In this document: positions 1-36,388 of the stretch, piece by piece
How positions within the stretch are numbered: the stretch's first letter is position 1
Layout: the number at the start of each line of letters is the position of its first letter
DNA from: a virus
Lineage: Duplodnaviria > Heunggongvirae > Uroviricota > Caudoviricetes
Virus record (IMG/VR): IMGVR_UViG_2671180892_000013
DNA length: 36,388 nucleotides
Reading direction: 5' to 3' (one strand)
Translations under genes and position numbers: made by a program
Notes under the pieces: model-generated
What the model saw: only the letters and a program-made list of their open reading frames with translations
What the model was told of the DNA's origin: nothing
Database searches by the model: none

Positions 1-258
1 ATGCAAACCGTTATTTTTGGTCGTTCGGGTTGCCCTTACTGTGTGCGTGCAAAAGATCTGGCTGAGAAATTGAGCAATGAACGCGATGATTTTCAGTATC
101 AGTATGTAGATATTCGTGCGGAAGGGATCACTAAAGAAGATCTACAACAAAAGGCAGGTAAACCCGTAGAAACCGTGCCGCAGATTTTTGTCGATCAGCA
201 ACATATCGGCGGCTATACCGATTTTGCTGCATGGGTGAAAGAAAATCTGGACGCCTGA
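1..258 (+). CDS. grxA: glutaredoxin 1
   Basis: 85-aa ORF with CPYC redox motif (GCPYCVRAKDLAEKL); full length starting at window position 1; matches my recollection of E. coli GrxA. Confidence 0.93.
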   Translation: MQTVIFGRSGCPYCVRAKDLAEKLSNERDDFQYQYVDIRAEGITKEDLQQKAGKPVETVPQIFVDQQHIGGYTDFAAWVKENLDA

Positions 259-267
259 TCGTCTGAC

Positions 268-300
268 AAGCCCTCGCGTTGAGGGCTTTACTGATTTTTT
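268..300 (+). terminator. stem-loop plus T-run between convergent grxA and ybjM
   Basis: Inverted repeat aagccctc/gagggctt followed by ctgatttttt directly after the grxA stop. Confidence 0.5.
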
Positions 301-665
301 CTGTGCTGTGGTTTAAACAAACTACTGATAAATAAGAAACACAGTGCCCCCAGCGCACACCAGAACACCGCGCTTAGTAACCATGCCAGCTCTTGCCAGA
401 ATGAGCGCGTCGGTGAAAAAAACAGCCGCATAATGAGCATCGAACAGGGTGCCGCCAGCATTGCGCCAAACAGAGGTTTCAGGACTTCTCTACGCTGTGA
501 AAAGAAGCTGGCGACTGCTCCAGGAAGAATGAAAAATAGCAAGCCGATTTCAGGATGCCCGGCAGCCCGAAAAGCGCCTTTCATGTGCGTCGCCAGAAAA
601 AGGCACACCACAATGAAGAGGACAAAACAGCAGATTGCCCCCGCCCAACGTTGTTTATGTTTCAC
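288..665 (-). CDS. ybjM: inner membrane protein YbjM
   Basis: 125-aa hydrophobic ORF lying between grxA and ybjL as in E. coli gene order. Confidence 0.85.
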   Translation of the reverse strand: MKHKQRWAGAICCFVLFIVVCLFLATHMKGAFRAAGHPEIGLLFFILPGAVASFFSQRREVLKPLFGAMLAAPCSMLIMRLFFSPTRSFWQELAWLLSAVFWCALGALCFLFISSLFKPQHRKNQ

Positions 666-934
666 TCGTTCCTCCTGACACTGCGTCTATCGAACACATT
701 TTTCGCCAGTGTGGCGTTCAGTAAGATAAAGCCGCTTCGCATTCCATGCTAATATAGGCCAACGCAATTCATATAGCCGTTGATACCTAATGTGATTACA
801 CTAGTAAAATATATTGTTACTTTACTATCGTTTAGGTGCGCTGAATGAATCTGCGCCCTGAATTCTGGTAAAAAACATTATCGTAAATTACCATTTCTTT
901 CAACAGCTTACTAGTAAACAAGAAGTTAGCCTCC

Positions 935-2620
935 GTGAATATAAACGTCGCCGAATTGTTAAATGGGAATTACATTCTGTTATTATTTGTGGTCCTCGCG
1001 CTTGGGCTATGTCTCGGAAAGTTACGACTTGGTTCGATCCAACTGGGTAATTCCATTGGCGTTTTAGTCGTATCGCTGTTATTAGGCCAACAACATTTCA
1101 GCATTAACACCGATGCGCTTAATCTTGGCTTTATGCTGTTTATTTTCTGCGTCGGGGTCGAAGCCGGACCGAACTTTTTTTCCATTTTTTTTCGCGATGG
1201 GAAAAATTACCTAATGTTAGCACTGGTGATGGTTGGCAGTGCGCTGGTGATCGCCTTAGGGTTAGGTAAGCTGTTTGGCTGGGATATTGGCCTGACGGCC
1301 GGTATGTTAGCAGGCTCTATGACGTCGACACCGGTTCTGGTCGGTGCTGGCGATACACTGCGTCATTCCGGCATGGAAAGCAGGCAGCTCTCACTGGCAC
1401 TGGATAATCTGAGCCTCGGGTATGCCTTAACCTATTTAATCGGTCTGGTGAGTTTGATTGTTGGTGCGCGTTACTTGCCGAAATTGCAGCATCAGGACTT
1501 ACAGACCAGCGCCCAGCAAATCGCCCGCGAACGTGGCCTGGACACTGATGCCAACCGTAAGGTTTATTTACCGGTGATCCGCGCCTATCGCGTCGGCCCG
1601 GAACTGGTGGCCTGGACCGACGGCAAAAATCTGCGTGAACTGGGTATTTATCGACAAACCGGCTGCTACATTGAACGTATTCGACGTAACGGGATTCTGG
1701 CAAATCCAGACGGTGATGCCGTGCTACAAATGGGCGATGAAATAGCGTTGGTAGGCTATCCCGACGCCCATGCCCGACTCGATCCCAGCTTCCGTAACGG
1801 TAAAGAAGTTTTCGATCGTGACCTTCTCGACATGCGTATCGTCACTGAAGAAGTGGTCGTTAAAAACCATAACGCTGTAGGTAAACGTCTCGCACAACTG
1901 AAGTTGACCGATCACGGTTGCTTCCTTAACCGCGTCATTCGTAGCCAGATTGAGATGCCGATAGATGACAACGTCGTGCTTAACAAAGGTGACGTTTTAC
2001 AAGTCAGCGGCGATGCCCGCCGCGTAAAAACCATCGCCGATCGCATCGGCTTTATCTCGATTCACAGCCAGGTCACTGACCTGCTGGCATTCTGCGCCTT
2101 CTTTGTTATTGGGCTGATGATCGGGATGATCACCTTCCAGTTCAGCACATTCAGTTTCGGCATGGGGAACGCTGCCGGGTTGTTATTCGCCGGAATTATG
2201 CTGGGCTTTATGCGTGCTAACCACCCGACCTTCGGTTACATTCCGCAGGGTGCATTAAGCATGGTGAAAGAGTTCGGCTTGATGGTGTTTATGGCAGGCG
2301 TTGGTCTGAGCGCCGGTAGCGGTATTAATAACGGCCTGGGCGCGATTGGCGGTCAGATGTTGATTGCCGGATTGATTGTCAGTCTGGTGCCCGTGGTTAT
2401 CTGTTTCTTGTTCGGTGCTTATGTATTGCGAATGAACCGCGCGCTGTTGTTCGGCGCAATGATGGGCGCACGTACCTGCGCGCCGGCAATGGAGATCATC
2501 AGTGATACAGCTCGCAGTAACATCCCGGCGCTGGGCTATGCGGGCACCTATGCAATCGCCAACGTCCTGCTGACGCTGGCAGGGACAATCATCGTCATGG
2601 TATGGCCAGGATTAGGATAA
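935..2620 (+). CDS. ybjL: putative transport protein YbjL (AAE-family transporter with central TrkA-C-like domains)
   Basis: 561-aa ORF with membrane N- and C-terminal halves and a soluble middle; GTG start at 935; synteny with grxA and ybjM. Confidence 0.9.
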
Positions 2621-2732
2621 AACTGAAGTTGCCCTGAAAATGAAATTTTTTTGCACAACCGCAGAACTTTTCCGCAGGGCATCAGTCTTAATTAGTGCCA
2701 CTGCTTTTCTTTGATGTCCCCATTTTGTGGAG

Positions 2733-2776
2733 CCCATCAACCCCGCCATTTCGGTTCAAGGTTGATGGGTTTTTTG
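2733..2776 (+). terminator. rho-independent terminator-like hairpin downstream of ybjL
   Basis: cccatcaacc ... ggttgatggg 10-bp stem followed by ttttttg. Confidence 0.5.
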
Positions 2777-3046
2777 TTGCCTGAAATTCAATGCCTTTCA
2801 TATCATTAACTTAACTCATCCCATCTTAGCCATTGGCGACAAAATGGCGGCAGCGCATTTGAAGCCACATTGTTACCTTCAAAGCCCAAACAATTATTGC
2901 ATATCAGTCATACATATCTCATTTACAAAAACCTCCGAGATTTCAGTGCGTAACCTAAATTTCTTGGATGTACTAGCTTAAAAATGTTATTGATCTTAGT
3001 TGAGGTAAGAGATTGTTTTCATATGTTTTTAAACTAGGACGGCGCT

Positions 3047-3409
3047 ATGTGCATTTATGATTTTGTAGCTAACGATGGAAATACGTATCAGATTGATCTT
3101 GATGACGAGTACATTGAGGTTCGGCTAAGCGGTGAAAAAGTGGGTAGTATTAGTCTGAATTTGATTCAAAATGATGATTATTCACCCGATTATTATTACA
3201 TCACAGACCTTAGCCTCGAAAAGTGCAAAAGATTGGGTATAGGAAGAGAATGCTTACGGTTACATCAAAAAGAAATAAAGAGCCCAATCTGTGCTGCGGA
3301 AGAAAACTCGGTGAAAATGTCTGATGGAAGCCATCTTATTGGAGATGGAGTTCCTTTTATCGCTAAAATGCGTGATGAGGGAATCGTTGTCCCAAGTACA
3401 TATCATTAA
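3047..3409 (+). CDS. small GNAT-like (acetyltransferase-fold) hypothetical protein; cargo gene at prophage left end
   Basis: 120-aa ORF in AT-rich DNA with an R-L-G-I-G-R segment resembling GNAT motif A; agga 8 nt upstream of the ATG. Confidence 0.35.
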   Translation: MCIYDFVANDGNTYQIDLDDEYIEVRLSGEKVGSISLNLIQNDDYSPDYYYITDLSLEKCKRLGIGRECLRLHQKEIKSPICAAEENSVKMSDGSHLIGDGVPFIAKMRDEGIVVPSTYH

Positions 3410-3424
3410 TTTATCCCCTACTTT

Positions 3425-3446
3425 TAGCCCAGGGTGAACTGGGCTA
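3425..3446. terminator. hairpin between convergent GNAT-like gene and ogr
   Basis: tagcccag ggtgaa ctgggcta perfect 8-bp stem; no strong T-run. Confidence 0.35.
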
Positions 3447-3469
3447 GTTACCCACAAATTTTAAGCACT

Positions 3470-3685
3470 TCAGTAAACTAATTGTTCCTGCATACCTTTT
3501 GGATGAGGCGGCGCTGCGCTGATTTTTTGAGGACGGCATACTGAGCGCACAAAAGTCTCATGTGTCACGAACGTATGCCCGCACTCGATGTTAGTGCACT
3601 GGTTGTAGCGTTCTTTGGTTTCATTGGAAACCTGAAAGCTACTACGTGTATGCGCGGCCTGCCCGCACATTGGACAATTCATCAT
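3470..3685 (-). CDS. ogr: Ogr/B-family zinc-finger late-gene transcriptional activator
   Basis: 71 aa with CPMC ... C-x5-C cysteine pairs; sits next to gene D as in P2 and 186. Confidence 0.85.
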   Translation of the reverse strand: MMNCPMCGQAAHTRSSFQVSNETKERYNQCTNIECGHTFVTHETFVRSVCRPQKISAAPPHPKGMQEQLVY

Positions 3686-3752
3686 TTCGTTCAGCCCTCA
3701 CTCATAACCAGTTCGCAATAATGATACATTATTGTTCTCAATTTGGAACTAA

Positions 3753-4853
3753 TCATTCAATTTCGAACTCATCTATTTTCACTTCAAGCTCCATGCTGGT
3801 CGTAAATCCATTATCCGGGCTGACAGAATGCGTCAGGGTGGTAATGGTCCATTCTGCATCATCGATCGGCTGCTTAAACCCCGTCACCTTCACCGGCATT
3901 TCCGTATAGAGATCAGCCCGCCCCTCAGCGAGCTGCAGGGAAAATGAAGCGACCCCACGCTGCAGACGTTCCCATTGCATTTTTGCTGCGCGCTCTGCAT
4001 TGCTCCGGTTGGCATAAGTGCGATTAAGTACCAGCACGTTTTCATCCGTACCCACCAGGTAATCGCCCTGCTTCGCTTCCTGCTCTTTCTTCTGCTTCTT
4101 AGTTCTGCGCGTCCGCTTCACCGTGGTGCTTTCTTTCTTCGCGGGTTCGCGGGTATGCAACCAGCTGGCAATTACGCCCGTGTAGGCTCCGCGATCTGCC
4201 AGGGTAAAGCGGTGACTGTCGCCGTCCTTACGTGTGATAGTGATAACCGGTAGTGGTTTACCGCTGGCGCTTTTGCCCTGTCCCTGCCGGATGAATAACA
4301 GATTGCCATTTTTCACCGACGCAATAGCACCGTACTGGCGCGCCAGCCGCATCAGAAAACTGCCGTCACTCTCATTGGTCTGGTCTATATGTTCCACGGG
4401 TTTATCTGACAGGTCTTTACCCAGTGCCATCTTCAGTTTGTGCCGCACAGCTATTTCCTTCACCACTTCCCCGACGGTGGTCTTGTGCCACGACTTTTCA
4501 CGGCGGGTATTCAGCGTTTCACGAAAATCAGCACTTCGCGCCCGGATAGTCAGGCGGTCCGGTGCGCCAGTGTGTTCAATCTCGTCCACCGTGAATGCCC
4601 CTTTCGGGAAAAGCGGCTGCCCCTTCCAGCCCAGCGCCAGCGTAATGACCGCACCACGGCGCGGCAGCACGATTTTTCCATCGGCGTCGTCCAGCTCCAG
4701 ATCAAGCTGGTCCGCTTCAAATCCCCGATTGTCCGTCAGCGTCAGACTCATCAGGCGGTTATCCAGCACAGTGGTGATATCCCTGCCCTCAATACTGATG
4801 CTGAATGCGGGAGTTTTGTTGCCTTTGTTAAGCAGTTCAGAGCTGAAATTCAC
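3753..4853 (-). CDS. D: tail protein D (late control gene D family)
   Basis: 366 aa; positioned between U and ogr; recognisable P2 gpD-like sequence. Confidence 0.85.
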   Translation of the reverse strand: MNFSSELLNKGNKTPAFSISIEGRDITTVLDNRLMSLTLTDNRGFEADQLDLELDDADGKIVLPRRGAVITLALGWKGQPLFPKGAFTVDEIEHTGAPDRLTIRARSADFRETLNTRREKSWHKTTVGEVVKEIAVRHKLKMALGKDLSDKPVEHIDQTNESDGSFLMRLARQYGAIASVKNGNLLFIRQGQGKSASGKPLPVITITRKDGDSHRFTLADRGAYTGVIASWLHTREPAKKESTTVKRTRRTKKQKKEQEAKQGDYLVGTDENVLVLNRTYANRSNAERAAKMQWERLQRGVASFSLQLAEGRADLYTEMPVKVTGFKQPIDDAEWTITTLTHSVSPDNGFTTSMELEVKIDEFEIE

Positions 4854-5335
4854 GACAGAAGCCCTCCCACCGTTTTACTGATATCGCTTAAGGCAGATGT
4901 TGCCGTTCCCTGCAGATTATTCAGCTGCGCACTGAGATCACCGAACATATCGGACAGGGATTCATCCACCCGTTTGAGCGACAGGGTGAACTCAATCCGG
5001 CGCGGCATACCGTCGCGGAAAAACTCCGTTTTAGTCTGATTCAGTCCCTCAATCACATACATGCCGTAAATCGTGCCGCTGCCTTCAATCAGGGGCCATG
5101 CTTTCCCCTGTTCTGCCATCTGCTCCAGTGCCAGCAACGACAGCCTGCCGCCTGTTATCTCCGGCATAAGAACACCAGAAAGCGTCAGCATGTCGTTGTC
5201 CGGTCCCAGAAACTGCGTGGACGGACGTCGGTTTACCCGGCTGTTTGCCACATGTCGCCAGCTGCGTTGATACTGCAGTTCCTGATACGGCACGGTGCGC
5301 AGCATAAACACGTACAATCCCAACACCATCATCAT
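4850..5335 (-). CDS. U: tail protein U
   Basis: 161 aa; 4-bp overlaps with T upstream and D downstream. Confidence 0.8.
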   Translation of the reverse strand: MMMVLGLYVFMLRTVPYQELQYQRSWRHVANSRVNRRPSTQFLGPDNDMLTLSGVLMPEITGGRLSLLALEQMAEQGKAWPLIEGSGTIYGMYVIEGLNQTKTEFFRDGMPRRIEFTLSLKRVDESLSDMFGDLSAQLNNLQGTATSALSDISKTVGGLLS

Positions 5336-8300
5336 GCGTCGTATCCCCCCTGATCGCTGTAGTTACTCCTGGCTTTTGCCTTCAGCCTGCGTTCACGCTC
5401 ATCAAGCTGGCGGGCCACCTCCCGCGCAATATCCTGCGCACTTTGTCCTGGCTGCGTCTGGATGATGATCTGCGTCGGTGCCTCAATCCGGTATACGGGC
5501 TGCACAGCAGTTGCGCGACTCACCATTGCTTCACTGCCTTTCGCGGGAAGCGCCAAAGGATGCAACGGTGGAAGCTCTGCTGGCGCGGCAGCAACGCCCA
5601 TCATTCCGGCGACAACCGCAGCCAGTGCAGCGGTATTTCTCCGGCTGGTCACGTTTGCCGGGCCGTTGACAATTTCAGGCCCATTTTCACCGACAATGCC
5701 GAACTGCCCGCGCGGGATATACCCACCGCTGTCATACATCCCCACAAAGCCATATCCCCATGACGGAAAACCACCCGATGGCATCATCACTTTACCGTCT
5801 GCATTCACCGTCGCAGGTTGCTGGTGCGTCACGCTTTCCGGTAGTTTTGCTTTTACGGCCTCTTTACTGACAATGCCGAGTTTTTCCAGCAGCCAGGAAA
5901 CGCCGGATTTCAGGGAGTCCAGCGGATGCATGACCATATTCAGCCCTTCCGCCAGTGCCTCCCCGAATCGTCGCCCCATTGCCGCTGCGCTCTGCAGTTC
6001 GGCAGAGGTCGACTTAACGGGCGTCAGCAGATCAGTAAACCAGCCCCACAGAGCCTGCACTTTGTCACCAATCCACTGAAACACGGGCTTAAGTGGTTCG
6101 AACGCTGCACTGACGGGACCTGCCGCCGCTTTGAATCCTTCCACCACGCCACCAAGAAATGCGGTGATGGGTTGCCAGTATTTCCAGACAACCAGCGCCA
6201 CGCCCGCCAGTGCAGTAACCACAAGACCTATCGGACTGAGCAGAGCGCCTAACAGTCCAGATATGGCATACAGGGCAACGCGCAGCATCGCCAGCGGACC
6301 AGATGCCAGTACTCGCAGCACCGCGCCTGCGGCGGTCAGTCCACCGCGCAGTACCGCCAGAGGATTCATAAACATCACAGCAACAGCACGTAAACCGGAT
6401 AATCCAGACCGCAATAGTGCAATCGGCGCACCTGCTACAGTTTTCAGGACATTTCCCGTCAGTGATGCCGTACGGCGCAAAGACGACAACGGCGCAGTAA
6501 GTAAACCCGCTGCATTACCCGATGAAGCAAGCCCGCGTCGCAGCAGTGCCAGTGGTGCGCCAGCCAGCCAGGACAACGCGTTGCTGGTTCGGGTTACTGC
6601 TGCCGTAACGGAAGGTAACGTTTTGATACCCAGCACAGAGAATCCCAGACGGATGACTGCCAGCGGCCCCAGCACTGCAGCCAGCGCCACCGCTAAGGTG
6701 CCGAGGCCCACGGTAACGGCAGCCACCACAGCGGCCACTTTCATCAGAGTGCCCGTCAGTTCCGGGTTAGCTTCCACCCAACGACGCGACGCTCCCGTGA
6801 CGCTTTTCACCATGTACAGAATATCCATCAGCGGCTGGCGCAGCGTTTCGCCCAGGCTGCTGAAGGTGTTCTGCACTCCGGTTTTGACCAGCAACCACTG
6901 CGCAGAAAGTGAGTCCTTGTTAATGTCGGATTCTTTCTGCATGGAGCCGAGCGCATCATTGCCCGCTGTCAGTTTTAGCTGGCGCTGCAGTTCCGGCAGG
7001 TTGTTTGCCAGTTTCGCCGCGTCATCGCCAAACTCTTTACCAAACAACATGGTCATGGCAGACAGACGTTTATCCTGCGGCAGTGCGTTCACCTTCTCCA
7101 GTACGCGCTGGATAGTTCCCATCGCATCCTTCGTCATCTGCTTTTCAATCACTTCAGGATTGAGTTTCAGCAGATTCATTCCTTCAAAGAAACTCTTGCT
7201 TTGCATGGTGGCAATGGACAATTCACGCACCATCGCGTTTGCTGCACTGGCTGCAACCTCTGGCGCAGCGCCCAGTGTCAGAAAGGTGGAACCCAGCGCC
7301 GCCGCTTTACGATAATCCAGACGATCAGCCACACCACCCAGGCGTTGCATGACATCAATGATATCTGCCCCTTTCGACATGGCGTTATCATCCAGATAGT
7401 TCAGCGCATCACCGAGCTGTTCAATATTGCGGGTAGGGATTTTGTAGAGCTGGGCGATTTTCCCCAGACTTTCTGACAGTTCATCCGCTGGCAGCTCAAA
7501 GGCTGTTGCCGCCTTTGCTGCCGTACTGGCGAAGGCCAGCAGATCACGTTTCTGGTCTTCCCAGCTGTCGTCAGGGTTTGCGACGTTCATGCGCGCACCA
7601 CCTTCAACCAGTGCAGCGAAGTCCACAGCACCGTTTTCCATCGGCAACTGTTCGCTGGCAGCCTTGATGGCATCCTGCATTTCATAAAAACGTGCAGTGC
7701 GGTTGCCATTATCGTCACGCAGACCATTGACCTGCTTTGCCACACCTTTCATGGCATCTTCTATGCTGGTATAGCTTTTTACTGCCGCCATCACTGGCGT
7801 CCCCATTGCCAGCCCTGCAGCCGTGGTAGTGGCTCCGGCTCCTGCAATACGATCGCGCACCTCCAGCGAACGGGCATAACTGGCACGCGCCGCATTCATC
7901 CTGCGCTGAGCTTCCCCCAGTCGCTTCAGCCGCGCCTCCTGTTTCGACAGTTCCTGGTTATAACGTGATGTTTCACGGGCTAAACGGGCAGTTGCTCCCG
8001 CATCATCTTTCGCAGAAATTCCCGCCCGGTACAGTTCTGCACGCACAAGCGCCGTTTGCTTCTGCAAATATTTTTGTTGTTCTTCCAGGCGTTGGACTGC
8101 CAGCGTTTGCCGACCTAAAGCCACAAGGTGCCGTTGTGATGGTTGTTCCATCGCCTCCAGCTCAGAGCTAAGCAAATTAGCCTTCTGTCTGGCATAGTTC
8201 AGCTTGTCGCCTAACTTCTTGTTATCGGCCTGCAGCTTGCGAAATTTTTCCAGGCTGTTACCCGCCTGATTGAGTTTCTTTAATGCGTCACGGGAGTTTC

Positions 8301-8409
8301 TGATTGCGCCAGCCAGCTCTTTCGAACTAGCCTGTGCAGCACGGAATGGGCGGGTGAGTTTGTCAACCGCATTAAGAATCACCTGCAGACGCAGGTTATT
8401 GTCACTCAT
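5332..8409 (-). CDS. T: tail tape measure protein
   Basis: 1025 aa, coiled-coil-rich N-terminal half and Ala/Gly/Leu-rich repetitive C-terminal half; lies between E/E' and U. Confidence 0.9.
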   Translation of the reverse strand: MSDNNLRLQVILNAVDKLTRPFRAAQASSKELAGAIRNSRDALKKLNQAGNSLEKFRKLQADNKKLGDKLNYARQKANLLSSELEAMEQPSQRHLVALGRQTLAVQRLEEQQKYLQKQTALVRAELYRAGISAKDDAGATARLARETSRYNQELSKQEARLKRLGEAQRRMNAARASYARSLEVRDRIAGAGATTTAAGLAMGTPVMAAVKSYTSIEDAMKGVAKQVNGLRDDNGNRTARFYEMQDAIKAASEQLPMENGAVDFAALVEGGARMNVANPDDSWEDQKRDLLAFASTAAKAATAFELPADELSESLGKIAQLYKIPTRNIEQLGDALNYLDDNAMSKGADIIDVMQRLGGVADRLDYRKAAALGSTFLTLGAAPEVAASAANAMVRELSIATMQSKSFFEGMNLLKLNPEVIEKQMTKDAMGTIQRVLEKVNALPQDKRLSAMTMLFGKEFGDDAAKLANNLPELQRQLKLTAGNDALGSMQKESDINKDSLSAQWLLVKTGVQNTFSSLGETLRQPLMDILYMVKSVTGASRRWVEANPELTGTLMKVAAVVAAVTVGLGTLAVALAAVLGPLAVIRLGFSVLGIKTLPSVTAAVTRTSNALSWLAGAPLALLRRGLASSGNAAGLLTAPLSSLRRTASLTGNVLKTVAGAPIALLRSGLSGLRAVAVMFMNPLAVLRGGLTAAGAVLRVLASGPLAMLRVALYAISGLLGALLSPIGLVVTALAGVALVVWKYWQPITAFLGGVVEGFKAAAGPVSAAFEPLKPVFQWIGDKVQALWGWFTDLLTPVKSTSAELQSAAAMGRRFGEALAEGLNMVMHPLDSLKSGVSWLLEKLGIVSKEAVKAKLPESVTHQQPATVNADGKVMMPSGGFPSWGYGFVGMYDSGGYIPRGQFGIVGENGPEIVNGPANVTSRRNTAALAAVVAGMMGVAAAPAELPPLHPLALPAKGSEAMVSRATAVQPVYRIEAPTQIIIQTQPGQSAQDIAREVARQLDERERRLKAKARSNYSDQGGYDA

Positions 8410-8838
8410 GGCTGGCCCCGCTTCTCTGAATCGCTTTATACCGCCATTCCAGCACTTCGGTCAGCGGCATAACGTCAGTAACGGATGGCGGCCAGTGAAA
8501 GATGGTGGCGATATCAGCCACCAGATCGTCAACCGTCAGGCTGTCGGTAAACCGGCAAGCACCGACTTCTTCAACAAAAAAGTGACAACCTCAACCGACA
8601 TGGCAGTGAGATCTGCCGGGTCCATCTCTGCAATTTCCTGTGCAGTCAGTGCCGGACTGGAAATGCGGGGGATCACGGTCATCATCGCGTTCACATCCAT
8701 ATCCATAATGGCCTGCAGGCGTGTGCCGCGCAGCGCACCGGACTGCGGTTTACGCAGCACAATTTCGGTGATTTCAGTTTTACCACGCATGATAGGGGTA
8801 TCCAGTTGAATGGTCTTTTCAGTCTGCTTATCACTCAT
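8402..8838 (-). CDS. E': E+E' fusion made by programmed -1 ribosomal frameshift
   Basis: From the slippery site the -1 frame reads VEEVGACRFTDSLTVDDLVADIATIFHWPPSVTDVMPLTEVLEWRYKAIQRSGASHE and stops at a TGA overlapping the T start (hand translation); total about 146 aa. Confidence 0.6.
8536..8838 (-). CDS. E: tail assembly chaperone E
   Basis: 100-aa ORF directly upstream of T; contains the T TTT TTG slippery heptamer near its 3' end. Confidence 0.8.
   Translation of the reverse strand: MSDKQTEKTIQLDTPIMRGKTEITEIVLRKPQSGALRGTRLQAIMDMDVNAMMTVIPRISSPALTAQEIAEMDPADLTAMSVEVVTFLLKKSVLAGLPTA
8575..8581 (-). other. -1 frameshift slippery heptamer T TTT TTG
   Basis: On the mRNA strand: GTC ACT TTT TTG TTG AAG, in frame with gpE codons T86-F87-L88. 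Confidence 0.6.
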
Positions 8839-8892
8839 TTTTCTGTCCTGTAAATTGGGTTCTGGCGCGGCATTTCGCGCCGTTCAGATACA

Positions 8893-9408
8893 TCAGAGGC
8901 CGAGGGCGTTGCGGTGCGCTTCCATCAGGTCCACACCGTCCACAATTTCCACCATGTTGATAAGGTCCACTTCATAGAGCACCTCACCATTGATGCTCAG
9001 CTTCGCGTAGCTGTTGGTACTGGTCACTTTGGTGGTGTTACTTTCGCCCGTCTTCCACTCGCCGGAATCCACTTCTTTGTGACGACCACGCACCACAAGC
9101 TCCACGGCCTGCACTTCCCCGGTATCGTCACGCTGGATAGAGCCGGTAAAGCGCAGCTGGATGCCATCCACAGTGGCTTTGCCCATCTGCTTAAACAGCA
9201 GCAGTTCAGTACCACCAATGGAAAATTCTGTATCCAGTGCACTGTCATCAAGCCCCAGATCCACATCAACTGCACCAGGCATTCCGCCGCCGCGATACTT
9301 CTCATATTTGCGGGTGAATTTCGGCAGCGTCAGCGACTCTACGATCCCCTGCCAGTTGTTCCCGTCGTTAAACAGGTTCAGATGTTTTAATTTGCGTGGT
9401 AAAGCCAT
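8893..9408 (-). CDS. FII: major tail tube protein FII
   Basis: 171 aa immediately downstream of the sheath gene. Confidence 0.85.
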   Translation of the reverse strand: MALPRKLKHLNLFNDGNNWQGIVESLTLPKFTRKYEKYRGGGMPGAVDVDLGLDDSALDTEFSIGGTELLLFKQMGKATVDGIQLRFTGSIQRDDTGEVQAVELVVRGRHKEVDSGEWKTGESNTTKVTSTNSYAKLSINGEVLYEVDLINMVEIVDGVDLMEAHRNALGL

Positions 9409-9417
9409 GTTGTCCCC

Positions 9418-10590
9418 TTACGCGCTGACCTGGCTGGCGAAATTCACCAGGTACTGATCGGTGATACGCTGGCGCAGCATCAGATTTTCAAGTGGCGGCA
9501 CTGGCGTGTAGTCATAGTCGATGGTGAGTTTTCCGGCTTTCAGCGTGTCTTTGTCGTTCACCGACTCATCCAGCCAGCAATCACCACCAATGAGATAGCC
9601 CTGACTGACCAGGCTGCGCATTTTGGCGCGGATACCTTCGATAATGTCGCGGGCCAACGACGGGTTCAGCGGTTTGTCCACCGCCCACATATGCGCTTCT
9701 GCCATTGTGTCCATAAGTACCTGCGCCGTGCGGGTGTAGTTTTCGAAGGCAAAGAGCGGATCATCGCTCAGACAGCGGGACCCCCAGAAGCGAAAACCAT
9801 CCTTGCGCACAAGCGTGGTGACGTCGTTCTGGTTCAGCAGACCTGCATCGGTTGCCGGGTCCTGCAGATCCCAGAACACATCAGCAGAAATTCCGGTGAC
9901 ACCGTTCACGCCCACGTTGGACAGGCTTTTGTGCCATCCAGTCTGCTCATCAATTTTGGCGCGCAGACCGAGCGCACGGGCGGTGGCATATGCCGTTGCT
10001 TCGGCATTCAGCACCGTGTCCCAGCCAGTAAAGTCAGGCCAGATCAGCATCCCTTCGCGCTGGCTGAAGTTTTCGCGGTAAGTGATCGCCTCCTGCACTG
10101 TCTTGCAGCCATACGCTGACAGGTAAGCAAACCCACGCAGGCTTTGCGCCACGCTCAGCAACTCAGTCGCAACGGCTTTGTTATCGTGACCTGGCACGCC
10201 GAGAATGCGCGGTTTAACGCCGAGCTGTGACTGGGCAGATAGCAGGGCTTTCATGCCTGTTTTTTTACCTTCAGCAGTCACAGCGCCGATGATATTGGTC
10301 GTGGTTTCGTCTTCCGTTTCACCCTGCGGCACACGCACAACAACGGTCACGGGTTTTGCCTGGTCAGCGATGGCATCCAGCGAACGGGCCAGAGTACCGG
10401 ACTCACCCGCTTTACCGCTGGCAGTCAGCACATCAGTGATCAGCACGGGTTTATTAAGAGGAAACATTTTTGCATCGGCATCATCGCCCGTGCAGACCAT
10501 ACCCACGATGGCGGTGCTCACCGTGGTAATGGATCGGGTGCCTTCGTTGACTTCAACAACGCGCACCCCGTGGTGGTAATCCTGAGCCAT
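9418..10590 (-). CDS. FI: contractile tail sheath protein FI
   Basis: 390 aa; first gene of the FI-FII-E-T-U-D block. Confidence 0.9.
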
Positions 10591-10665
10591 AAGGCAGTCT
10601 CTCCGGTAGTAGAGGGGGTCTGCCTATGTTCTGGTTGATACGAGCAGGATGCACGTTATGTGGTT

Positions 10666-10683
10666 TGTATGAAAAATGGCACA
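10666..10683. promoter_or_regulatory. TGT-N12-ACA dyad, candidate Ogr site for the FI-operon late promoter
   Basis: tgtatgaaaaatggcaca centred about 85 bp upstream of the FI start. Confidence 0.4.
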
Positions 10684-10698
10684 ACGGCGGATACAGGA

Positions 10699-10718
10699 AT
10701 CCCCGCAGACGCGGGGAT
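10699..10718 (-). terminator. hairpin downstream of G
   Basis: atccccgc agac gcggggat 8-bp GC-rich stem just after the G stop. Confidence 0.4.
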
Positions 10719-10722
10719 GTAT

Positions 10723-11157
10723 TCAGACTTCTGGTGATAAAGGCCAGACTATATCCGGGGCATCACTTACATTAATATTTTCAAGTAACTCAAGATAATC
10801 CAGCATCGCATTAAATCTGGTTGTCTCCATTTCGTTCAGCCTGCCAAGCTGTAATTTTGATGGCCATTGTTTTTCATTAATCAGGTTGTTAGCCTCATTA
10901 ATGCGCATCTGTTTCATCATTTCTGCCTGTTCCACCTGTTCCTCATGGGTCAATGGTGGACGTTCTTCCCAAGATGGCTGGTTATCAGTGCCTGCAACCA
11001 TTTTGTACCCTTCCCGATAACCAAGATAAAACTCCTGATAGACTGCATCACTTACCTCAATACAGTCATCCGGCCACGCATCGAGAGCATCGTAATAATC
11101 AGATTTCAGTTCACTGTTATAAAATGCATTTCTTGATGGACTGTAAAAATAACTCAT
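10723..11157 (-). CDS. G: tail fibre assembly protein G (chaperone)
   Basis: ATG at 11155-11157 (MSYFYSP...) overlaps the H stop in an ATGA junction; the track ORF extends 11 codons further upstream, which I do not favour. Confidence 0.8.
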   Translation of the reverse strand: MSYFYSPSRNAFYNSELKSDYYDALDAWPDDCIEVSDAVYQEFYLGYREGYKMVAGTDNQPSWEERPPLTHEEQVEQAEMMKQMRINEANNLINEKQWPSKLQLGRLNEMETTRFNAMLDYLELLENINVSDAPDIVWPLSPEV

Positions 11158-12887
11158 CAGACCCCCTCCGCAATAAACCCAATATTCCATCCACCGTTAT
11201 CTCCGGTGATGCTCAGAGTAAAGCCAGTTGCAGTAATAGCTGTAATGGCGACACCCTCAACACTCCCACCGTGTGACGAACGGAAAACGGGGATCACGTA
11301 CCAGCACTGACGGGCAAATGGTGTCGGAAAATTCACCTGATACTCTTTATTCACCACACCAGTTGCCCCGGAAAAATAACTGTTAAAAAACTGCTTCAGC
11401 ACACCGCCAGTTATTCGGTGATAATTGCTGCCAAATGAAAATTCATCTTCACAAACACCCCGACGCCATAGTGTTGTATTGTCTTTAACCGTATCAGAGC
11501 CGCTGAAACGGTGATACATTTCCCCTGCTCCGGTGATGAAAATCTGCGCGCGTCTGTTCTTGTTATACGCAGCCTGAAAACCTGCACCATTCGATGGCAC
11601 TTCATCTGCATTACCTGAATATGCAAGAAACTGTGAAACCTCACCCATTTCGTAGTTATTATTGCTACCGATTCCGTATGCTCCCTGTTGCAGAGCACTT
11701 TCAGCCTTATCAACCGTCGGTTTAAGTCCCAGATTCTGAATAAACAAAGTCGGGTCAGGAATATCAGCACCATTGCGGTCCTTTGCCAGTCTCGCGCTGG
11801 CGTTGTCCATCGCAATTTTTACCGCTTTCAATGTCGCCGCAACATTTTCTGACACGCTGTTTACATCGTTCCCCAGTTGCACCATTCCTTTAACACTCAC
11901 TGATGCTTCTGGATAATGTGCACTGGTGAACACCTGATTCCACGGTGTTTCATCATCGGCAATTTTCGATAACATGCTGAATCGACAGTACATCTTGCCA
12001 TCATTAGCGACATAAATCTGTGCACGTCGATTGTCGTTGTAACAGGCCTGGAAACCAGCACCATGTGTTGGCACTTCTGGATAGCCGACAGCTGTACCAT
12101 AAGCAAAAAATTGCGATTTAGTTCCCATGGTTTTCAGATAAGCCAGGCCAATTCCATAATCTCCTGGCTGAATCGCTGATGCAGCTTTATCAACAGTCGT
12201 TTTCAATCCCAGATTCTGAACAAACAGTGCCGGATTGGGAATATCAGAACCATTGCGGTCTTTTGCCAGTCTGGCGCTGGCATTATCCATCGCTATTTTC
12301 ACTGCTTTTGGCGTTGCAGCGACTGTTTCATCATTGCTTTCCACACCGCTATACAGACGTACAAATCCCTTTTCTGTCAAAGACGCAGAAGGATGGCGGC
12401 GCGATTGCTCATGAATTTCTATTTGTTGATCTACATAATGACGGGTTGCCAGCACGACAGCAGGGTCGATTTTCAGGGTGATATTGTCCGTGCTGCTGGT
12501 AATCAGCACCATGCGCACGGTCTGGGTGCGCCCGCTGCCTTCAGCCAGTTGCGGCTTATAGCTTTCCGGGCAGTTGCCCACGGCAATCAATGCCCCGGAC
12601 TCATCAAACAGGCCCACTTCACGTATCCACCAACCGCCCTCGTTTTCAGGGATCACCTGTTCAGCAATAATCTGGCTGCTGTTCTGCGGGTCGATGTACA
12701 GCATATTCAGCGCAGCCCGGCGTTTCTCATTTACTAATGCTGTCTGCTTTGCGTCCGGCGTTGGCAATGTTCCGCCGCCATCGCCTACCGCCATATGGGT
12801 AATTTTTAAAGGCACACCGAGCGCGGCGGCGCTGGCAAGTTTCGCCGCGCCAATATCCGTCAGCAGAGTATAAAATTTTGTGCTCAT
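11157..12887 (-). CDS. H: tail fibre protein H
   Basis: 576 aa; conserved P2 gpH-like N-terminus, divergent C-terminal part with an internal tandem duplication. Confidence 0.88.
   Translation of the reverse strand: MSTKFYTLLTDIGAAKLASAAALGVPLKITHMAVGDGGGTLPTPDAKQTALVNEKRRAALNMLYIDPQNSSQIIAEQVIPENEGGWWIREVGLFDESGALIAVGNCPESYKPQLAEGSGRTQTVRMVLITSSTDNITLKIDPAVVLATRHYVDQQIEIHEQSRRHPSASLTEKGFVRLYSGVESNDETVAATPKAVKIAMDNASARLAKDRNGSDIPNPALFVQNLGLKTTVDKAASAIQPGDYGIGLAYLKTMGTKSQFFAYGTAVGYPEVPTHGAGFQACYNDNRRAQIYVANDGKMYCRFSMLSKIADDETPWNQVFTSAHYPEASVSVKGMVQLGNDVNSVSENVAATLKAVKIAMDNASARLAKDRNGADIPDPTLFIQNLGLKPTVDKAESALQQGAYGIGSNNNYEMGEVSQFLAYSGNADEVPSNGAGFQAAYNKNRRAQIFITGAGEMYHRFSGSDTVKDNTTLWRRGVCEDEFSFGSNYHRITGGVLKQFFNSYFSGATGVVNKEYQVNFPTPFARQCWYVIPVFRSSHGGSVEGVAITAITATGFTLSITGDNGGWNIGFIAEGV
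11493..11849 (-). repeat. tail-fibre internal repeat, unit 2 (about aa 347-465)
   Basis: ENVAATLKAVKIAMDNASARLAKDRNGADIP... block. Confidence 0.8.
11973..12329 (-). repeat. tail-fibre internal repeat, unit 1 (about aa 187-305)
   Basis: ETVAATPKAVKIAMDNASARLAKDRNGSDIP... block; about 85% DNA identity to unit 2 at a 480-bp period. Confidence 0.8.
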
Positions 12888-13489
12888 GGATTCACTCTCA
12901 TTGCGTCAATAACATGGACCGCCCCGCCTTCATGCGCGGTGCCGCCGGAAATAATTGTTTCGTTGATATACGGATAGATCGTGATTTCTTCGCCAAGATA
13001 GCTTGCAGCCCCCACCCAATATGGACCGCTGGTCTGCAGGTTGATGGACATGCCGATCATGTGGCGGCTACATGGTTTGGCATCGCTTATCAGTCGCTCA
13101 AGTTCCAGATAGGTATCTTCAGTGATGCCCTGGTCCTGCACGCCGATATCCAGACGAAACGTGCCCGGTGTTTCTCCGGTATGCCACCACTCAATAATGC
13201 GGATCAGAAAGCCGAACGGCTCCACCACCCGCCGCACGGCACTGGTGGTCCCTTTATGCTGATGAATATAAAAAGCATCCTTCACCACCTGGCGCTTGAC
13301 GCTTTCTGTCCAGCTCTCGTCCCAGCGATCCACAGAGAACGCCCAGGCGAGATAAGGCAGGAAACTGACCGGACAGGTTGCCGGATTCCACAAGTCACGC
13401 AGCGGCACCTGCAGATCAGTAATCCCGCTGCAGGTTTGCGCCAGTCGGCGCTCCAGTGAAGTTGAACCCGGTGGCAGCAGACTATTCAT
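12884..13489 (-). CDS. I: baseplate/tail protein I
   Basis: 201 aa between J and H with 4-bp overlaps. Confidence 0.8.
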   Translation of the reverse strand: MNSLLPPGSTSLERRLAQTCSGITDLQVPLRDLWNPATCPVSFLPYLAWAFSVDRWDESWTESVKRQVVKDAFYIHQHKGTTSAVRRVVEPFGFLIRIIEWWHTGETPGTFRLDIGVQDQGITEDTYLELERLISDAKPCSRHMIGMSINLQTSGPYWVGAASYLGEEITIYPYINETIISGGTAHEGGAVHVIDAMRVNP

Positions 13490-14390
13490 CCGTTCCTCCG
13501 TTGGTTACGCTCCACTGCGTACATGATGCCGCCTGCGTTTTGTTCAGAACCACATCCGCCAGCGGAGAAGCCAGTTCCACACGTTGAACACCCTCAACAT
13601 GCAGCGCGGCAAAAATGGCGCTACGGCGAATATCCCGACCAAGCCGCGTCTGACTGGCAATGTACCTCTGCAGGCTGGCTTTTGCCGCTGCCATTACCGG
13701 CTCTGCTTCCGGTCCCGGATAGAGAAAAATGGTGGCTTCCACGCGGTACGGGATGATTTCCGCGCTGCGAACCGTCAGACGGTCAGCCACCGGGCGGACA
13801 TTCTCACTGTTCAGTGCTTTCTCCACCACATCCAGCAGGTCTTTTTCTGCTGTTCCGTCGCCTTCGCGGCCAAGGACTGTCAGCACCACCTCTGCAGGTG
13901 CCGGACTAGTTGCACTGGCATCCGCCACCCGACCGTCGGCGCTTCGGGCATGAAATTCATAAGCGGCAGTTGGTCCCGCAACTGAAAGCCCCTCAAAGGC
14001 TGCAGGCACACGCAGGCGTAACGCTTCATCGCTTTCCATCACTGCTGCAACGGGCGGCACAGCGTCATTATCAGCAGGCGTCACCGTCAGGCGTTTCACG
14101 TTGTAGTTGGCAGCGATCTGGTCAAGATCGCCGCCCATCGCGTAAGCCACCATTACCGCCTGCGCGGCTTCGTTAATGCGCTGGCGCAGAAGCAACTCAC
14201 GGTAAGCGTTCTCCTGCAACAATTTGGTGACGGGTTCAGATTCCAGTTCCAGCGTGCGGATCACTGCTTCCTGCTCATCTTTCGGATGAAGCGCCACAAA
14301 TTCTGCCTTGCGTTCGGCAAGCAGCGTCTCAAAGTCCGGCACATCCACAATCTGCGGCGCAGGCAACTGCGAAAGGTCAATCACTGCCAT
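13482..14390 (-). CDS. J: baseplate assembly protein J
   Basis: ATG at 14388-14390 (MAVIDLSQLPAP...) gives about 302 aa; the track ORF starts 13 codons earlier. Confidence 0.8.
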   Translation of the reverse strand: MAVIDLSQLPAPQIVDVPDFETLLAERKAEFVALHPKDEQEAVIRTLELESEPVTKLLQENAYRELLLRQRINEAAQAVMVAYAMGGDLDQIAANYNVKRLTVTPADNDAVPPVAAVMESDEALRLRVPAAFEGLSVAGPTAAYEFHARSADGRVADASATSPAPAEVVLTVLGREGDGTAEKDLLDVVEKALNSENVRPVADRLTVRSAEIIPYRVEATIFLYPGPEAEPVMAAAKASLQRYIASQTRLGRDIRRSAIFAALHVEGVQRVELASPLADVVLNKTQAASCTQWSVTNGGTDE

Positions 14391-14736
14391 TCTCTGCTCC
14401 TGTTGATACGGAAAGGGAAACAGGCACACCGTTATTCCGCCGCCCGGTCAGCTCCACCACCATTGAACCGTCAAAATTGCTGTGGATGGTGATGGAATCC
14501 AGCGTCAGCCGTGGCTCCCAGCGACTCAGCGCCACATACACTGCCGACATGACCTGCAGGCGTAATGCCGGATTTTGTGGCTGGTCTATCAGTGCCGACA
14601 GCAGGGAACCATATTCACGACGGGCAATGCGACTACCCTGTGGTGTCAGCAGAATGTCCCGCACCGACTGGCGCAGATGGTCAATATCAGTAATGGCTTT
14701 GCCGCTGGTATTGTTCATCCCGCTATAAAGCGTCAT
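14377..14736 (-). CDS. W: baseplate wedge protein W
   Basis: 119 aa between V and J. Confidence 0.8.
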   Translation of the reverse strand: MTLYSGMNNTSGKAITDIDHLRQSVRDILLTPQGSRIARREYGSLLSALIDQPQNPALRLQVMSAVYVALSRWEPRLTLDSITIHSNFDGSMVVELTGRRNNGVPVSLSVSTGAENGSD

Positions 14737-15311
14737 ACCGGACCTCCGGTTGTATCGCCGCCTTTCAGGACGCCAGTATGCTGATGCGCATCAACCACGA
14801 TCCCGTTAGAACTCATCGCTCCGCCGCCCTGGGTAATGCCACCATTGATCACCACTTCGCTGTTAATGCGCGTGCGGTCAGCCTCCAGTACAAACTCACT
14901 GGTTTTCATGGTGATGTTGTCAGCGGCCTCAATGACCATTGATTTGATGCCCCTGACATACCAGCGCCCAGTGGCGGGTTCGTATTCAAACCAGCCACCG
15001 TCAGGATGTTCTGTCACGCAGGCGTCCGCCGACGTCGACGGTGGCGCGAACTGATTCGAATAGATGGCGGGTAACGCAAAGGCGGTTTCCAGATTGCCGC
15101 CCAGACTCAGCAGCACCACCTGCTCACCTTCCGATGGTCGCCACCATGTGCGGGCATTACCCGCGCGCAGCGTCAGCCAGTTAATCCAGTTGGTTTCAAG
15201 GTCGCCCGTTTTCACCCGACAAAGCCAGTTTTCCCGGTCCACTTCGGTGACTACACCTATGCGGATCAGATTGGTGATAAGGCGCATGATTTCGGTTAGT
15301 TGTGCGTTCAT
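14733..15311 (-). CDS. V: baseplate spike/assembly protein V
   Basis: Start placed at the ATG at 15309-15311 (MNAQLTEIMRLITNLIRIGVVTEVD...), where gpV-like sequence begins; the track ORF runs 81 codons further into AT-rich cargo DNA. Confidence 0.8.
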   Translation of the reverse strand: MNAQLTEIMRLITNLIRIGVVTEVDRENWLCRVKTGDLETNWINWLTLRAGNARTWWRPSEGEQVVLLSLGGNLETAFALPAIYSNQFAPPSTSADACVTEHPDGGWFEYEPATGRWYVRGIKSMVIEAADNITMKTSEFVLEADRTRINSEVVINGGITQGGGAMSSNGIVVDAHQHTGVLKGGDTTGGPV

Positions 15312-15357
15312 AGATATATGATGACAGCTGAAAACTTGTTTATAACTTCTTGCAAAT

Positions 15358-15375
15358 TGTGGTATCGATGGTACA
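15358..15375. promoter_or_regulatory. TGT-N12-ACA dyad upstream of V; also lies between a sigma70-like -35/-10 pair for the plus-strand cargo gene
   Basis: tgtggtatcgatggtaca; flanked by ttgcaa (15350-15355) and tacaaa; function ambiguous. Confidence 0.3.
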
Positions 15376-15414
15376 AATTGATAAAAGGATAAAAAACAAC
15401 CAATAGGTGGATAA

Positions 15415-16221
15415 ATGAGTGTTATGAATCCAATAAGTTCTAATATATTTAATGCTGAATTTTTAAACACCCCGGCAGCGGCACTTGCCGCATGGATTTC
15501 CATTATTGGAGCTGTTATAACTTTGGTGACGATAGTTATAAGAGCACTATTCAAATATAGAAAATCTCATGATGTAATTTTGAAAAAATCAGGAATACCT
15601 GCGTTTATATTAAATTTTTTTCTTATACGAATATCATTAAAAAGGCTGCCTACTATCACATGGGCTGAAAAATCAATCACGGTTCTCTTTTCACTTCTTT
15701 TTTTGTATGCAATTTATATTTTTGGTCCAGTTTTCATCCAAGCCATTAGAACCCCACCAAATAGCACATTGCTTTATTGGATAAAGTCCGGTGAATCATT
15801 TTATATGTCAAAAAAACTGGCGACTGCAGCTACAATATTAACCACTCCTGATTGGGAAATATCAAAGGATGATTGCGAAGAGTCATCCTCTGCCAGTACA
15901 GAGAAGTACAAATCATTAACTATCGAACATAAAGAAATTCTTTGTAAACTACTAACCACTGATGAAGGGAATGCTTACATTGATGAAGAAGTCAAGAATT
16001 TCGTTAAAGACAAATTCTTTATCTATTCCTTTGCCCCAACAACCATATTTATTCTATTATGGATTTCTTTGGGTTTTATACTGACCATTCACTATTCTAA
16101 AAAAGTTAGGAAATATATTCTGACTGAACAAAAAAATGCAATTCATTGGGCATATGGTGAATTCAAGACAGAAGGAATCTATTCAATATATCAAGAGTTA
16201 GAACGTAAGACTCACCATTAA
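15415..16221 (+). CDS. hypothetical multi-pass membrane protein; cargo gene in the S-V intergenic region
   Basis: 268-aa ORF in very AT-rich DNA, several hydrophobic helices, aggtgg SD before the ATG; opposite strand to the flanking late genes; 3' end overlaps the S 3' end by 59 bp. Confidence 0.6.
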   Translation: MSVMNPISSNIFNAEFLNTPAAALAAWISIIGAVITLVTIVIRALFKYRKSHDVILKKSGIPAFILNFFLIRISLKRLPTITWAEKSITVLFSLLFLYAIYIFGPVFIQAIRTPPNSTLLYWIKSGESFYMSKKLATAATILTTPDWEISKDDCEESSSASTEKYKSLTIEHKEILCKLLTTDEGNAYIDEEVKNFVKDKFFIYSFAPTTIFILLWISLGFILTIHYSKKVRKYILTEQKNAIHWAYGEFKTEGIYSIYQELERKTHH

Positions 16222-16609
16222 GACCCAACAAACGACGCTCTGCGTAACGCACTTCCGGTCCTTTGCGGCTGACGCGATCGCGCAGGCCATAATGGTGAAC
16301 GCGGGCAATGCGCTGCACCTTACTTTCAAACTGTACGCAGGCAGAGTCGGCGCTGGCGGCGGTTTTCAGGTATTTGGTGGTGCGCAGCTTTGCAAACATC
16401 TGACGTTTGATGCGGCCTTTTTTACTGCGCGCCGTGACCTTGCGCGGTTCATAACTGCTGCCATCTGGATTGCGCTGCATCCTGATATTCTGCTGCTGTG
16501 TCCGGCGAAGTTCCTGCGCCAGCTGGCGCATCATGCGGCTTCTGGCGGCTGGTTCCAGATTCGCCAGCAAGGCACTCAGCCGGTCGTCCACTTTCTGCAG
16601 TTCAGCCAC
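16163..16609 (-). CDS. S: tail completion protein S
   Basis: 148 aa between R and V, GTG start; last about 20 codons are encoded by AT-rich cargo-type DNA. Confidence 0.75.
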   Translation of the reverse strand: MAELQKVDDRLSALLANLEPAARSRMMRQLAQELRRTQQQNIRMQRNPDGSSYEPRKVTARSKKGRIKRQMFAKLRTTKYLKTAASADSACVQFESKVQRIARVHHYGLRDRVSRKGPEVRYAERRLLGLNGESYVLTLDILNRFLLS

Positions 16610-17033
16610 ATTTCACCGTCCACATTTCTTCAGGTTCATCAGGTTCCGCTATAGCTTCAACGCTCGACACACTACCGTCAGTGCTGACCAGCACACGCTC
16701 CGTCAGTTGCAGGTTCAGGCTGATATCACAGACATCGTTGCGCAGAATATCCACCTCAAAGGTGAATAGTTTTTCCCGTAACGCCGGGTTATTGATAGCA
16801 TCGGGCTGGTTATCCCTCAGCCACAGCAAAACCGGGGCCATCAGCAGATTCTGGTCGCCGCTGAAATCCTCAATCACCGCGTTCAGGGTGTAACGGTACT
16901 CCCACGACATGGAGTTGGCCCCCGTGGCAACCAGCGAACCGTTATCCACAAACAGATGCAGTTTGTCCGGGTTATTGCGGACATAAGGCACCGCTTTATT
17001 GAGGGCGTGGCGCAGGGATTGTGGTTTGTTCAC
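16602..17033 (-). CDS. R: tail completion protein R
   Basis: GTG at 17031-17033 preceded by aggag; product MNKPQSLRHAL... matches the P2 gpR N-terminus; the track ORF starts at a TTG 7 codons upstream. Confidence 0.75.
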   Translation of the reverse strand: MNKPQSLRHALNKAVPYVRNNPDKLHLFVDNGSLVATGANSMSWEYRYTLNAVIEDFSGDQNLLMAPVLLWLRDNQPDAINNPALREKLFTFEVDILRNDVCDISLNLQLTERVLVSTDGSVSSVEAIAEPDEPEEMWTVKCG

Positions 17034-17286
17034 TGTTTCGCTCCTGACACGCAATAATCATGTCCACTTTGTCTGCACAGACCGCCCAGGCAGCCTCCGT
17101 TTCATCCAGCAATGCGTTCAGATCACCGTTAGTGCGCGGCGCGGCCTGATCCAGCCGACACGGCGTCACTCGCGGACAACCACTGACGGTAAGCTGCACC
17201 TCCGGTGAATACCGGACGTTTTCGCAGCCGGATAATGTCAGCAGGCAAAGGAGTATCAGCCCAGCGGCGTAAATCCTCGTTCTCAC
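16996..17286 (-). CDS. lysC: LysC / Rz1-like outer-membrane lipoprotein (o-spanin)
   Basis: 96 aa with signal peptide and lipobox LTLSGC; embedded out of frame in the 3' end of lysB and running into R. Confidence 0.7.
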   Translation of the reverse strand: MRTRIYAAGLILLCLLTLSGCENVRYSPEVQLTVSGCPRVTPCRLDQAAPRTNGDLNALLDETEAAWAVCADKVDMIIACQERNSEQTTIPAPRPQ

Positions 17287-17557
17287 GTTTCAGTTCCTCA
17301 ATCCGGTGTTGTCGTTGTCTCAGCAGTGCGCTGGTTTGTTCAGCTTCGGCGTAGAGCCGCGCCTGCTCCCGGTTGTTGGTTTCAGCCAGAATGGACAGAC
17401 CGATCAGCTGGCTGTTTTTCTTCGTCAGTTCCTGCGCTTTACTTTTCAGCGCCGCGCGCTGCGTTTCGATGGTGTGGCTGGCGCTGTTAAGCCGCCACGA
17501 CTGCCAGCCCAGCGCAACGAGTGCCAGCGCCACCACTACTGCCAGCGCACGCGTCAT
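17129..17557 (-). CDS. lysB: LysB / Rz-like i-spanin
   Basis: 142 aa, N-terminal transmembrane helix then charged coiled-coil region; directly downstream of the endolysin. Confidence 0.75.
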   Translation of the reverse strand: MTRALAVVVALALVALGWQSWRLNSASHTIETQRAALKSKAQELTKKNSQLIGLSILAETNNREQARLYAEAEQTSALLRQRQHRIEELKRENEDLRRWADTPLPADIIRLRKRPVFTGGAAYRQWLSASDAVSAGSGRAAH

Positions 17558-18069
17558 AGTCCAGCTCCTTTAAGGCACCAGGCCATCTCCCGCGCACGGC
17601 GGTTATCCAGCCCCTGATTAAAAACACCTTTCACATAAACCCAGCGCGGCAACTGTCGGCACGCATCCGCCCAGCGCCGCTGATTGAGCAATTTCACCAG
17701 CGTGGAACTGCAGGCATTGCCCGTACCCACGTTGAAGGCAAACGACACCGCAGCGTCATACACCTTCTGCGGCGGCTGTTGCTTCACACACCTTTCCAGC
17801 GCCCGCTCCACACGCAGCACGTTGGAGATCAGCCCTTCTGCTGCCTGTCGCTCCGTAATGTTTTTGCCGGGAATGACGCCCGACGTATTACCAATGCCGT
17901 CGGTCCAGACACCCGCGCTGCACTGATACGGCTGCAGACGACAACCTTCGTAATCGGCAATCAGTTTCAGCCCTTCCACGGAGGTGTGAAGCTGCTGAAA
18001 ACCCGGCAGCGTGGCAGCAATAGCCAGCACGGCCCCGACAAGGCAGCGTTTAACGATTGATGGATTCAT
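17554..18069 (-). CDS. K: endolysin (phage lysozyme, probable signal-anchor-release type)
   Basis: 171 aa; N-terminal hydrophobic segment CLVGAVLAIAATL followed by a lysozyme-like core (LIADYEGCRLQPYQ...GVWTDGIGNT). Confidence 0.8.
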   Translation of the reverse strand: MNPSIVKRCLVGAVLAIAATLPGFQQLHTSVEGLKLIADYEGCRLQPYQCSAGVWTDGIGNTSGVIPGKNITERQAAEGLISNVLRVERALERCVKQQPPQKVYDAAVSFAFNVGTGNACSSTLVKLLNQRRWADACRQLPRWVYVKGVFNQGLDNRRAREMAWCLKGAGL

Positions 18070-18265
18070 AGTCCTCCCGCGAGATCTGCCCGTCGCGCAG
18101 AAGCTGGTAGGCTTTGTGTTTGTAGTACCAGTTGATAGCCAGCATCAGCACACCAATCATCAGGCCGCCCAGCGTTGAGACATCCTTGATGGACAAATCG
18201 CCCAGCCAGGCCAGCACGACGGCGATGCAATACGTGATAAAGGCGCTGATTCGCTCAAGCGTCAT
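18050..18265 (-). CDS. holin (two transmembrane segments)
   Basis: 71-aa hydrophobic protein immediately upstream of and overlapping the endolysin gene. Confidence 0.7.
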   Translation of the reverse strand: MTLERISAFITYCIAVVLAWLGDLSIKDVSTLGGLMIGVLMLAINWYYKHKAYQLLRDGQISREDYESINR

Positions 18266-18268
18266 AAT

Positions 18269-18472
18269 TCAGTCCCATAGCTGGACGGTCTGCACGGTGG
18301 TGGTGGTCGGAATGTCCGGCAGCTCCACCTGCAGCCCGTGAGGTAAAAAGGGGCCATATTCGGCAAGCCCCGGATTTGCCTTCAGTACCTGCTCCGTGAC
18401 ACCCTGCGTGCGCCCGTAATGACGCCAGCAAAGCGCGTCCACCGTGTCATACTGATGCGCACGCACTTTCAT
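18269..18472 (-). CDS. X: tail protein X
   Basis: 67 aa, same length and recognisable similarity to P2 gpX; between L and the holin. Confidence 0.8.
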   Translation of the reverse strand: MKVRAHQYDTVDALCWRHYGRTQGVTEQVLKANPGLAEYGPFLPHGLQVELPDIPTTTTVQTVQLWD

Positions 18473-18999
18473 CAGATAAGCTCCACTGTGCAGTGCGGCG
18501 CATCCTGCACCCGGCTGATGGCCCAGCGGGCGTCACGCCACAAATCACCGCTGGATTCCGCCAGTTCCTCGCCTCGCTTCACACCGGATGCCGTGGCGTC
18601 ATAGTCCTGGTATCGTTCGTTGAGCATGGCGCGTGCCCAGCAGTAAACCGCGTTGAAATAGTGCTGAATGCGCTCACTTTTCCCGTCCAGCTGTTCTGCC
18701 GGAACCTCTGCCAGCGAGGCATACCCCAGCATCTGCTGACGTCTGCGAAACTCATACAGCTCTGCGTTGACCTCCGAAATTGCCGACAGCGCAACCTGCT
18801 TTAAACGCGGCTGCGTCACCGTGCCGTCAGTGCGCATCACGCTGCGAAACTCCGACAGGTCCACATCAGGCCAGAACGGTGTATTTCTGATGATTTCCGC
18901 CTGTTCCGGTGCCTGTTCTGGCGCAACAAACTTCATGCTGCTTTCTCCTGAAATAGAGGGCGGTGGACGGAGTTTTGATGTGGCTGTGCCTTTCGCCAC
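18472..18999 (-). CDS. L: head completion/stabilisation protein L
   Basis: 175 aa downstream of M. Confidence 0.8.
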   Translation of the reverse strand: MAKGTATSKLRPPPSISGESSMKFVAPEQAPEQAEIIRNTPFWPDVDLSEFRSVMRTDGTVTQPRLKQVALSAISEVNAELYEFRRRQQMLGYASLAEVPAEQLDGKSERIQHYFNAVYCWARAMLNERYQDYDATASGVKRGEELAESSGDLWRDARWAISRVQDAPHCTVELI

Positions 19000-19031
19000 C
19001 CCGTGCCGCCCGTGCGCGGGGGCACGTTCTG

Positions 19032-19682
19032 TCAGCGGCTGTCATTGCGCAGTCTGCGCTCCAGCTGCTGTTTGTCTTTTTTCACGCCACAGCGGGGATC
19101 GAGCTGCAACGCATGGTTGAGATGGTTAAGGGCGGAAGCCGGATTGCTTTCACTCAGGACAGCGCCAATCGCTTTATGCAGACGCGCCCGTGACTGGTCC
19201 GGCATATCCAGACCGTCTGTCAGCTCCAGCGTCTGCAGCAACAGATCGGCATCAAAGCCGGTGGCGGCAAGCATTGCGCTCTGCGCCGCGTCTGCCATTT
19301 CCTCTGCCAGCACGGTCTGCACATTGCGGTTACCCAGTGGCATCACCCAGCCATGACGCAGGGCATGACATCCGATCTCCAGCGCCCCGGCATAATCTCC
19401 GGCATCAATGCGCCACAGCATCACGTACATCAGCACGTCATCCTGTTGAGTGCCTCCGGCAGCCAGGACGCCCTCTGCCCAGGCGGCGTACTTCGGCAGC
19501 AGCTCCACCTTGATTTCCGCTTTTTTGACCGTGGACTGAACACCCTTGAGACGGCGGCGGTCTTCTGCCAGTTGCAGCAGCATCAGGTCATAGCCCGACG
19601 CGTGGCGAACACTGCCGCCCTCGCGGGCGGCCTGTTCAGCCTGAACGCGCAGGCGATGCTGCCGTGCGGGACTCAGGCTCAT
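19032..19682 (-). CDS. M: terminase endonuclease (small) subunit M
   Basis: 216 aa downstream of the capsid gene. Confidence 0.8.
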   Translation of the reverse strand: MSLSPARQHRLRVQAEQAAREGGSVRHASGYDLMLLQLAEDRRRLKGVQSTVKKAEIKVELLPKYAAWAEGVLAAGGTQQDDVLMYVMLWRIDAGDYAGALEIGCHALRHGWVMPLGNRNVQTVLAEEMADAAQSAMLAATGFDADLLLQTLELTDGLDMPDQSRARLHKAIGAVLSESNPASALNHLNHALQLDPRCGVKKDKQQLERRLRNDSR

Positions 19683-19685
19683 GGA

Positions 19686-20744
19686 TTACGCTCCGGTTTC
19701 TGCTGCGGCGGCGCTGAAGTCGCCAATCTGGATGTTTTCCACAAGTGCGGCACAGCGGTAGTCCTCAACCACATAGGCTTCGTTAACGGATTCAAAGTTT
19801 TCAATCCGGTCACGTTTCGGGTTGTCGATAACTGAACGGCGACGGGTGTCTTCCTGCCAGTAGATGGACAGGTTATCCAGACGGGTGATCAGCAGTGCAT
19901 TCGGCGGGAAGAACGGTGCACGCACGGCCTGCAAGCCACCCATGCGTTTCTGACTGATGATCATATCGGCAGCCAGTTTTTCACTGTTTTCCTGCTCTTT
20001 GTTAACCAGCGGGAAATACTTGTCAGACAGCAGTTCACGCCCGCAAATCACCACCAGGTCGTCATCGTCCTGGTAGACCACGTCGATAAGCTCATTGACG
20101 GCATCCATCACCACTGCGTCCAGGTTGGCATATTCGCCACCTTTCCCGACTTTCACCGCACCCGGTGTAGTTTCACCGCCCGTGGTGGAGCTGCCCATGA
20201 CGTGATCCGGTGCATCCTCACGGATTTTCTGCAGCCAGCCTTTATTCACATCCTGCAGTAGCGGGTTTTCGCTACGGTTGGAGGTTTTCGCACGCTTCAC
20301 GCCGTTAAAGCCGATCATGATGCGGTCCAGTGCCTGACGTTTCACGATGGCGTCACGGATACGCACCTGAAAATCCTGAAACTTCGCCCACAGGTCCAGC
20401 TTCGCGTAGGTCAGTACCGTGTCAAAGTTGGTCTGCTCGCATTTATATTCCACATCGACCATCAGCGTCGGATCGACAGGTTCACGCTCTTTCGCGGTGG
20501 TATCAGTGGTTCCGGCAATGGTGCTGCCAACTCCCAACCCCAGCAGCTGACCGGACTGCTCAGTCACTGGCGTGACGTTAATCAGCGTCAGGAAAGCGGC
20601 GGACTGCTGGATCTGGTCTTCCAATGTCTGCTGCACGGACGGCTCTACGGTGAACTTGCTGGACAGTTCTTCAACTGCCACACCGTTCAGACGCGCCAGT
20701 TGCTGCAGGTAAGCGTTAAAAGCAAAGCGGGTATTCTTCTTCAT
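19686..20744 (-). CDS. N: major capsid protein N
   Basis: 352 aa downstream of the scaffold gene. Confidence 0.88.
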   Translation of the reverse strand: MKKNTRFAFNAYLQQLARLNGVAVEELSSKFTVEPSVQQTLEDQIQQSAAFLTLINVTPVTEQSGQLLGLGVGSTIAGTTDTTAKEREPVDPTLMVDVEYKCEQTNFDTVLTYAKLDLWAKFQDFQVRIRDAIVKRQALDRIMIGFNGVKRAKTSNRSENPLLQDVNKGWLQKIREDAPDHVMGSSTTGGETTPGAVKVGKGGEYANLDAVVMDAVNELIDVVYQDDDDLVVICGRELLSDKYFPLVNKEQENSEKLAADMIISQKRMGGLQAVRAPFFPPNALLITRLDNLSIYWQEDTRRRSVIDNPKRDRIENFESVNEAYVVEDYRCAALVENIQIGDFSAAAAETGA

Positions 20745-20760
20745 CAGGTTTTGTGCTCCA

Positions 20761-21594
20761 TCAGCAATTGGTCAGAGTGTCAGCGGGGGCGTTACCGCCT
20801 GTTGCACGCTGGCGGTAGTCCTGGCGGCTGTCTTCATGGCTCAGCTTGTCCACCAGTTCGTTAAAGGCGGTCTGCTGTGCCTGCAGGACAGTCTCCAGCT
20901 CAGACAGGCGTTCTTCCTGCTCAGACAGGGATTTTTCGGTGCGCGCACTCAGGTTCTGCTGCTCAGTGGCGACCAGTTCCACGGCCTTACGCACATCAGA
21001 GAACCGGGCGTCATCGGACTGCTCTTTTTTGGTGAACAGCGCCGTGACACGGGCAAACAGGGACGGTTTGTCATCCTGGATTTCTTCCAGTTCGATCACC
21101 GTTTCCTCTGCAGCGGTAAAAAGATTGGCGGGATTCTGCTTGCGGTTTGCCAGCGGGTTATGGGCTGCACTGGCGCTGAATGTCAGCATTTCAGTGCCCA
21201 GACTGGCAGGGTCATCAGTGGCAGCCAGGCCGACCAGGTAGGCTTTGCCCGTATCAGCAAACTTCGGGCTGACTTCCATAGAGGTGAATAATTTCTGGCC
21301 TTTTTTCACCAGTTCCACCAGGGACTCCGTTGGCTCAACGTCGGCATACAGCGCCATCTTGCCTGCCAGCGGACCTTCCGTGATTTCTTCAGCAAACAGC
21401 GCAGTCACCTTGCCGTAGCGGTTAAAGGTGCTGTCCGGCAGATAAGACTTGATGTGCTCAAGGTTAATCAGCGCGGTATACACCGCCGGGTTGTAGCTGG
21501 CTGCCATCTGTTCCAGCCATTCACGCTGGATTTCGCGTCCGTCGGTGGTGGCACCTTCCACCCCGATGCGAAAACGCTTTGCTTTCACTGTCAT
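20761..21594 (-). CDS. O: capsid scaffolding protein O
   Basis: 277 aa, acidic coiled-coil-rich C-terminal part; divergent from P. Confidence 0.85.
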   Translation of the reverse strand: MTVKAKRFRIGVEGATTDGREIQREWLEQMAASYNPAVYTALINLEHIKSYLPDSTFNRYGKVTALFAEEITEGPLAGKMALYADVEPTESLVELVKKGQKLFTSMEVSPKFADTGKAYLVGLAATDDPASLGTEMLTFSASAAHNPLANRKQNPANLFTAAEETVIELEEIQDDKPSLFARVTALFTKKEQSDDARFSDVRKAVELVATEQQNLSARTEKSLSEQEERLSELETVLQAQQTAFNELVDKLSHEDSRQDYRQRATGGNAPADTLTNC

Positions 21595-21672
21595 GAGCCG
21601 TGCTCCGTTAGAAAAAACTTACTGGAGCCTTATGGTTGCGGTGATGGGGGCAGTGAAACAATGCGCGGTATT

Positions 21673-21690
21673 TGTACCGACAACCACACA
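21673..21690. promoter_or_regulatory. TGT-N12-ACA dyad in the divergent O/P control region
   Basis: tgtaccgacaaccacaca centred about 87 bp upstream of the O start and about 55 bp upstream of the P start. Confidence 0.4.
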
Positions 21691-21736
21691 AACCGCAGGC
21701 GGGGAAAGCCGTCATTCAAGGCTGTAGGTTTGTGCC

Positions 21737-23503
21737 ATGAACACCACACTGACACCCGCAGATCTCGATCCCCGTCGGCAGGCCATGCTGCTGTACTTTC
21801 AGGGATACCGCGTCGCCCGCATTGCTGAAATGCTGGGCGAGAAAGTTGCAACCGTTCACAGCTGGAAAAAACGCGACAAGTGGGGTGACTATGGGCCGCT
21901 GGATCAGATGCAGCTCACCACCGCCGCACGCTACTGCCAGCTCATTATGAAGGAGCACAAAGAAGGGAAAGATTTCAAAGAAATTGACCTGCTGGCACGC
22001 CAGTCTGAGCGCCACGCGCGGATCGGCAAGTTTAACAATGGCGGCAACGAAGCCGACTTAAACCCAAACGTTGCCAACCGCAACAAAGGCCCACGTCGTC
22101 AGCCGGAAAAGAATGTTTTCACCGATGAACAGATTGAGAAACTGGAAGAAATCTTCCATTCCTCTATGTTCAACTACCAGCGCCACTGGTGGGAAGCCGG
22201 AAAAACCAACCGCATCCGCAACCTGCTGAAGTCACGCCAGATCGGCGCGACCTTTTACTTTGCCCGTGAAGCCCTGATTGACGCCCTGCTGACCGGACGT
22301 AACCAGATTTTCCTTTCTGCCAGCAAGGCTCAGGCCCACGTCTTTAAACAGTACATCATCGACTTTGCCAAAGAAGTGGAGGTGGAGCTGAAAGGCGATC
22401 CGATGGTGCTTCCTAACGGGGCCACGCTTTACTTCCTCGGCACCAATGCCCGCACGGCCCAGAGTTACCACGGCAACCTGTATCTGGATGAATATTTCTG
22501 GATACCGAAATTCCAGGAGCTGCGCAAAGTGGCCTCCGGTATGGCTATTCACAAAAAATGGCGACAAACCTATTTTTCCACGCCATCCAGTCTGACACAC
22601 AGTGCTTATCCGTTCTGGTCCGGTGCGCTGTTCAACCGTGGGCGCAACAAAGCCGATAAGGTGGACATCGACCTGTCCCACAGCAATCTGGCCCCCGGCC
22701 TGCTGTGCGCAGACGGGCAATACCGCCAGATAGTCACCGTGGAAGATGCGGTGCGCGGCGGCTGTAACCTGTTCGACCTCGACCAGCTACGCATGGAGTA
22801 CAGCCCGGACGAATACCAGAACCTGCTGATGTGCGAGTTTGTGGACGATCTCGCGTCCGTGTTTCCGCTCAGCGAGCTGCAGGCGTGCATGGTGGACAGT
22901 TGGGAAGTCTGGACCGACTTTCATGCACTGGCGCTGCGCCCGTTTGGCTGGCGCGAAGTGTGGATCGGTTATGACCCGGCAAAAGGTACGCAAAACGGCG
23001 ACAGCGCTGGATGCGTGGTGATGGCACCGCCAGCCGTGCCGGGTGGTAAGTTCCGCATTCTTGAGCGTCACCAGTGGCGCGGGATGGACTTCCGCGCCCA
23101 AGCTGACGCCATCAAAAAACTTACCGAACAGTACAACGTGACTTATATCGGTATCGACTCAACCGGCGTTGGTCACGGGGTTTACGAGAACGTGAAAGCG
23201 TTCTTTCCTGCCGTCCGGGAGTTTGTCTACAACCCCAACGTTAAAAACGCCCTGGTACTCAAGGCCTACGACATTATCAGCCACCGCCGTCTGGAGTTTG
23301 ACGCCGGGCACACCGACATTGCGCAGTCATTCATGGCAATCCGTCGCGCAACCACCGCCAGTGGCAACCGCCCAACCTATGAAGCCAGCCGCAGCGAAGA
23401 AGCCAGCCACGCCGATCTGGCCTGGGCAACAATGCACGCACTGTTTAACGAACCACTGCAGGGCGAGTCCGCCAATACCAGTAATATTGTGGAGATTTTT
23501 TGA
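21737..23503 (+). CDS. P: terminase ATPase (large) subunit P
   Basis: 588 aa; 4-bp overlap with the portal gene. Confidence 0.9.
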   Translation: MNTTLTPADLDPRRQAMLLYFQGYRVARIAEMLGEKVATVHSWKKRDKWGDYGPLDQMQLTTAARYCQLIMKEHKEGKDFKEIDLLARQSERHARIGKFNNGGNEADLNPNVANRNKGPRRQPEKNVFTDEQIEKLEEIFHSSMFNYQRHWWEAGKTNRIRNLLKSRQIGATFYFAREALIDALLTGRNQIFLSASKAQAHVFKQYIIDFAKEVEVELKGDPMVLPNGATLYFLGTNARTAQSYHGNLYLDEYFWIPKFQELRKVASGMAIHKKWRQTYFSTPSSLTHSAYPFWSGALFNRGRNKADKVDIDLSHSNLAPGLLCADGQYRQIVTVEDAVRGGCNLFDLDQLRMEYSPDEYQNLLMCEFVDDLASVFPLSELQACMVDSWEVWTDFHALALRPFGWREVWIGYDPAKGTQNGDSAGCVVMAPPAVPGGKFRILERHQWRGMDFRAQADAIKKLTEQYNVTYIGIDSTGVGHGVYENVKAFFPAVREFVYNPNVKNALVLKAYDIISHRRLEFDAGHTDIAQSFMAIRRATTASGNRPTYEASRSEEASHADLAWATMHALFNEPLQGESANTSNIVEIF

Positions 23504-24528
23504 TGGGAAAGAGTAAGAAGAACCGCGCTGCGTCGACGAACCAGATCCAGCATAAAAGTCAAACTACAGCCGAAGCATTCAGCTTCGGTGATCCCGTTCC
23601 TGTTCTGGACCGCCGCGAACTACTGGACTATGTGGAATGCGTACAGACAGATCGCTGGTATGAGCCGCCAGTAAGCTTTGACGGACTGGCGCGCACCTTC
23701 CGCGCCGCCGTGCATCACAGTTCACCAATTGCGGTGAAATGCAACATTCTGACCAGTACCTACATCCCCCACCCGCTGCTCAGCCAGCAGGCTTTTTCAC
23801 GTTTTGTGCAGGACTATCTGGTATTTGGTAACGCCTACCTGGAGAAACGCACGAACCGCTTCGGTGAAGTTATCGCCCTTGAGCCTGCTCTGGCAAAATA
23901 CACCCGACGCGGGTTAGACCTGGATACCTACTGGTTTGTGCAATACGGTATGACAACCCAGCCGTATCAGTTCACGAAAGGCAGCATTTTTCATCTGATG
24001 GAACCGGACATTAACCAGGAGATCTACGGCCTGCCCGGCTATCTTTCTGCCATTCCGTCCGCCCTGCTCAATGAGTCCGCCACGCTGTTCCGACGCAAAT
24101 ATTACATCAACGGCAGCCATGCAGGCTTCATCATGTATATGACCGATGCCGCGCAGAATCAGGAGGATGTGAACAATCTCCGCAACGCGATGAAAAGTGC
24201 CAAAGGTCCTGGTAACTTCCGCAACCTGTTTATGTACTCGCCTAATGGCAAAAAAGACGGGCTTCAGATCATCCCGTTGTCAGAAGTCGCAGCGAAGGAT
24301 GAATTTCTGAACATCAAGAACGTGAGCCGGGACGATATGATGGCGGCGCATCGTGTACCGCCACAGATGATGGGGATTATGCCGAATAATGTTGGGGGAT
24401 TTGGGGATGTGGAGAAATCGGCTAAAGTATTTGTGCGAAATGAGTTATTGCCGTTGCAAAAACGATTAATAGAAATTAACTCGTGGGTAAATATGGAAAT
24501 TATAAAATATACCGCATACAAATTATAA
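23500..24528 (+). CDS. Q: portal protein Q
   Basis: 342 aa downstream of P; the last about 15 codons lie in AT-rich cargo-type DNA. Confidence 0.88.
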   Translation: MMGKSKKNRAASTNQIQHKSQTTAEAFSFGDPVPVLDRRELLDYVECVQTDRWYEPPVSFDGLARTFRAAVHHSSPIAVKCNILTSTYIPHPLLSQQAFSRFVQDYLVFGNAYLEKRTNRFGEVIALEPALAKYTRRGLDLDTYWFVQYGMTTQPYQFTKGSIFHLMEPDINQEIYGLPGYLSAIPSALLNESATLFRRKYYINGSHAGFIMYMTDAAQNQEDVNNLRNAMKSAKGPGNFRNLFMYSPNGKKDGLQIIPLSEVAAKDEFLNIKNVSRDDMMAAHRVPPQMMGIMPNNVGGFGDVEKSAKVFVRNELLPLQKRLIEINSWVNMEIIKYTAYKL

Positions 24529-24533
24529 CCTTC

Positions 24534-24561
24534 AAAAGGATTGGCATAACACCAATCCTTT
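24534..24561. terminator. bidirectional hairpin between convergent Q and the SIR2-like gene
   Basis: aaaggattgg cataaca ccaatccttt 10-bp stem; T-run on the minus-strand side. Confidence 0.45.
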
Positions 24562-24576
24562 CATCATATAGATACG

Positions 24577-25449
24577 CTACCAATTCATGCTTTCTTTTAA
24601 TTCAGTTCGCGCATTTTCAACAAGTTGTACCAACTCTTTAAGACTATCAGTTAACACTTGATGACTACCTTTATTTGTTCTATATGTTAACATATTTACA
24701 TTTAATGTTTTTTCAATAACAGGAACCATATCTCTATGAATACTTTTATCAGCCATAACCATATAATGTGGTTTAACAGCATTGTGCTTGAAAAAAGCAT
24801 CTTCCAGAAGAAGCCTTATATCGGGGTCATTAGCCCCACAACCTATAAATAGAAATGTATGCGTTAAACCCAAGGCATTAAGAATCTCGTAAAAATCTCT
24901 GTACTGTGATCTTGCCTTTGCATAATCACTTCTTGAAAAAATCAAGTTTGACGTATTATCAATTGTGCCGTGAATTTTCAGAATAACACGACCACTATCC
25001 TTTATTGCACTTGCAATATCACTATCAAAATAATTTTTGACACTTACCGTGCCTTCTGTTTCTTTACTAACATATGTTTCATATATTTTATCAAAATTAG
25101 GCGTTACAACAATCCTGCAATCTAATTTAAAAAGAAACTCATGTATATCTGCTTTAGCATAATGTGGATTCAAGAATGCATTTTTTGCAATTTCATCGAA
25201 CCTCCCTTTAGGAAGCTTTGCCTTAATTAATTCACAAGCAGTCAAATAATCTTCGTTTTTAATCAATCGTTTAATTTGTAGCGATGACCCAGAACTGAGT
25301 TCTGGTAAACATCCTTCAAGAAATTGTTTCCAACTTGGAGGCCGTGAATTACCTTTACCAACACTGTTCATTGAGACGCCTGCCCCCAGAAATAAAATAC
25401 ATTTCCGTCTCGCTAAATCGGAGACTAAGCTTTTATCCCAATTAATCAT
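24577..25449 (-). CDS. SIR2-like domain protein (predicted NAD-dependent effector), second gene of a two-gene cargo operon
   Basis: 290 aa; CILFLGAGVS glycine-rich motif near the N-terminus, TPNFD, IHGTID (HG), FLFIGCGANDPD; AT-rich; ATG overlaps the upstream ATPase stop (ATGA). Confidence 0.7.
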   Translation of the reverse strand: MINWDKSLVSDLARRKCILFLGAGVSMNSVGKGNSRPPSWKQFLEGCLPELSSGSSLQIKRLIKNEDYLTACELIKAKLPKGRFDEIAKNAFLNPHYAKADIHEFLFKLDCRIVVTPNFDKIYETYVSKETEGTVSVKNYFDSDIASAIKDSGRVILKIHGTIDNTSNLIFSRSDYAKARSQYRDFYEILNALGLTHTFLFIGCGANDPDIRLLLEDAFFKHNAVKPHYMVMADKSIHRDMVPVIEKTLNVNMLTYRTNKGSHQVLTDSLKELVQLVENARTELKESMNW

Positions 25450-26453
25450 GACTCACTCGCAGCAACATTATCAAGGATACGGGAACAAATACTTTCAAAA
25501 AGCTTCTTAGCATCGTTTACTTTTGAAAAGTGCGATCCTACTACCCCATCTTTATTTTTAAGATTAAAAATTGGAGCATTTGCTAATTGAGACAATGGAA
25601 TTAAGCTATTCATATTCTCAATTTGCCCTAAATCAAAATTCATATCTTGTTTTTTTGCGTAATTATTGATTATTTCTGCTTTCATTGCCTTAGGAATTTT
25701 AAGTGCAATTTTTTCATACGCATTAACTTTTACTTTCTCTCCCCTTACTGTTTTCCCTTTATATTGTTGCATCGCATACCCAAGAAACTTCAGTCTGCAC
25801 TGTAAAGATGAGCCATCGATGATAAAATCTTCACCTTCATTTTTAGTATAGTTTTTCAGGCCATCAGATACACCTTCCATCCAGGCCTTTAGCGAAAGGT
25901 TAATATTATTAAGAGCTAAAAGACTAAACATATCAACAGACATTGGAATAATGAAATAGTCACATGATATTATTATTGCTCTATTCAATGCACCTAATGA
26001 AGGGCCTACATCATATAAAATAAAATCATAGTCTTTATACATGGAGGACAGATGTGAAAAAACAAATGTTGTTTGTATACCTCGAGGTTTCCCTGCCACA
26101 GCGGGGTCCCAATCAGATGCTAAAAAATCCTCACTCAACGCTAACTTGGGATCCCCAGGAATCAAGTCAAAACCAAACCTATCAGTTTTTATTGGAACTA
26201 CACGAGTAGTTGCATATCCTTTTGCCCTCCGAACTGGGGTTAAGAAATTTTCAATTGTATTTCTCTTATCAGAACCATAAAGTTCATCAAGTTTTTTCTC
26301 TCCCAAACAATAAGATGTTGTGTTGCACTGAGGATCGGCGTCAATAACCAACACTTTTTTGTGCATCTCAAGACTAAGATAAGCACCAACATTACACAAC
26401 AATGTAGTTTTGCCAACGCCACCTTTATTATTGAAAAAAACTATACTGTTCAT
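25446..26453 (-). CDS. ParA/MinD-superfamily deviant Walker-A ATPase, first gene of the cargo operon
   Basis: 335 aa; NNKGGVGKTT at residues 8-17, VIDADPQ, ILYDVGPS; no ParB-like gene follows. Confidence 0.75.
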   Translation of the reverse strand: MNSIVFFNNKGGVGKTTLLCNVGAYLSLEMHKKVLVIDADPQCNTTSYCLGEKKLDELYGSDKRNTIENFLTPVRRAKGYATTRVVPIKTDRFGFDLIPGDPKLALSEDFLASDWDPAVAGKPRGIQTTFVFSHLSSMYKDYDFILYDVGPSLGALNRAIIISCDYFIIPMSVDMFSLLALNNINLSLKAWMEGVSDGLKNYTKNEGEDFIIDGSSLQCRLKFLGYAMQQYKGKTVRGEKVKVNAYEKIALKIPKAMKAEIINNYAKKQDMNFDLGQIENMNSLIPLSQLANAPIFNLKNKDGVVGSHFSKVNDAKKLFESICSRILDNVAASES

Positions 26454-26490
26454 CTATAACATTGCTCATTTTATCACTCAAATTTCCTGA

Positions 26491-26499
26491 GATTTATAC
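26491..26499 (-). promoter_or_regulatory. candidate extended -10 (TGTATAAAT) for the ATPase/SIR2 operon
   Basis: Minus-strand tgtataaat about 40 bp upstream of the ATPase ATG. Confidence 0.3.
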
Positions 26500-26599
26500 A
26501 TAAGATTAATCGCAATGTCCAATCAGCTTTAACATTAATTAACACCTCTTTTAAGATTAAAATTTTGTTAAGAAATGCACTCTAGCCCCATGGCGCGCG

Positions 26600-26618
26600 C
26601 TCGTATCCCCGCCACGCC
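26600..26618 (-). other. cos-like cohesive-end motif
   Basis: Minus strand reads GGCGTGGCGGGGATACGAG; first 13 nt match the P2/186 cohesive-end sequence as I recall it. Confidence 0.4.
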
Positions 26619-26997
26619 TGCCCGCTTTATGCAGTGGTTTTCATGCACATGCATGACATGAGCAAAAGCCCGCCAGTTCTGGCGAATCTGAGCAAAGACG
26701 ATCCTCAATCGATCATGCGATTTCATGCAGCATAGTCATGCACTGTCAAGGAAGTGAAAATCCGTATCTGAATGGCCACTTGAAAAACGGATCATACGGG
26801 TTTACAAAGATGAATGTTCGCTGTGAACGGGAAGCGGAAGTTAACTTTCAGATAACATAATCCATATGCACGAGAACCTCTAAAATAGAATGGGACACCT
26901 AAGCGGGGTACTTACAACTATTCTTTCCATATTCACAGTTAACACTCTGTTTGGCGTATTTTTATTCAAATAGCAAACACCAATAAAAGGAGTTTCC

Positions 26998-27333
26998 ATG
27001 AACAATATTCCCCCTATACCACAGTTAGGAATTTATGTCTCAAAAATCGATCCCACCCTACGTATCACTGTAACCGATGTTGATATTGTTGATGGTGAGG
27101 ATGATTCTCCTGATGATGAATTGTTTTATTTAGTCCACTGGATCGAGGGGGAAGATGAAAGTGATATGACAGCAATGGGATTTGAGCTAGACCCAGTAGA
27201 GTGGCAGGCTTTCGTTGAATCTGAGCAATTAGTGTTTGAGCGTGATCCGTACATGGATTCAATCCCCGAAAATTCAAACTTGGCAAAGATTCGGGATTTT
27301 CTCATGAAGACTAAACAGAATGATCATTCGTAA
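26998..27333 (+). CDS. hypothetical small acidic protein
   Basis: 111 aa rich in Asp/Glu (DIVDGEDDSPDDELF, EGEDESDM); strong aaaggag SD 7 nt before the ATG. Confidence 0.6.
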   Translation: MNNIPPIPQLGIYVSKIDPTLRITVTDVDIVDGEDDSPDDELFYLVHWIEGEDESDMTAMGFELDPVEWQAFVESEQLVFERDPYMDSIPENSNLAKIRDFLMKTKQNDHS

Positions 27334-27487
27334 GTGTAAGCATCCATCAGGAAAATGGTTTTGTAAGTGAATCATCAACTTTTAGAGAGTCTCAGACACT
27401 CCCACTTCTGCTTCTGACACAAAGCGGACGATCACTTATCAAAATAACCGCCCACCTTACGCCTTATTTCACTCATTGCCCAAACTA

Positions 27488-27517
27488 GCCCCCATCAGAA
27501 TGAATCCTCCTGGGGGC
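27488..27517. terminator. GC-stem hairpin downstream of the DinI-like gene
   Basis: gccccca ... tgggggc inverted repeat. Confidence 0.3.
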
Positions 27518-27525
27518 AACGTTTC

Positions 27526-27759
27526 TTAATGCAGCCAGCTGTCGTCCTCCCACACCTTCTGCATAATTTTCATCACTTGTTTTCTTTCTTCATCCAGTTG
27601 CAGTCCGGTTAGTTCCACACCGTTAGAGCTACCTTTGCGAATGCGAATTACCGTTTTGGGATACAGGGGGCGCAGATTGCGGTAAAGCTCGGATTCAAGG
27701 GCGTCCAGGGTAGACTGGCTAATCTTCTGCTCTTTATCGATCATTATTTCAATGCGCAT
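27526..27759 (-). CDS. DinI-family protein
   Basis: ATG at 27757-27759 with aggtga SD; product MRIEIMIDKEQKISQSTLDALESELYRNLRPLYP...VWEDDSWLH aligns with DinI (MRIE...DAL..EL...WE...W); the track ORF extends 24 codons upstream. Confidence 0.7.
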   Translation of the reverse strand: MRIEIMIDKEQKISQSTLDALESELYRNLRPLYPKTVIRIRKGSSNGVELTGLQLDEERKQVMKIMQKVWEDDSWLH

Positions 27760-27769
27760 AAAAGTCACC

Positions 27770-27958
27770 TCAGCTGATGACATCCATTGAGCGGTTGTAT
27801 TCGTGGCTTCTGATTTTTGCCATGAGTTCATCAGTCAATTCAGAAACCCACTGCAGAGCCAGCCCCTTCTCTTCATCACTACACTCACTAGCCGCTACAA
27901 GCTTAAGAAAAAAATCAATGCGCTGGAGCTTCAAAGACTCCAAAAAATAGTCCTGCAT
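27770..27958 (-). CDS. hypothetical small protein, first gene of the SOS-regulated pair (possible Tum-like antirepressor part)
   Basis: 62 aa; aggagga SD; LexA box 43 bp upstream; 186 Tum is an SOS-induced antirepressor with a DinI-like part (recalled). Confidence 0.45.
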   Translation of the reverse strand: MQDYFLESLKLQRIDFFLKLVAASECSDEEKGLALQWVSELTDELMAKIRSHEYNRSMDVIS

Positions 27959-28000
27959 CTTTCCTCCTATGACACCAAAACAATACTGTATACATAACCA

Positions 28001-28016
28001 CTGTTTATATTTACAG
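28001..28016. promoter_or_regulatory. LexA (SOS) box
   Basis: CTGTTTATATTTACAG is an exact CTGT-N8-ACAG match; a second partial box (CTGTATACATAACCAC) lies just upstream on the plus strand. Confidence 0.65.
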
Positions 28017-28110
28017 TATATAATAATCTTACTGATGTAAAACGTTTTTTTACGTTCATCGGCCTGATATGCCTGGTATTATTAAGAGCACGAATTGTTA
28101 ACCCGCGTAA

Positions 28111-30525
28111 TTAATACAGGTTCCGCCACTTATCATCTTCCTTCAGACGTTGGTTCCGATAGAAGATACGCAGGCCTGCTCCTGACGGAATACTGCCGCC
28201 GCGAAGGAGCAAATCGACTTCTTTCTCGCTGCCATCAAATCCCCTGGACTTCAGTTCATAGACGAGCTGCTGTCGCTGATGGTCTGTAATTCGCTGTTTG
28301 TAGTCTTTACGCCGTTTCGGTTTCACCTGGCGTAACCTTGCAGCCAGTTCCCGGCGCTCTTTTTTGCTCATACTGTGCAGGTAATCGTGCAACTCCTTGT
28401 CATTCATACGGGTAATATCCGTTCTGGAGTCCCCATCAGCTGATTTGTCTTTCCCTTGTTGGTTCAAATTTTCAGCAAGGGGACAGTTATTGCCACGAGT
28501 CCAAGGGGCGCAAGCGCCCTGGTCGGCTGCCGCCTCCTGAACGTCAACGGCCTTACGAACCATTTTCCACTTCACTGCATGAGTGCAGATCTTGCCCTCT
28601 GCAATGGGTGACCAGATGCCATAAATACGAATGCCGTGATCGCCATAGGCGGTCGGCTCTTCGTTGATTTCATAAGCGGTTCTGATCAGGTGATATTTGC
28701 GGGGAACCAGTACGCCGCCCTGCTTCATGATGTAGGTGGCAAAACAACCAGCATCAGCAGCAGCCAGGATTGCATCAAGGCGCGGGTTATCCAGTACCGG
28801 CGCACCTGCTTTTTTGTCCCCCTGTTGCCTTGCCGCCTGACCAGCCAGCAATCGCAGTTCACGGTAAGCCTGACGCCCCGGAATGCCAAAGAAGCGGAAT
28901 TGCTGAACACGATGCAGAGACGCCCAGGCATTAACGTATTCAGCATTATCACGCAGGGATTTCCCCGTTTCCTTGCTGATCTCGCCAGCCAGACCACGCC
29001 CGTCAATGTTCTTACTGATGTATTTCGCGATGTAGCTTGTTGGCGTACCTTTGCGCGGGTTAATCAACTCAGACTTAAAGCGCGGCCCCGTGTTATTGCC
29101 CAGCTCCTCGCGGTCTTCACGGATAGCAAACTTACGCAACAATGCAGTAATGGCGCGGCGGTCTTTTTTGCGCATGAAACACAACAGGTGCCAGTGAACT
29201 GTGCCGTCGTGATGCGGCTCAGCCACCCGCACGCCATACCAGCGCAACCCGGCTTTGTGCATCGCCTTACGAAATGCAGCAAACATACCGACCAGATAAT
29301 CGCTGCTTTGTCTTACCGTCGCGTTTTTCCAGGTCGGGTTGGGTCTGCCGTTATTGCGCGTGGAATGGAAACGTGACGGACAGGTAATGGTGTAGAAAAC
29401 GGCGCAGTCACCGCGCATTTCCGCGATAAGCTCCAGACCTTTAACACAGGCCATCATCTCATTGCGGCGATGCGCCGGGTTGCTGCAGCTGGCGTTTACC
29501 ACATCTTCCATATCCAGCACGTCTCCGTCTTCGTTCACCAGTTCATGAGAACGGAAAAACTCCAGCGACTTACGGCGCTGCTCACGTTTATGCATCACAG
29601 CTTCATAGCTGACATAGGGAGATGCTTTTTTGCTGACCAGGCAGACAGCACGCAACTGCTCTTCCCGCCATTCGCAACGCATCTTCCACAATTTCCGATA
29701 CCACCAGTCGGCGCACAGCATACGCGCCAGCGAGCCCGGAATGAGTTCATAGGGCACTGGTTTACGGCGGTTTCTTTTCCGACGGAGTTGCTCAAACGCA
29801 GGCGGGATGACATCCAAACGTAGGGTTTCCGCTGCCACCTTTTCCCATGTCTTGCGGATTTCTTCTGGCTTAACATCATCGGTGGCGTACAAATCACCAC
29901 AAGCGGCATCAAGACACATGCTCATATGCGCAGCGACAAGGGTAGACAGGCGTTTCACCTGATCCTGACTCATTTCAGGCAGGATCAGCAGGCCGTCCAG
30001 CCCTTCATGGCTTGCCATAAAGCGAAAAGAAGTGGATAGCTGACTGTCGCGTACATGCTCCAGTCGTTCCAGACATGGCTTAATCGTCTCACGCAAATAG
30101 CGGGAATAAGCCTTTGGCCTGCCCAGGCTGCTGAAGTATTCAATACGTTGCATCAGCGGCTTGCTGATATGGGAAGGCTGGGCGTTGACGTCAGCCAGAA
30201 TGACCATGTCTGGATTAAAACGCTGCTGCTCATGCGCCAGCTTTGCCCGGCTAATGAGCTTATCCTGCTCCATTTCGCGCTGGACAGGATCACGGGATTC
30301 ATTAAAGAAATAACGCTCCCAGACCTGCTCACTCAGTGCCTCGCGGCGCAGTTGTTCCTGCTCGTTATCGGCAGCATACAGAGTGATCAGGTTTGAAAGT
30401 GCAGACTCCGGCGCAACTTCCGCCGGGTCCAGATAAGGGTTAATGGCCTTTTTCGGGCCGTTCCATGAAAATGATGCAGCGGCCTCGTTAAAGCCGCTAG
30501 AGTTGCTCATATCGTCATGACTCAT
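28111..30525 (-). CDS. A: replication initiation protein A (rolling-circle HUH endonuclease)
   Basis: 804 aa; HWH (HUH) motif and YIAKYISK tyrosine pair; large early gene downstream of dam. Confidence 0.85.
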
Positions 30526-31379
30526 ACACGCACCTCGTACACAGCAGAACTATCCACGCCACGCGAAGGATCAAATCCCACCCAGCAGCGCGCCCCGGAA
30601 ACAGCAATGATTTCTGTTGCAGATTTACTATCACCAGCTGCCACACCGATGCTGCGTTTTGCCTTGATGTAGTGGTGAGTAAAATTGCGATACAGCGAAC
30701 GGATCAGGGATGTGTCACTGTTAGAAACAATGACGGGATGTCCTTCTGATGACCGATGTTCAAGAACGGATGCCAGGTGATACTGGTCATCTTCAGTGAA
30801 GCCGTCAGTGTGATAACCGGAAAACGTACCGTCATAAGGCGGATCGCAATACACCACATCCCCCACCTGCAGCATCGCCAGCGTTTCATCAAAGCTGGCG
30901 CAGATAAACGTTGCTCGCTGGGCTTTCTCTGCAAATGCGCGAATTTCTATTTCAGGGAAATACGGATTTTTATAATTACCGTAGGGAATGTTGAAATGCC
31001 CGCTCTTGTTATAGCGACATAACCCACGGTAACCGTGACGATTGAGATACAGGAAATATACCGCTTTCATGAAATCAGTAATTTCAGTTGAGTAATTAAA
31101 CTCCTGCCTTATGTTGTAATAAGCCACCTCCCTGTTTGCGATCTCAAATAAAACTTTGGCGCGAGATATAAACGATTCACAATCAGCGGCAACCTTTTTA
31201 TAGAAGTTGATTAAATCAGGATTAATATCCGCAACCAGATAGCACGGATAATCCGTCTCCATCATCACAGCACAGGAACCCGCGAAAGGTTCAACCAGTC
31301 GCGGACCAGCAGGAAGATGTTTTTTCAGTTCGGACATTACGGCGGTTTTATTTCCCGCCCATTTCAGGATGGTGCTCAT
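30522..31379 (-). CDS. dam: DNA adenine methyltransferase (Dam-like, N6-adenine)
   Basis: ATG at 31377-31379 with ggagg SD gives about 285 aa starting [11 protein letters not shown]; FAGSCAV and DPPY motifs. Confidence 0.85.
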
Positions 31380-31603
31380 ACAGCACCTCCGTTGTAATGT
31401 TTGCCTTTCAGCTCTGCGATTTCCTGACAGGTAATGCAAAGCTGCACACCTGGAATGGCGCGGCGGCGTGCTGGCGGAATTGGCGCTTCACACTCAATGC
31501 AAAGCACGCGGGACACGCCCGGCGTTTTGGCACGGGCAGCACGGATATGGCGCTGGCGTTCTTCTTCAACGCGCTGCTGTACAAGATCCATTGCATCAGC
31601 CAT
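31376..31603 (-). CDS. TraR/DksA-family C4 zinc-finger protein
   Basis: 75 aa with CIECEAP ... CITC cysteine pairs. Confidence 0.65.
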   Translation of the reverse strand: MADAMDLVQQRVEEERQRHIRAARAKTPGVSRVLCIECEAPIPPARRRAIPGVQLCITCQEIAELKGKHYNGGAV

Positions 31604-31842
31604 TAGTGGATCTCCTGCGCTTCGTTCTGGATTGCTTCAGCAGTTACACGCAGTAGTTCTGCTGCTTCGACGTGGTTTAGCTGGCGGGATGTGATATGAC
31701 ACGCCAGGCTATCAAGGCGAGCTGCCATTGCTTCAGCCCTTGCCCGGCGTTCTTCCAGACGAGCCTCTGTCAGTAAAATATTAAGCCCTGCATCATCCGG
31801 TCCGGTTTTAGTCGTGAGGGTTTCAATATTACGCATAATCAA
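31603..31842 (-). CDS. hypothetical early protein
   Basis: 79-aa ORF in the early operon; no recognisable motif. Confidence 0.5.
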   Translation of the reverse strand: MIMRNIETLTTKTGPDDAGLNILLTEARLEERRARAEAMAARLDSLACHITSRQLNHVEAAELLRVTAEAIQNEAQEIH

Positions 31843-31903
31843 TTCTCCTGAATTTAGATAAAGGGATACCCGGCGGGTTTACGCCATTAATTTCATTAGT
31901 TGG

Positions 31904-32245
31904 TTAATTCGGCATGGTTAGCCGTCTGGGAAATAAGCTCACCACTGCACGAAAATGATTCATTGCTTTAATCAACTCCCGCTTTTCGTCAGTGGTCAGC
32001 TCATTAATGCTGATGCTATGACGTTCAGCTGGAATTTTTGCCATAAAGAATATAGCAGCCAGTGCCCGTTTATTTTGTTCGTTATTGATATCCCGTGGAT
32101 CACGCATATCTTTAATAAACCGCTCAAGCTCTGACTCAATATTCAGGCCAAATACTTTCGCCCTTAACTCCGCAATATGGTTAAGTCCATTCAGGCGTTC
32201 ACCGGGGCTTAATGGAACAGTCGCCGCAGCGCCTTCAATAGCCAT
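31904..32245 (-). CDS. hypothetical early protein
   Basis: 113-aa ORF between the cII-like gene and A. Confidence 0.5.
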   Translation of the reverse strand: MAIEGAAATVPLSPGERLNGLNHIAELRAKVFGLNIESELERFIKDMRDPRDINNEQNKRALAAIFFMAKIPAERHSISINELTTDEKRELIKAMNHFRAVVSLFPRRLTMPN

Positions 32246-32439
32246 TTGTTCCCCCGTTTTTTCGTAGATAGTTCTGCCAGCAATTCATCTTGTGAACTGC
32301 ACGGATGCCAGCGTTTACCATCCTCCCCCATGATCCAGCCGTGACCGTAGTGCATTGCCGGGCTTTGTTTTACCAGCAGCGATGCAAATGATGGTTCTTT
32401 CGTCAGCATAAGCACCTCACAGCAAACCGAATGAGGCAC
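32209..32439 (-). CDS. hypothetical early protein
   Basis: 76-aa ORF overlapping both neighbours; start uncertain. Confidence 0.4.
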   Translation of the reverse strand: MPHSVCCEVLMLTKEPSFASLLVKQSPAMHYGHGWIMGEDGKRWHPCSSQDELLAELSTKKRGNKWLLKALRRLFH

Positions 32440-32935
32440 CGAGGCCAGTCACGGTATCAACTGCACTCGCCATCGCAGGATTAGCCTGTAAACGGGCCTG
32501 CAATGAAACAGCAGCCAGCGCCATCAGTCGTGTAACAGAGTTAATGCTGCTGATCGCATCACGACGGCCTGCACTGGTTTTTACATCGCCAGAAACCGCA
32601 CCTGCTGCGACACGCCCTATCTCTGCAGTTGCACTCATAACGTAATGCGGCAGTTTCTCTTTCGCTACCTCATTAATCGGAACACATGGCAGACAATGAA
32701 TCTGTGCCAGAAAACCATCTACCAGCGTTGAATCTTCAGTCAGATCGGTAAGCAGCCAGATTTCTGGTGCGGTTAATAAATGAGGTTGAGCTGGGTTCAG
32801 CTTGTTCCGCAGAATCTGTACATTTATGCCTGCACGTTCTGCCAGTTGCACCAGGTTGTGGCGCAGTGCAAATGCACGACAGGCTTCATCAAAATGTGGA
32901 TGTTTGGAAACTTTATAATCAAACATAGTTTTCAA
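32417..32935 (-). CDS. cII: CII-like HTH transcriptional activator (phage 186 CII family)
   Basis: 172-aa ORF (possible start at 32926, [10 protein letters not shown]...); HTH segment [19 protein letters not shown]; immediately downstream of the apl-like gene. Confidence 0.65.
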
Positions 32936-32990
32936 CTCCGAACTTATCGCAAAATCGAACTCACCGTCTTATTGCGAAAGTAGACGGTTA

Positions 32991-33194
32991 TTAAGCAGAC
33001 AAAGCATCAACTGTCAGAGCAACCAGGTTAATCATTACCTTTTCACGTTTTTTGTCTTTTCGAAGACGATGACGAGGTAGTCGGCCATCAGCCAACATAT
33101 CGTTAATCGTATCAATAGAAAGGCCTGTCAGTTCGCTATAACGTTCGATCGTGACATGTGGTGTATTCAGAGTAATTGAAATGTTAGGTGTCAT
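32991..33194 (-). CDS. apl: Apl/Cox-like excisionase and switch regulator
   Basis: ATG at 33192-33194 with aagga SD; about 67-aa HTH protein, first gene of the lytic operon, divergent from cI. Confidence 0.6.
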   Translation of the reverse strand: MTPNISITLNTPHVTIERYSELTGLSIDTINDMLADGRLPRHRLRKDKKREKVMINLVALTVDALSA

Positions 33195-33339
33195 AAGGCA
33201 ACATTCCTTATAGATATGGCTTGTGGCGAGCCGTAGTTTGTCGTGATTAGTAGTGAAGGCTCCAAAAGAACACTTCTGGTTCAACTTTAAGATCGCTTTT
33301 GGAATCTGTCAACGAATTTTGGATTTCCTTGGAGGACTC

Positions 33340-33915
33340 ATGGATTTCAGCAGCGGTGGTAAGAAAGTCATTGAACGTCTAGTTGAGGCGTACGGGTTCT
33401 CTACGAGACAAGCTCTTTGCGATCATTTGGGAGTATCCAAGAGCACCATGGCTACACGTTACATGCGAGACATCTTCCCTGCAGATTGGGTTTTGCAATG
33501 TGCTATTGAAACTGGTTATCCACTAGAATGGCTGGCATTCGGTATAGGGGACAAAAAACCCTCAAATATAAATGCACAAATTTTGGTACCAAAGAAAAAA
33601 TTAATTTCAGGAACGTTAATTGAAGATGGAGCATATATTTTTGATAAAACATTCTTACCTGAAAAAATATGTAATCCGTTCATCATTCAAGATCTGGATA
33701 ACGAATACATATGTAGCTCTGAATATAATGACATAAGCGATGGATTGTGGCTAATAGGCATAGACGAAAAAATTTCGGTCCGAACCCTGACCCGCTTACC
33801 TAATAACAGGTTATATGTTGAAGGAGGAAATCGTGGCTTTGAGTGTTCCAGAGATGAAATACAGGTTATTGGAATTGTGTGGTGCTGCATACTAAGAAGA
33901 GCAGAAAAATTTTAG
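33340..33915 (+). CDS. cI: CI-like immunity repressor
   Basis: ATG at 33340 preceded by ggagga; 191 aa, N-terminal HTH-like region (ERLVEAYGFSTRQALCDHLGVSKSTMATRY); 186 CI is about the same length. Confidence 0.7.
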   Translation: MDFSSGGKKVIERLVEAYGFSTRQALCDHLGVSKSTMATRYMRDIFPADWVLQCAIETGYPLEWLAFGIGDKKPSNINAQILVPKKKLISGTLIEDGAYIFDKTFLPEKICNPFIIQDLDNEYICSSEYNDISDGLWLIGIDEKISVRTLTRLPNNRLYVEGGNRGFECSRDEIQVIGIVWCCILRRAEKF

Positions 33916-33946
33916 TACTCAATATATTAAATAACTGGAGTTCTAA

Positions 33947-35278
33947 ATGCCTATTGAATATACGTTTGATTATCGTGATGAGTTCCTTCGTAAGCCTATT
34001 GCTGAAAAATTAATAGCTCTACTGAACTCTGATATTAACTTATCTCCGCTGGTTATAGATGGCGGATGGGGCACGGGAAAAACAGAGTTTTGCAAAAAAG
34101 TTGCAAATCTAATTGAAAACAATAATCAAAAACATAAAGTAGTTTACATTGATGCTTTCGCTGAAGATCATAATGATGCCCCCATTTTGACGTTAATGGC
34201 AGGTGTTGCTGCACTTTTGCCCGAAGACAAACGAAAAGAGTTGATAAGCAAAACACTACCAGCAATACGTTTTGGTTTGAAAACCATTTTCAAAGCTGGC
34301 ACTGGATGGGTGTTAAAACAAAATGCAGATGACATTGTTGATGGCTTCGAAGATGCTATCAAAGAAGCCACTTCGAGTGCAATCGACAGTACAATTGAAA
34401 CATTATTAGACGATCATATAGAAGCACAGAAAAACATCGAGACATTGAGAAATACAATTTCGCAACTTACAGAGAAATTTAAAATAACGATTATTATAGA
34501 CGAACTGGACAGATGTAAACCTACATTCGCTCTTTCAATCATAGAAAATATTAAACACATTTTTGAAATAAAAAACTTGAATTTTGTTTTGGTTGCAAAG
34601 ACTCAACAACTCAAAGCATCAATAAGCCATCTGTATGGTTTATCCATAAATGCAGAACAGTATTTAGACAAATTCATAAAATTTACATTTGTATTGCCCG
34701 ATACATTTAAACCAGACAACTATACACCTGCATACGCATCTGTCGCTTTATGGGAAATATTAAAAAATGATTCTCAAAGACTGCAAGAAGTAAACGAAGA
34801 ATGCGGGCATATTATAAAAACGATAATACAAAGAGCTAAGTTGTCTTTACGTGAAGTAGAAACATTATCGCGCCATTTTGAAATATATCAGGTGCTATCT
34901 CAATCTGGAATTGGTCCAGAAAAAATATTTGGTTATTCATTATACCGAACGTTAGGAGTGATGCTATATTCTCTAAATCGCCCTTTGGCATTAAGCTATC
35001 TAGATAATTCTGTGGATGCAGAAAGTACTATCAAAACATTAGGCTTTGAATATTTAAGTTATGATGAGGATATTTATAGTGTAGATAATACTGAATATGC
35101 TATTTATGGGATCGTACTAGACTATATTGATGCAACATCTCCATTCTTTATAAAGGATGATGAAACCAGAAAAAAATGGACTGAACATGCTACCTATAGT
35201 TTCTTTCAAAAGGGCTTAAATACTGTTCCTCCCCGAAAACTTGTTTCGTCCGCCATTGAAGTTTTAATGCTCAACTAA
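33947..35278 (+). CDS. KAP-family P-loop NTPase; cargo gene between cI and int
   Basis: 443 aa; Walker A GGWGTGKT, Walker B IIIDELDRC; strongly AT-rich codon usage. Confidence 0.7.
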   Translation: MPIEYTFDYRDEFLRKPIAEKLIALLNSDINLSPLVIDGGWGTGKTEFCKKVANLIENNNQKHKVVYIDAFAEDHNDAPILTLMAGVAALLPEDKRKELISKTLPAIRFGLKTIFKAGTGWVLKQNADDIVDGFEDAIKEATSSAIDSTIETLLDDHIEAQKNIETLRNTISQLTEKFKITIIIDELDRCKPTFALSIIENIKHIFEIKNLNFVLVAKTQQLKASISHLYGLSINAEQYLDKFIKFTFVLPDTFKPDNYTPAYASVALWEILKNDSQRLQEVNEECGHIIKTIIQRAKLSLREVETLSRHFEIYQVLSQSGIGPEKIFGYSLYRTLGVMLYSLNRPLALSYLDNSVDAESTIKTLGFEYLSYDEDIYSVDNTEYAIYGIVLDYIDATSPFFIKDDETRKKWTEHATYSFFQKGLNTVPPRKLVSSAIEVLMLN

Positions 35279-35356
35279 AGATGTATAATTGACTGATTTC
35301 ATACATTGACACTGATTATATACAGTAAAAATGCTCTCCACTGGAGGGCATTTTTT

Positions 35357-36388
35357 ATGGCAGTACGAAAACTCACCACAGGAAAATGGCTTTGCGAATG
35401 TTACCCCGCCGGACGTAGTGGGCGTCGTGTGCGTAAACAATTCGCCACCAAAGGCGAAGCACTGGCTTTTGAGCGTCACACGATGGAAGAAACCGAAGCA
35501 AAGCCCTGGCTGGGTGAATCAGTGGATCGTCGAACACTGAAAGACGTGGTTGAGCTATGGTTCAAACTACATGGTAAATCTCTGACAGCTGGGCAGCATG
35601 TCTATGACAAATTGCTGTTGATGGTTGACGCTCTAGGCAATCCTCTTGCAACCGATCTCACCTCTAAAATGTTTGCCCACTATCGAGATAAACGCCTGAC
35701 AGGCGAGATCTACTTCAGCGAGAAATGGAAGAAAGGAGCAAGCCCGGTCACCATTAACCTGGAGCAAAGCTATCTAAGTAGTGTTTTTAGCGAACTATCC
35801 CGTCTGGGCGAATGGTCGTATCCGAACCCACTGGAGAACATGCGAAAATTCACCATCGCAGAAAAAGAGATGGCATGGCTTACCCATGAGCAGATTGTTG
35901 AATTGCTGGCTGATTGCAAACGTCAGGACCCAATTCTGGCACTGGTAGTTAAGATATGCTTAAGCACAGGCGCACGCTGGCGTGAAGCCGTAAATCTTAC
36001 CCGCTCACAGGTGACCAAATACCGAATTACCTTTGTAAGAACGAAGGGGAAGAAAAACAGAAGCATCCCTATCAGTAAAGAGCTTTACGAAGAGATCATG
36101 GCGCTTGATGGGTTCAATTTCTTCACAGACTGCTATTTTCAATTTTTATCCGTGATGGAAAAAACGTCTATCGTGCTCCCTCGCGGTCAACTGACACACG
36201 TTCTGCGCCATACGTTTGCGGCGCATTTCATGATGTCGGGTGGAAATATCCTTGCTTTGCAAAAAATCCTCGGACATCACGACATAAAAATGACCATGCG
36301 TTACGCACATCTGGCACCGGATCACCTGGAAACTGCATTACGGTTTAATCCGCTGGCAACACTACCAACATCAACAGCAACTGTTTGA
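35357..36388 (+). CDS. int: tyrosine recombinase / phage integrase
   Basis: ATG at 35357 preceded by ggaggg; C-terminal catalytic signature (HVLRHTFAAHF ... HHDIKMTMRYAHL); stop codon is the last three bases of the window. Confidence 0.88.
   Translation: MAVRKLTTGKWLCECYPAGRSGRRVRKQFATKGEALAFERHTMEETEAKPWLGESVDRRTLKDVVELWFKLHGKSLTAGQHVYDKLLLMVDALGNPLATDLTSKMFAHYRDKRLTGEIYFSEKWKKGASPVTINLEQSYLSSVFSELSRLGEWSYPNPLENMRKFTIAEKEMAWLTHEQIVELLADCKRQDPILALVVKICLSTGARWREAVNLTRSQVTKYRITFVRTKGKKNRSIPISKELYEEIMALDGFNFFTDCYFQFLSVMEKTSIVLPRGQLTHVLRHTFAAHFMMSGGNILALQKILGHHDIKMTMRYAHLAPDHLETALRFNPLATLPTSTATV

Follow-up and report, generated by a model that had tools for sequence, protein, structure and literature searches.

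Prophages of the rybB site and their relatives

The small RNA gene rybB is already known as an integration site of P2-like phages and Felsduovirus (Archer, 2011; Hudson, 2014; Hochhauser, 2023) and is a common, documented hotspot in Escherichia coli. The P2-like prophages Rybb*W/B/Cr were reported at the rybB ncRNA site (PMC3032704), and hotspot #29 comprises Felsduovirus prophages in rybB (PMC10121019). Kpn38RybB (PMC4048246) and PhiECO1 of E. coli HS (PMC3448106) have also been described; the position of the latter was checked in the HS genome, where the order is rcdA-orf-int ... ogr-rybB-ybjL. The complete prophage studied here occupies most of a window of 36,388 nt, the whole stretch of DNA that was analysed. 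It shares its chromosomal site, its P2 gene order and its variable cargo positions with PhiECO1, PhiECO2/3, Rybb*W/B/Cr and the Felsduovirus prophages of hotspot #29, whereas its cargo differs from that of the PhiECO1 group: ORF120 lies by the att arm, a KAP NTPase gene lies between cI and int, and a SIR2 + ParA-like pair is found near Q.

Among free phages, the Klebsiella phages KP12 and 4LV2017 (Peduoviridae) show about 95 % nucleotide identity to the prophage over 75 % of the structural region and have the same attP core and arms, and the Int of Klebsiella phage Kp4880-1 is 98.8 % identical. The GenBank record of 4LV2017 annotates the same att sequence, with attL and attR inside the Klebsiella rybB. 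In Klebsiella the identity between attP and attB extends over 19 bp (ATGGGTTTTTTGTTGCCTG), of which the E. coli attB fits the first 14 only. In both KP12 and 4LV2017 ogr follows directly past the arm, without ORF120.

Coliphage 186 integrates into the tRNA-Ile gene ileY at its 3' end, so that, as here, a structured RNA target is regenerated. It further resembles the present prophage in its arm repeats (YAYCGCCAYTY / tgccGCCActt), in CI/CII/Fil-type regulation and in having a small ORF that separates int from attP, and its IHF and Apl sites have candidate counterparts here. It differs in using a tRNA rather than an sRNA target, in its core (36 bp vs 14 bp) and core-binding specificity, and in its Orf69, which showed no similarity to orf89, the ORF downstream of int in strain E9. 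The use of sRNA and tmRNA 3' ends is seen in other P2-like phages, with attB of P2 at the cyaR sRNA locus and Fels-2 and SopE-phi at ssrA. In P2 the succession of ogr, Int arm, IHF, core, RDF sites, Int arm and int is the one predicted here, with nearly equal spacing, although P2 Int is only 35 % identical, the arm repeats read tgTGGaCa and P2 has its own 27-bp core.

Against this background, we are confident that positions 2620-3046 of the window hold the left junction (attL) between the chromosome and a P2/186-like prophage of the Peduoviridae, which entered the 3' end of rybB through site-specific recombination mediated by Int. The interval combines the rybB promoter and rybB itself with the core, the Int/IHF arm and the DNA upstream of a cargo ORF (Table 1).

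Table 1. Positions of host and prophage features in the 36,388-nt window.
Feature	Position	Strand	Evidence or remark
grxA (host)	1..258	+	85-aa ORF; same offset as annotated grxA in E. coli C and K-12
ybjM (host)	288..665	-	125-aa ORF; same offset as annotated ybjM in E. coli C and K-12
ybjL, aspartate:alanine antiporter (host)	935..2620	+	NCBIfam NF003440 equivalog, 1178 bits, full length
rybB sigma-E promoter	2663..2690	+	-35 AGAACTTTT (2663-2671), -10 GTCTTA (2685-2690); putative function, from literature
rybB sRNA gene, 79 nt, intact	2697..2775	+	Rfam RF00110; ends mapped from K-12 annotation b4417
rybB rho-independent terminator	stem 2731-2742 / 2760-2771 + U6		-25.2 kcal/mol; hairpin + T-run 2731-2775
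attL common core ATGGGTTTTTTGTT	2765..2778	.	sole block common to attL, attR and attB
ogr-side phage arm of att	2779..2855	.	joined to core as in free phage KP12
IHF-like site (candidate)	2801-2813		one mismatch to WATCAANNNNTTR
Two 11-bp-phased Int arm-type repeats, TGGCGACAAAATGGCGGCAGCG	2834-2855		putative Int binding
Low-GC spacer upstream of ORF120	2856..3046	.	34 % GC; belongs to a segment inserted in comparison with KP12, E. coli C and HS
ORF120, conserved cargo gene, weakly GNAT-like fold	3047..3409	+	14 homologous clusters
ogr/B late-gene activator, first core phage gene	3470..3685	-	Pfam Ogr_Delta 7.9e-21
Candidate Apl/Cox-type excisionase, 67 aa	32991..33194	-	divergent from cI; position as 186 apl, P2 cox
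186-type CI repressor	33340..33915	+	Pfam Phage_CI_repr + Phage_CI_C
KAP-family P-loop NTPase cargo gene, between cI and int	33947..35278	+	Pfam KAP_NTPase 1e-51; PADLOC PDC-S20 5e-174
int, 186-type tyrosine integrase, rybB-site specific	35357..36388	+	Pfam Int_N + Phage_integrase

Host genes and the rybB gene at the junction

Host gene order and offsets in the window agree with the annotation of E. coli C and K-12, and a Pfam Glutaredoxin match is present in grxA of identical loci. Past ybjL, which terminates with TAA at 2618-2620, and the junction, the phage genes run from ogr through D, U, T and so on to CI, the KAP NTPase and int; this P2-type order from ogr to int is also seen when the ORF map is lined up with 4LV2017, KP12 and E9. 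Host and prophage DNA both have a GC content of 50 %, which falls to 36.9 % in 2779-3046 and to 34.0 % in 2856-3046. The initial annotation, which had placed a prophage at the chromosomal ybjL-rcdA locus, was right about the locus, about the absence of rcdA from the window and about the window ending at the int stop (...TSTATV*, TGA at 36386-36388). Its succession of grxA-ybjM-ybjL, terminator, AT-rich DNA and phage genes also holds as an order, but the hairpin that it had assigned to ybjL terminates rybB, which is an sRNA gene distinct from ybjL and has a promoter of its own, predicted to be sigma-E-dependent. Likewise, the insertion indeed lies directly 3' of ybjL, yet the target is not featureless intergenic DNA, as the phage uses the 3' end of rybB.

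The rybB gene matches Rfam RF00110 over the whole model (1-79/79) with 105.3 bits (gathering score 40) and an E value of 7e-21, and no other family exceeded threshold in an Rfam scan of the whole window. Gene and promoter show 100 % identity to K-12 throughout the 199 nt to the left of the core. Relative to the published sigma-E promoter motifs GGAACTTTT (-35) and GTCAAA (-10) (PMC1804206), the rybB -35 and -10 elements carry one and two mismatches, respectively. The gene is located between ybjL and rcdA (ybjK) and co-oriented with ybjL, which is immediately upstream in the window; the K-12 order is rcdA-rybB-ybjL. RefSeq annotation gives no feature at the position of rybB, and its terminator was missed by the terminator scanner because the 17-nt loop exceeds the limit of that program. 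A scan of 2550-3750 for sigma-70 promoters and terminators yielded counts no higher than in shuffled sequence. Since no separate intrinsic terminator for ybjL was detected between 2620 and 2697, the rybB hairpin may also end ybjL transcripts.

Attachment core, arms and integrase

To delimit the junction, attL was taken from the window, attB from the empty K-12 site and attR from other genomes (E9 and others), E9 being chosen as it is 99.9 % identical to the window at the int end. Strain 2c3, which alone among 5,426 complete E. coli genomes contains the left junction in full, was rejected as the attR source because it diverges on the cI/int side, where it has a DUF2971 gene and another cI. AttL equals attB at 199/199 nt left of the core, with 27 % identity right of it; conversely, attR and attB share 99 % identity right of the core and 27 % left. 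The comparison with the prophage-free site, proposed in the initial annotation, thus gives an exact left boundary with the phage arm beginning at 2779. The 14-bp core consists of the final 11 nt of rybB and 3 further nt (GTT), and its rybB part corresponds to the descending terminator stem and the U-tract. A break in homology near 2855 was rejected as the host/phage boundary: in E. coli C and B this site is occupied by a P2-like remnant, and the break therefore separates two phage sequences.

Extension past int, also proposed earlier, was provided by E9, in which the direct repeat lies 450 bp after the int stop and is followed by rcdA. The att site had been regarded as unresolved. It is true that the repeat is invisible from the window alone, where the core (0.02 matches expected by chance) and the arm repeat (0.01 expected) each occur once; with outside sequence, however, the core was found. 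Ten other loci encode exactly this Int. The core lies 450 bp past the int stop in eight of them and at +1604 in the other two, shifted by an inserted transposase gene, and in nine it is followed by rcdA-ybjJ. The far-side neighbour is accordingly rcdA, as given in the initial annotation, and it is found past attR in E9, HS and these nine loci. The slot between int and attR differs between strains and may hold orf89, DUF2971 or IS elements. For the genome from which the window comes, a second core copy (attR) would be expected about 450 bp beyond the window end, then rcdA, with ...CCCGTTTACATAA and the arm GTGGCGACAAAGTGGCGGCAG before the core ATGGGTTTTTTGTT, and ATCTAAAA(C/T)TTATCTACTACCC and rcdA after it. 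Free phage KP12 carries the attP predicted for this prophage as one uninterrupted sequence between int and ogr.

The reverse complement of the arm repeat fits the published 186-type consensus tgccGCCActt, and the repeat fits YAYCGCCAYTY, which the phage 186 record annotates as consensus. Of the two arms, the window includes only the one on the ogr side; the int-side arm reads GTGGCGACAAAGTGGCGGCAG in KP12 and all ten Int loci. From the core to the ogr-side arm there are 69 bp here and 63 in P2 (annotated attP), and to the int-side arm about 114-117 bp here and 114 in P2. KP12 too has an IHF-like match with one mismatch, and the repeat AACTTATTGTTTT, present twice between the int-side arm and the core, is a candidate Apl/Cox site. 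Int, IHF and Apl sites were assigned from motif and position alone.

The encoded integrase matches Pfam PF00589 (6.7e-22) and PF24624 (3e-32), and its ARW..E, HVLRH, GH and RYAH motifs align with those of 186 and P2 Int. Identity amounts to 99 % with the PhiECO1 Int of E. coli HS, 55 % with 186 Int and 35 % with P2 Int, and among phage records it falls sharply from at least 95 % to at most 56 %, which places this Int in the specificity group of PhiECO1. The N-terminal residues W11/E14/Y16 are as in 186, whereas P2 has Y11, D14 and R16; these positions discriminate the 186 type (W/E/Y) from P2 (Y/D/R) (PMC3448106).

It is likely that this Int is heterobivalent, as in the 186 type. Its N-terminal domain would contact the arm repeats that flank the attP core, with TGGCGACAAAATGGCGGCA as putative target, while the core-binding domain would contact the core, and the arms would presumably be bent by IHF. 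Strand exchange would take place inside the 14-bp identity, where the exact junction is seen. In KP12 and E9 the phage has a terminator hairpin of its own past the lysogenic operon, whose 3' half is formed by the attP core, and therefore both products of integration retain a full hairpin and T-run; the attL and attR hairpins both fold. At attL rybB is unchanged base for base, and in E9 the phage terminator is kept at attR, facing rcdA. Because the phage brings a matching half-terminator, the RybB sRNA, which belongs to the envelope-stress response, is intact after integration. Excision would probably require Int together with a small Apl/Cox-like protein encoded opposite cI. The candidate is a 67-aa HTH ORF with weak homology, i.e., a below-threshold Pfam Phage_Cox match (E 0.028) and BLASTP matches to the P2 Cox N-terminus (3e-5) and 186 Apl (2e-4).

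The best label for this locus is rybB plus attL, with a prophage of PhiECO1/Felsduovirus type whose boundary lies at 2765-2778; this is mainly an annotation matter and leaves current understanding unchanged. The locus provides another clean case in which a temperate phage has a regulatory RNA gene's terminator as its target and brings the matching half-terminator along. The rybB junction is intact in 4,227 of the 5,426 complete E. coli genomes and interrupted in about 22 %, and rybB is joined to this arm in 930. Roughly one in five E. coli genomes has this site filled, and it is known as a carrier of exchangeable defence cargo; exact boundaries aid the comparison of this cargo among strains.

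Alternative origins and the ORF120 segment

A tentative alternative, which we consider possible but unlikely, is that the prophage is a mosaic produced by homologous recombination among P2-like prophages or remnants resident at rybB, the att junctions dating from an older event. Its two ends occur in different strains: among the complete genomes the left junction with ORF120 is found only in 2c3, which differs in cI-side and int-side content, and E9 and VTB97432v alone have the KAP-int end at 99.9 % identity. Remnants at rybB are common, as in E. coli B, C and Crooks, and cargo is exchangeable at fixed positions (Hochhauser et al.). Nevertheless, the same left/right combination may exist in draft assemblies. 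Such a history would also be compatible with an Int-mediated origin of the junctions, which are exact; Int is intact, as are both arm types and the core.

The low-GC segment 2856-3469, containing ORF120, might instead be a small element in its own right, or what is left of a tandem insertion at rybB, lying outside the phage genome. Its composition (34-38 % GC vs 50 % elsewhere) and the fact that ORF120 is missing from 50,697/50,697 phage records are in line with this proposal, as is assembly L018, in which the core is followed by a different phage-type arm and unrelated genes, indicating that tandem occupancy may occur. We nonetheless regard it as improbable. The segment is internal to the Int arm site, the arm is joined to the core as in KP12, a second copy of core or arm is absent from the window, and Enterobacter homologues of ORF120 occupy the same slot. 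Since the Int arm site is contiguous with the core, the ORF120 segment lies between arm and ogr and within the excisable unit. Insertion into anonymous DNA just past a ybjL terminator, with no host gene in the att site, could appeal to the empty RefSeq annotation and to a hairpin that may serve ybjL as well, but it is already refuted by the rybB match and the core position, the hairpin being part of a full-length rybB that holds 11 of the 14 core bases and that the literature gives as the target.

Within a prophage integrated by Int at rybB, ORF120 is an only mildly unusual item, set between the att arm and ogr. Alignment of the attL arm showed that ogr directly follows the arm in KP12, E. coli C and HS, whereas ORF120, where present, is always located between ybjL/rybB and ogr. 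No match was obtained in Pfam, PADLOC or NCBIfam. The AF2 model (pLDDT 84.6) gave Foldseek matches that are all GNAT, with a best E value of 4e-3, a weak signal. The spacer 2856-3046 contains no convincing sigma-70 site above shuffle expectation. It is conceivable, though we hold it to be a long shot, that ORF120 encodes a conserved truncated GNAT-like protein confined to rybB-resident prophages, just downstream of rybB and in the same orientation, and that it represents an unrecognised lysogenic-conversion or anti-phage gene at a third P2-like cargo slot (att arm/ogr), perhaps expressed under envelope stress via read-through from the sigma-E-driven rybB promoter. In exact-protein look-ups, Int and ORF120 were both widespread.

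Exact junctions at the 3' end of rybB

The initial annotation placed a prophage at the ybjL locus, which is borne out by the succession of host genes, low-GC DNA (37 % in 2779-3046 vs 50 % elsewhere) and P2/186-like genes. The order and offsets of grxA, ybjM and ybjL agree with annotated E. coli C and K-12, and ybjL aligns over its full length with the aspartate:alanine antiporter equivalog (1178 bits). However, the hairpin earlier read as the ybjL terminator belongs to rybB, and targeting of the rybB 3' end by the phage had been missed as well. An Rfam scan of the whole window gave a single match, RybB (RF00110; 105.3 bits, gathering score 40), covering 79/79 model positions at 2700-2778; when the K-12 annotation (b4417) is transferred to the window, rybB falls at 2697-2775. 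The ybjL stop is separated from rybB +1 by 76 bp, and the sigma-E-like elements upstream of rybB, AGAACTTTT (2663-2671) and GTCTTA (2685-2690), are close to the sigma-E motifs given for this gene, GGAACTTTT and GTCAAA (Papenfort et al., 2006, PMC1804206). RNA folding gave a RybB terminator of a 12-bp stem plus U6 (-25.2 kcal/mol, z = -3.3), and no separate ybjL terminator was detected by a terminator scan. Most E. coli RefSeq annotations carry no feature at rybB ('none' under match), so the att site resembles empty intergenic DNA there.

It had also been stated, correctly, that the window stops exactly at the int stop (...TSTATV*, TGA at 36386-36388), and att had been left unresolved. The att core was found using K-12 as the empty-site reference (attB; 19 bp separate the end of rybB from the rcdA stop codon) and E. 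coli E9 for the far junction (attR); the attR data come from genomes other than the window's own source. Over the final 2.5 kb, which spans KAP and int, E9 and the window share 99.9 % identity, and past int E9 carries a 270-bp ORF, a second core copy and then rcdA. The sole block common to attL (the junction in the window), attR and attB is the 14-nt core ATGGGTTTTTTGTT, whose single copy in the window is at 2765-2778 (0.02 expected by chance). To the left of the core attL equals attB at 199/199 positions, and to the right identity is 27 %; for attR of E9 the pattern is reversed, with 99 % identity to attB right of the core and 27 % left of it. The final 11 nt of rybB and a following GTT make up the core, and rybB is therefore regenerated intact.

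Ten further loci encoding exactly this Int were compared. The core lies 450 bp past the int stop in 8/10 and at +1604 in the other two, owing to an inserted transposase gene, and rcdA-ybjJ-ybjI come next in 9/10. The attL of the window recurs in seven loci encoding exactly ORF120, a 120-aa cargo ORF. In assembly L018 (4483-4530; ENA ERZ989084), the post-int core is followed by a different phage-type arm (gcctgaaattccc...) instead of rcdA-side DNA, with unrelated genes nearby, including a GIY-YIG gene; the rybB site may be occupied in tandem here, or the junction may be attP-like.

Phage attachment sites and occupancy of rybB

The attP (phage site) predicted by joining the E9 int-side arm to the ogr-side arm of the window is contiguous between int and ogr of Klebsiella phage KP12. 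The GenBank entry for Klebsiella phage 4LV2017, in which the host flank is Klebsiella rybB, annotates attL and attR as CAGGCAACAAAAAACCCAT, which includes the reverse complement of the core and five more bases. Identity of attP and attB spans 19 bp in Klebsiella-type flanks, whereas E. coli attB shares only the first 14.

Of 5,426 complete E. coli genomes, 4,227 retain an intact rybB-rcdA junction (~22 % interrupted). Among the same genomes, rybB is fused to this arm type in 930, and 1,134 match a KAP NTPase-int query; remnants are also present there in E. coli B and C. Phage integration at rybB has been described before; the finding is genuine but unremarkable. P2-like prophages Rybb*W, Rybb*B and Rybb*Cr, of which Rybb*B carries retron Ec86, were reported to be inserted at the 'rybB ncRNA', and cyaR was listed as another sRNA site used by P2-like phages (Archer et al., 2011, PMC3032704). 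The Klebsiella island Kpn38RybB lies 'precisely within' rybB (Hudson et al., 2014, PMC4048246), and the only occupants of hotspot #29 are Felsduovirus prophages in rybB with variable defence systems (Hochhauser et al., 2023, PMC10121019). PhiECO1, PhiECO2 and PhiECO3 were catalogued at one common site (Nilsson and Haggard-Ljungquist, 2011, PMC3448106); for PhiECO1 in E. coli HS the layout rcdA-orf-int ... ogr-ybjL was verified here.

Of the 5,426 complete genomes, strain 2c3 alone has the left junction with ORF120, and the KAP-int end at 99.9 % identity is confined to E9 and VTB97432v. Both ends together were found in 0/5,426, which suggests that the window is a mosaic produced by recombination among rybB-resident prophages.

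Integrase, arms and proposed mechanism

Int contains the Pfam domains Int_N and Phage_integrase and is 99 % identical to Int of the E. coli HS prophage, 55 % to that of 186 and 35 % to that of P2. Identity among phage records falls from at least 95 % straight to at most 56 %, a drop which indicates that this Int belongs to a distinct specificity group. At the N-terminus it shares W11, E14 and Y16 with 186, whereas P2 has Y, D and R; these residues have been proposed to discriminate arm-site types (Nilsson and Haggard-Ljungquist, 2011, PMC3448106). The ogr-side arm TGGCGACAAAATGGCGGCA, two 11-bp-phased repeats, is single-copy in the window (2834-2852; 0.01 expected by chance), and its reverse complement fits both the 186-type arm consensus tgccGCCActt (PMC3448106) and YAYCGCCAYTY, the consensus annotated in the phage 186 record. 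In every Int locus and in KP12, the int-side partner arm GTGGCGACAAAGTGGCGGCAG is found 115 bp upstream of the core. Compared with P2, the spacing from core to int-side arm is ~114-117 bp here and 114 bp there, and the ogr-side arm is 69 bp from the core here and 63 bp in P2. On the ogr side, the DNA from arm to core contains an IHF-like candidate site with one mismatch (2801-2813); on the int side, the corresponding interval has two copies of AACTTATTGTTTT, 19 bp apart, as candidate accessory sites. These candidates fall at the places taken by Cox/Apl and IHF sites in P2 and 186.

At the end of the cI-int operon, attP holds a phage hairpin (CCCGTTTACATAAATGGG then T6, -9 kcal/mol) whose 3' half is the core. 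Recombination of this half-terminator with the rybB terminator therefore leaves complete terminators at both attL and attR, and rybB survives. The sequences directly demonstrate the exact junctions, the unbroken rybB, the contiguity of attP and the motif matches. Protein binding, DNA bending, cleavage positions and control of excision directionality would presumably follow P2 and 186.

Prophage content and variable slots

A complete P2/186-like prophage runs from ~3470 to the window end in reverse P2 orientation (ogr, D, U, T ... P, Q ... A, Dam, CII, Apl-like gene, CI, KAP NTPase, int). Its structural region matches Klebsiella and E. coli Peduoviridae phages at ~95 % identity across 75 % of the region.

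Host, cargo and accessory genes in the window
Feature	Position	Strand	Remark
grxA	1-258		host gene
ybjM	288-665	-	host gene
ybjL	935-2620		host gene
ORF120	3047-3409	+	conserved 120-aa protein, 38 % GC, between att arm and ogr
Two-gene cassette	24577-26453	-	P2 old/tin cargo slot, adjoins portal gene Q
SIR2_2-domain protein	24577-25449	-	290 aa, cassette gene
ParA-like AAA_31 ATPase	25446-26453	-	335 aa, cassette gene
DinI-like protein	27526-27831	-	Pfam DinI, 1.2e-22; between cargo slot and replication gene A
Excisionase candidate	32991-33194	-	position and weak similarity
KAP-family P-loop NTPase	33947-35278	+	inserted between cI and int

ORF120 is the only unusual feature near the 2620-3046 interval. 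It has no match in Pfam, PADLOC or NCBIfam, is absent from 50,697/50,697 phage records, and has only 14 homologous clusters, always between ybjL/rybB and ogr in P2-like prophages of E. coli and Enterobacter. Its AF2 model is confident (pLDDT 84.6), and the top Foldseek matches, all GNAT acetyltransferases, are weak (best E 4e-3, TM about 0.5), so that the fold is only weakly GNAT-like. The protein also has an 'RLGIGR' motif recalling the GNAT CoA-binding loop. Just upstream of the ORF120 start codon, a 15-nt inverted repeat (2970-2984 / 3026-3040, 87 % complementary) may be an operator or RNA structure.

In PADLOC, the KAP NTPase hits candidate defence family PDC-S20 (5e-174), with weak matches to PifA and QatA as well; rybB-site prophages in HS and 2c3 instead have a small 'YdcA family' ORF at this place. 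In the two-gene cassette, the ATPase stop overlaps the SIR2_2 gene start. Because the cassette gave domain-level matches only, to the SIR2 domains of ThsA, LmuA, Dsr and Avs5, and matched no named defence system, its products are possibly an uncharacterised defence pair.

Another variable slot extends from the int stop to the attP arm (L005 7492-7941; L001; L020/L024; L007). In E9 and HS an 89-aa ORF without family lies there; 2c3 has a DUF2971 gene, and assemblies L020 and L024 each have an inserted transposase gene. In KP12 the slot is empty, with overlap between the arm repeat and the 3' end of int.

Follow-up and report, generated by a model that had tools for sequence, protein, structure and literature searches.

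What is a lone, AT-rich gene doing between two tail genes of a P2-like phage, on the strand opposite to its neighbours, and how can such cargo be exchanged inside an essential late-gene cluster? We address this for a window of 36,388 nucleotides, the whole stretch of DNA that was analysed (IMG/VR record IMGVR_UViG_2671180892_000013). The host prophage is a P2/186-like prophage of E. coli, and the cassette between its genes S and V is a single-gene accessory "moron" at the classical orf30 site, a locus published as a site of horizontal transfer in P2-like phages (PMC3091744). The locus is built up as follows:

15312–16221, no strand assigned: AT-rich cargo cassette, the unit exchanged between phage backbones (GC, breakpoints, identity steps)
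15415–16221, plus strand: DUF6216-family gene, 268 aa plus stop codon, ATG start (ORF, Pfam, homologues)
14733–15311, minus strand: gene V, baseplate spike, first gene of the V late operon (Pfam Phage_base_V and Apex; PHROGs 9992 and 11)
16163–16609, minus strand: gene S, tail completion/virion morphogenesis, intact (Phage_tail_S; PHROG 26)
16163–16221, minus strand: last 19 codons and stop of S, inside the cassette, antisense to the cargo C-terminus and dual-coding (ORFs, breakpoint alignment)

The first-pass annotation had described a 268-residue reading frame in AT-rich DNA on the strand opposite to the late genes, and both the ORF call and the GC profile agree: the GC fraction is 0.30–0.36 across 15300–16200 and 0.55–0.60 on both flanks, and the cargo ORF itself has 33% GC and a GC3 of 27%. 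It runs against all late operons and lies about 1 kb from the lysis genes. The cassette occupies the space between S and V in a P2-like late region, is present in some relatives and absent from others, and differs in base composition from its surroundings. The 3′ ends of the cargo gene and S overlap tail-to-tail by 59 bp (16163–16221), also as annotated, and the V reading frame starts at the ATG at 15309–15311 on the minus strand. S matches Pfam Phage_tail_S over its full profile (positions 2–147 of 148; 129 bits, 1.6e-37).

The S–V junctions of insert-less relatives show where the cassette begins and ends. Alignment with the insert-less relative CP019275, whose S–V gap measures 68 bp, places the left break immediately behind the start codon of V (15312) and the right one near 16221, and the breakpoints against the insert-less relative L001 lie at the V ATG and near 16221. 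Because of the position of this right break, residues 130–148 of S are encoded by island DNA, which turns the earlier estimate of about 20 codons into 19. In the cargo gene the synonymous difference (pS) is 0.36 in the S-overlapping part and 0.52–0.68 elsewhere. A relative that carries the cassette on a diverged backbone (L038) gives the same borders: identity is 0.95–1.0 inside and about 0.8 outside, with sharp steps at about 15300 and about 16200 (16198 for the end of the high-identity stretch), so that the annotated bounds of 15312–16221 are almost exactly those of the recombination unit. In the same comparison pS is 0.037 for the cargo gene and 0.39–0.54 for the V and S flanks. We thus show that the cassette spreads among diverged phage backbones via homologous recombination in S and V, and the island moves as one unit: along with the cargo gene it brings the 19 terminal codons of S and a V late promoter copy of its own. 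A transposon-type insertion was rejected, as a repeat search found no flanking direct repeats, target-site duplications or terminal repeats. An Rfam scan of the island gave only a chance match (E 0.17).

The distribution of the cassette is patchy, and together with the identity steps and the pS contrast this supports the view that the cargo was acquired horizontally. We found the cassette in 111 and an empty junction in 539 of 5,426 complete E. coli genomes; most close relatives thus lack the cargo gene, and they keep complete late-gene sets. In related E. coli prophages the S–V site is either empty or filled by TIR, FRG or other single genes, and the FRG protein at this site in one of them matches the PADLOC candidate PDC-S15 (8.5e-32). 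Other accessory loci of the window's prophage encode a SIR2-like protein and a KAP NTPase (PDC-S20, 578 bits).

How is the promoter of V preserved in this exchange? The region upstream of the cargo ORF contains the following elements:

15312–15414, minus strand: cassette-borne intergenic region holding the V late promoter, PV (alignment of carriers versus empty sites)
15358–15375, no strand assigned: TGT-N12-ACA dyad, late activator box (Ogr/Delta type) of PV (read from the sequence)
15405–15410, plus strand: Shine-Dalgarno AGGTGG, 4 nt before the ATG (read from the sequence)

These 103 bp are not just a promoter region for the cargo gene, as they hold the Ogr/Delta box and the V late promoter core. 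The dyad centre and the V ATG are 55.5 bp apart, as they are in annotated P2 (activator site 10239–10266, V start 10308), and both the empty site and all cassette types contain the dyad. The region is nearly invariant among DUF6216 carriers, even when their proteins are only 47–50% identical, and it is unlike the corresponding region of empty-site phages except for the two dyad halves. We therefore discarded an assignment of 15312–15378 to the phage backbone: the alignment shows that the whole intergenic region is cassette-specific, with the dyad alone in common. Spread by homologous recombination in S and V accounts for a cassette that carries the S 3′ end and its own Ogr-activated copy of the V promoter and, because both travel with the cargo, the cargo can be swapped without breaking the late-gene cluster. 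This architecture is a clear example of how accessory genes can be made exchangeable inside an essential late-gene cluster that itself stays unbroken.

Expression of the cargo gene is less apparent from this region. The Shine-Dalgarno proposed in the first-pass annotation is present; it reads GGAGGA in most homologues and is kept as GGAGGA or GGTGGA in homologous cassettes. The candidate sigma-70 promoter, however, was not confirmed. A simple consensus scan, which a weak or non-canonical promoter could escape, gave neither a plus-strand promoter upstream of the cargo ORF nor a terminator, and the candidate stretch is the Ogr box. The best match by eye, TTGCAA-N16-TACAAA, agrees at 8 of 12 positions, lacks the T at −7 and overlaps the TGT-N12-ACA box. 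A bidirectional Ogr box that also drives the cargo gene was rejected, as the mirror-image plus-strand start at about 15422 would fall past the ATG at 15415. That the cargo gene is expressed in the lysogen is what we infer from its orientation only.

The cargo gene is real and under purifying selection. By our own arithmetic the chance of an open frame of 268 codons in DNA of 33% GC is about 1e-9, and dN/dS is 0.15–0.32 (Nei-Gojobori, where dS is unsaturated). The product matches Pfam DUF6216 (PF19723), a rare family of uncharacterised membrane proteins in Proteobacteria, with 44.6 bits (gathering threshold 27.3; E 1.5e-11), and RefSeq already lists the identical sequence as "DUF6216 family protein", with carriers that include the E. 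coli B strains C3029, C2566 and BLR(DE3). One record names the gene ybl42, and the accession of the protein in BLR(DE3) is WP_000115390. Homologues that are 50–100% identical occur in Enterobacterales, and all full-length homologues bear a precomputed PF19723 match. The homologues fall into 32 clusters in a collection of 5.8 billion proteins, and into 49 at the 50% identity level in a set of 1.84 billion representatives; a second search with a diverse family alignment gave few distant members, the word index being limiting. The match to the family is partial, with residues 73–237 aligned to profile positions 115–265 of 270 and positions 1–114 unmatched, whereas the canonical member P0080 matches positions 15–265 (180 bits). 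The cargo protein has membrane helix 2, the periplasmic domain, membrane helix 3 and two invariant cysteines in common with canonical DUF6216 proteins such as P0080. Only in the latter are membrane helices 1 and 2 separated by an additional helical domain of about 70 residues in the cytoplasm, in place of which the cargo subfamily has a short basic loop. On sequence grounds the cargo protein is thus assigned to a short-loop subfamily of DUF6216 that departs from the canonical full-length architecture.

The annotation of a multi-pass membrane protein is in line with our predictions, which combine hydropathy (Kyte-Doolittle windows of 19 residues above 1.5) with an AlphaFold2 model and yield the following segments:

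15472–15546, plus strand: predicted membrane helix 1, aa 20–44 (Kyte-Doolittle centres 25–40; AlphaFold2 helix 20–46)
15547–15672, plus strand: predicted cytoplasmic loop, aa 45–86, Lys/Arg-rich and conserved (8 Lys/Arg; 71% mean pairwise identity; pN/pS 0.25)
15673–15741, plus strand: predicted membrane helix 2, aa 87–109 (hydropathy centres 93–104; AlphaFold2 helix 83–112)
15742–16032, plus strand: predicted periplasmic domain, aa 110–206 (about 97 aa), four short strands followed by helices (AlphaFold2)
15874–15876 and 15943–15945, plus strand: codons of Cys154 and Cys177, in the predicted periplasmic domain
16033–16098, plus strand: predicted membrane helix 3, aa 207–228 (hydropathy centres 210–220; within the long AlphaFold2 helix 183–245)
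16099–16218, plus strand: predicted cytoplasmic C-terminal tail, aa 229–268, basic and conserved (8 Lys/Arg; 76–79% mean identity; pN/pS 0.19–0.29)

The protein is predicted to reside in the inner membrane and to cross it with three helices, its N-terminus outside and its loop and tail, both basic, in the cytoplasm. The distribution of Lys/Arg residues (0 in the N-terminus, 8 in the loop 45–86 and 8 in the C-terminal tail) fits the positive-inside rule. The mean pLDDT of the model is 78.7, with values of mostly 83–94 in the periplasmic domain and 63–69 for residues 151–170. In a family alignment of 39 sequences with a mean identity of 25%, Cys154 and Cys177 are the sole invariant columns, which fits an oxidised periplasmic domain; a Cys154–Cys177 disulfide probably holds this domain together. 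Nowhere else does the protein vary as much as in its periplasmic domain (mean identity 53%, pN/pS 0.44). Two allele classes can be distinguished: class A, which includes the window's protein, and class B, with IMGVR_UViG_3300036778_000006 (locus L042) as an example. Between them the N-terminal 61 and the C-terminal 42 residues are 66–77% identical, while across helix 2, the periplasmic domain and helix 3, which form one module, identity drops to 34–35%. The alignments hence show a mosaic diversification, with deeply divergent classes of what appears to be a periplasmic module set in a conserved frame.

The occupant of this site in P2 itself resembles the cargo protein. P2 Orf30 (NP_046770), a nonessential protein that is entered as 'unknown' in the published description of the locus (PMC3091744), occupies this site too, is oriented likewise with respect to the late genes and, with 261 aa, is about as long. 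From membrane helix 2 onwards its predicted elements follow the order seen in the cargo protein, with four strands, a short helix bearing Cys 1, a helix bearing Cys 2 and a long helix that continues into membrane helix 3. A direct BLASTP comparison of the two proteins is not significant (E 0.63) and Orf30 has no match in Pfam. However, the two-cysteine motif lines up when the profiles of the two are compared (hhalign probability 58%, E 9.6e-5), and a BLASTP match (E 9e-5) that spans the cytoplasmic domain and membrane helix 2 links Orf30 to the canonical DUF6216 protein P0080. Orf30 is probably homologous to the cargo protein, as a remote relative. Unlike the cargo gene, orf30 has no overlap with S, and P2 has a terminator after S. 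P2 orf30 is present in 461 of the 5,426 complete E. coli genomes, so that cassette and orf30 together would occur in about one tenth of them if the two sets barely overlap. Our literature searches found no reported phenotype for DUF6216 or P2 Orf30, and nothing relevant for DUF6216 or ybl42.

What, then, does the cargo protein do? PADLOC-DB 2.0 has no matching family at E values up to 10, PHROGs and NCBIfam give nothing significant, tblastn against 50,697 phage records returns no match (Orf30 included), and neither Foldseek against PDB and BFVD nor a sequence-profile search of PDB finds anything; Pfam, PHROGs, tblastn and Foldseek thus yield no homology to a structural or lysis protein. The most likely role, and in our view a plausible one, would be superinfection exclusion by an inner-membrane guard made in the lysogen. 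The lysogen-made protein would stop an incoming phage genome from crossing the inner membrane, in the manner of SieA, gp15 and Imm. Recognition of a given invader or injection apparatus would depend on the fast-diversifying periplasmic module, and the conserved cytoplasmic parts would serve as a common scaffold. Circumstantial evidence for this reading comes from the selection on the gene, its predicted membrane topology, the mobility of the cassette, the defence-type genes at this and the other accessory loci, retention of the gene after prophage decay and its mosaic diversification. The link of the S–V site to defence is by location only, through the TIR and FRG/PDC-S15 alternatives found there, and the variable periplasmic domain also fits a sensor, a bacteriocin or tailocin immunity protein, or relaxed constraint.

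The fate of the gene after prophage decay bears on these alternatives. At the ybjL attachment site the cargo gene is intact and alone in one genome (L018), and in another (L006) it is intact in a prophage remnant of which only a CI repressor and an ATPase are left besides. Intact copies beside degraded fragments of S, R or ogr occur in Serratia, Klebsiella and Citrobacter (L007, L003 and L020). The cargo gene thus survives intact in decayed prophage remnants, a sign of selection. Its persistence as a lone intact gene after complete prophage loss, with the remnant in L006 as a second case, points to a phage-independent benefit for the host, for instance as a lysogenic-conversion factor that confers immunity to a pore-forming bacteriocin or tailocin, or that modulates envelope stress or transport. 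Immunity proteins have a comparable layout, as small multi-pass proteins of the inner membrane whose periplasmic face varies. Moreover, the genes at P2 accessory sites do not all serve defence, as partition systems and the cdt toxin are found there as well (PMC9122126). Yet the protein has no similarity to immunity, transporter or stress families in Pfam, NCBIfam or PDB, no toxin gene adjoins it, and DUF6216 genes are tied to prophages or mobile elements wherever their context can be read, and we regard a host-fitness role unrelated to phage as possible but rather unlikely.

Abortive infection is a second alternative, in which the membrane protein would stay inert until a phage cue is received through the cytoplasmic loop or tail or the periplasmic domain. 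It would then depolarise the inner membrane or make it permeable, so that the cell dies before phage release. A common view holds that membrane proteins in known defence systems act as suicide effectors (PMC9122126), and a single-gene membrane cargo at an accessory site that elsewhere holds TIR and FRG genes would suit such a role, as would the conservation of the cytoplasm-facing parts (pN/pS 0.19–0.25). In addition, distant DUF6216 genes in mobile elements adjoin a fused AAA_21-DUF4435 gene, a PARIS-like domain pair. On the other hand, the cassette has no partner gene, the protein has no recognisable sensor or enzymatic domain and matches none of the PADLOC models, and the part that diversifies is periplasmic, facing incoming virions rather than intracellular phage products. 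We consider this mechanism unlikely for the cargo protein.

A benefit to lytic growth, through holin- or antiholin-like lysis timing or help in tail or baseplate assembly that would make the S–V position meaningful, is highly improbable: its location inside the late region, the Ogr box upstream and a sub-threshold holin resemblance of membrane helix 1 (Phage_holin_2_3, E 0.037 and 14.5 bits against a cut-off of 28.8; PHROG 4237, E 0.26) are outweighed by a strand opposite to every late operon, a position outside the lysis cluster, an Ogr box placed for V whose mirror-image start falls within the cargo gene, absence from most close relatives with complete late-gene sets, and persistence in remnants without lysis or tail genes, and we rejected the holin reading on its low scores, strand and absence from relatives.

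Superinfection exclusion can be taken one step further, albeit tentatively. DUF6216 and P2 Orf30 may form one old superfamily of prophage inner-membrane exclusion proteins at the P2-like S–V junction, in which a swappable, disulfide-stabilised periplasmic module would decide which incoming contractile-tailed phages or tailocins are halted at the inner membrane, while the conserved cytoplasmic frame would act as an anchor. If the cargo protein acts against phages at the inner membrane, it would represent a new single-gene exclusion family; if the superfamily reading is true, it would provide a function for the long-unexplained orf30 of P2 and a new single-gene defence at the level of the envelope in about 10% of complete E. 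coli genomes. The two deep classes of periplasmic module in a common frame are a natural experiment, and could be swapped to map specificity. In addition, E. coli B production strains such as BLR(DE3) carry the gene, and any effect on phage sensitivity would bear on contamination and on phage-host studies.

How does the cargo protein compare with known exclusion proteins? P22 SieA has three predicted membrane helices, and its sequence types share under 30% identity with one another (PMC10883804). The moron that encodes HK97 gp15, an inner-membrane protein, lies among the tail genes and is active in the prophage (PMC3594210), and the tape measure protein is bound by T4 Imm (bioRxiv 10.64898/2026.03.06.709160). 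All three are phage-encoded proteins of the inner membrane, as the cargo protein is by prediction. However, the cargo protein has no detectable sequence or fold similarity to any of them, is larger, and has a predicted folded, cysteine-bearing periplasmic domain.

Finally, the S–V site follows the same logic as the hotspots of P2-like phages, old/tin by the portal gene, Z/fun among the tail genes and the CI-proximal site, where variable AT-rich cargo lies between core genes, and the other hotspots of the window's prophage are also occupied. The S–V (orf30) site is not among the P2 defence hotspots that have been experimentally tested and validated (PMC9122126, PMC9519451). It differs from these in that it usually holds one gene, and in that each cassette must carry the 3′ end of S and the promoter of V along with its cargo.

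The window, a piece of E. coli chromosome, opens at its left end with the host genes grxA, ybjM and ybjL, followed by a P2/186-like prophage that runs up to the integrase. Between two tail genes of this prophage lies the accessory gene considered here:

14733-15311, minus strand: tail gene V (Pfam Phage_base_V plus Apex)
4 nt upstream of the cargo ATG, plus strand: Shine-Dalgarno AGGTGG, by sequence reading
15415-16221, plus strand: DUF6216 cargo ORF, 268 codons with an ATG start, between V and S
16163-16609, minus strand: tail gene S (Pfam Phage_tail_S, whole profile matched)

From ~15300 to ~16200 the GC content drops to 0.30-0.36, against 0.55-0.60 outside, and the cargo ORF itself has a GC of 33% and a GC3 of 27%. 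The first-pass annotation of an AT-rich, opposite-strand ORF with its own Shine-Dalgarno is thus borne out, and the ORF coordinates agree with the 59-bp overlap (16163-16221) it described between the converging 3' ends of cargo gene and S. Aligning the window to CP019275, a close relative without insert in which S and V are spaced 68 bp apart, puts the left junction directly behind the ATG of V and the right one at ~16221. Because the junctions fall at these positions, S residues 130-148 are encoded by the island, as had been proposed for the last codons of S. This end still conforms to the family, with N131, D140 and L146 invariant, and the S product continues to match the full Pfam profile. 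A repeat search found no direct repeats flanking the island, and an Rfam scan of the island gave no match.

The 103 bp separating the V and cargo ATGs contain a perfect TGT-N12-ACA dyad of the Ogr/Delta activator type (15358-15375), whose centre lies 55.5 bp from the V ATG, equal to the distance between the annotated activator-binding site and the V start in P2. The dyad is kept in the empty site and in all alternative cassettes, while the remaining intergenic DNA differs by cassette. Given the junction positions and this cassette-specific intergenic DNA, the mobile unit comprises the cargo gene along with the S tail and its own copy of PV, the V late promoter. The P2 annotation sets the V transcription start on the V start codon itself (15309-15311 in the window), and the V mRNA would be nearly leaderless if the usual -55 spacing holds. 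A sigma70 promoter had also been put forward for the cargo gene, but a promoter scan detected none upstream of the ORF on the plus strand; the best candidate by eye, TTGCAA-N16-TACAAA, which overlaps the dyad, agrees at 8 of 12 positions. No intrinsic terminator is predicted on either strand where S and the cargo gene converge. Late transcription past S would read antisense over the entire cargo gene into the V promoter, which could silence the cargo during lytic growth.

The cassette moves as a unit. Nucleotide identity to the IMG/VR locus L038 is ~0.75-0.88 in V, 0.95-1.0 at ~15300-16198 and ~0.8 in S, and the synonymous difference (pS) between the two is 0.037 for the cargo gene, 0.39 for V and 0.54 for S. 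These steps, at ~15300 and 16198, coincide with the insert bounds read earlier from sequence (15312-16221). Flanks resembling those of the window, for both S and V, occur in ~1,050 complete E. coli genomes; the junction is empty in 539 genomes and holds the window cassette in ~110. Other occupants, each single-gene, encode a TIR-domain protein or an FRG-domain protein matching the PADLOC candidate PDC-S15, and phage Cartapus carries a different, unannotated ORF of 176 aa (L002 1908-2438). Two further S-V cassettes hold unannotated genes:

L013 795-1949, S-V site: 384-aa cassette gene, overlapping the S 3' end by 23 bp
L014 820-1635, S-V site: 271-aa cassette gene with a weak, below-threshold HNH-like match (E 5.6e-4)

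The TGT-N12-ACA box is retained in the L013, L014 and L002 cassettes. In P2 the occupant is Orf30, a nonessential protein of 261 aa encoded opposite to the late genes; P2 orf30 DNA occurs in 461 genomes. It is well established that a one-gene accessory cassette occupies the orf30 site here and is swapped via recombination in S and V. P2-like phages have been described as gathering horizontally acquired genes in three regions, the orf30 locus among them, with Orf30 itself listed as "unknown" (PMC3091744; see also PMC6823313). Experimentally validated hotspots lie elsewhere, at old/tin beside the portal gene and at Z/fun (PMC9122126, PMC9519451, bioRxiv 10.1101/2024.10.15.618418), and a 2026 survey noted minor hotspots inside tail genes (PMC13586616). 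The S-V site is a small accessory hotspot.

The cargo ORF is a real gene under selection, with dN/dS of 0.15-0.32 (pairwise Nei-Gojobori, for pairs with unsaturated dS). Its product matches DUF6216 in Pfam at 44.6 bits (gathering threshold 27.3). The family is real but rare: 32 homologue clusters with 50-100% identity come from Escherichia, Salmonella, Citrobacter, Klebsiella, Serratia and relatives, and only 49 clusters emerged when 1.84 billion representative proteins were searched exhaustively with a profile. Of 5,426 complete E. coli genomes, 111 contain the exact cassette, among them the E. coli B strains C3029, C2566 and BLR(DE3), where such genes are annotated as "DUF6216 family protein", or ybl42 in one record. 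All intact phage contexts share a fixed geometry (V start, 103 nt, cargo ATG, cargo 3' end overlapping S), which persists at just 47-50% protein identity.

Hydropathy yields three strong membrane segments (residues 20-44, 87-109 and 207-228), in keeping with the multi-pass protein first annotated. Lys/Arg counts are 0 in the N-terminus, 8 in the loop 45-86 and 8 in the C-tail (229-268), so the positive-inside rule predicts an N-out topology in which the loop and the C-tail are cytoplasmic and residues 110-206 periplasmic. An AlphaFold2 model from an 18-sequence alignment (mean pLDDT 78.7, pTM 0.62) predicts a periplasmic domain in which four short strands (118-150) are followed by short helices, by a helix at 170-181 and by a long helix at 183-245 that traverses membrane helix 3; pLDDT there is mostly 83-94, falling to 63-69 across residues 151-170. 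In a family-wide alignment of 39 sequences with a mean identity of 25%, Cys154 and Cys177 are the only invariant columns, and conservation exceeds 90% at Phe129 and Trp147. The conserved cysteine pair in the predicted periplasmic domain suggests a disulfide. Foldseek searches with the model returned nothing similar (best E 0.36 in the PDB and 0.57 in BFVD), nor did a sequence-profile search of the PDB give a match.

Conservation is uneven along the protein. The N-terminus, cytoplasmic loop and C-tail average 71-79% pairwise identity (pN/pS 0.19-0.29), against 45-53% in the segments from membrane helix 2 through the periplasmic domain to membrane helix 3 (pN/pS 0.44-0.57). Between the window allele (class A) and class-B alleles (L024, L042, L043, L003), DNA identity at the gene ends is flank-like at 77-88%, whereas across 15600-16078 it is 40-57%; the corresponding protein identities are 66-77% for the N-terminal 61 aa, 34-35% for the middle 161 aa and 67-76% for the C-terminal 42 aa. 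This mid-gene collapse between conserved ends indicates at least two deep classes of periplasmic module within a conserved frame. Where the cargo gene overlaps S, pS goes down to 0.36, which fits dual coding as both strands code there.

Is the cargo protein related to Orf30? BLASTP gives a collinear but non-significant alignment (E 0.63), and DUF6216 is not detected in Orf30 by Pfam. When the DUF6216 alignment is compared profile to profile with the Orf30 family, its two-cysteine motif falls on the pair of invariant Orf30 cysteines (probability 58%, E 9.6e-5). Orf30 also aligns with P0080, a canonical DUF6216 protein (180 bits to Pfam), at E 9e-5 over a stretch that spans membrane helix 2 and the cytoplasmic domain. 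In an AlphaFold2 model built independently for the Orf30 family, the elements that follow membrane helix 2 come in the order of the cargo model: four strands, then a short helix bearing Cys 1, a further helix bearing Cys 2 and a long one that continues into membrane helix 3. Together, the profiles and models make remote homology of the two proteins probable. If so, members of a single superfamily have settled at the S-V site repeatedly and in one orientation.

The other accessory loci of the window prophage hold defence-type genes:

24577-25449, minus strand: SIR2-like protein (Pfam SIR2_2, 84 bits; PADLOC ThsA- and LmuA-like)
25446-26453, minus strand: ParA-like AAA_31 ATPase, adjoining the SIR2-like gene
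33253-33915, plus strand: CI repressor, left of the KAP NTPase
33947-35278, plus strand: KAP P-loop NTPase (PADLOC candidate PDC-S20, 578 bits)
from 35306, plus strand: integrase, right of the KAP NTPase

The SIR2-like and ParA-like pair fills the portal-adjacent locus (the old/tin position of P2), and this locus, 24577-26453, differs from the otherwise close RM10466 prophage. The KAP NTPase occupies the CI-proximal hotspot known for P2-like phages. At 2856-3733, beside ogr at the prophage-host junction, the window has ~590 bp more than the RM10466 relative, including a 120-aa plus-strand ORF (3047-3409) for which neither Pfam nor PADLOC gives a match. Distant DUF6216 genes with 17% identity lie in integrative elements of Serratia fonticola and metagenomes (L015 6645-7708; L016 and L017 6654-7708), each directly downstream of a small gene (~110 aa) that is weakly NIPSNAP/ABM-like, with which it could form a two-gene operon; the window cassette has no such partner. 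In one of these distant loci the DUF6216 gene lies close to an AAA_21-DUF4435 fusion, a PARIS-like domain pair.

The gene, its DUF6216 family name and the variable S-V site were already on record. New are the exact definition of the cassette (S tail, cargo and its own PV promoter), its movement as a unit and its retention in remnants, as well as the two-class mosaic of the periplasmic module and the probable link between P2 Orf30 and DUF6216. We consider the locus of moderate interest, the cassette being common and easy to test.

What might the protein do? The cargo can be classed as a prophage moron encoding a predicted membrane protein. In two other Enterobacterales little of the prophage is left: in L018 (7001-7792) an intact DUF6216 gene stands alone between ybjL and the following host gene, in the attachment site used by the window prophage, and in L006 (6001-6804) an intact copy at the ybjL site shares a prophage remnant with a CI repressor, an AAA_15/AAA_21 ATPase and a GIY-YIG gene; both look like decayed prophages pared to accessory genes. 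Citrobacter (L020), Klebsiella (L003) and Serratia (L007) likewise have intact copies, next to S, R or ogr that are frameshifted or fragmentary. Genes that outlive their prophage usually benefit the host. A host-fitness or immunity factor that is not directed at phages is an unlikely alternative. An abortive-infection membrane effector is slightly less likely; the sequence does not separate these two readings from a guard against phages. A lytic-cycle function is highly improbable. The remaining probability falls to no function or to some other reading.

The exclusion or abortive-infection role suggested in the first-pass annotation is a sensible guess, though no more than that. Our preferred, still tentative, reading is that the cargo may be a prophage-expressed inner-membrane guard against incoming phages. 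Such a guard would be expected to have a diversifying periplasmic module, as seen here. It would act at genome delivery of the incoming phage, by analogy with SieA, gp15 and Imm: SieA of P22 is an inner-membrane protein with three membrane helices that blocks injection and occurs in highly divergent sequence types (PMC10883804), gp15 of HK97 is a moron within the tail genes (PMC3594210), and Imm of T4 binds the tape measure protein (bioRxiv 10.64898/2026.03.06.709160).

Follow-up and report, generated by a model that had tools for sequence, protein, structure and literature searches.

A ParA/Soj-type ATPase and a stand-alone SIR2 protein, encoded by two overlapping genes of an E. coli P2-like prophage, probably form a two-component, NAD-depleting abortive-infection module in which SIR2 is the effector and the ATPase its sensor or regulator. 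The prophage was analysed as a window of 36,388 nucleotides (IMG/VR record IMGVR_UViG_2671180892_000013), by which we mean the whole stretch of DNA and not the cassette alone. The initial annotation had recognised the site between the portal gene Q and gene A as a cargo slot, and this Q-A interval of P2-like phages is indeed an experimentally validated anti-phage hotspot (PMC9122126). Across bacterial phyla, the ATPase and SIR2 genes are passed on together as a coupled unit, and two independent arrangements of the pair are found in this validated hotspot.

A two-gene cassette at the Q-A hotspot

The two genes are encoded on the minus strand, with the 3' end of Q on one side and a cos-like site on the other (Table 1). 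They had been described as a two-gene operon with an ATGA overlap at 25446-25449, and the ORF coordinates agree; the overlap implies translational coupling of ATPase and SIR2. The DNA between Q and the cos-like motif is AT-rich, as reported initially, with a GC content of 0.30-0.39 over positions 24500-26600 versus 0.52-0.60 in the flanks. The insertion junction had been placed inside the 3' end of Q. This placement holds, since in BLAST matches to 1,231 further E. coli genomes that have a P2-like portal gene, the similarity of Q to other P2-like prophages ends at ~24412-24492, leaving 36-116 nt to the Q stop codon (24528). On the right side, similarity to other genomes picks up again at ~26578, with more than 1,200 E. 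coli genomes matching only from query position 2179-2194 onwards.

The ORF list of the window contains no further ORF inside the cassette, and no repeat array is present in 24400-27000, where only short two-copy matches are found; both results uphold the earlier statement that a ParB partner and centromere repeats are absent. The perfect hairpin between the convergent Q and SIR2 genes is, by its sequence, a candidate bidirectional terminator, which the consensus terminator scan did not call. The leader upstream of the ATPase gene should hold the putative native promoter; no minus-strand promoter within it passed the consensus scan. By eye, a weak candidate promoter, TTGGAC-18-TATAAA, can be seen in the leader at 26522..26493. 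Promoter and terminator scans of the locus gave sites not more numerous than in shuffled sequence.

Table 1. Features of the cassette and its junctions (window coordinates)
Feature	Position	Strand	Basis
ParA/Soj-type ATPase gene, 335 aa	25446..26453	-	ORF; Pfam AAA_31
Stand-alone SIR2_2 gene, 290 aa	24577..25449	-	ORF; Pfam SIR2_2
ATGA stop/start overlap of the ATPase and SIR2 genes	25446..25449	-	ORF ends
Left recombination junction zone, within the Q 3' end	24412..24492	.	BLAST match end points and GC drop starting here
Right junction and conserved cos region	26578..26700	.	E. coli genome matches; cos pattern
cos-like core GGCGTGGCGGGGA	26601-26618	-	cos pattern match, 3 mismatches
Perfect 10-bp hairpin AAAGGATTGG / CCAATCCTTT, 7-nt loop, between convergent Q and SIR2	24535..24561	.	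Inverted-repeat search
AT-rich leader before the ATPase gene, specific to the cassette	26454..26577	-	Sequence inspection

The SIR2 protein resembles immune effectors

Pfam matches (AAA_31/CbiA and SIR2_2) show that the original domain calls were correct for both proteins, and all of the motifs quoted then are found in the translations. The SIR2 protein matches SIR2_2 at 1.6e-23 and contains LGAGVS, TPNFD, IHGT and GCGANDPD. Its 290-aa start is right because homologues are 287-290 aa long and cover 100% of the query; the 264-aa RefSeq call cuts off the invariant GxG loop. Among 32 homologues, the invariant residues include G22 and G24 of this loop, N118, D120 and H160, of which N118 and H160 are catalytic. 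The protein has no Zn-ribbon: C72 is invariant and C204 nearly so in the same 32 homologues, with no four-Cys site.

The AF2 model of SIR2 (pLDDT 91) has its best Foldseek matches in the SIR2 domain of DSR2 (TM ~0.75), SeThsA and KomC. A profile search against the PDB returned ThsA, DSR2, FAM118B and KomC at 1e-15 to 1e-9, and the PADLOC matches are ThsA (1e-21) and SIR2-type LmuA (3e-20). SIR2 thus has a predicted immune-type fold, that of the ThsA/DSR2/KomC NADase clade, and would act as an NADase.

The ATPase belongs to a ParA-like family with its own extension

The ATPase translation contains NNKGGVGKTT, VLVIDADPQ and FILYDVGPS and matches Pfam AAA_31 at 2e-29 and CbiA at 7e-14. K10 and K15 of the deviant Walker A, D38 and D40 of Walker A' and D148 of Walker B can be assigned, and none of these residues varies in an alignment of 37 ATPase homologues. 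The active sites of both the ATPase and SIR2 are intact. The ATPase also carries a family-specific C-terminal extension of ~100 aa, with the invariant motifs QQYxxKTVxG, SLxPxSQ and DGVVGxHF.

One relative of known structure is PDB 3PG5, a structural-genomics entry for DIP2308 of Corynebacterium diphtheriae, which aligns over the full length (E 5e-67 over residues 1-329) and is also the top structural match to the AF2 model (pLDDT 88). It is a member of the same ParA-like family, but is only 24-29% identical and has 361 aa. After 3PG5, the predicted fold is closest to Soj/ParA/McdA, including DNA-binding Soj/ParA proteins. The window ATPase has the deviant Walker A, ATP-sandwich dimer architecture and overall fold of the partition and positioning ATPases (ParA/Soj/MinD; ParABS, McdAB). 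Unlike ParABS and McdAB, it has no ParB, McdB or MinE partner and no centromere, and it has an extension of its own.

The pair is widely conserved as a unit

A survey of whether the two genes co-occur, and do so in defence islands, had been suggested initially; the first part is borne out clearly and the second only in part. A search with the ATPase retrieved 80 genome loci, of which 53 have a full-length SIR2 homologue directly downstream of the ATPase gene; these 53 make up nearly all loci with an ATPase identity of at least 33%. They come from phyla including Proteobacteria, Bacteroidota, Firmicutes, Actinobacteria, Planctomycetota, Acidobacteria and Myxococcota. When the 53 loci are scored on longest ORFs, the two genes share a 4-nt overlap in 26 and overlap or lie no more than 4 nt apart in 50. 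Divergence of the ATPase correlates with that of SIR2 (r=0.68), and all 12 IMG/VR contigs with the SIR2 gene have the ATPase gene directly upstream.

A 56%-identical pair is present in a Klebsiella variicola P2-like prophage, in the same Q-A interval and in the opposite orientation. Elsewhere, the pair is a two-gene islet, has an integrase as neighbour or is plasmid-borne. It is present in only 12 of the 5,426 complete E. coli genomes, so that its effect on E. coli genomics is small. No SIR2 homologue at E<=1e-10 was found in 50,697 deposited phage genomes. Some pair loci adjoin defence genes, namely, type II restriction-modification, Mrr, HsdR, LmuA/B, MzaE and nSTAND; the defence-island signal outside prophages is moderate only, many loci being surrounded by housekeeping genes. 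A link to MADS, considered on account of PADLOC mad3/mad8 matches among the neighbours, was rejected. One of these matches (locus L003) is a 947-aa, UvrA-sized ABC protein; given this protein and the UvrA/UvrB Pfam domains in the neighbour set, the mad3/mad8 matches are taken as probable housekeeping genes.

Related ATPases have other partners

Homologues of the ATPase are also found next to genes other than SIR2. In system #110 of Rousset et al. (2022), located in the P2 hotspot, a full-length ParA homologue (29% identity, 333 aa aligned) is paired with RelA_SpoT. This system shares with the window pair the homologous ATPase, the hotspot and the two-gene layout, but its second gene encodes a RelA/SpoT-type nucleotide pyrophosphokinase in place of SIR2. 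In a sister ATPase clade, the partner is an overlapping gene for an AlbA_2+HATPase_c_4 protein, related to pAgo-associated domains. One subclade has three-gene ParA-SIR2-methyltransferase variants, among them a Pseudomonas yamanorum operon (locus L043), and a fusion of SIR2 to a DNA methyltransferase exists as well. A Cap4 nuclease considered as an alternative partner in one locus (L059) was discarded: the Cap4/DUF4297 gene following the ATPase is a complete LmuA (2.7e-119). The 574-aa ORF after it is probably LmuB, and the locus looks like an adjacent Lamassu system and not an ATPase partner.

Prior record and named defence systems

The initial annotation could not match the pair to a named defence system, and none was found in the collections searched here. 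PADLOC-DB v2 (2023) has no model for the pair, the ATPase matching only PDC-M28B (8e-5, over the Walker A), and NCBIfam r20 (June 2026) gives no match above cut-off. The novelty that this implied is not supported, because Rousset et al. (2022) already list SIR2 paired with an AAA_31/CbiA ATPase in their Table S5B, where it is system #168 with 10 occurrences (PMC9122126). The SIR2 sequence of #168 is identical to the 290-aa window protein, and WP_044069624, the ATPase annotated by RefSeq in this prophage, is present in Table S5A of the same study (PMC9122126). The window pair is system #168, in the same gpQ-gpA locus. Under #168, the table prints the ATPase sequence of #110, apparently by a slip. 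System #168 was given neither comment nor name and was outside the set cloned by these authors (PMC9122126); the wide phylogenetic conservation, partner swapping and methyltransferase variants are absent from their description. In the openly accessible full-text literature searched, no paper names or tests the pair, and the record consists of the Rousset supplementary tables only.

Among named systems, SIR2-HerA (Nezha) may be the best analogy for how the pair works, being likewise a two-gene operon of an ATPase and a stand-alone SIR2 effector of NADase type. In SIR2-HerA, ATPase assembly is reported to control NADase activity (PMC11514289, PMC11472057). The partners differ: that of SIR2-HerA is a HerA/FtsK hexameric translocase, whereas the window ATPase is a SIMIBI-class ParA/Soj dimer ATPase, which matched AAA_31, CbiA and ParA-class models only, with no DUF87/HerA match. 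In the PDB profile search, 9v0g (7e-9), a chain which we take to be a HerA-associated SIR2, is a more distant match to the window SIR2 than ThsA and DSR2 are.

ThsA, DSR2 and KomC have the same fold as the window SIR2 and the same catalytic Asn/His, but the systems to which they belong are built differently. In Thoeris, ThsA has a ligand-binding SLOG domain beside its SIR2 (or TM) domain and is accompanied by a ThsB/TIR gene, whereas the window protein consists of the SIR2 domain alone; its PADLOC match to ThsA spans profile positions 12-228 of 478. No ThsB (TIR) gene is adjacent, the only other cassette gene being that of the ParA-like ATPase. DSR2 has a 700-aa C-terminal sensor that is missing from the 290-aa window SIR2 (DSR1/DSR2 have about 1,000-1,200 aa), and the NCBIfam Dsr2 model gives it 25.6 bits versus a cut-off of 1400. 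The KomA and KomB partners of Kongming are missing from the cassette. Lamassu has the SMC-like ATPase LmuB, with or without LmuC, next to LmuA, whereas the cassette has no SMC gene, and the LmuA match covers the SIR2 domain only.

Proposed function and alternative explanations

We propose that the two genes make up an immune module, self-contained and horizontally mobile, for which the cos-proximal hotspot of a P2-like prophage serves as the cargo site. Its effector would be SIR2, an enzyme expected to consume NAD+ as ThsA, DSR2 and KomC do; when active, it would deplete NAD+ and stop growth of the infected cell, leaving the cycle of the superinfecting phage incomplete (abortive infection). 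The ParA/Soj-type ATPase would be the regulatory or sensing partner, a dimer that switches in dependence on ATP and, as in its nearest structural relatives, is probably bound to DNA. It would keep SIR2 inactive until an infection cue alters its nucleotide or DNA-bound state, and would then allow or promote the assembly of SIR2 into an active oligomer. NADase activity, phage protection, the ATPase as sensor and DNA as the sensed substrate are all elements that we infer. No trigger or sensor domain is recognisable in the pair, and we know of no ParA/MinD-class ATPase acting as an immune sensor, so that the sensor role is drawn from the SIR2-HerA analogy. The moderate defence-island signal outside prophages, the lack of the pair in deposited phage genomes and its rarity in complete E. 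coli genomes also speak against the proposal.

The compact layout of two translationally coupled genes on prophages, plasmids and integrase-flanked islands, with the regulator first and the potential toxin second, would also suit a toxin-antitoxin or addiction module. SIR2 would then be a growth-arresting toxin neutralised by the ATPase, and the main role would be to stabilise the carrier prophage or island, not to exclude phages; the related ParA/RelA_SpoT pair does resemble toxSAS toxin-antitoxin systems. We consider this unlikely. Antitoxins are usually small labile proteins or RNAs, whereas the regulator in the window is a 335-aa ATPase with fully conserved catalytic motifs, and many copies are chromosomal two-gene islets with nothing to stabilise. 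The toxin-antitoxin reading is not exclusive of defence, since many such modules act in defence too.

Other families of the SIR2 fold include ADP-ribosyltransferases and protein deacylases. The window SIR2 might be a regulatory enzyme of this kind acting on host or phage proteins or on DNA, for instance in lysogeny control or metabolism, without bulk NAD+ depletion. The ATPase would position or deliver it, in keeping with fold matches to ParA-class positioning machines, and the methyltransferase-linked variants would suit a DNA-directed modification. The similarities of the protein make this improbable: in sequence and fold it is nearest to ThsA, DSR2, KomC and FAM118B, not to CobB or Sir2Tm-type deacylases, and it lacks the Zn-ribbon. 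It is, moreover, typical of immune modules to lie in defence hotspots and to exchange partners.

A true partition or maintenance ATPase of an episomal prophage, with SIR2 as an unrelated passenger, is very unlikely, although PHROGs assigns the ATPase to a family named 'ParA-like partition protein' and some copies of the pair are on plasmids. About a quarter of P2-like hotspots do carry a putative partition system, but these are of the StbA/ParM type and not ParA (PMC9122126). The ATPase scores far under the cut-offs of the NCBIfam partition models (52.9 bits versus 180 for NF041546 ParA_partition and 49 versus 400 for PrgP), and the cassette contains neither a ParB/adaptor gene nor centromere-like repeats. 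In the window and in 53 other loci, chromosomal islets among them, the gene that follows the ATPase codes for SIR2, and the ATPase is tied to SIR2 in the 12 viral contigs as well.

Phages carry enzymes aimed at immune nucleotides, and the pair is phage-borne in E. coli and Klebsiella. A counter-defence role, in which the prophage SIR2 would destroy NAD-derived immune signals or pre-empt NAD-based immunity of the host to the benefit of the P2-like phage, is nevertheless highly improbable, because the family is found mostly in bacterial chromosomes or plasmids, away from any phage genes, none of the 50,697 deposited phage genomes has the pair, and the cassette occupies the cargo slot, expressed in lysogeny, that is used by old, tin and other exclusion genes (PMC9122126).

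The abortive-infection reading can be extended, tentatively and with rather less than even confidence, to the ATPase family as a whole. This family (~335 aa, with the C-terminal extension), spread over bacterial phyla, phages and plasmids, might be a previously unrecognised class of immune sensors or switches that read the state of DNA and have interchangeable effectors, be it a SIR2 NADase, a RelA/SpoT-type enzyme or a Schlafen-like AlbA_2/HATPase protein. The methyltransferase subclade would then tell unmethylated invader DNA from self, following a logic like that of restriction-modification, with NAD+ depletion in place of DNA cleavage as the 'restriction' arm.

To our knowledge, the ParA/MinD class is known for DNA and organelle positioning and not for immunity. 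If the cassette is protective, it would be a defence system with a ParA/MinD-class ATPase as its regulatory arm and would add one more way to control SIR2 NADases. It would also join three uncharacterised pairs, those of the ATPase with SIR2, RelA/SpoT or AlbA_2/HATPase, in one family that one and the same approach could test. What the ATPase senses could be addressed directly through the variants linked to a methyltransferase. At ~2.1 kb and self-contained, the cassette is easy to clone, and a crystal structure of an uncharacterised member of the family (3PG5) already exists.

Location and boundaries of the cassette

The window matches, at 100% identity, a P2/186-like prophage of the E. coli 2014C-3307 chromosome (NZ_CP027368.1). 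The genes for the ParA/Soj-type ATPase and the SIR2 protein occupy the cargo interval between the portal gene Q and the replication gene A. The GC content of 24500-26600 is 0.30-0.39, versus 0.52-0.60 on both flanks, in line with the AT-rich setting described in the initial annotation. Similarity of the portal gene to 1,231 other E. coli genomes stops at ~24412-24492, leaving 36-116 nt to the stop codon of Q, and on the right side the matches to more than 1,200 genomes resume only at ~26578. Thus, a cargo of ~2.1 kb separates the 3′ end of Q from cos. The end points of similarity place the left junction, as previously proposed, inside the 3′ end of Q, with the last Q codons lying within the variable segment. 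The cassette is present in only 12 of 5,426 complete E. coli genomes. The 124-nt leader 5′ of the ATPase gene is cassette-specific, and no promoter in it passed a consensus scan. The conserved P2-like backbone, outside the cassette, includes the acidic ORF just past cos as well as the DinI-like gene and the small ORF that precedes gene A.

Coordinates of features in the window and in homologous loci (L-numbers)
Feature	Sequence	Coordinates	Strand	Basis or remark
Terminase gene P	window	21737-23503	+	ORF upstream of portal gene
Portal gene Q	window	23500-24528	+	ORF; stop codon at 24528
Perfect 10-bp hairpin between convergent Q and SIR2 genes	window	24535-24561		repeat search
SIR2 gene	window	24577..25449	-	290 aa; ORF
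ATGA overlap of ATPase and SIR2 genes	window	25446-25449	-	ORF coordinates
ATPase gene	window	25446..26453	-	335 aa; ORF
cos-like core GGCGTGGCGGGGA	window	26601-26618	-	pattern match
111-aa acidic ORF just past cos	window	26998-27333	+	matches PHROG 17127 (function unknown, 2e-70)
AlbA_2/HATPase_c_4 gene	L063	4796-5989
AlbA_2/HATPase_c_4 gene	L067	4799-6004
AlbA_2/HATPase_c_4 gene	L081	4826-6004
Methyltransferase gene	L033	7936-9075
Methyltransferase gene	L035	7914-9032
Methyltransferase gene	L043	7922-9082
Methyltransferase gene	L049	3093-4226
MzaE gene	L026	9154-11505		1.4e-60; Prevotellaceae locus
Complete LmuA, then 574-aa ORF, probably LmuB	L059	7040-9803		Bacillota MAG; beside distant ParA-like gene

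The two proteins

Every motif quoted in the initial annotation is found in the translations, and its domain calls agree with Pfam, which assigns the ATPase to AAA_31 (2e-29) and CbiA/ParA-class models and its partner to SIR2_2 (PF13289, 1.6e-23). Invariant positions of the ATPase comprise the deviant Walker A (K10, K15), Walker A′ (D38, D40) and Walker B (D148). Its structure model is good (pLDDT 88) and has as top fold match PDB 3PG5, a full-length member of the same family (E 5e-67), followed by the DNA-binding Soj/ParA/McdA proteins. 3PG5 is DIP2308 of Corynebacterium diphtheriae, an uncharacterised protein crystallized by structural genomics in 2010. The ATPase exceeds a normal Soj by ~100 residues, with motifs of its own (QQYxxKTVxG, SLxPxSQ and DGVVGxHF). 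True partition is one reading of such a protein, and the initial annotation had considered it unlikely. We concur: both ParB and a centromere are missing, none of the examined loci has a ParB-like gene beside the pair, and scores against curated partition models are far under the cut-offs.

RefSeq/PGAP starts the SIR2 CDS at a later internal ATG (24577-25371; 264 aa, WP_052431344). The originally proposed start and the overlap hold, because the homologues are 287-290 aa long and align from residue 1, and the 264-aa form would lack the invariant GxG NAD loop. The 290-aa form is also used in the table of Rousset et al. (2022; PMC9122126). Across 32 homologues, invariant residues include G22, G24, N118, D120, H160 and the DPD motif at 208-210. 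The 290-aa protein contains neither a zinc-ribbon nor a second domain. A regulatory deacylase or ADP-ribosyltransferase is a less likely, rival reading of this protein; the best structural matches of its confident AlphaFold model (pLDDT 91) are SIR2 NADase domains of DSR2 (TM ~0.75), SeThsA and KomC, and its sequence profile retrieves ThsA, DSR2, FAM118B, KomC and Avs5 from the PDB. The family alignment also shows one invariant Trp near the start (position 4) and another at the C-terminus (290, consensus ...NW); conservation at both ends suggests contacts with the ATPase or among SIR2 subunits.

A conserved and mobile gene pair

A scan of one genome per species yielded 80 loci with ATPases 32-49% identical over the full length. 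Of these, 53, almost all of the loci with ATPase identity of at least 33%, have the SIR2 gene (full-length, 26-50% identity) immediately downstream; conversely, the ATPase gene is directly upstream in all 12 SIR2-carrying IMG/VR viral contigs, at least three of which are P2-like. The co-occurrence that the initial annotation had put forward for survey is thus seen across genomes. The same 4-nt overlap recurs in 26 of the 53 pairs, and 50 overlap or lie no more than 4 nt apart; divergence from the E. coli pair is correlated between the two proteins (r=0.68, n=53). Hosts include Proteobacteria, Bacteroidota, Firmicutes, Actinobacteria, Planctomycetota, Acidobacteria and Myxococcota, and an exhaustive profile search (E<=1e-30) places 221 clusters at 50% identity in the specific SIR2 family. 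The pair stands as a two-gene islet amid housekeeping genes in Serratia and Aeromonas, abuts an integrase in Vibrio atlanticus, and also occurs on plasmids of Spirosoma, Vibrio and Salmonella; deposited phage genomes have no copy. A P2-like prophage of Klebsiella variicola has a 56%-identical pair in the Q-A interval in the opposite orientation (same strand as Q), which indicates a separate acquisition. On these comparisons, the pair is an old, mobile unit.

An HNH-domain gene (L084 10299-11132) adjoins the diverged pair in the K. variicola hotspot, making two cargo items. In another copy of the E. coli prophage (L089 4997-6001; UViG_2609460219_000011), the ATPase gene is broken up across three reading frames, whereas SIR2, Q and P remain intact; the cause is either faulty assembly or decay of this copy.

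Variants and genomic neighbours

In one subclade, four loci (Myxococcus, a Polyangiaceae MAG, Pseudomonas yamanorum and a deltaproteobacterial MAG) have a type II N6/N4 DNA methyltransferase gene directly after SIR2, forming a three-gene operon, and the 665-aa database protein P0245 is a SIR2-methyltransferase fusion. These variants hint at a methylation-based self/non-self logic and suggest that the ATPase may read DNA. A sister ATPase clade (32-36% identity, L061-L081) is preceded by an overlapping ~400-aa gene with AlbA_2 (Schlafen-like) and HATPase_c_4 domains, which also matches PADLOC models of the pAgo-associated domain (PNTD); a type I HsdR gene comes next in L081. In P2 hotspot system #110 of Rousset et al. 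(PMC9122126), RelA_SpoT is paired with a ParA-type ATPase that is 29% identical to ours across 333 residues.

The 139 flanking ORFs include restriction-modification genes, Mrr, nSTAND and integrases, and single-protein scans near family members detect type I HsdR, Lamassu and MzaE. Housekeeping genes are numerous in the flanks too, which makes the defence-island signal outside prophages moderate. A link to MADS, raised by PADLOC mad3 and mad8 matches, was rejected: the one traced (L003 620-3463) is a 947-aa UvrA-sized ABC protein, and uvrB/uvrA domains recur. Such neighbours are probably housekeeping genes beside the insertion site.

Proposed function and prior record

In P2-like phages, the Q-A interval has been validated as a hotspot for anti-phage cargo, including old, tin, retrons, DprA-PRTase and TIR systems (PMC9122126). 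Consistent with the initial annotation, no model of a named defence system in PADLOC-DB 2023 or NCBIfam (June 2026) is specific to the pair. It differs from Thoeris in lacking the SLOG domain and ThsB, from DSR, a single large protein, in being encoded by two genes, from Lamassu in lacking an SMC protein, and from ParABS in the features of partition already considered. SIR2-HerA is the closest working analogy, although the pair lacks HerA and its ATPase is from a different class.

Five features of the pair are typical of immune modules made of a sensor and an effector: the NADase-type SIR2 and the ATPase are both intact, the genes are strictly coupled, the unit is mobile, and effectors are swapped within the ATPase family. 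We therefore propose, as the more likely reading, a two-component abortive-infection system in which an ATPase switch would control an NAD+-depleting SIR2; the NADase activity, the protection against phages, whether the ATPase inhibits or activates, and the trigger are inferred. The ParA-type ATPase would form an ATP-dependent dimer, probably on DNA, and control the assembly or activation of SIR2, which would then deplete NAD+. An addiction module and counter-defence are less likely, rival explanations of the pair. Reading the pair as a candidate SIR2-effector defence module with a ParA-class partner appears reasonable and is now better backed by comparative evidence. If this holds, ATPases of this class would be a novelty in immunity; the family itself seems broad and modular.

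The pair has been catalogued before: Rousset et al. list it without comment in Table S5B, with WP_044069624 and WP_044069625 in Table S5A (PMC9122126). Their cloned-systems table contains neither 'ParA' nor 'AAA_31', and its sole SIR2 entry is a single-gene P4 construct (PMC9122126). A full-text literature search, with most subscription journals outside its reach, retrieved no paper naming or testing the pair. In row 168 of Table S5B, 'protein 1' is the ATPase sequence of row 110 (ParA|RelA_SpoT) rather than WP_044069624 (PMC9122126, supplementary file 6), probably a slip in the table or the representative of a cluster.

Follow-up and report, generated by a model that had tools for sequence, protein, structure and literature searches.

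We conclude that positions 26593-26743 of the window (the whole 36,388-nucleotide stretch of viral DNA that was analyzed) very probably constitute, judging from the sequence and its relatives, the cos site of a P2-family prophage that appears complete, and that this site would be cut by the phage's own terminase at a 19-nt sequence. The window is a piece of an E. coli chromosome that carries a P2-family prophage in reverse relative to the P2 map, and E. coli 2014C-3307 matches it over 24400-27400 with 100% identity. The predicted cut site (26600-26618, minus strand) lies between the portal gene Q and the replication gene A, an arrangement that P2, 186, Fels-2, and SEN8 share in both order and orientation; the gpQ-gpA interval is the position of cos in all P2-like phages (PMC9122126 and phage records).

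The genes needed to use such a site are in place. Homologues of gpM, gpP, gpQ, O, N, and L are intact, and the packaging and head genes (head completion L, capsid N, and scaffold O, with terminases M and P and portal Q) are all full length. The gpM-like small terminase (19032..19682, minus strand; Pfam Phage_term_smal, E = 9e-40) is the presumed reader of the cos block, the gpP-like large terminase, with its ATPase and nuclease (21737..23503, plus strand), matches Pfam Terminase_6N, Terminase_6C, and Terminase_5, and the gpQ-like portal protein (23500..24528, plus strand; Pfam Phage_portal) has its 3′ end facing cos, in the orientation of Q of P2 and W of 186. Beyond cos, the gene order is a 111-aa ORF, a DinI/Tum-like gene, gpA (28111-30525, minus strand), a Dam methylase of the D12 class of adenine methylases (30522-31439, minus strand), CII, CI, a KAP-family P-loop NTPase (33947-35278, plus strand), and an integrase gene that runs past the end of the window. 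The KAP NTPase gene, which sits between the CI repressor and the integrase, is probably a further cargo slot of the prophage. Overall, the prophage appears complete, with a cos of the Fels-2/SEN8 type and regulation of the 186 type.

The predicted 5′ cohesive end is GGCGTGGCGGGGATACGAG (26600..26618, minus strand), a cosN-type sequence lying between the two predicted nicks. The original prediction started from a cos-like motif matched to the first 13 nt of the 186/P2 cohesive end, and for 186 this match is exact: comparison with the annotated ends of 186 and PSP3 (GGCGTGGCGGGGAAAGCAT) yields 15/19 identities, including 13/13 at the start, and comparison with those of P2 and P4 (GGCGAGGCGGGGAAAGCAC) yields 14/19, with 12/13 at the start. 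The P2-family hallmark GGCG(A/T)GGCGGGGA... is present, making this a GC-rich homologue of the 19-nt cohesive ends, and the 13-mer GGCGTGGCGGGGA occurs only once in the window (minus strand, 26606-26618). The complete 19-mer is identical in Fels-2, SopEPhi, Yersinia phage MLG42, E. coli phage 813R9, and SEN8, and the genome announcement of Salmonella phage SEN8 (PMC5427200) gives it as the cos site of that phage. The SEN8 record carries a “putative cos site” feature at 1-19, and its last base aligns with window position 26619, which is the base preceding the 19-mer. Related cos variants also appear in print, as GGCGTGGCGGGGAGACGAG (Smp131) and GGCGAGGCGGGGGAACGAG (SEN4 and SEN5).

We found in the literature no experimental end mapping for the cos type ending in ...ATACGAG, the SEN8 feature itself being designated “putative.” A scan of IMG/VR for the exact 19-mer recovered at least 120 stretches, and among the matches listed none starts or ends at the 19-mer, so the contigs give no evidence on physical ends. 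As a separate observation, the cohesive end hardly varies over its first 12-13 nt, and its last six bases differ by lineage (AAGCAC, AAGCAT, GAGCAT, TAGCAT, TACGAG, and GACGAG among satellites and published phage cos sites), a pattern that suggests distinct end-compatibility types among helpers and satellites.

The similarity to known cos sites extends well past the 19-mer. As had been proposed along with the original prediction, the region was compared with the cos regions of P2 and 186: we joined the right and left record ends of P2, 186, PSP3, and P4 and aligned them with MAFFT to the minus strand of the window. The region aligned base for base with P2 and 186, and also with PSP3 and P4, across the 19-mer and both of its flanks. 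In the core from -29 to +25, 42-45 of the 55 positions are identical to P2, 186, PSP3, and P4, ungapped, and 53 of 55 are identical to SEN8; the region of the distal boxes described below matches SEN8 at 31/31 positions. A conserved core of ~55 bp around the cohesive end, common to P2 and P4, is attributed to Ziermann and Calendar (1990) in PMC5694545, PMC3931495, and PMC9594776.

The two flanks of the 19-mer resemble each other. On the portal side, the 7-bp flank CGCGCGC (26593..26599, minus strand) is exact in 93/117 distinct blocks among the matches listed, P2, 186, PSP3, and P4 have (T/C)GCGCGC at the same position, and conservation drops to random directly past it. On the replication side, the nick flank is CACTGCATAAAGCGGGCA (26619..26636, minus strand), within which AAAGCGGGCA is exact in 101/117 blocks among the matches listed; the flank reads CATAAAGCGGGCA in the window, CATAAAGTGGGCA in 186, and GTGAAGCGGGCG in P2. 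The TGCAT in this flank is lineage-specific, being present in 11/117 of the blocks listed, most of which have TACAT or TACAC. Read directly from the sequence, GCGGGCA located 5′ of the predicted top-strand nick is mirrored by GCGCGCG 5′ of the predicted bottom-strand nick, and such look-alike flanks fit with an enzyme that nicks symmetrically. The symmetry of the flanks would also account for conservation stopping exactly 7 bp past the 19-mer.

On the other side, conservation reaches much further. With columns anchored on the 19-mer and left ungapped, we observed a sharp conserved block of 151 bp, from -125 to +25 (window 26593-26743; 116-119 loci among the matches listed), outside of which identity on both sides is ~33%, the random level, and the flanks are unrelated. 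BLAST against phage records gave nearly the same limits (26593-26744). In the mature genome, this long conserved arm would form part of the right end. Thus, the interval first singled out as a cos-like motif with a repeat cluster, 26600-26760, covers almost exactly one conserved unit. Relative to the clade consensus, the window copy has a weakened hairpin arm and two other differing positions, and given these differences, it may work with reduced efficiency. We also noted several E. coli genomes in which the portal-side island and the cos block are present at 98.5-99% identity and in which similarity is lost exactly at 26743/26744, or 45 bp beyond (26788); the loss of similarity at the distal edge indicates that this edge acts as a recombination boundary.

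Within the block, the most prominent elements are short CATGC-containing boxes. On the plus strand, CATGC starts at 26642, 26648, 26714, 26724, and 26737, with a minus-strand copy at 26651-26655, and TCATGC starts at 26641, 26713, 26723, and 26736; thus, the at least five copies noted originally are real, with coordinates no more than 1-3 nt out. Of 300 mononucleotide shuffles, 3 attained six CATGC within 110 bp, and 0 attained four same-strand TCATGC within 110 bp. Across the whole window, CATGC is strongly under-represented (58 copies, compared to 145 +/- 12 expected from dinucleotide-preserving shuffles), and because of this scarcity the local cluster stands out more. Conservation in relatives is, in any case, much stronger evidence than local shuffle statistics, and it divides the five copies on the original list into four that are conserved YGCATG boxes and one, at 26648, that is specific to a lineage. 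The latter arises by a lineage-specific G-to-T change; CATGCAG is found in 76/117 blocks among the matches listed, and CATGCA(G/C/T) in at least 100/117.

The proximal boxes, TCATGCA-TG-TGCATGAAAACC, occupy 26636..26656 on the minus strand and include the conserved plus-strand copy at 26642 together with the lineage-specific one at 26648. Here TGCATGA is exact in 110/117 and AAAACC in 103/117 blocks among the matches listed, and the proximal TGCATGAAAACC aligns with TGCATTAAAACC of P2, 186, PSP3, and P4, which is the start of the 55-nt stretch compared above. The three distal boxes (26713..26742, minus strand) are TGCATGA at 26736-26742, TGCATGA at 26723-26729, and CGCATGA at 26713-26719, with starts 13 and 10 bp apart, and of the 117 distinct blocks among the matches listed, at least 103, 112, and 109, respectively, retain YGCATG at these places. 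The boxes hold their position while the spacers diverge, and the 13/10 spacing recurs in 186, PSP3, P4, and five P4-like satellites; in P2 it is 12/10. The equivalent arm of phiCTX and Smp131 contains CGCAG(G) repeats, and the phiCTX record annotates “R4, R5, R6 repeats” across cos. Our literature search found no footprint or binding study of gpM on YGCATG boxes, and on a described role for TGCAT boxes it returned only the statement of a 55-bp core.

Two IMG/VR contigs, L046 (cos at 12055) and L015 (cos at 4902), have the exact 19-mer, the hairpin, and the nick flanks, and are without the three distal boxes; the proximal box is kept in L015 (GTGCATGAAAATC) and degraded in L046. By eye, their upstream genes look ParB-like or replication-like, L046 is without gpQ or gpA, and L015 has only a fragment of Q. 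These two contigs may represent another type of element that borrows a Fels-2-type cos.

Satellites provide an independent view of which parts of the block belong to the packaging signal. P4 has no structural genes in common with P2; nevertheless, the nick flanks, the proximal box, and the three distal TGCAT boxes (13/10) are all present in P4. When genomes were scanned with P4 Psu, six loci emerged. One is nearly a copy of P4 (99% Psu identity), and the other five, in Enterobacter, Tatumella, Citrobacter, Kluyvera, and Photorhabdus, are P4-like elements with 60-65% Psu identity to P4 that likewise have no structural genes in common with P2-like phages. In all six the cos box layout lies 167-179 bp after psu. 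Four of the five P4-like satellites (L142-L146) carry GGCGTGGCGGGGAGAGCAT and the fifth GGCGTGGCGGGGATAGCAT, end types other than that of the window. Among the at least 120 IMG/VR loci we found no P4-like satellites, none having psu, sid, or alpha adjoining cos. Since the packaging signal is all that a satellite must share with its helper, the shared boxes are the best evidence here that the boxes are part of this signal.

The original proposal that this may be the terminase recognition region is therefore supported by both homology and conservation. By homology with P2, 186, and P4, the gpM + gpP terminase would recognize the ~150-bp block on replicated phage DNA. The minus strand would be nicked between 26619 and 26618, directly following GCGGGCA, and the plus strand, 19 nt away, between 26599 and 26600, directly following GCGCGCG. 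These nicks would leave the 5′-protruding ends GGCGTGGCGGGGATACGAG, and the DNA would then be packaged through the Q portal. We infer the cleavage bonds, the identity of the box-binding protein, and the direction of packaging from homology. As to the boxes, we lean toward YGCATG being the sequence-specific contacts of the small terminase, in which case they would form a cosB-like array.

Between the proximal and distal boxes lies a terminator-like hairpin with a T-run, pointing to the cut site (26663..26686, minus strand; palindrome at 26669-26686, followed by TTTTGC). It contains, as GCCAGTTCTGGC at 26672, the gccag-tt-ctggc palindrome seen in the original analysis, and a scan of the window for terminator patterns described it as 7 pairs plus CTTTTGCT. 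In most relatives there is a 9-bp GC-rich stem (GCCCGCCAG/CTGGCGGGC) followed by TTTTGC (-18.4 kcal/mol), and where one stem base is altered, a G-U pair is frequently left on the minus strand. In the window, the 5′ arm has ATT, not GCC, and the folding energy is -12 kcal/mol (z -0.86). As a stable structure in the window copy, the palindrome is no better than shuffles, and it is significant only in relatives. The palindrome is thus present as claimed, in the form of a weakened copy of a conserved terminator-like hairpin, which in most relatives looks, from its sequence, like an intrinsic terminator facing the cut site; it would most likely stop transcription of early or cargo genes running toward that site. 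A different inverted repeat occupies the hairpin position in 186, PSP3, P4, and the satellites. The loop of the hairpin occurs among relatives (L014-L133) in two mirror forms, CCAGAACTGG and CCAGTTCTGG, each in many loci, which is what flipping of the palindrome center would produce.

The GAGCAAA direct repeat described alongside the palindrome does occur, at 26660 and 26690, but it is not conserved: both 7-mers are exact in 5/119 loci among the matches listed, and we rejected the repeat as a conserved element. A TTTGC core is found at both places in 49/119 loci among the matches listed.

We considered that the block might be cos as described, with the boxes serving another function: their partner could be the large subunit or a bending protein of the host, or they could act late, as a signal for termination or for holding the end, like lambda cosQ. 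The boxes do lie on the right-end side of the nicks, the phiCTX record has IHF sites together with R repeats near cos, and a spacing of 13/10 bp, about one helical turn, would suit a bending protein. On the other hand, the sequence of the boxes tracks phage lineage, enteric phages having TGCATG where phiCTX and Smp131 have CGCAG(G), and a lineage-dependent sequence fits better with a co-evolving phage protein than with a conserved host factor. We also take the YGCATG boxes to be unlike the IHF consensus. We regard this alternative as rather unlikely, although likelier than the two that follow.

Two other explanations would deprive the boxes, or the entire site, of a role in packaging. First, the repeats and the palindrome might be transcription signals (operators, promoter parts, a terminator) for the neighboring cargo genes, with the packaging signal limited to the 19-mer and its immediate flanks. 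In favor of this, the hairpin resembles an intrinsic terminator in most relatives, the 55-bp P2/P4 cos core, as described in PMC5694545 and PMC3931495, excludes the distal boxes, and the start of the P2 old-tin mRNA (33424-33426) falls ~25 bp past the block on its distal side, such that the promoter of this mRNA would overlap the distal boxes. However, the neighboring genes on both sides differ completely among loci and the boxes are fixed, the same boxes follow psu in P4-like satellites, and a cosmid with longer cos-region DNA raised P2 transduction >1000-fold (PMC9594776), so that we hold a purely transcriptional role to be very improbable. Finally, the weakened hairpin of the window might be taken as a sign that a defective prophage retains here only a defunct cos, or a sequence that resembles cos by chance. 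Against this stand the near identity of the core (53/55) and the distal positions (31/31) to SEN8, a phage isolated as virions, the full-length packaging and head genes, the presence of CI, CII, Tum/DinI, gpA, and an integrase, and the uniqueness of the 13-mer in the window; we see almost no chance that the site is of this kind. The reading of 26593-26743 as a cos site, with boxes that would contact the small terminase, accommodates these observations best.

The Fels-2-type block has one further conserved feature, two GATC (Dam) sites 11 bp apart (26700-26703 and 26711-26714, minus strand), which are absent from the blocks of P2, 186, PSP3, and P4. Both are present in 107/119 loci among the matches listed, compared to 0.5 GATC expected per 151 bp. 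We also observed a Dam homologue in 51/55 loci with enough upstream DNA among the matches listed, these loci not being phylogenetically independent. At the pac site of phage P1, methylation is linked to packaging, and by analogy the conserved GATC pair together with the phage-encoded Dam may link methylation to packaging here. A more elaborate combination, in which the YGCATG array is a gpM recognition code shared with satellites and the GATC pair with Dam makes recognition of cos methylation-dependent, seems unlikely to us. If it were true, the last six bases of the cohesive end would define end types (TACGAG, AAGCAT, AAGCAC, GAGCAT, and TAGCAT in this reading), which helpers and satellites must match.

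Comparison with known systems leaves the element in familiar company: among P2-family cos sites it is a standard one, of the Fels-2/SEN8 type known from publications, and it is located in a known hotspot. It shares with the cos of SEN8, Fels-2, and SopEPhi the hairpin, the GATC pair, the CGCGCGC flank, and the presence of cargo between cos and the portal gene, and it differs from the SEN8/Fels-2 type by point differences only (changes in the 5′ arm of the hairpin, a TGCAT added at -15, and CATGCAT for CATGCAG); the cargo genes on both sides of the window cos are, in contrast, different from those of SEN8, Fels-2, and SopEPhi. P2, 186, PSP3, and P4 have the site at the same place and in the same orientation relative to portal Q, with nick flanks AAGCGGGC(A/G) and (T/C)GCGCGC, the same TGCAT(T/G)AAAACC proximal box, and three distal TGCAT boxes, the proximal and distal boxes being separated by an inverted repeat. 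In the P2/186 group, however, the last six bases of the cohesive end are AAGCAT or AAGCAC, compared to TACGAG in the window, and thus the ends of this prophage would not anneal perfectly with P2 or 186 ends. Moreover, in P2, 186, and PSP3 the portal gene is reached within ~190 bp of cos, with a further conserved stretch on the portal side that is missing in the window.

P2 reportedly packages from monomeric circles, in work attributed to Pruss and Calendar and to Bowden and Modrich. A minimal cos of ~125 bp also belongs to the general background, and we did not use it as evidence. The cos site of lambda has no sequence relation to the window block, its overhang is 12 nt compared to 19 nt, and the terminase families differ. 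The likeness is one of analogy only, in that lambda cos (cosQ-cosN-cosB) likewise combines a nicking site, partly symmetric flanks, and an array of protein-binding repeats within ~150-200 bp (PMC4669245).

The placement of cos also bears on the cargo genes beside it. The original analysis had put an ATPase/SIR2 island on the portal side of cos, and this is where it lies: the SIR2-domain protein (24577-25449, minus strand; Pfam SIR2_2, RefSeq “SIR2 family protein”) and the ParA/MinD-like ATPase (25446-26453, minus strand; Pfam AAA_31/CbiA, RefSeq “ParA family protein”) occupy 24577-26453, between Q and cos. In PADLOC, the pair gave only weak ThsA/LmuA/Dsr-like SIR2 matches and no defined system. 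The pair is rare and was found in none of the at least 120 IMG/VR loci with the cos type of the window; a 3-kb ParA/SIR2 query was covered in full in four E. coli genomes, with four more reaching the 80% cut-off (the search tool itself counts 4 at that threshold), and, beyond the four full matches, at least eight of the listed genomes have the gene pair, some of them with coverage just under 80%. Cargo on the portal side is usual in the Fels-2-type clade and no oddity: the gap between the block and the Q C-terminus exceeds 600 bp in 72/86 loci among the matches listed, and Fels-2, SopEPhi, SEN8, 813R9, and 500465-1 also have cargo there.

On the replication side, the DinI-to-block gap exceeds 600 bp in 42/79 loci, and both slots are filled in 28/54 loci, among the matches listed. 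P2 has its old gene on this side of cos, tin being named in the old-tin mRNA note of the record and in PMC9122126. In the window, the 111-aa ORF (26998..27333, plus strand), which had no match in a Pfam search and is assigned to DUF8087 in some RefSeq records, is probably a second cargo gene. In L117, L069, L074, and L085, this gene recurs with an identical spacing to cos. We noted that in L117 and L069, which include Q, the Q-cos distance is unlike that of the window, such that the portal-side cargo differs; the sharing of the 111-aa gene by loci with differing portal-side cargo suggests that the two slots are exchanged independently. The gpA-gpQ interval has been published as a cos-proximal defense hotspot (Rousset et al. 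2022, PMC9122126; PMC13586616), and Dodd and Egan reportedly described in 1996 that retrons Ec67 and Ec86 had taken the place of DNA lying between cos and a terminator in a 186-like prophage (from the title, as given in PMC5694545). The published papers treat gpA-gpQ as one hotspot, whereas here the cos block splits it into two slots.

The finding would fix the genome ends of this prophage and places the ParA-like/SIR2 pair in the portal-side slot of the known cos-proximal defense hotspot. It is of use for annotation and for the design of cos-based transducing plasmids, and is otherwise nothing new in kind; the conserved box array and the GATC pair of the Fels-2-type block, as candidate elements for terminase binding, are a point of some value.

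Follow-up and report, generated by a model that had tools for sequence, protein, structure and literature searches.

A mobile gene for a conserved, strongly acidic DUF8087 protein in the cos-proximal cargo slot of a P2/186-like prophage

The open reading frame (ORF) at positions 26998-27333 (+) of the analysed DNA, a stretch of 36,388 nucleotides referred to below as the window, is devoid of any catalytic or otherwise known domain, is independently mobile, and occupies two defined cargo slots of P2-like prophages, one between cos and the replication gene A, the other between the cI repressor and the integrase genes. Together, these properties suggest a protein that acts autonomously, in the cytoplasm and without enzymatic activity. 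In the explanation favoured here, to which a probability of about 0.4 is assigned, the protein is made in the lysogen and would block a target protein by binding to its basic surface, to the benefit of the resident element; the binding mode, the target and expression in the lysogen are those parts of the explanation that we infer.

The gene, its product and its family

The ORF runs from ATG to TAA and encodes a protein of 111 aa, in which 26 Asp/Glu residues stand against 7 Lys/Arg, resulting in a net charge of -19 and a pI of 4.05. Two acidic runs, DGEDDSPDDE and EGEDESD, are found at residues 32-41 and 50-56. When the 46 non-overlapping ORFs of the window are ranked by acidity this one comes first, with -0.171 charges per residue versus -0.110 for the next, and a single ORF reaches this value when the six-frame ORFs of 100 aa or more, 71 in all, are considered. 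A Shine-Dalgarno sequence, AAGGAG (26987-26992, +), is located 5 nt ahead of the ATG, and is kept as AAAGGA(A/G) across all the contexts in which the gene is found. The base composition of the ORF is foreign (40% G+C, versus 50% for the window). A preliminary description, prepared from the letters of the window, had reported a highly acidic 111-aa protein with runs of Asp/Glu, a strong ribosome-binding site, transcription directed away from cos and no recognisable enzymatic motif; all of these features were confirmed, the last one by the local Pfam, NCBIfam and PADLOC libraries, none of which produced a match.

The full 111-position profile of phrog_17127 is matched by residues 1-111 of the protein (E = 2e-70), and all 43 aligned relatives match it as well. 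The annotation PF26332 (DUF8087) is precomputed on all 61 homologues retrieved by a search among 5.8 billion proteins, including P0001, a cluster representative of 98% identity, and on all relatives for which the locus was obtained. The ORF itself is assigned to DUF8087 via this precomputed annotation of its homologues, the core of the family profile covering about 75 residues. The identical protein, WP_001059831.1, is reported as 'hypothetical protein' in RefSeq and as 'Ybl33' in UniRef. As judged by these sequence comparisons, the ORF is a full-length member of DUF8087 / PHROG 17127, corresponding to 'Ybl33' of E. coli B. DUF8087 and phrog_17127 are already catalogued, as families of unknown function.

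Searches against other resources returned negative results. The local Pfam scan revealed no match for the ORF at E <= 1, because the local Pfam copy predates the PF26332 model. NCBIfam and PADLOC-DB 2.0 profiles were not matched either (for PADLOC, 0 families at E <= 0.01), and the 43 relatives, compared with Pfam at E <= 5, yielded single chance matches with no consistent family. A sequence-profile search of the PDB with the ORF gave 0 matches at E <= 10, and a literature search on DUF8087, phrog_17127, ybl33 and WP_001059831 retrieved nothing relevant.

At least 1000 contigs encode WP_001059831.1. Among the E. coli B strains that possess it are BL21(DE3) and REL606, whose copy resides in a P2-like prophage. 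The family as a whole is small, with 34 clusters at 50% identity among 1.84 billion representatives. Close relatives, sharing 50-98% identity, are spread over the Enterobacterales. Distant relatives, 68-127 aa in length, align to residues 1-80 alone, and this part of the protein was therefore regarded as the core domain. Comparison of the ORF by tblastn against 50,697 phage genomes, 186-like isolates included, revealed no match, and one of 72,556 plasmid records, 45 kb in size, contains the protein.

The median pairwise dN/dS is 0.15 (45 pairs); among copies of the cassette described below, the ORF has a value of 0.19, versus 0.47 for a 29-codon relic located upstream of it. All 43 aligned relatives are acidic, at identities down to 30%, with charges between -8 and -22 and a pI of at most 4.53, and 13 columns of the family alignment are at least 70% acidic. 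Residues P8, G11 and W69 are invariant throughout the family, 14 residues are invariant among close homologues, and Y13, S15, V25, V28, V46, E63 and L78 are kept in at least 90% of the family sequences. The dN/dS values, about 0.15-0.19, and the acidity kept in all 43 relatives establish that the ORF is a real gene, under purifying selection as a stand-alone unit. Strong acidity is a conserved trait of the whole DUF8087 family, and fits an action by electrostatic binding.

The prophage and its cargo slot near cos

The window is a P2/186-like E. coli prophage, read in reverse orientation, and the top genome match is E. coli 2014C-3307, with 100% identity across the region. The terminase (21737-23503, +) and portal (23500-24528, +) genes lie on one side of a conserved cos block (26593-26744). 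This block, which was also aligned with the P2 cosR end, shares 86-90% identity with Fels-2, SopEPhi, RE2010 and Klebsiella P2-like phages. The 19-nt cohesive-end sequence, at about 26600-26618, contains GGCGTGGCGGGGA (26606-26618, - strand), the sole match for the cos end within the window, where 0 are expected by chance. On the opposite side are located the replication gene A (28111-30525, -; Phage_GPA, 8e-127), a 62-aa ORF downstream of it (27770-27958) and a DinI-like gene of the 186 Tum type (27526-27831, -), the last gene of the early operon, which forms the right edge of the cargo slot. The ORF and the DinI-like gene converge across a G+C-rich hairpin (27488-27517, repeat I8; -15.7 and -20.4 kcal/mol, z about -2.5), a candidate two-way terminator. 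No Rfam match was found on the leader and flanks of the ORF.

The start of the ORF is about 380 nt from the cohesive end and about 250 nt past the end of the conserved block, and transcription points away from cos. The placement 'beside cos', given in the preliminary description, is thus acceptable as to distance but loosely worded, since a conserved segment of the backbone and the leader of the cassette intervene. The backbone is common to sister prophages containing other cargo from cos to about position 26830 (...GCTGTGA(A/G)CG), and sequences diverge thereafter.

In P2 (NC_001895), the interval from cosR to gene A contains old and tin, which are transcribed in the direction opposite to A. 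The ORF has the position and the polarity of this slot, reading from cos towards gene A. The same slot contains, in the same orientation, a gene for a TIR-domain protein in one sister prophage (L072) and genes for a SIR2 protein and an ATPase in another (L073); in a third (L062) it contains, on the opposite strand, a gene for an HsdR-N-like protein. The ORF shares with old and tin the location between cos and gene A, the polarity opposite to the early operon, and a non-essential character, variable from one related prophage to another. In contrast, no sequence or domain similarity was found: Old is a 586-aa ATPase-nuclease and Tin is 253 aa long, while the ORF encodes a 111-aa acidic protein without an enzymatic domain. 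The gpA-gpQ interval has been described as a hotspot of anti-phage systems, and the supplementary table of that work lists WP_001059831 in the hotspot as 'hypothetical' (Rousset et al. 2022, PMC9122126).

The cos block was found in 1301 of 5426 complete E. coli genomes, and the ORF occupies the slot in about 132 of them. The preliminary description had offered, as one possibility, a conserved 186-type accessory ORF. The accessory status in P2/186-like prophages holds, but the gene does not belong to the backbone: it is confined to a minority of the cos-block E. coli genomes (about 132 of about 1300), it is also found in satellites and islands, and it was matched in none of the deposited phage genomes.

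A separate cargo, composed of genes for a ParA-like ATPase and a SIR2_2 protein (24577-26453, -), lies on the other side of cos and varies independently, the full arrangement of ParA-SIR2 plus ORF being found in 4 of the 5426 complete genomes. In about 30 E. coli-type loci, mostly from IMG/VR, the ORF and the cos block are separated by a constant 253 nt, whereas the cargo on the portal side of cos differs in size and content; in BL21 this cargo is the retron Ec86. Since the ORF is constant and the portal-side cargo changes, the hypothesis that the ORF is a partner of the ParA-SIR2 pair or of retron Ec86 was rejected. Phase variation via the (GGAAGC)n repeat of the window was also discarded, the expansion being confined to one sub-lineage (L031-33).

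The P2 annotation (NC_001895) places the old-tin transcript starts at 33424-33426, at a distance of about 150 nt from cosR, and the corresponding promoter, TTGAAT-N17-TAAAAA, aligns with TAGTCA-N17-GAAAAT of the window (26733-26761, +), in the conserved segment upstream of the ORF. This positional homologue is a candidate backbone promoter, with a predicted transcription start at about 26768, and the segment is conserved in the sister prophages with TIR and SIR2 cargo. A second promoter-like site, TTGAAA-N17-TACAAA (26780-26808, +), also lies in the conserved backbone; it is conserved in the same two prophages and in L031, and its -10 hexamer lacks the final T. The two proposed sites match 8-9 of 12 sigma-70 consensus positions (8 of 12 for the one at 26733-26761), and a consensus promoter scan called no plus-strand site upstream of the ORF. 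As both sites are weak and neither was called by the scan, transcription of the ORF in the lysogen is deduced from its position. Lysogenic expression is established for old and tin of P2, as it is for the C/cI-int operons of both P2 and 186.

Given its proximity to cos, its lack of a known function and the gene relics on its flanks, the ORF might also be functionless, decaying or hitch-hiking, or else encode a structural or packaging helper linked to cos. Either reading is hardly credible. The ORF is present in about 10% of the prophages containing this cos block and in non-phage islands as well, hence it is not needed for packaging, and a packaging role was rejected; lack of function is at odds with the dN/dS values of 0.15-0.19, with the 14 residues invariant among close homologues and the three invariant family-wide, and with the confident AlphaFold fold reported below.

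A mobile cassette flanked by relics of its former neighbours

The gene is contained within a mobile DUF8087 cassette of about 550 bp (26820-27369, +), made up of a leader, an upstream relic, the ORF and an integrase relic. Cassettes with the same ends and 84-88% nucleotide identity were detected in Serratia (L003), Symbiopectobacterium (L004), Lonsdalea (L005), Proteus (L006) and Morganella (L058) and at the locus L035, in unrelated contexts, another E. coli island being among the sites. These surroundings comprise, among others, IS-rich regions, ICE-like regions containing DUF2857, and an island in which IrmA, DUF932 and Antirestrict genes are present. Where the gene stands alone, its neighbours are diverse defence-like genes, encoding a helicase-PLD protein (in Morganella), a DUF4365-TPR protein or a 1589-aa DEAD-box helicase, and one copy is located in a satellite-like island. 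The neighbouring defence genes fit counter-defence, regulation or hitch-hiking equally well.

The upstream relic (26884-26973, +) comprises 29 codons, reading NRMGHLSGVLTTILSIFTVNTLFGVFLFK up to the stop codon, i.e. ending in LSGVLTTILSIFTVNTLFGVFLFK. It is the 3' remnant, encoding the C-terminal membrane anchor, of a Flk_N-like gene, and is homologous to the end, ILLAGILLGAVLFK, of an intact gene of this kind (L039), which encodes 209-247 aa. In the relic dN/dS is about 0.47, and the ATG is gone in the Morganella copy (L058). The 27-residue hydrophobic mini-ORF upstream of the gene is doubtful as a gene in its own right, since selection is relaxed and the start codon has been lost in one lineage. 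On the other side a 5' relic of a P2-like integrase gene (27320-27370, +), reading MIIRKCKHPSGKWFCK up to a stop codon, overlaps the end of the ORF. In seven loci (L039, L042, L053-57) the start of an intact integrase gene, MTVRKLPSGKWLSECY, overlaps the DUF8087 stop, and a longer integrase relic, of 71 aa, is found in four others (L003, L005, L031, L037).

The complete arrangement is present in Klebsiella, Buttiauxella and other P2-like prophages, where genes for an HTH cI repressor, a Flk_N-like protein, a DUF8087 protein and the integrase follow one another on the same strand, about 10-25 nt apart, and the DUF8087 stop overlaps the start of int. The Flk_N-like protein, 209-247 aa in size, is tail-anchored and matches PF27202, phrog_5825 and NCBIfam Flk (1e-15). 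In Serratia P2-like prophages, a 41%-identical relative of the ORF is located after int, in the order cI - int - DUF8087, overlapping the int stop, at the prophage end. As relics of both former neighbours flank the ORF, the cassette stems from a cI-(Flk_N-like)-DUF8087-int operon, and later reached the cos slot and other sites. On sequence grounds, the older home of the ORF is the cI-int lysogeny operon.

The recurrent pairing raises the possibility that the DUF8087 protein is an antitoxin, regulator or cofactor of the tail-anchored Flk_N-like protein encoded upstream, the copy of the window being an orphan left by a deletion. The pair recurs with short gaps in the Klebsiella, Buttiauxella and other P2-like prophages, also for a relative of about 41% identity, the last 29 codons of the partner are retained in the cassette, and type II antitoxins are typically small acidic proteins. 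This interpretation was considered improbable. In 26 of 33 Flk_N-like loci of IMG/VR the Flk_N-like gene is followed, before int, by other cargo and not by DUF8087, for which reason an obligate two-gene module was rejected; the DUF8087 gene alone is under purifying selection (about 0.19) in at least seven unrelated contexts; and the distant relative located after int occurs without any Flk_N-like gene. A type II antitoxin would be accompanied by an obligate adjacent toxin gene, while the cassette consists of the ORF and gene relics.

The cargo replacing DUF8087 before int includes BRCT-domain proteins resembling the PADLOC candidate PDC-S48, and a DUF2511 secreted protein. In the window, the cI-int slot is occupied by PDC-S20, a PifA/QatA-like ATPase. 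Both recurrent homes of the ORF are cargo slots, mostly filled by conflict genes.

This general use of the cI-int interval, which houses unrelated genes, speaks against a role as integrase accessory factor, either modulating integration and excision or stabilising lysogeny. Copies of the cassette far from any intact integrase gene are still under purifying selection, int is 8 kb away in the window, and a very acidic protein is unlikely to act as a DNA-binding directionality factor. Even though linkage to int is seen in three ways, namely as an overlap with its start, as an overlap with its stop and as an int relic following the ORF, and although the family persists alone at a pgsA-uvrC attachment region (L069), such a role was judged very improbable.

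Predicted structure and probable function

An AlphaFold2 prediction, based on a 43-sequence alignment, reached a pLDDT of 84.4 and a pTM of 0.70, with all five models falling between 82 and 84. Strands are predicted at residues 11-15, 22-31, 43-50, 61-64 and 78-82, and helices at residues 66-76, 84-87 (short) and 94-109, the last one, C-terminal, being absent from short relatives. Two acidic loops are predicted at residues 32-42, with less confidence, and 51-60. When two models were compared with the PDB by Foldseek, the lowest E-values were 0.44 and 1.0 and no TM-score exceeded 0.33; comparison against BFVD gave nothing significant. The models therefore describe a compact fold without a recognised relative among PDB or BFVD structures, and the structure provides no positive clue to function.

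These data bear on the suggestion, made in the preliminary description, that the protein may be a DNA mimic. Such a protein, similar to Ocr or ArdA, would present charges patterned like those of B-form DNA, sequester type I restriction enzymes, BREX or some other defence that binds DNA, and in this way protect the entering phage genome. The resemblance to Ocr (T7 gp0.3) and ArdA lies in the small size, the very low pI, the lack of a catalytic motif and the presence on mobile elements. The charge density is -0.17 per residue in the ORF and conserved across DUF8087; the charge is extreme, at -19 for the 111-aa product and between -8 and -22 for its relatives, and an Antirestrict/KlcA gene is located 4 kb away in the Morganella island. 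The relation itself was not borne out: no Ocr/ArdA-like fold was recovered by the Foldseek search of the PDB, which would have covered the solved DNA mimics, and the Ocr, ArdA and Antirestrict Pfam models are matched neither by the ORF nor by its 43 relatives. As DNA mimics have many different folds, the missing fold match weakens this reading but is not decisive. Classical anti-restriction mimics are typical of lytic phages and conjugative plasmids, whereas neither lytic phages nor conjugative plasmids were found to contain the ORF: it is absent from the 50,697 phage genomes and present in a single one of the 72,556 plasmid records. In addition, it sits in a lysogeny operon or in the old/tin slot, both putatively expressed in the lysogen, and not in an early lytic operon as the first gene expressed upon entry. 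Overall, a classical Ocr/ArdA-like mimic was considered unlikely.

Acidity alone is an unspecific clue to function, being shared by chaperones, type II antitoxins and numerous small proteins of phages. In the favoured explanation, that of a blocking protein made in the lysogen, the ORF is an autonomous accessory ('moron') gene of family DUF8087, carried in a P2/186-like prophage in the cargo slot on the gene-A side of cos, with old/tin polarity. Its cassette of about 550 bp was cut from the cI-(Flk_N-like)-DUF8087-int operon of another P2-like phage. The gene is most likely transcribed in the lysogen, either from the backbone promoter near cos or, in the older arrangement, from the lysogeny promoter. 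The product is predicted to be a small cytoplasmic alpha/beta domain (residues 8-82), displaying two conserved acidic loops and a conserved acidic helix cap, ELDPxEW, which includes the invariant tryptophan. Loops and cap may bind the basic surface of a target, probably a nucleic-acid-binding one, which would be blocked stoichiometrically, without catalysis. The most probable purpose would lie in the conflict between mobile elements and host, as exclusion of competitors or as neutralisation, for the benefit of the prophage, of a factor of the host or of a competitor.

Small acidic inhibitors encoded by prophages have precedents: some anti-CRISPRs are DNA mimics, and the acidic helix of DinI mimics DNA for RecA. 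The ORF shares with such proteins the size, the charge, the absence of an enzymatic domain and a stand-alone mobility among conflict genes. It differs from them in that no homology was found and in that no aca-type regulator is adjacent to it in the cassette; the DinI-like gene located next to the ORF is unrelated to it. In a stronger form of the explanation, DUF8087 would be a new family of acidic inhibitors expressed in lysogens, acting by charge mimicry, in counter-defence or exclusion, against a host or competitor protein that binds nucleic acids; this is a tentative proposal. The same tentative standing applies to its corollary, that such inhibitors are used by P2-like prophages, satellites and islands and are active in BL21(DE3) and REL606.

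The sequence family, as DUF8087, phrog_17127 and Ybl33, and the hotspot, which is well described, were already known. New in this analysis are the selection on the gene as a stand-alone unit, the acidity extending to the whole family, the predicted fold without a recognised relative and the move, traced by relics, from the cI-int operon to the old/tin slot. The flanking relics offer a clear case of cargo moving from the cI-int slot to the cos slot and to unrelated islands. Since BL21(DE3) and REL606 naturally possess the identical gene, ECD_RS04420 ('ybl33'), its function can be directly tested in standard strains. If the protein is indeed an inhibitor or decoy, a new fold would join the small set of protein-level mimics employed in conflicts between elements and hosts, and a function would be provided for one of the commoner unannotated occupants of the cos-proximal hotspot of P2-like prophages.

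Variable cargo of the window prophage

A two-gene cargo, made up of a ParA-like ATPase followed by a SIR2_2 protein, is located between the portal gene and cos (window 24577-26453, minus strand). There is a 4-nt overlap between their reading frames, the G+C content of the cargo is 34%, and the products match AAA_31 (2e-29) and SIR2_2 (1.6e-23), respectively. In the comparison with PADLOC, the SIR2 protein fits the models for ThsA, LmuA and Dsr, whereas the only match of the ATPase is a weak one, to PDC-M28B, so that the two together do not form a complete system of any recognised type. Among 5426 E. coli genomes, only 4 contain the whole arrangement, ParA-SIR2 together with the acidic DUF8087 ORF.

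The interval between the cI-like gene (33253-33915) and the integrase gene (35306-36388) is a third cargo slot in this prophage, marked by a gene for a 443-aa ATPase (33947-35278, plus strand), whose product matches the PADLOC candidate system PDC-S20 (5e-174), with weaker similarity to PifA and QatA. Other P2-like prophages have DUF8087 in the same slot. In Klebsiella and its relatives, many P2-like prophages (IMG/VR and genome loci L074-L105 and L052-L057) contain, directly after cI, a gene for a conserved Flk_N-like protein with a C-terminal membrane anchor, the order being cI, Flk_N-like, a variable cargo gene and int. This phage protein corresponds to PF27202 and phrog_5825, and shows similarity (1e-15) to Flk, a flagellar regulator.

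Left junction and neighbours of the cassette

At its left junction, the mobile cassette which carries the DUF8087 ORF contains a hexanucleotide repeat, (GGAAGC)n, at about 26826-26841 in the window and at 7790-7850 in L031. The hexanucleotide is present as a single full copy in the window and at 26 other loci, and in 6, 9 and 7 copies, respectively, in L031, L032 and L033, three closely related E. coli prophages; the repeat might modulate expression in this sub-lineage.

Within the membrane-anchor relic of the Flk_N-like gene, an in-frame ATG is kept, opening a mini-ORF for a hydrophobic peptide of 27 residues, MGHLSGVLTTILSIFTVNTLFGVFLFK (window 26890-26973, plus strand). This frame is uninterrupted in 8 copies of the cassette, but the dN/dS of the relic is about 0.47, the Morganella copy has lost the ATG and the mini-ORF lacks a clear ribosome-binding site; it is probably not a gene.

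Outside P2-like prophages, large defence-like genes adjoin the cassette at three loci. They encode a 1169-aa helicase and PLD-nuclease protein in Morganella (L058, 1242-4751), a DUF4365-TPR protein (L005, 9232-11172) and a 1589-aa DEAD/DEAH helicase (L061, 7595-12364). The first of these resembles type II Mokosh in its architecture.

Distant DUF8087 relatives and the DinI-like gene

Distant metagenomic relatives of DUF8087 (loci L048-L051 and L068-L071; proteins P0072, P0074, P0075, P0079 and P0085) feature a basic N-terminal extension, MGQAKxRGxxxxRIAQA, and toxin-antitoxin pairs (BrnT/BrnA, HigB/HTH, Gp49/HTH_37) are found around such relatives. In L069, a 97-aa relative stands alone beside pgsA-uvrC, a region also flanking the P2-like prophages of L052-L057, which carry the DUF8087 homologue P0046; the relative therefore seems to have been left behind when a prophage was lost.

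A DinI-like ORF of 101 aa, counted from the first ATG, is located at window 27526-27831 (minus strand). Its residues 38-100 match Pfam DinI; in identical prophages, the RefSeq annotation covers just the final 77 codons (234 nt). The protein is similar to the phage 186 antirepressor of the Tum type, a likeness which suggests that the window prophage is SOS-inducible.

Follow-up and report, generated by a model that had tools for sequence, protein, structure and literature searches.

Gene organization of the locus

The window, i.e., the whole stretch of 36,388 nucleotides analysed here, represents a prophage of the P2/186-like group (Peduoviridae) whose early genes lie on the minus strand. Upstream of the replication gene A (30525..28111, minus strand) lies a switch region of the 186 type with CII (Pfam Phage_CP76), an open reading frame in the Apl/Cox position and the immunity repressor gene cI (33340..33915, plus strand), and portal and terminase genes are located downstream of the locus described here. 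Directly behind gene A and on the same strand follow a promoter region with LexA boxes, a tumA-like gene for a protein of 62 residues (27958..27770), predicted to be a CI antirepressor, and a tumB-like gene for a DinI-family protein of 77 residues (27759..27526); the genes and their products are called tumA and tumB, TumA and TumB, below. An initial annotation of this DNA had reported a LexA operator, a 62-residue open reading frame and a DinI-family gene, and all three were found, on the minus strand, where it had placed them.

The strong Shine-Dalgarno (SD) sequence described for tumA is AGGAGG, 4 nt before the ATG. The tumB gene has an SD sequence of its own, GAGGTG, 6 nt before its ATG, which is overlapped by the TGA stop codon of tumA. 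Two distances needed correction: the gap between the genes measures 10 nt instead of 11, and the core of the LexA box ends 42 nt before the tumA ATG instead of 43. The reading frame of tumB is +1 relative to tumA. Directly after the tumB stop codon, a G+C-rich hairpin (27517..27488, minus strand; RNA folding energy -20.4 kcal/mol, z -2.0) may serve as terminator of the operon; this assignment is of low confidence, the hairpin having a weak U-tract and being missed by a terminator scan.

SOS promoter and LexA operators

The putative SOS promoter, as read from the sequence, consists of a -35 hexamer TTTACA (28036..28041, minus strand), which is equivalent to that of the promoter p95 of phage 186, and a -10 hexamer TACTGT (28013..28018, minus strand), separated by 17 nt; gene A ends just upstream, at 28111. 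A generic sigma-70 scan did not call this promoter, because TACTGT matches TATAAT at only three of six positions. The -10 hexamer is embedded in LexA box 1, TACTGTAAATATAAACAGTG (28018..27999, minus strand), the core of which, CTGT-N8-ACAG, is the 16-mer CTGTTTATATTTACAG (28016..28001). Taken by itself, the bare core is weak evidence, since one match was found in the window versus 0.37 expected, and 33 of 100 shuffled sequences contained at least one. With 17 of its 20 positions in agreement with the LexA consensus TACTGTATATATATACAGTA, the complete 20-mer was equalled in none of the 100 shuffles, which substantiates the consensus operator reported upstream of tumA.

A second box, LexA box 2, CAGTGGTTATGTATACAGTA (28003..27984, minus strand), overlaps box 1; its right half is perfect, its left half weak. 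It had been overlooked in the initial annotation, and by sequence the two boxes together are a double operator of the colicin type. Over 46 nt, the region shares 87% identity with the operator that directly precedes the colicin R gene of plasmid pColR; overlapping pairs of SOS boxes of this kind are classic for colicin genes. Phylogenetic footprinting with seven relatives showed that the -35 hexamer, both LexA boxes and both SD sequences are invariant and that the spacers diverge; box 2 is kept in all seven of these Fels-2-type relatives despite diverged flanks. Phages 186, PSP3, ESSI-2 and ev015 carry a LexA box in the corresponding place, in each case a single one, box 2 being absent. Compared with the single box of 186, a double LexA operator would be expected to repress more tightly and, possibly, to fire later.

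The same promoter and LexA-box region occurs on the Klebsiella plasmid p1878-9k (9 kb; positions 1501..1547), where it follows a P2-type replication endonuclease gene; the next annotated gene, at the position expected for tumA, is a group II intron reverse transcriptase.

The 62-residue protein

Searches with single sequences were of little help in placing TumA. BLASTP gave no alignment with 186 Tum or with PSP3 TumA, a Pfam search yielded nothing significant, and a PDB sequence search with the TumA family profile had zero matches. A single-sequence HMMER search of 1.8 billion representatives retrieved 67 proteins, almost all of 35–130 residues and none resembling the fused Tum of about 146 residues; therefore, this search made no direct bridge to 186. 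AlphaFold predicts a two-helix hairpin with good confidence (pLDDT 88), for which Foldseek found only generic helical hairpins in the PDB (best E 0.83), and thus the fold gives no functional clue. A literature search under the names TumA and TumB provided nothing relevant.

The relation to Tum is visible only to profile methods. TumA matches the PHROG families phrog_698 (E 5.9e-38), phrog_8554 and phrog_1993, and all three are also hit, in the same register, by residues 1–61 of 186 Tum. A comparison by hhalign of the family profile (28 diverse representatives, 32–74% identical to the query) with 186 Tum aligned residues 3–44 to residues 3–44 with a probability of 94.9% and an E value of 4.5e-8, at an identity of only about 20% between TumA and the N-terminal part of Tum. 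With TumA of PSP3, the one split form for which activity has been reported, the same profile gave the right register but a weak match (E 0.004, probability 8.6%). The initial annotation would have counted a lack of similarity of the 62-residue product to Tum-type antirepressors against its proposal; such a similarity is missed by BLASTP and is present when profile methods are used. As judged from the latter and from the reciprocal PHROG hits, TumA is a homologue of the N-terminal part of 186 Tum.

It could be argued that TumA is no antirepressor at all, that the operon encodes an SOS accessory pair, i.e., a RecA modulator and an unrelated protein, and that the prophage is induced otherwise or is non-inducible. 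Such a reading would agree with the lack of a Pfam family and of a solved or significant structural relative for TumA, with the remoteness of the similarity to 186 Tum, and with the annotation of the protein as "hypothetical protein" in the best eight RefSeq records, where tumB is a "DinI-like family protein". Furthermore, the Salmonella prophage BTP5, which is non-inducible, transcribes a tum homologue but releases no phage (PMC7067206). We nevertheless consider an accessory pair unlikely, in view of the in-register profile match and the reciprocal hits, of the position after gene A with a LexA-promoter layout as in 186, and of a published passage on PSP3 and Fels-2 (PMC3121763; see below). 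In ESSI-2 and ev015, gene A is followed directly by a LexA box and a distant TumA homologue (41–49% identical), and in phages of the ESSI-2 type the tumA homologue stands there alone, without a DinI gene, as expected of an essential trigger and contrary to what an accessory pair would suggest. This pattern fits a role of tumA as the essential trigger and of tumB as an optional modulator, as far as gene content can indicate it.

The DinI-family protein

The assignment of the second gene in the initial annotation is well supported: TumB matches Pfam DinI (PF06183) with E 6.6e-23 and 81 bits versus a cut-off of 24, and its residues 14–76 cover the profile over its full length (positions 1–63 of 63). 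In the alignments that had been suggested as a check, TumB is 41% identical, without gaps, to residues 71–145 of 186 Tum and 29% identical to E. coli DinI; it also matches the DinI structure in the PDB (1GHH, E 2.7e-6).

Comparisons with relatives diverged by 10–15% gave a coding signal for both genes, with 16–20 synonymous versus 6–10 non-synonymous codon changes in tumA and 19–23 versus 9–14 in tumB; third positions dominate the differences in both. By this pattern of substitutions, both open reading frames are coding sequence under purifying selection.

Two cistrons instead of a fused gene

A possible splitting of Tum into two reading frames had been proposed, and this is what was found: tumA ends with TGA, and after the 10-nt gap tumB begins in the +1 frame behind its own SD sequence. 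Unlike 186, whose Tum is one polypeptide of 146 residues, the locus does not encode both parts in one chain. Since there are two separate cistrons, the element is placed in the split tumA/tumB form.

Before its ATG, the DinI frame does contain 24 further codons without a stop (open reading frame 27831..27526) and overlaps tumA, as had been noted; the suggestion that this overlap is a trace of a frameshift did not hold. At least 24 stop-free codons are present upstream of 45% of random positions in the window, so that the open stretch is at chance level, and among relatives the number of stop-free codons upstream of tumB varies (25, 14, 4 or 1). The frame offset between the genes varies as well: the window and Fels-2 have +1, SopEphi, SEN8 and a Klebsiella phage have +2, and PSP3 and a Yersinia phage have 0. 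The variable offsets and the chance-level open stretch make both a recent frameshift and programmed recoding unlikely, and a frameshift of either kind was rejected as a candidate on the grounds of the offsets among relatives.

The first of these would amount to a decayed, frameshifted and non-working remnant of a single fused tum gene. That 186 carries both parts in one polypeptide, and that tumB is offset by +1 from tumA and preceded by 24 open codons in its frame, might be taken as signs of such a history. We regard it as very improbable, since both cistrons are intact, have strong SD sequences of their own and are each under purifying selection, since the open stretch is at chance and not conserved, and since even in 186 an internal GTG gives rise to a separate DinI-like product. 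In addition, the two-gene form is conserved in phages of Escherichia, Salmonella, Klebsiella and Yersinia and in more than 1,000 E. coli genomes. On the available sequence comparisons, the tumA/tumB split is a conserved two-cistron design and not a recent frameshift.

Equally improbable, in our estimate, is a programmed +1 frameshift or a read-through of the stop codon, by which a Tum-like fusion would be made besides the separate products. The overlap of the tumB frame with the end of tumA, and a small hairpin (27781..27764) which spans the tumA stop codon and the tumB SD sequence, could be quoted for it; but a slippery site is not evident, and one conserved mechanism could not fit offsets of +1, +2 and 0. 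The hairpin was the sole call of a generic promoter and terminator scan. With z -1.0 it is not significant, nor is it conserved in relatives, and it was therefore rejected as an attenuator or coupling element.

Escherichia phage 500465-1 (positions 599..1231) differs from six other phages by single-base indels in both tumA and tumB, and the genes are annotated there as shifted, longer open reading frames. The indels may represent either sequencing or assembly errors or a truly decayed copy.

The CI repressor and its pairing with TumA

The presumed target of TumA is the product of cI, a repressor of the 186 type which is 34% identical to 186 CI. It contains the Pfam domains Phage_CI_repr and Phage_CI_C and has no S24 self-cleavage domain. 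Consequently, RecA-stimulated self-cleavage is not expected, and an antirepressor would be the expected route of induction; the missing cleavage domain also speaks against the accessory pair considered above.

A search of 50,697 phage records with the CI sequence found no close relative, one record having an identity of 60–80% and all others being below 60%. The tumA/tumB module only 5 kb away is 97–98% identical to that of many of these phages, and the immunity region is therefore strongly mosaic.

Phages whose TumA proteins are 97–100% identical to that of the window have CI proteins with an overall identity to the window CI of 38–48%; for Fels-2, Kp 4LV2017 and RE2010 the value is 38–44%. 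The N-terminal helix-turn-helix (HTH) domains of these repressors are 60–73% identical to that of the window, their C-terminal oligomerisation domains 25–38%. Over 45 phage pairs, and with shared ancestry ignored, TumA identity correlated with identity of the CI N-terminal domain (Spearman 0.85) and much less with that of the C-terminal domain (0.31). These figures hint that TumA may contact the DNA-binding domain of CI and might work across prophages, which is to be read as a lead and not as a result. A more far-reaching idea, possible but rather doubtful, is that the near-invariant TumA docks on the HTH domain of CI and acts in trans, and that the colicin-like double operator of the Fels-2 lineage, in place of the single box of 186, makes the lysis decision require more damage or come with a delay. 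With such a TumA, co-resident Fels-2-like prophages with different CI repressors would be induced together.

Neighbouring genes

Convergent to tumB lies an open reading frame for an acidic protein of 111 residues (26998..27333, plus strand), in the place which is occupied by orf97 in 186 and Fels-2. It matches phrog_17127, a family of unknown function (E 2e-70), and E. coli annotations list it as hypothetical; Pfam and PADLOC searches were without a match. Further on, the variable region that separates tumB from the portal gene contains a two-gene cargo operon on the minus strand (24577..26453). It encodes a ParA/AAA_31-like ATPase of 335 residues (26453..25446) and a SIR2_2-domain protein of 290 residues (25449..24577), the two genes overlapping by 4 nt. 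The SIR2_2 protein matched the PADLOC models ThsA and LmuA at about 1e-21, and no complete PADLOC system was matched by the pair. The pair lies in the known hotspot of P2-type phages and looks like a candidate for anti-phage defence.

A gene for a KAP-family P-loop NTPase of 443 residues (33947..35278, plus strand) is inserted between cI and int. The match of the protein to PDC-S20, a candidate defence model of PADLOC, extends over almost the whole length (E 5e-174). In phage vB_EcoM-813R9, the same slot holds a different gene, annotated as "chromosome segregation ATPase".

Distribution and annotation

Between the end of gene A and the stop codon of tumB, the DNA is 97% identical to that of Fels-2 and of many Peduoviridae of Klebsiella, Salmonella and Escherichia. 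Among complete E. coli genomes, about one fifth (1,125 of 5,426) contain the module. The element in the window is a near-identical copy of the known split tum operon of the Fels-2/PSP3 type and is ordinary for this phage group.

Since the mechanism and the split have already been described, the scientific gain is small, and the practical value lies in the annotation of the antirepressor gene. The module would account for the induction by DNA damage of a prophage whose repressor is not RecA-cleavable, which may be relevant for predicting the mobilisation of prophages by SOS-inducing antibiotics. The colicin-like double LexA box, and the combination of a near-invariant TumA with diverse C-terminal domains of CI, could each support a small study.

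Proposed mechanism

The arrangement of the tum type at this locus is real, and it is probably functional. The initial annotation had proposed that the pair may be the SOS-controlled trigger of prophage induction. This proposal gains support from the homology to Tum, from the p95-like layout, from the identity to Fels-2 and from the literature on PSP3 and Fels-2. With high confidence, we consider the element to be the SOS operon of a Fels-2-like prophage (186-type, Peduoviridae), in the split tumA/tumB form and with antirepression of CI. Points against this explanation are the remote similarity to Tum, the weak match to PSP3 TumA, the promoter not called by the scan and the absent orf97.

Binding of LexA, damage-induced transcription, binding of TumA to CI and the role of TumB are inferred by homology, and the most likely sequence of events would be as follows. 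In an undamaged cell, host LexA would occupy the two overlapping operators, which lie across the -10 hexamer and the promoter's start region, and the operon would be silent. Following DNA damage, active RecA would bring about self-cleavage of LexA, and the promoter would fire. TumA, predicted to be a small helical hairpin, would then bind the CI of the prophage and keep it from binding its operators, upon which the early lytic promoter would become derepressed and the prophage would be induced without cleavage of CI. TumB, translated from its own SD sequence, most likely would act on RecA filaments and modulate the SOS signal, since the short DinI-like products of 186 tum are annotated in this way.

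Comparison with known systems

Both the mechanism and the split arrangement are already known from the literature for 186, PSP3 and Fels-2. In 186, Tum is under control of LexA; it inhibits and effectively sequesters CI, and a p95-tum fragment has been used as a UV-inducible module (PMC7708051). The sequence record of 186 describes p95 as an SOS-dependent promoter with a LexA site over the -10 hexamer TACTGT, states that Tum "inhibits CI DNA binding", and attributes modulation of SOS induction to shorter DinI-like products from internal starts. The window shares with 186 the position of the operon directly after gene A, the identical -10 hexamer overlapped by a LexA site, a -35 hexamer (TTCACA in p95, TTTACA in the window) in the same position, a CI target of the 186 type and, in TumA and TumB, homologues of the N-terminal and C-terminal parts of Tum; the separate DinI-like product, made in 186 from the internal GTG, is a further likeness. 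The differences are that the main product of 186 is one fusion protein, that there is a single LexA box and that orf97 completes the operon.

According to a passage in Lemire et al. (PMC3121763), tum is split in two in Fels-2 and PSP3, and the upstream gene of PSP3 has antirepressor activity; the statement is based there on Bunny et al. 2002 and on a personal communication from G. Christie. The record of PSP3 describes tumA as "similar to 5' end 186 tum; UV induction of prophage" and tumB as "similar to dinI and 3' end of 186 tum". As in the window, two cistrons, for an antirepressor part and a DinI part, follow a LexA box after gene A, and the TumB proteins are about 78% identical (17 of 77 codons with non-synonymous differences). 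The TumA proteins, however, are only about 22% identical, and PSP3 has a single LexA box and genes that are in frame, with tumB beginning 3 nt after the stop codon.

Fels-2 is the closest of these systems. Its TumA (STM2728) differs at two of 62 residues (97% identity), its TumB (STM2726.1) is identical, with no non-synonymous codon difference, and the double LexA box, the SD sequences, the gap of 10 nt and the +1 offset are all shared with the window; in the Fels-2 record, a note on the DinI-family gene points to its similarity to PSP3 TumB. The similarity of the DNA ends at the tumB stop codon. Downstream, Fels-2 has the orf97-like gene STM2726, whereas in the window this distal gene of the 186 and Fels-2 operons is absent, and the hairpin, the convergent 111-residue open reading frame and the ParA-like and SIR2 pair are found instead. 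The CI proteins also differ, with an overall identity of only 38%.

Less closely related systems show single traits of the operon. Like E. coli DinI (PDB 1GHH), TumB has the complete DinI-family domain, with the acidic C-terminal helix; it differs in the low identity given above and in being phage-borne and, by prediction, co-transcribed with an antirepressor. The operator of colicin R on pColR has the same overlapping two-box layout, CTGT-N8-ACAG-T-GGTTAT-N4-TACAG, over the -10 region; there it controls a bacteriocin gene, whereas the double box of the window would control a prophage antirepressor. In Gifsy prophages, LexA-repressed operons likewise pair a DinI homologue with a small antirepressor, GfoA or GftA (PMC3121763), but these are lambdoid phages, and the gene order is reversed, the dinI homologue preceding gfoA or gftA.

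What the first reader, a model, noticed from the sequence alone, without database searches (positions are those of the whole stretch)
33947..35278. KAP-family P-loop NTPase inserted between cI and int
A 443-aa protein with Walker A GGWGTGKT and Walker B IIIDELDRC, in the KAP NTPase arrangement, occupies a 1.3-kb AT-rich insert between the immunity repressor and the integrase. KAP NTPases are enriched in defence islands but poorly characterised as stand-alone effectors. The insert also separates int from cI, which may uncouple int expression from the lysogenic promoter; an imperfect palindrome flanked by A- and T-runs (about 35328-35356) lies just before the int start and includes its ggaggg ribosome-binding site.
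Basis: partly seen in the sequence, partly recalled or inferred. Interest (0 to 1): 0.65.

Follow-up and report, generated by a model that had tools for sequence, protein, structure and literature searches.

The report
Prophage KAP ATPase in defence slot
A 186/P2-like E. coli prophage carries, between its repressor and integrase genes, a soluble KAP-family ATPase from an untested candidate anti-phage family (PADLOC PDC-S20), in a slot where sister prophages carry proven defence genes such as Old and SNIPE; it is a solid but fairly ordinary defence candidate.

Summary

The window is a 186-like prophage next to rcdA in E. coli. Among 80 viral contigs with a 99-100% identical integrase, the cI-int gap holds at least ten alternative cargoes:
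- a small ORF only (41 contigs)
- SNIPE/PD-lambda-1 (13)
- P2 Old (4)
- PDC-M11 and PDC-M18
- three KAP types
- several unknown genes

This gap is therefore a defence hotspot, and the KAP gene is not a backbone gene. It occurs in 15 of 5426 complete E. coli genomes.

The AT-rich block begins inside cI, at about 33516, and the KAP gene always travels with that cI allele. The hairpin before int is a conserved backbone feature, present in all 89 relatives examined whatever their cargo. The KAP gene therefore does not newly uncouple int from cI.

Anti-phage activity is inferred and has not been shown. Verdict: new member of a known kind, moderate interest.

The parts
33340..33915 (+). cI immunity repressor (191 aa from the ATG used by RefSeq; the ORF can be extended to a GTG at 33253)
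   Evidence: Pfam Phage_CI_repr 2e-29 and Phage_CI_C 1e-23. RefSeq annotation of the 99.9%-identical E. coli E9 locus.
33516..35298 (.). AT-rich variable block (cI C-terminal domain plus KAP gene) that is exchanged as a unit between sister prophages
   Evidence: Homology to sister loci ends at 33230-33560 on the left and resumes at 35298-35301 on the right, or at 35279 against L004. GC is 0.34-0.355 against 0.47-0.50 in the flanks. The cI C-terminal allele and the KAP gene are found in the same 15 genomes.
33916..33946 (+). 31-nt cI-KAP spacer with GGAG (33937-33940) 6 nt before the ATG; no terminator-like hairpin
   Evidence: Sequence. No + strand terminator-like site was called between cI and KAP.
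33947..35278 (+). KAP-family P-loop NTPase, 443 aa, PADLOC candidate family PDC-S20
   Evidence: PADLOC PDLC04956 E=5e-174 over aa 4-442. Pfam PF07693 E=1e-51. RefSeq name 'KAP family P-loop NTPase fold protein'. dN/dS 0.19.
34061..34084 (+). Walker A GGWGTGKT (aa 39-46)
   Evidence: G39, W41, G42, G44 and K45 are invariant in 51 homologues.
34268..34417 (+). Conserved segment modelled with low confidence (aa 108-157) between Walker A and B, at the position where other KAP proteins carry inserted membrane helices
   Evidence: pLDDT below 50 for aa 108-157. Column conservation 0.63-0.68. No hydrophobic stretch: maximum 19-residue Kyte-Doolittle mean is 1.09.
34490..34516 (+). Walker B IIIDELDRC (aa 182-190)
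   Evidence: D185, E186, L187, D188, R189 and C190 are invariant.
34904..35275 (+). All-helical C-terminal domain (aa 320-443), the most variable part of the family; proposed specificity/sensor region
   Evidence: Column conservation 0.33-0.41 against 0.63-0.74 in aa 1-240. dN/dS 0.30 against 0.14. High-confidence helices.
35281..35306 (+). Inverted repeat ATGTAT...ATACAT directly after the cargo stop codon, present in every sister locus
   Evidence: L008 has ATGTTTA...TAAACAT, which keeps the pairing.
35327..35355 (+). Terminator-like hairpin (A-run, 9-bp G+C-rich core stem extended by A-U pairs, U-run) whose 3' arm holds the int ribosome-binding site GGAGGG (35343-35348); conserved backbone element
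   Evidence: Fold. Present in 89 of 89 relatives as 24 distinct sequences, with G.U-preserving changes and one double compensatory change.
35357..36388 (+). Tyrosine integrase (343 aa)
   Evidence: Pfam Int_N 3e-32 and Phage_integrase 7e-22. The prophage abuts rcdA/ybjJ in E. coli E9.

Best explanation
The gene is lysogen-expressed cargo of a 186-like prophage. It most likely acts as a single-gene defence against superinfecting phages and belongs to the PDC-S20 group of KAP NTPases.

Proposed mechanism, with the status of each step:
1. It is transcribed with cI from the lysogenic promoter, so it is made continuously in lysogens. This is inferred from the shared strand, the 31-nt spacer, its own GGAG and the absence of a terminator between the two genes.
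2. Transcription then largely stops at the conserved hairpin that abuts the int start codon, and that hairpin also hides the int ribosome-binding site. This is inferred. The hairpin and its conservation are shown.
3. The protein is a soluble nucleotide-driven switch with the RdrA/ORC/STAND-like ATPase fold and probably assembles into rings or higher oligomers. The fold similarity is shown. Assembly is inferred.
4. Its variable helical C-terminal third recognises a phage-derived trigger or target. This is inferred from the variability pattern.
5. Because no nuclease, membrane or other toxic module is present, it probably blocks infection by ATP-dependent binding or remodelling of a phage or host factor rather than by a fused killing domain. 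This is inferred, with EF_KAP as the precedent.
For: Family assignment:
- PADLOC PDC-S20 at E=5e-174 over the full length, and Pfam KAP_NTPase at 1e-51.
- Catalytic motifs are intact and invariant across 51 homologues.
- Purifying selection, dN/dS 0.19.

The slot is a defence hotspot. Among 80 contigs with 99-100% identical Int, the cI-int gap holds the following:
- a small ORF only (41 contigs)
- SNIPE/PD-lambda-1 (13)
- Old (4; PADLOC E=1.6e-234)
- PDC-M18A+B (2)
- PDC-M11A+B (2)
- three KAP types (3, 5 and 2 contigs)
- unknown genes
All these blocks are 30-37% GC. SNIPE is experimentally proven.

Homologues at 43-44% identity sit at a different accessory-gene site, between antiterminator Q and the holin, in lambdoid prophages of Salmonella and Citrobacter. 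A 42%-identical one lies beside a type I restriction-modification system and a NERD helicase on a Tn7-like island in Vibrio.

The gene is rare: 15 of 5426 genomes carry it, although 1326 share one or both flanks of this prophage junction. No close copy is present in 50,697 phage records.

Precedent: stand-alone KAP NTPases (EF_KAP plus three others; Reve from P4 satellites) protect against phages. For EF_KAP this needs Walker B and the C-terminal region and does not work by abortive infection.
Against: - No experiment on this protein or on any PDC-S20 member was found. 'PDC-S20' appears in no held paper.
- No effector domain is recognisable, so the killing or blocking step is a guess.
- No homologue has a solved structure by sequence search.
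- KAP genes at 44-55% identity sit in the very same cI-KAP-int position in Enterobacter, Serratia and Yersinia prophages, and here the gene is strictly linked to one cI allele. This would also fit a role tied to lysogeny.
- Co-transcription with cI and termination at the hairpin are not shown. The consensus terminator scan did not call the hairpin.
Confidence: 0.68

Rival explanations
1. The KAP ATPase serves the prophage's own life cycle, for example stabilising lysogeny, modulating CI or Int, or controlling excision. It would then be an optional regulatory gene rather than a defence gene.
For: It lies in the lysogenic operon between cI and int. It is strictly co-inherited with one cI C-terminal allele. 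Diverged KAP homologues (44-55% identity) occupy the same cI-KAP-int position in 186-like prophages of Enterobacter, Serratia and Yersinia. The fold resembles DNA-loading and initiator ATPases (ORC/Cdc6, DnaA, TnsC) as well as immune ATPases.
Against: 77 of 80 relatives with 99-100% identical Int lack this gene and carry unrelated cargo, including Old and SNIPE. A 55%-identical allele is a clean add-on to a cI that also exists without it (98% identical CI in L004 and L005). Homologues occur far from any cI or int gene in lambdoid prophages and on a Tn7-like island. Linkage to cI is explained by recombination breakpoints lying in the conserved flanks.
Confidence: 0.1
2. The gene acts in competition between mobile elements other than classical phage defence. 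It might act against P4-like satellites or incoming plasmids, or it might be a host-fitness gene unrelated to infection.
For: P2-like phages are parasitised by P4 satellites and carry hotspots of competition genes. The founding KAP member PifA sits on the F plasmid. No effector domain constrains the target.
Against: The other occupants of the slot with known function (Old, SNIPE) act on phages. The validated stand-alone KAP proteins were scored against phages. There is nothing specific pointing to satellites or plasmids.
Confidence: 0.14
3. The gene is an inert or decaying passenger that hitch-hiked with a recombined immunity region.
For: AT-rich foreign DNA, rare in the species. In one genome only 54% of the gene matched in a single place, and the record has two matching places (H45; not examined further).
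Against: The reading frame is intact with invariant catalytic motifs. dN/dS is 0.19 across alleles about 7% apart in DNA. Full-length conservation extends to homologues of about 40% identity in many genera.
Confidence: 0.03

Closest known systems
PADLOC phage defence candidate PDC-S20 (single-gene KAP NTPase family)
   Same: Full-length HMM match (E=5e-174, aa 4-442 against profile positions 5-448 of 450). Single gene with no conserved neighbour. Found on prophages and islands.
   Different: Nothing differs in architecture. The family itself is only a bioinformatic candidate, and no experimental test was found.
Validated stand-alone KAP NTPase defences: EF_KAP and three gut-metagenome KAP proteins (PLoS Biol 2026, PMC13552941); Reve from P4 satellites (NAR 2026, PMC13586616)
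   Same: One gene with a KAP P-loop domain followed by a C-terminal region of unknown function. Carried by mobile elements. In EF_KAP both Walker B and the C-terminal region are required.
   Different: EF_KAP has two membrane helices and a 322-aa C-terminal region. This protein has no membrane helix and only about 125-190 C-terminal residues.
RdrA of the RADAR system (PDB 8fnt, 8fnu, 8hr8)
   Different: RdrA is about 800 aa and works with the adenosine deaminase RdrB. This protein is 443 aa with no partner gene. Identity is only 13-15%, and no sequence-level match was found.
PifA (F plasmid, excludes T7) and QatA (QatABCD)
   Same: They share the KAP NTPase core: PADLOC PifA 1e-16 and QatA 6.5e-12.
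   Different: The matches cover only the NTPase core (aa 35-252 against a 720-position PifA profile). NCBIfam QatA scores 43 bits against a cut-off of 600. No qatBCD genes are nearby.
Defence hotspots of P2-like prophages (Rousset 2022; Moura de Sousa 2026)
   Same: Variable AT-rich cargo between conserved core genes. Rousset 2022 described a cI-int hotspot in Vibrio K139-like phages. [quoted passage not shown]
   Different: The E. coli 186-like cI-int slot is not resolved or catalogued in those texts. Here cargo and the cI C-terminal allele are swapped together.

Membership tests
KAP family P-loop NTPase (Pfam PF07693) | Profile match above the curated threshold | tested here: met
   176.4 bits against a cut-off of 20, E=1e-51, aa 15-315 against profile positions 1-290 of 293.
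KAP family P-loop NTPase (Pfam PF07693) | Intact Walker A (GxxxxGKT) and Walker B (hhhhDExD) | tested here: met
   GGWGTGKT at aa 39-46 and IIIDELDRC at aa 182-190, invariant in 51 homologues.
KAP family P-loop NTPase (Pfam PF07693) | Membrane helices inserted in the NTPase domain (typical of many members but not universal; own knowledge of Aravind et al. 2004, plus EF_KAP) | tested here: not met
   The highest 19-residue Kyte-Doolittle mean is 1.09, so no TM-grade segment exists. The corresponding region, aa 108-157, is conserved and polar and is modelled with low confidence.
KAP family P-loop NTPase (Pfam PF07693) | Fold like a solved KAP NTPase | tested here: met
PADLOC PDC-S20 | Full-length match to a PDC-S20 model | tested here: met
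   PDLC04956 E=5e-174, 578 bits, aa 4-442. Three further PDC-S20 models match at 3e-59 to 1e-28.
PADLOC PDC-S20 | Single-gene system (no conserved partner) | tested here: met
   Neighbours differ completely across contexts: 186-like cI/int, lambdoid Q/holin, and a Tn7-like island.
PADLOC PDC-S20 | Demonstrated anti-phage activity | not testable with these tools
   No held paper mentions PDC-S20. PDC stands for 'phage defence candidate'.
RADAR (RdrA/RdrB) | Adjacent RdrB adenosine deaminase and an RdrA of about 800 aa | tested here: not met
   The neighbours are cI and int only. The protein is 443 aa. No RADAR model appears among the PADLOC hits.
QatABCD (QatA) | QatA equivalog score and qatBCD neighbours | tested here: not met
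   NF041923 scores 42.9 bits against a cut-off of 600. There are no neighbouring qat genes.
PifA | Full-length similarity to PifA (about 720 aa) | tested here: not met
   Only aa 35-252 match profile positions 43-255 of 720, E=1e-16.
P2-like prophage defence hotspot | Many unrelated cargoes between the same conserved flanks | tested here: met
   At least ten cargo types among 80 contigs with 99-100% identical Int. The right junction is fixed at 35298-35301.
P2-like prophage defence hotspot | Known defence systems among the alternative cargoes | tested here: met
   Old at 1.6e-234, PD-lambda-1/SNIPE at 4.7e-120, PDC-M11A/B and PDC-M18A/B. SNIPE is validated.

The most novel reading that the evidence does not exclude
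PDC-S20 proteins would be a minimal, effector-less and membrane-free form of KAP immunity. In this reading an RdrA-like ring ATPase stops phages on its own, by ATP-driven capture or remodelling of a phage or host factor recognised by its hypervariable C-terminal helices. In addition, in 186-like prophages such defence genes would be exchanged together with the repressor's C-terminal domain as 'immunity plus defence' cassettes. The cI-int slot would then be a third major reservoir, only coarsely catalogued so far, that also holds at least four cargo types with no match to any defence model.
Probability: 0.25. Interest if true: 0.6.

Novelty: new member of a known kind. Interest (0 to 1): 0.35.

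Why it matters
If the gene protects, it would turn a purely computational candidate family (PDC-S20) into a validated one. The family has more than two thousand homologues and is common in prophages of Enterobacterales. It would also give a small, soluble KAP ATPase without an obvious effector, which is a convenient model for how KAP/RdrA-like ATPases sense and stop phages. The more useful by-product is the map of the cI-int slot of E. coli 186-like prophages. It has sharply defined flanks and carries Old, SNIPE, PDC-M11, PDC-M18 and three KAP types, plus several cargoes with no annotation. Those unannotated cargoes are ready-made candidates for defence discovery. For prophage biology, the conserved terminator-like hairpin that hides the int ribosome-binding site suggests how int is kept low whatever cargo is placed upstream of it.

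Tried and rejected
- Searching for a KAP-free relative with the same cI allele, to define the insert, found none. The cI C-terminal part occurs only in the 15 genomes that carry the KAP gene. A sister allele pair (L004 and L005) was used instead.
- PDB sequence searches with the single protein and with the family profile gave nothing usable.
- The literature search for 'PDC-S20' returned zero papers.
- The Reve sequence was not obtainable because no supplement is held. Brenes and Laub 2025 is not held. Papers on phage 186 gave no statement about a terminator before int.
- The consensus promoter and terminator scan was uninformative in this AT-rich DNA. It found 13 promoter-like sites against 9.2 expected, and it missed the int hairpin, probably because the stem extends into the U-run.
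- An own promoter for the KAP gene was considered. No convincing one was found, so co-transcription with cI is preferred.
- Membership of RADAR, Qat or PifA-type systems was considered and rejected on partner genes, protein length and scores.
- A membrane-associated KAP like EF_KAP or Tmn was considered and rejected on hydropathy.
- The genome-contig scan gave only four loci, two of them fragments, and added little.

Full report
**1. What is there**

The window is a 186-like (Peduoviridae) prophage of E. coli. Host genes ybjM and ybjL lie at its left end. The integrase lies at its right end. In the 99.9%-identical E. coli E9 chromosome the integrase is followed by rcdA and ybjJ.

ORF 33947-35278 (+) encodes 443 aa. 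The Walker A motif GGWGTGKT is aa 39-46 and the Walker B motif IIIDELDRC is aa 182-190. The upstream gene is a 186-type CI repressor. It starts at 33340 in RefSeq and carries the Phage_CI_repr and Phage_CI_C domains. The downstream gene is a tyrosine integrase starting at 35357.

**2. Identity of the protein**

| Library | Result |
|---|---|
| Pfam | KAP_NTPase, 176 bits (cut-off 20), E=1e-51 |
| PADLOC | PDC-S20 model PDLC04956, E=5e-174, end to end |
| PADLOC | PifA 1e-16 and QatA 6.5e-12, NTPase core only |
| NCBIfam | QatA 43 bits against a cut-off of 600 |
| PHROGs | family 8614, function unknown |

'PDC' means phage defence candidate. No held paper mentions PDC-S20.

The gene is functional. 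dN/dS is 0.19 against a 92%-identical allele. More than 2384 homologues were found, and the closest 120 are nearly all about 440-460 aa. The catalytic residues are invariant in a 51-sequence alignment.

There is no membrane helix. The maximum 19-residue Kyte-Doolittle mean is 1.09. This differs from many KAP proteins, including EF_KAP.

**3. Structure**

The AlphaFold2 model built on the 51-sequence alignment has mean pLDDT 80 and pTM 0.77. Residues 108-157 are modelled with low confidence although they are conserved. Residues about 255-443 form confident helices.

The best solved matches are:
- ORC/Cdc6, TnsC, DnaA and NLR/STAND ATPases, with lower scores.

No solved structure is detectable by sequence, even with the family profile. 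No nuclease, deaminase, TIR, SIR2 or pore module is present.

Conservation falls from 0.63-0.74 (aa 1-240) to 0.33-0.41 (aa 321-443). dN/dS rises from 0.14 to 0.30 over the same division. The C-terminal third is therefore the natural candidate for a specificity domain.

**4. The cI-int slot is a defence hotspot**

1326 of 5426 complete E. coli genomes share one or both flanks of this junction, but only 15 carry this KAP gene. Annotated sister loci at the same chromosomal site carry the following between cI and int:

| Locus | Cargo between cI and int |
|---|---|
| L004 | a 63-aa ORF only |
| L005 | that small ORF plus a 55%-identical KAP gene |
| L006 | a 30%-identical KAP gene of 483 aa |
| L007, and the isolated phages vB_EcoM-813R9 and KP12 | a DUF4041/T5orf172 protein |
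| L008, L009 | membrane proteins of about 320 aa |

PADLOC calls the DUF4041 protein PD-lambda-1 at E=5e-120. PD-lambda-1 is SNIPE, a proven membrane nuclease that cuts phage DNA during injection.

A census of 80 IMG/VR contigs whose Int is 99-100% identical gave these cargo counts:

| Cargo | Contigs |
|---|---|
| small ORF only | 41 |
| SNIPE | 13 |
| L005-type KAP | 5 |
| P2 Old (PADLOC E=1.6e-234) | 4 |
| unknown two-gene cargo | 4 |
| membrane proteins of the L008/L009 type | 3 |
| this KAP | 3 |
| 505-aa KAP | 2 |
| PDC-M18A+B | 2 |
| PDC-M11A+B | 2 |
| unknown 488-aa protein | 1 |

Every variable block is 30-37% GC against about 50% for the backbone.

The literature already names this region at coarse resolution. 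Rousset 2022 described a cI-int hotspot in Vibrio K139-like phages. [quoted passage not shown]

**5. Boundaries of the 'insert'**

The right junction is sharp. Homology resumes at 35298-35301 in seven loci that carry cargo, and at 35279 against L004. The left junction lies inside or upstream of cI: 33515 against L004 and L005, 33560 against L006, and 33230-33252 against the others.

The exchanged unit is therefore about 1.78 kb and includes the cI C-terminal domain. That cI segment is found in exactly the same 15 genomes as the KAP gene. In the IMG/VR census each cargo is likewise tied to a cI type.

A clean cassette swap can be seen for the sister allele. L005 differs from L004 by 1350 bp replacing 123 bp, with 98% identical CI on both sides. 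The linkage to cI is most simply explained by recombination within the conserved flanks.

**6. Wider distribution**

KAP homologues of 44-55% identity occupy the same cI-KAP-int position in 186-like prophages of Enterobacter ludwigii, Serratia marcescens and Yersinia enterocolitica.

Homologues of 43-44% identity lie between antiterminator Q and the holin, on the opposite strand, in lambdoid prophages of Salmonella and Citrobacter. One 90%-identity cluster there has 2139 member sequences, and its representative is from S. Typhimurium. A 42%-identical homologue lies next to a type I restriction-modification system and a NERD helicase on a Tn7-like island in Vibrio harveyi.

No close copy occurs in 50,697 phage records. 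The family is therefore mobile cargo of temperate phages and islands, not a structural or replication gene.

**7. Expression and the int hairpin**

cI and the KAP gene are separated by 31 nt, with GGAG 6 nt before the ATG and no terminator-like site between them. Co-transcription from the lysogenic promoter is the simplest reading but remains an inference.

Between the KAP stop codon and int (78 nt) lie two hairpins:
- ATGTAT...ATACAT at 35281-35306.
- AAAAAUGCUCUCC-ACU-GGAGGGCAUUUUU at 35327-35355, followed by U and then AUG.

The second hairpin has the anatomy of an intrinsic terminator, and its 3' arm contains the int ribosome-binding site. It is present in all 89 relatives examined, in 24 distinct sequences and two stem families. 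Several changes preserve G.U pairs. One is a double compensatory change (AGCCCUC/GAGGGCU to AGUCCUC/GAGGACU in L078 and L096). G.U-preserving changes argue for an RNA structure on this strand.

The hairpin is a backbone feature, independent of cargo. The KAP gene therefore does not specifically uncouple int from cI.

**8. Mechanism and rivals**

The best-supported explanation (confidence about 0.68) is as follows. The protein is a lysogen-expressed, single-gene anti-phage protein. It would work as a nucleotide-driven switch, probably an oligomer as in RdrA. Its variable C-terminal helices would recognise a phage cue. It would act without a fused toxic domain. The 2026 demonstrations for EF_KAP, three metagenomic KAP proteins and Reve give direct precedent.

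The rivals are:
- A lysogeny or life-cycle role (about 0.10). The repeated cI-KAP-int arrangement supports it. Absence of the gene from 77 of 80 near-identical relatives, and homologues at unrelated sites, argue against it.
- Other competition between mobile elements, or a host-fitness role (about 0.14).
- An inert passenger (about 0.03). The selection data argue against this.

**9. Verdict**

The finding is real and correctly identified. It is a new member of a known kind: a rare allele of a catalogued but untested candidate family, sitting in a prophage hotspot that is already known at coarse resolution. Interest is moderate (0.35). The most valuable leads are the unannotated cargoes in the same slot and the conserved hairpin that abuts the int start codon.

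Noticed in passing
window 24577-26453 (- strand): Two overlapping AT-rich ORFs (GC about 0.33) lie in the classic P2 hotspot between portal GpQ and replication protein GpA. One is a ParA/MinD-like AAA_31 ATPase (25446-26453, 335 aa) and the other a SIR2_2 protein (24577-25449, 290 aa). PADLOC gives only domain-level hits (ThsA 1e-21, LmuA 3e-20, PDC-M28B 8e-5), so this may be an unclassified SIR2+ATPase defence pair. The prophage would then carry at least two defence loci.
   Followed up: partly
window 15415-16221 (+ strand): A 268-aa DUF6216 protein lies in an AT-rich island (GC 0.33) inside the tail-gene region, on the opposite strand to the surrounding late genes. This position is a known accessory slot in P2-like phages.
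   Followed up: no
window 35327-35355; same position in L001-L009, L019-L098, L099: A terminator-like hairpin abuts the int start codon and contains its ribosome-binding site. It is conserved in 89 of 89 relatives, with 24 sequence variants, two stem families, G.U-preserving changes and one double compensatory change. It is likely a conserved attenuator or translational occluder of int.
   Followed up: partly
window 35281-35306 and the equivalent position in L001-L009: A second inverted repeat (ATGTAT...ATACAT) begins within a few bases of every cargo's stop codon and marks the fixed right-hand junction of the hotspot. L008 keeps the pairing with different bases (ATGTTTA...TAAACAT). Its function is unknown. 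It could be an RNA structure or a protein-binding or recombination site.
   Followed up: no
L022 1755-3411; L046 1945-3411; L008 2119-3108; L009 2117-3061; L097 908-1972: Cargoes in the same cI-int slot with no PADLOC match and no Pfam match above the curated threshold: a 349-aa protein plus a 201-aa multi-pass membrane protein; a 488-aa protein; coiled-coil membrane proteins of about 320 aa; and a 354-aa protein with a hydrophobic C-terminus placed ahead of PDC-M11. All are AT-rich and are candidates for new defence genes.
   Followed up: partly
L008 1170-2108; L009 1227-2105; L036 948-1871: Some sister prophages encode a CI repressor of about 300 aa with two tandem CI-type N-terminal DNA-binding domains. 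BLAST shows the N-terminal domain matching twice. In L008, L009 and L036 this double-headed CI sits upstream of a non-standard cargo: membrane proteins in L008 and L009, and a 505-aa KAP in L036.
   Followed up: no
L004 1826-2017; L005 1826-2008; L099 5804-5989: The commonest occupant of the slot is a 60-63-aa cysteine-rich protein with a signal-peptide-like N-terminus (Pfam YdcA in L099). It is retained upstream of the L005-type KAP cassette. Its function is unknown.
   Followed up: no
L017 12240-17258: A Citrobacter lambdoid prophage that carries a KAP homologue at the Q-holin site also carries a colicin-like gene, a GIY-YIG protein and a SLATT plus reverse-transcriptase pair nearby. That prophage is therefore rich in accessory and defence genes.
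   Followed up: no
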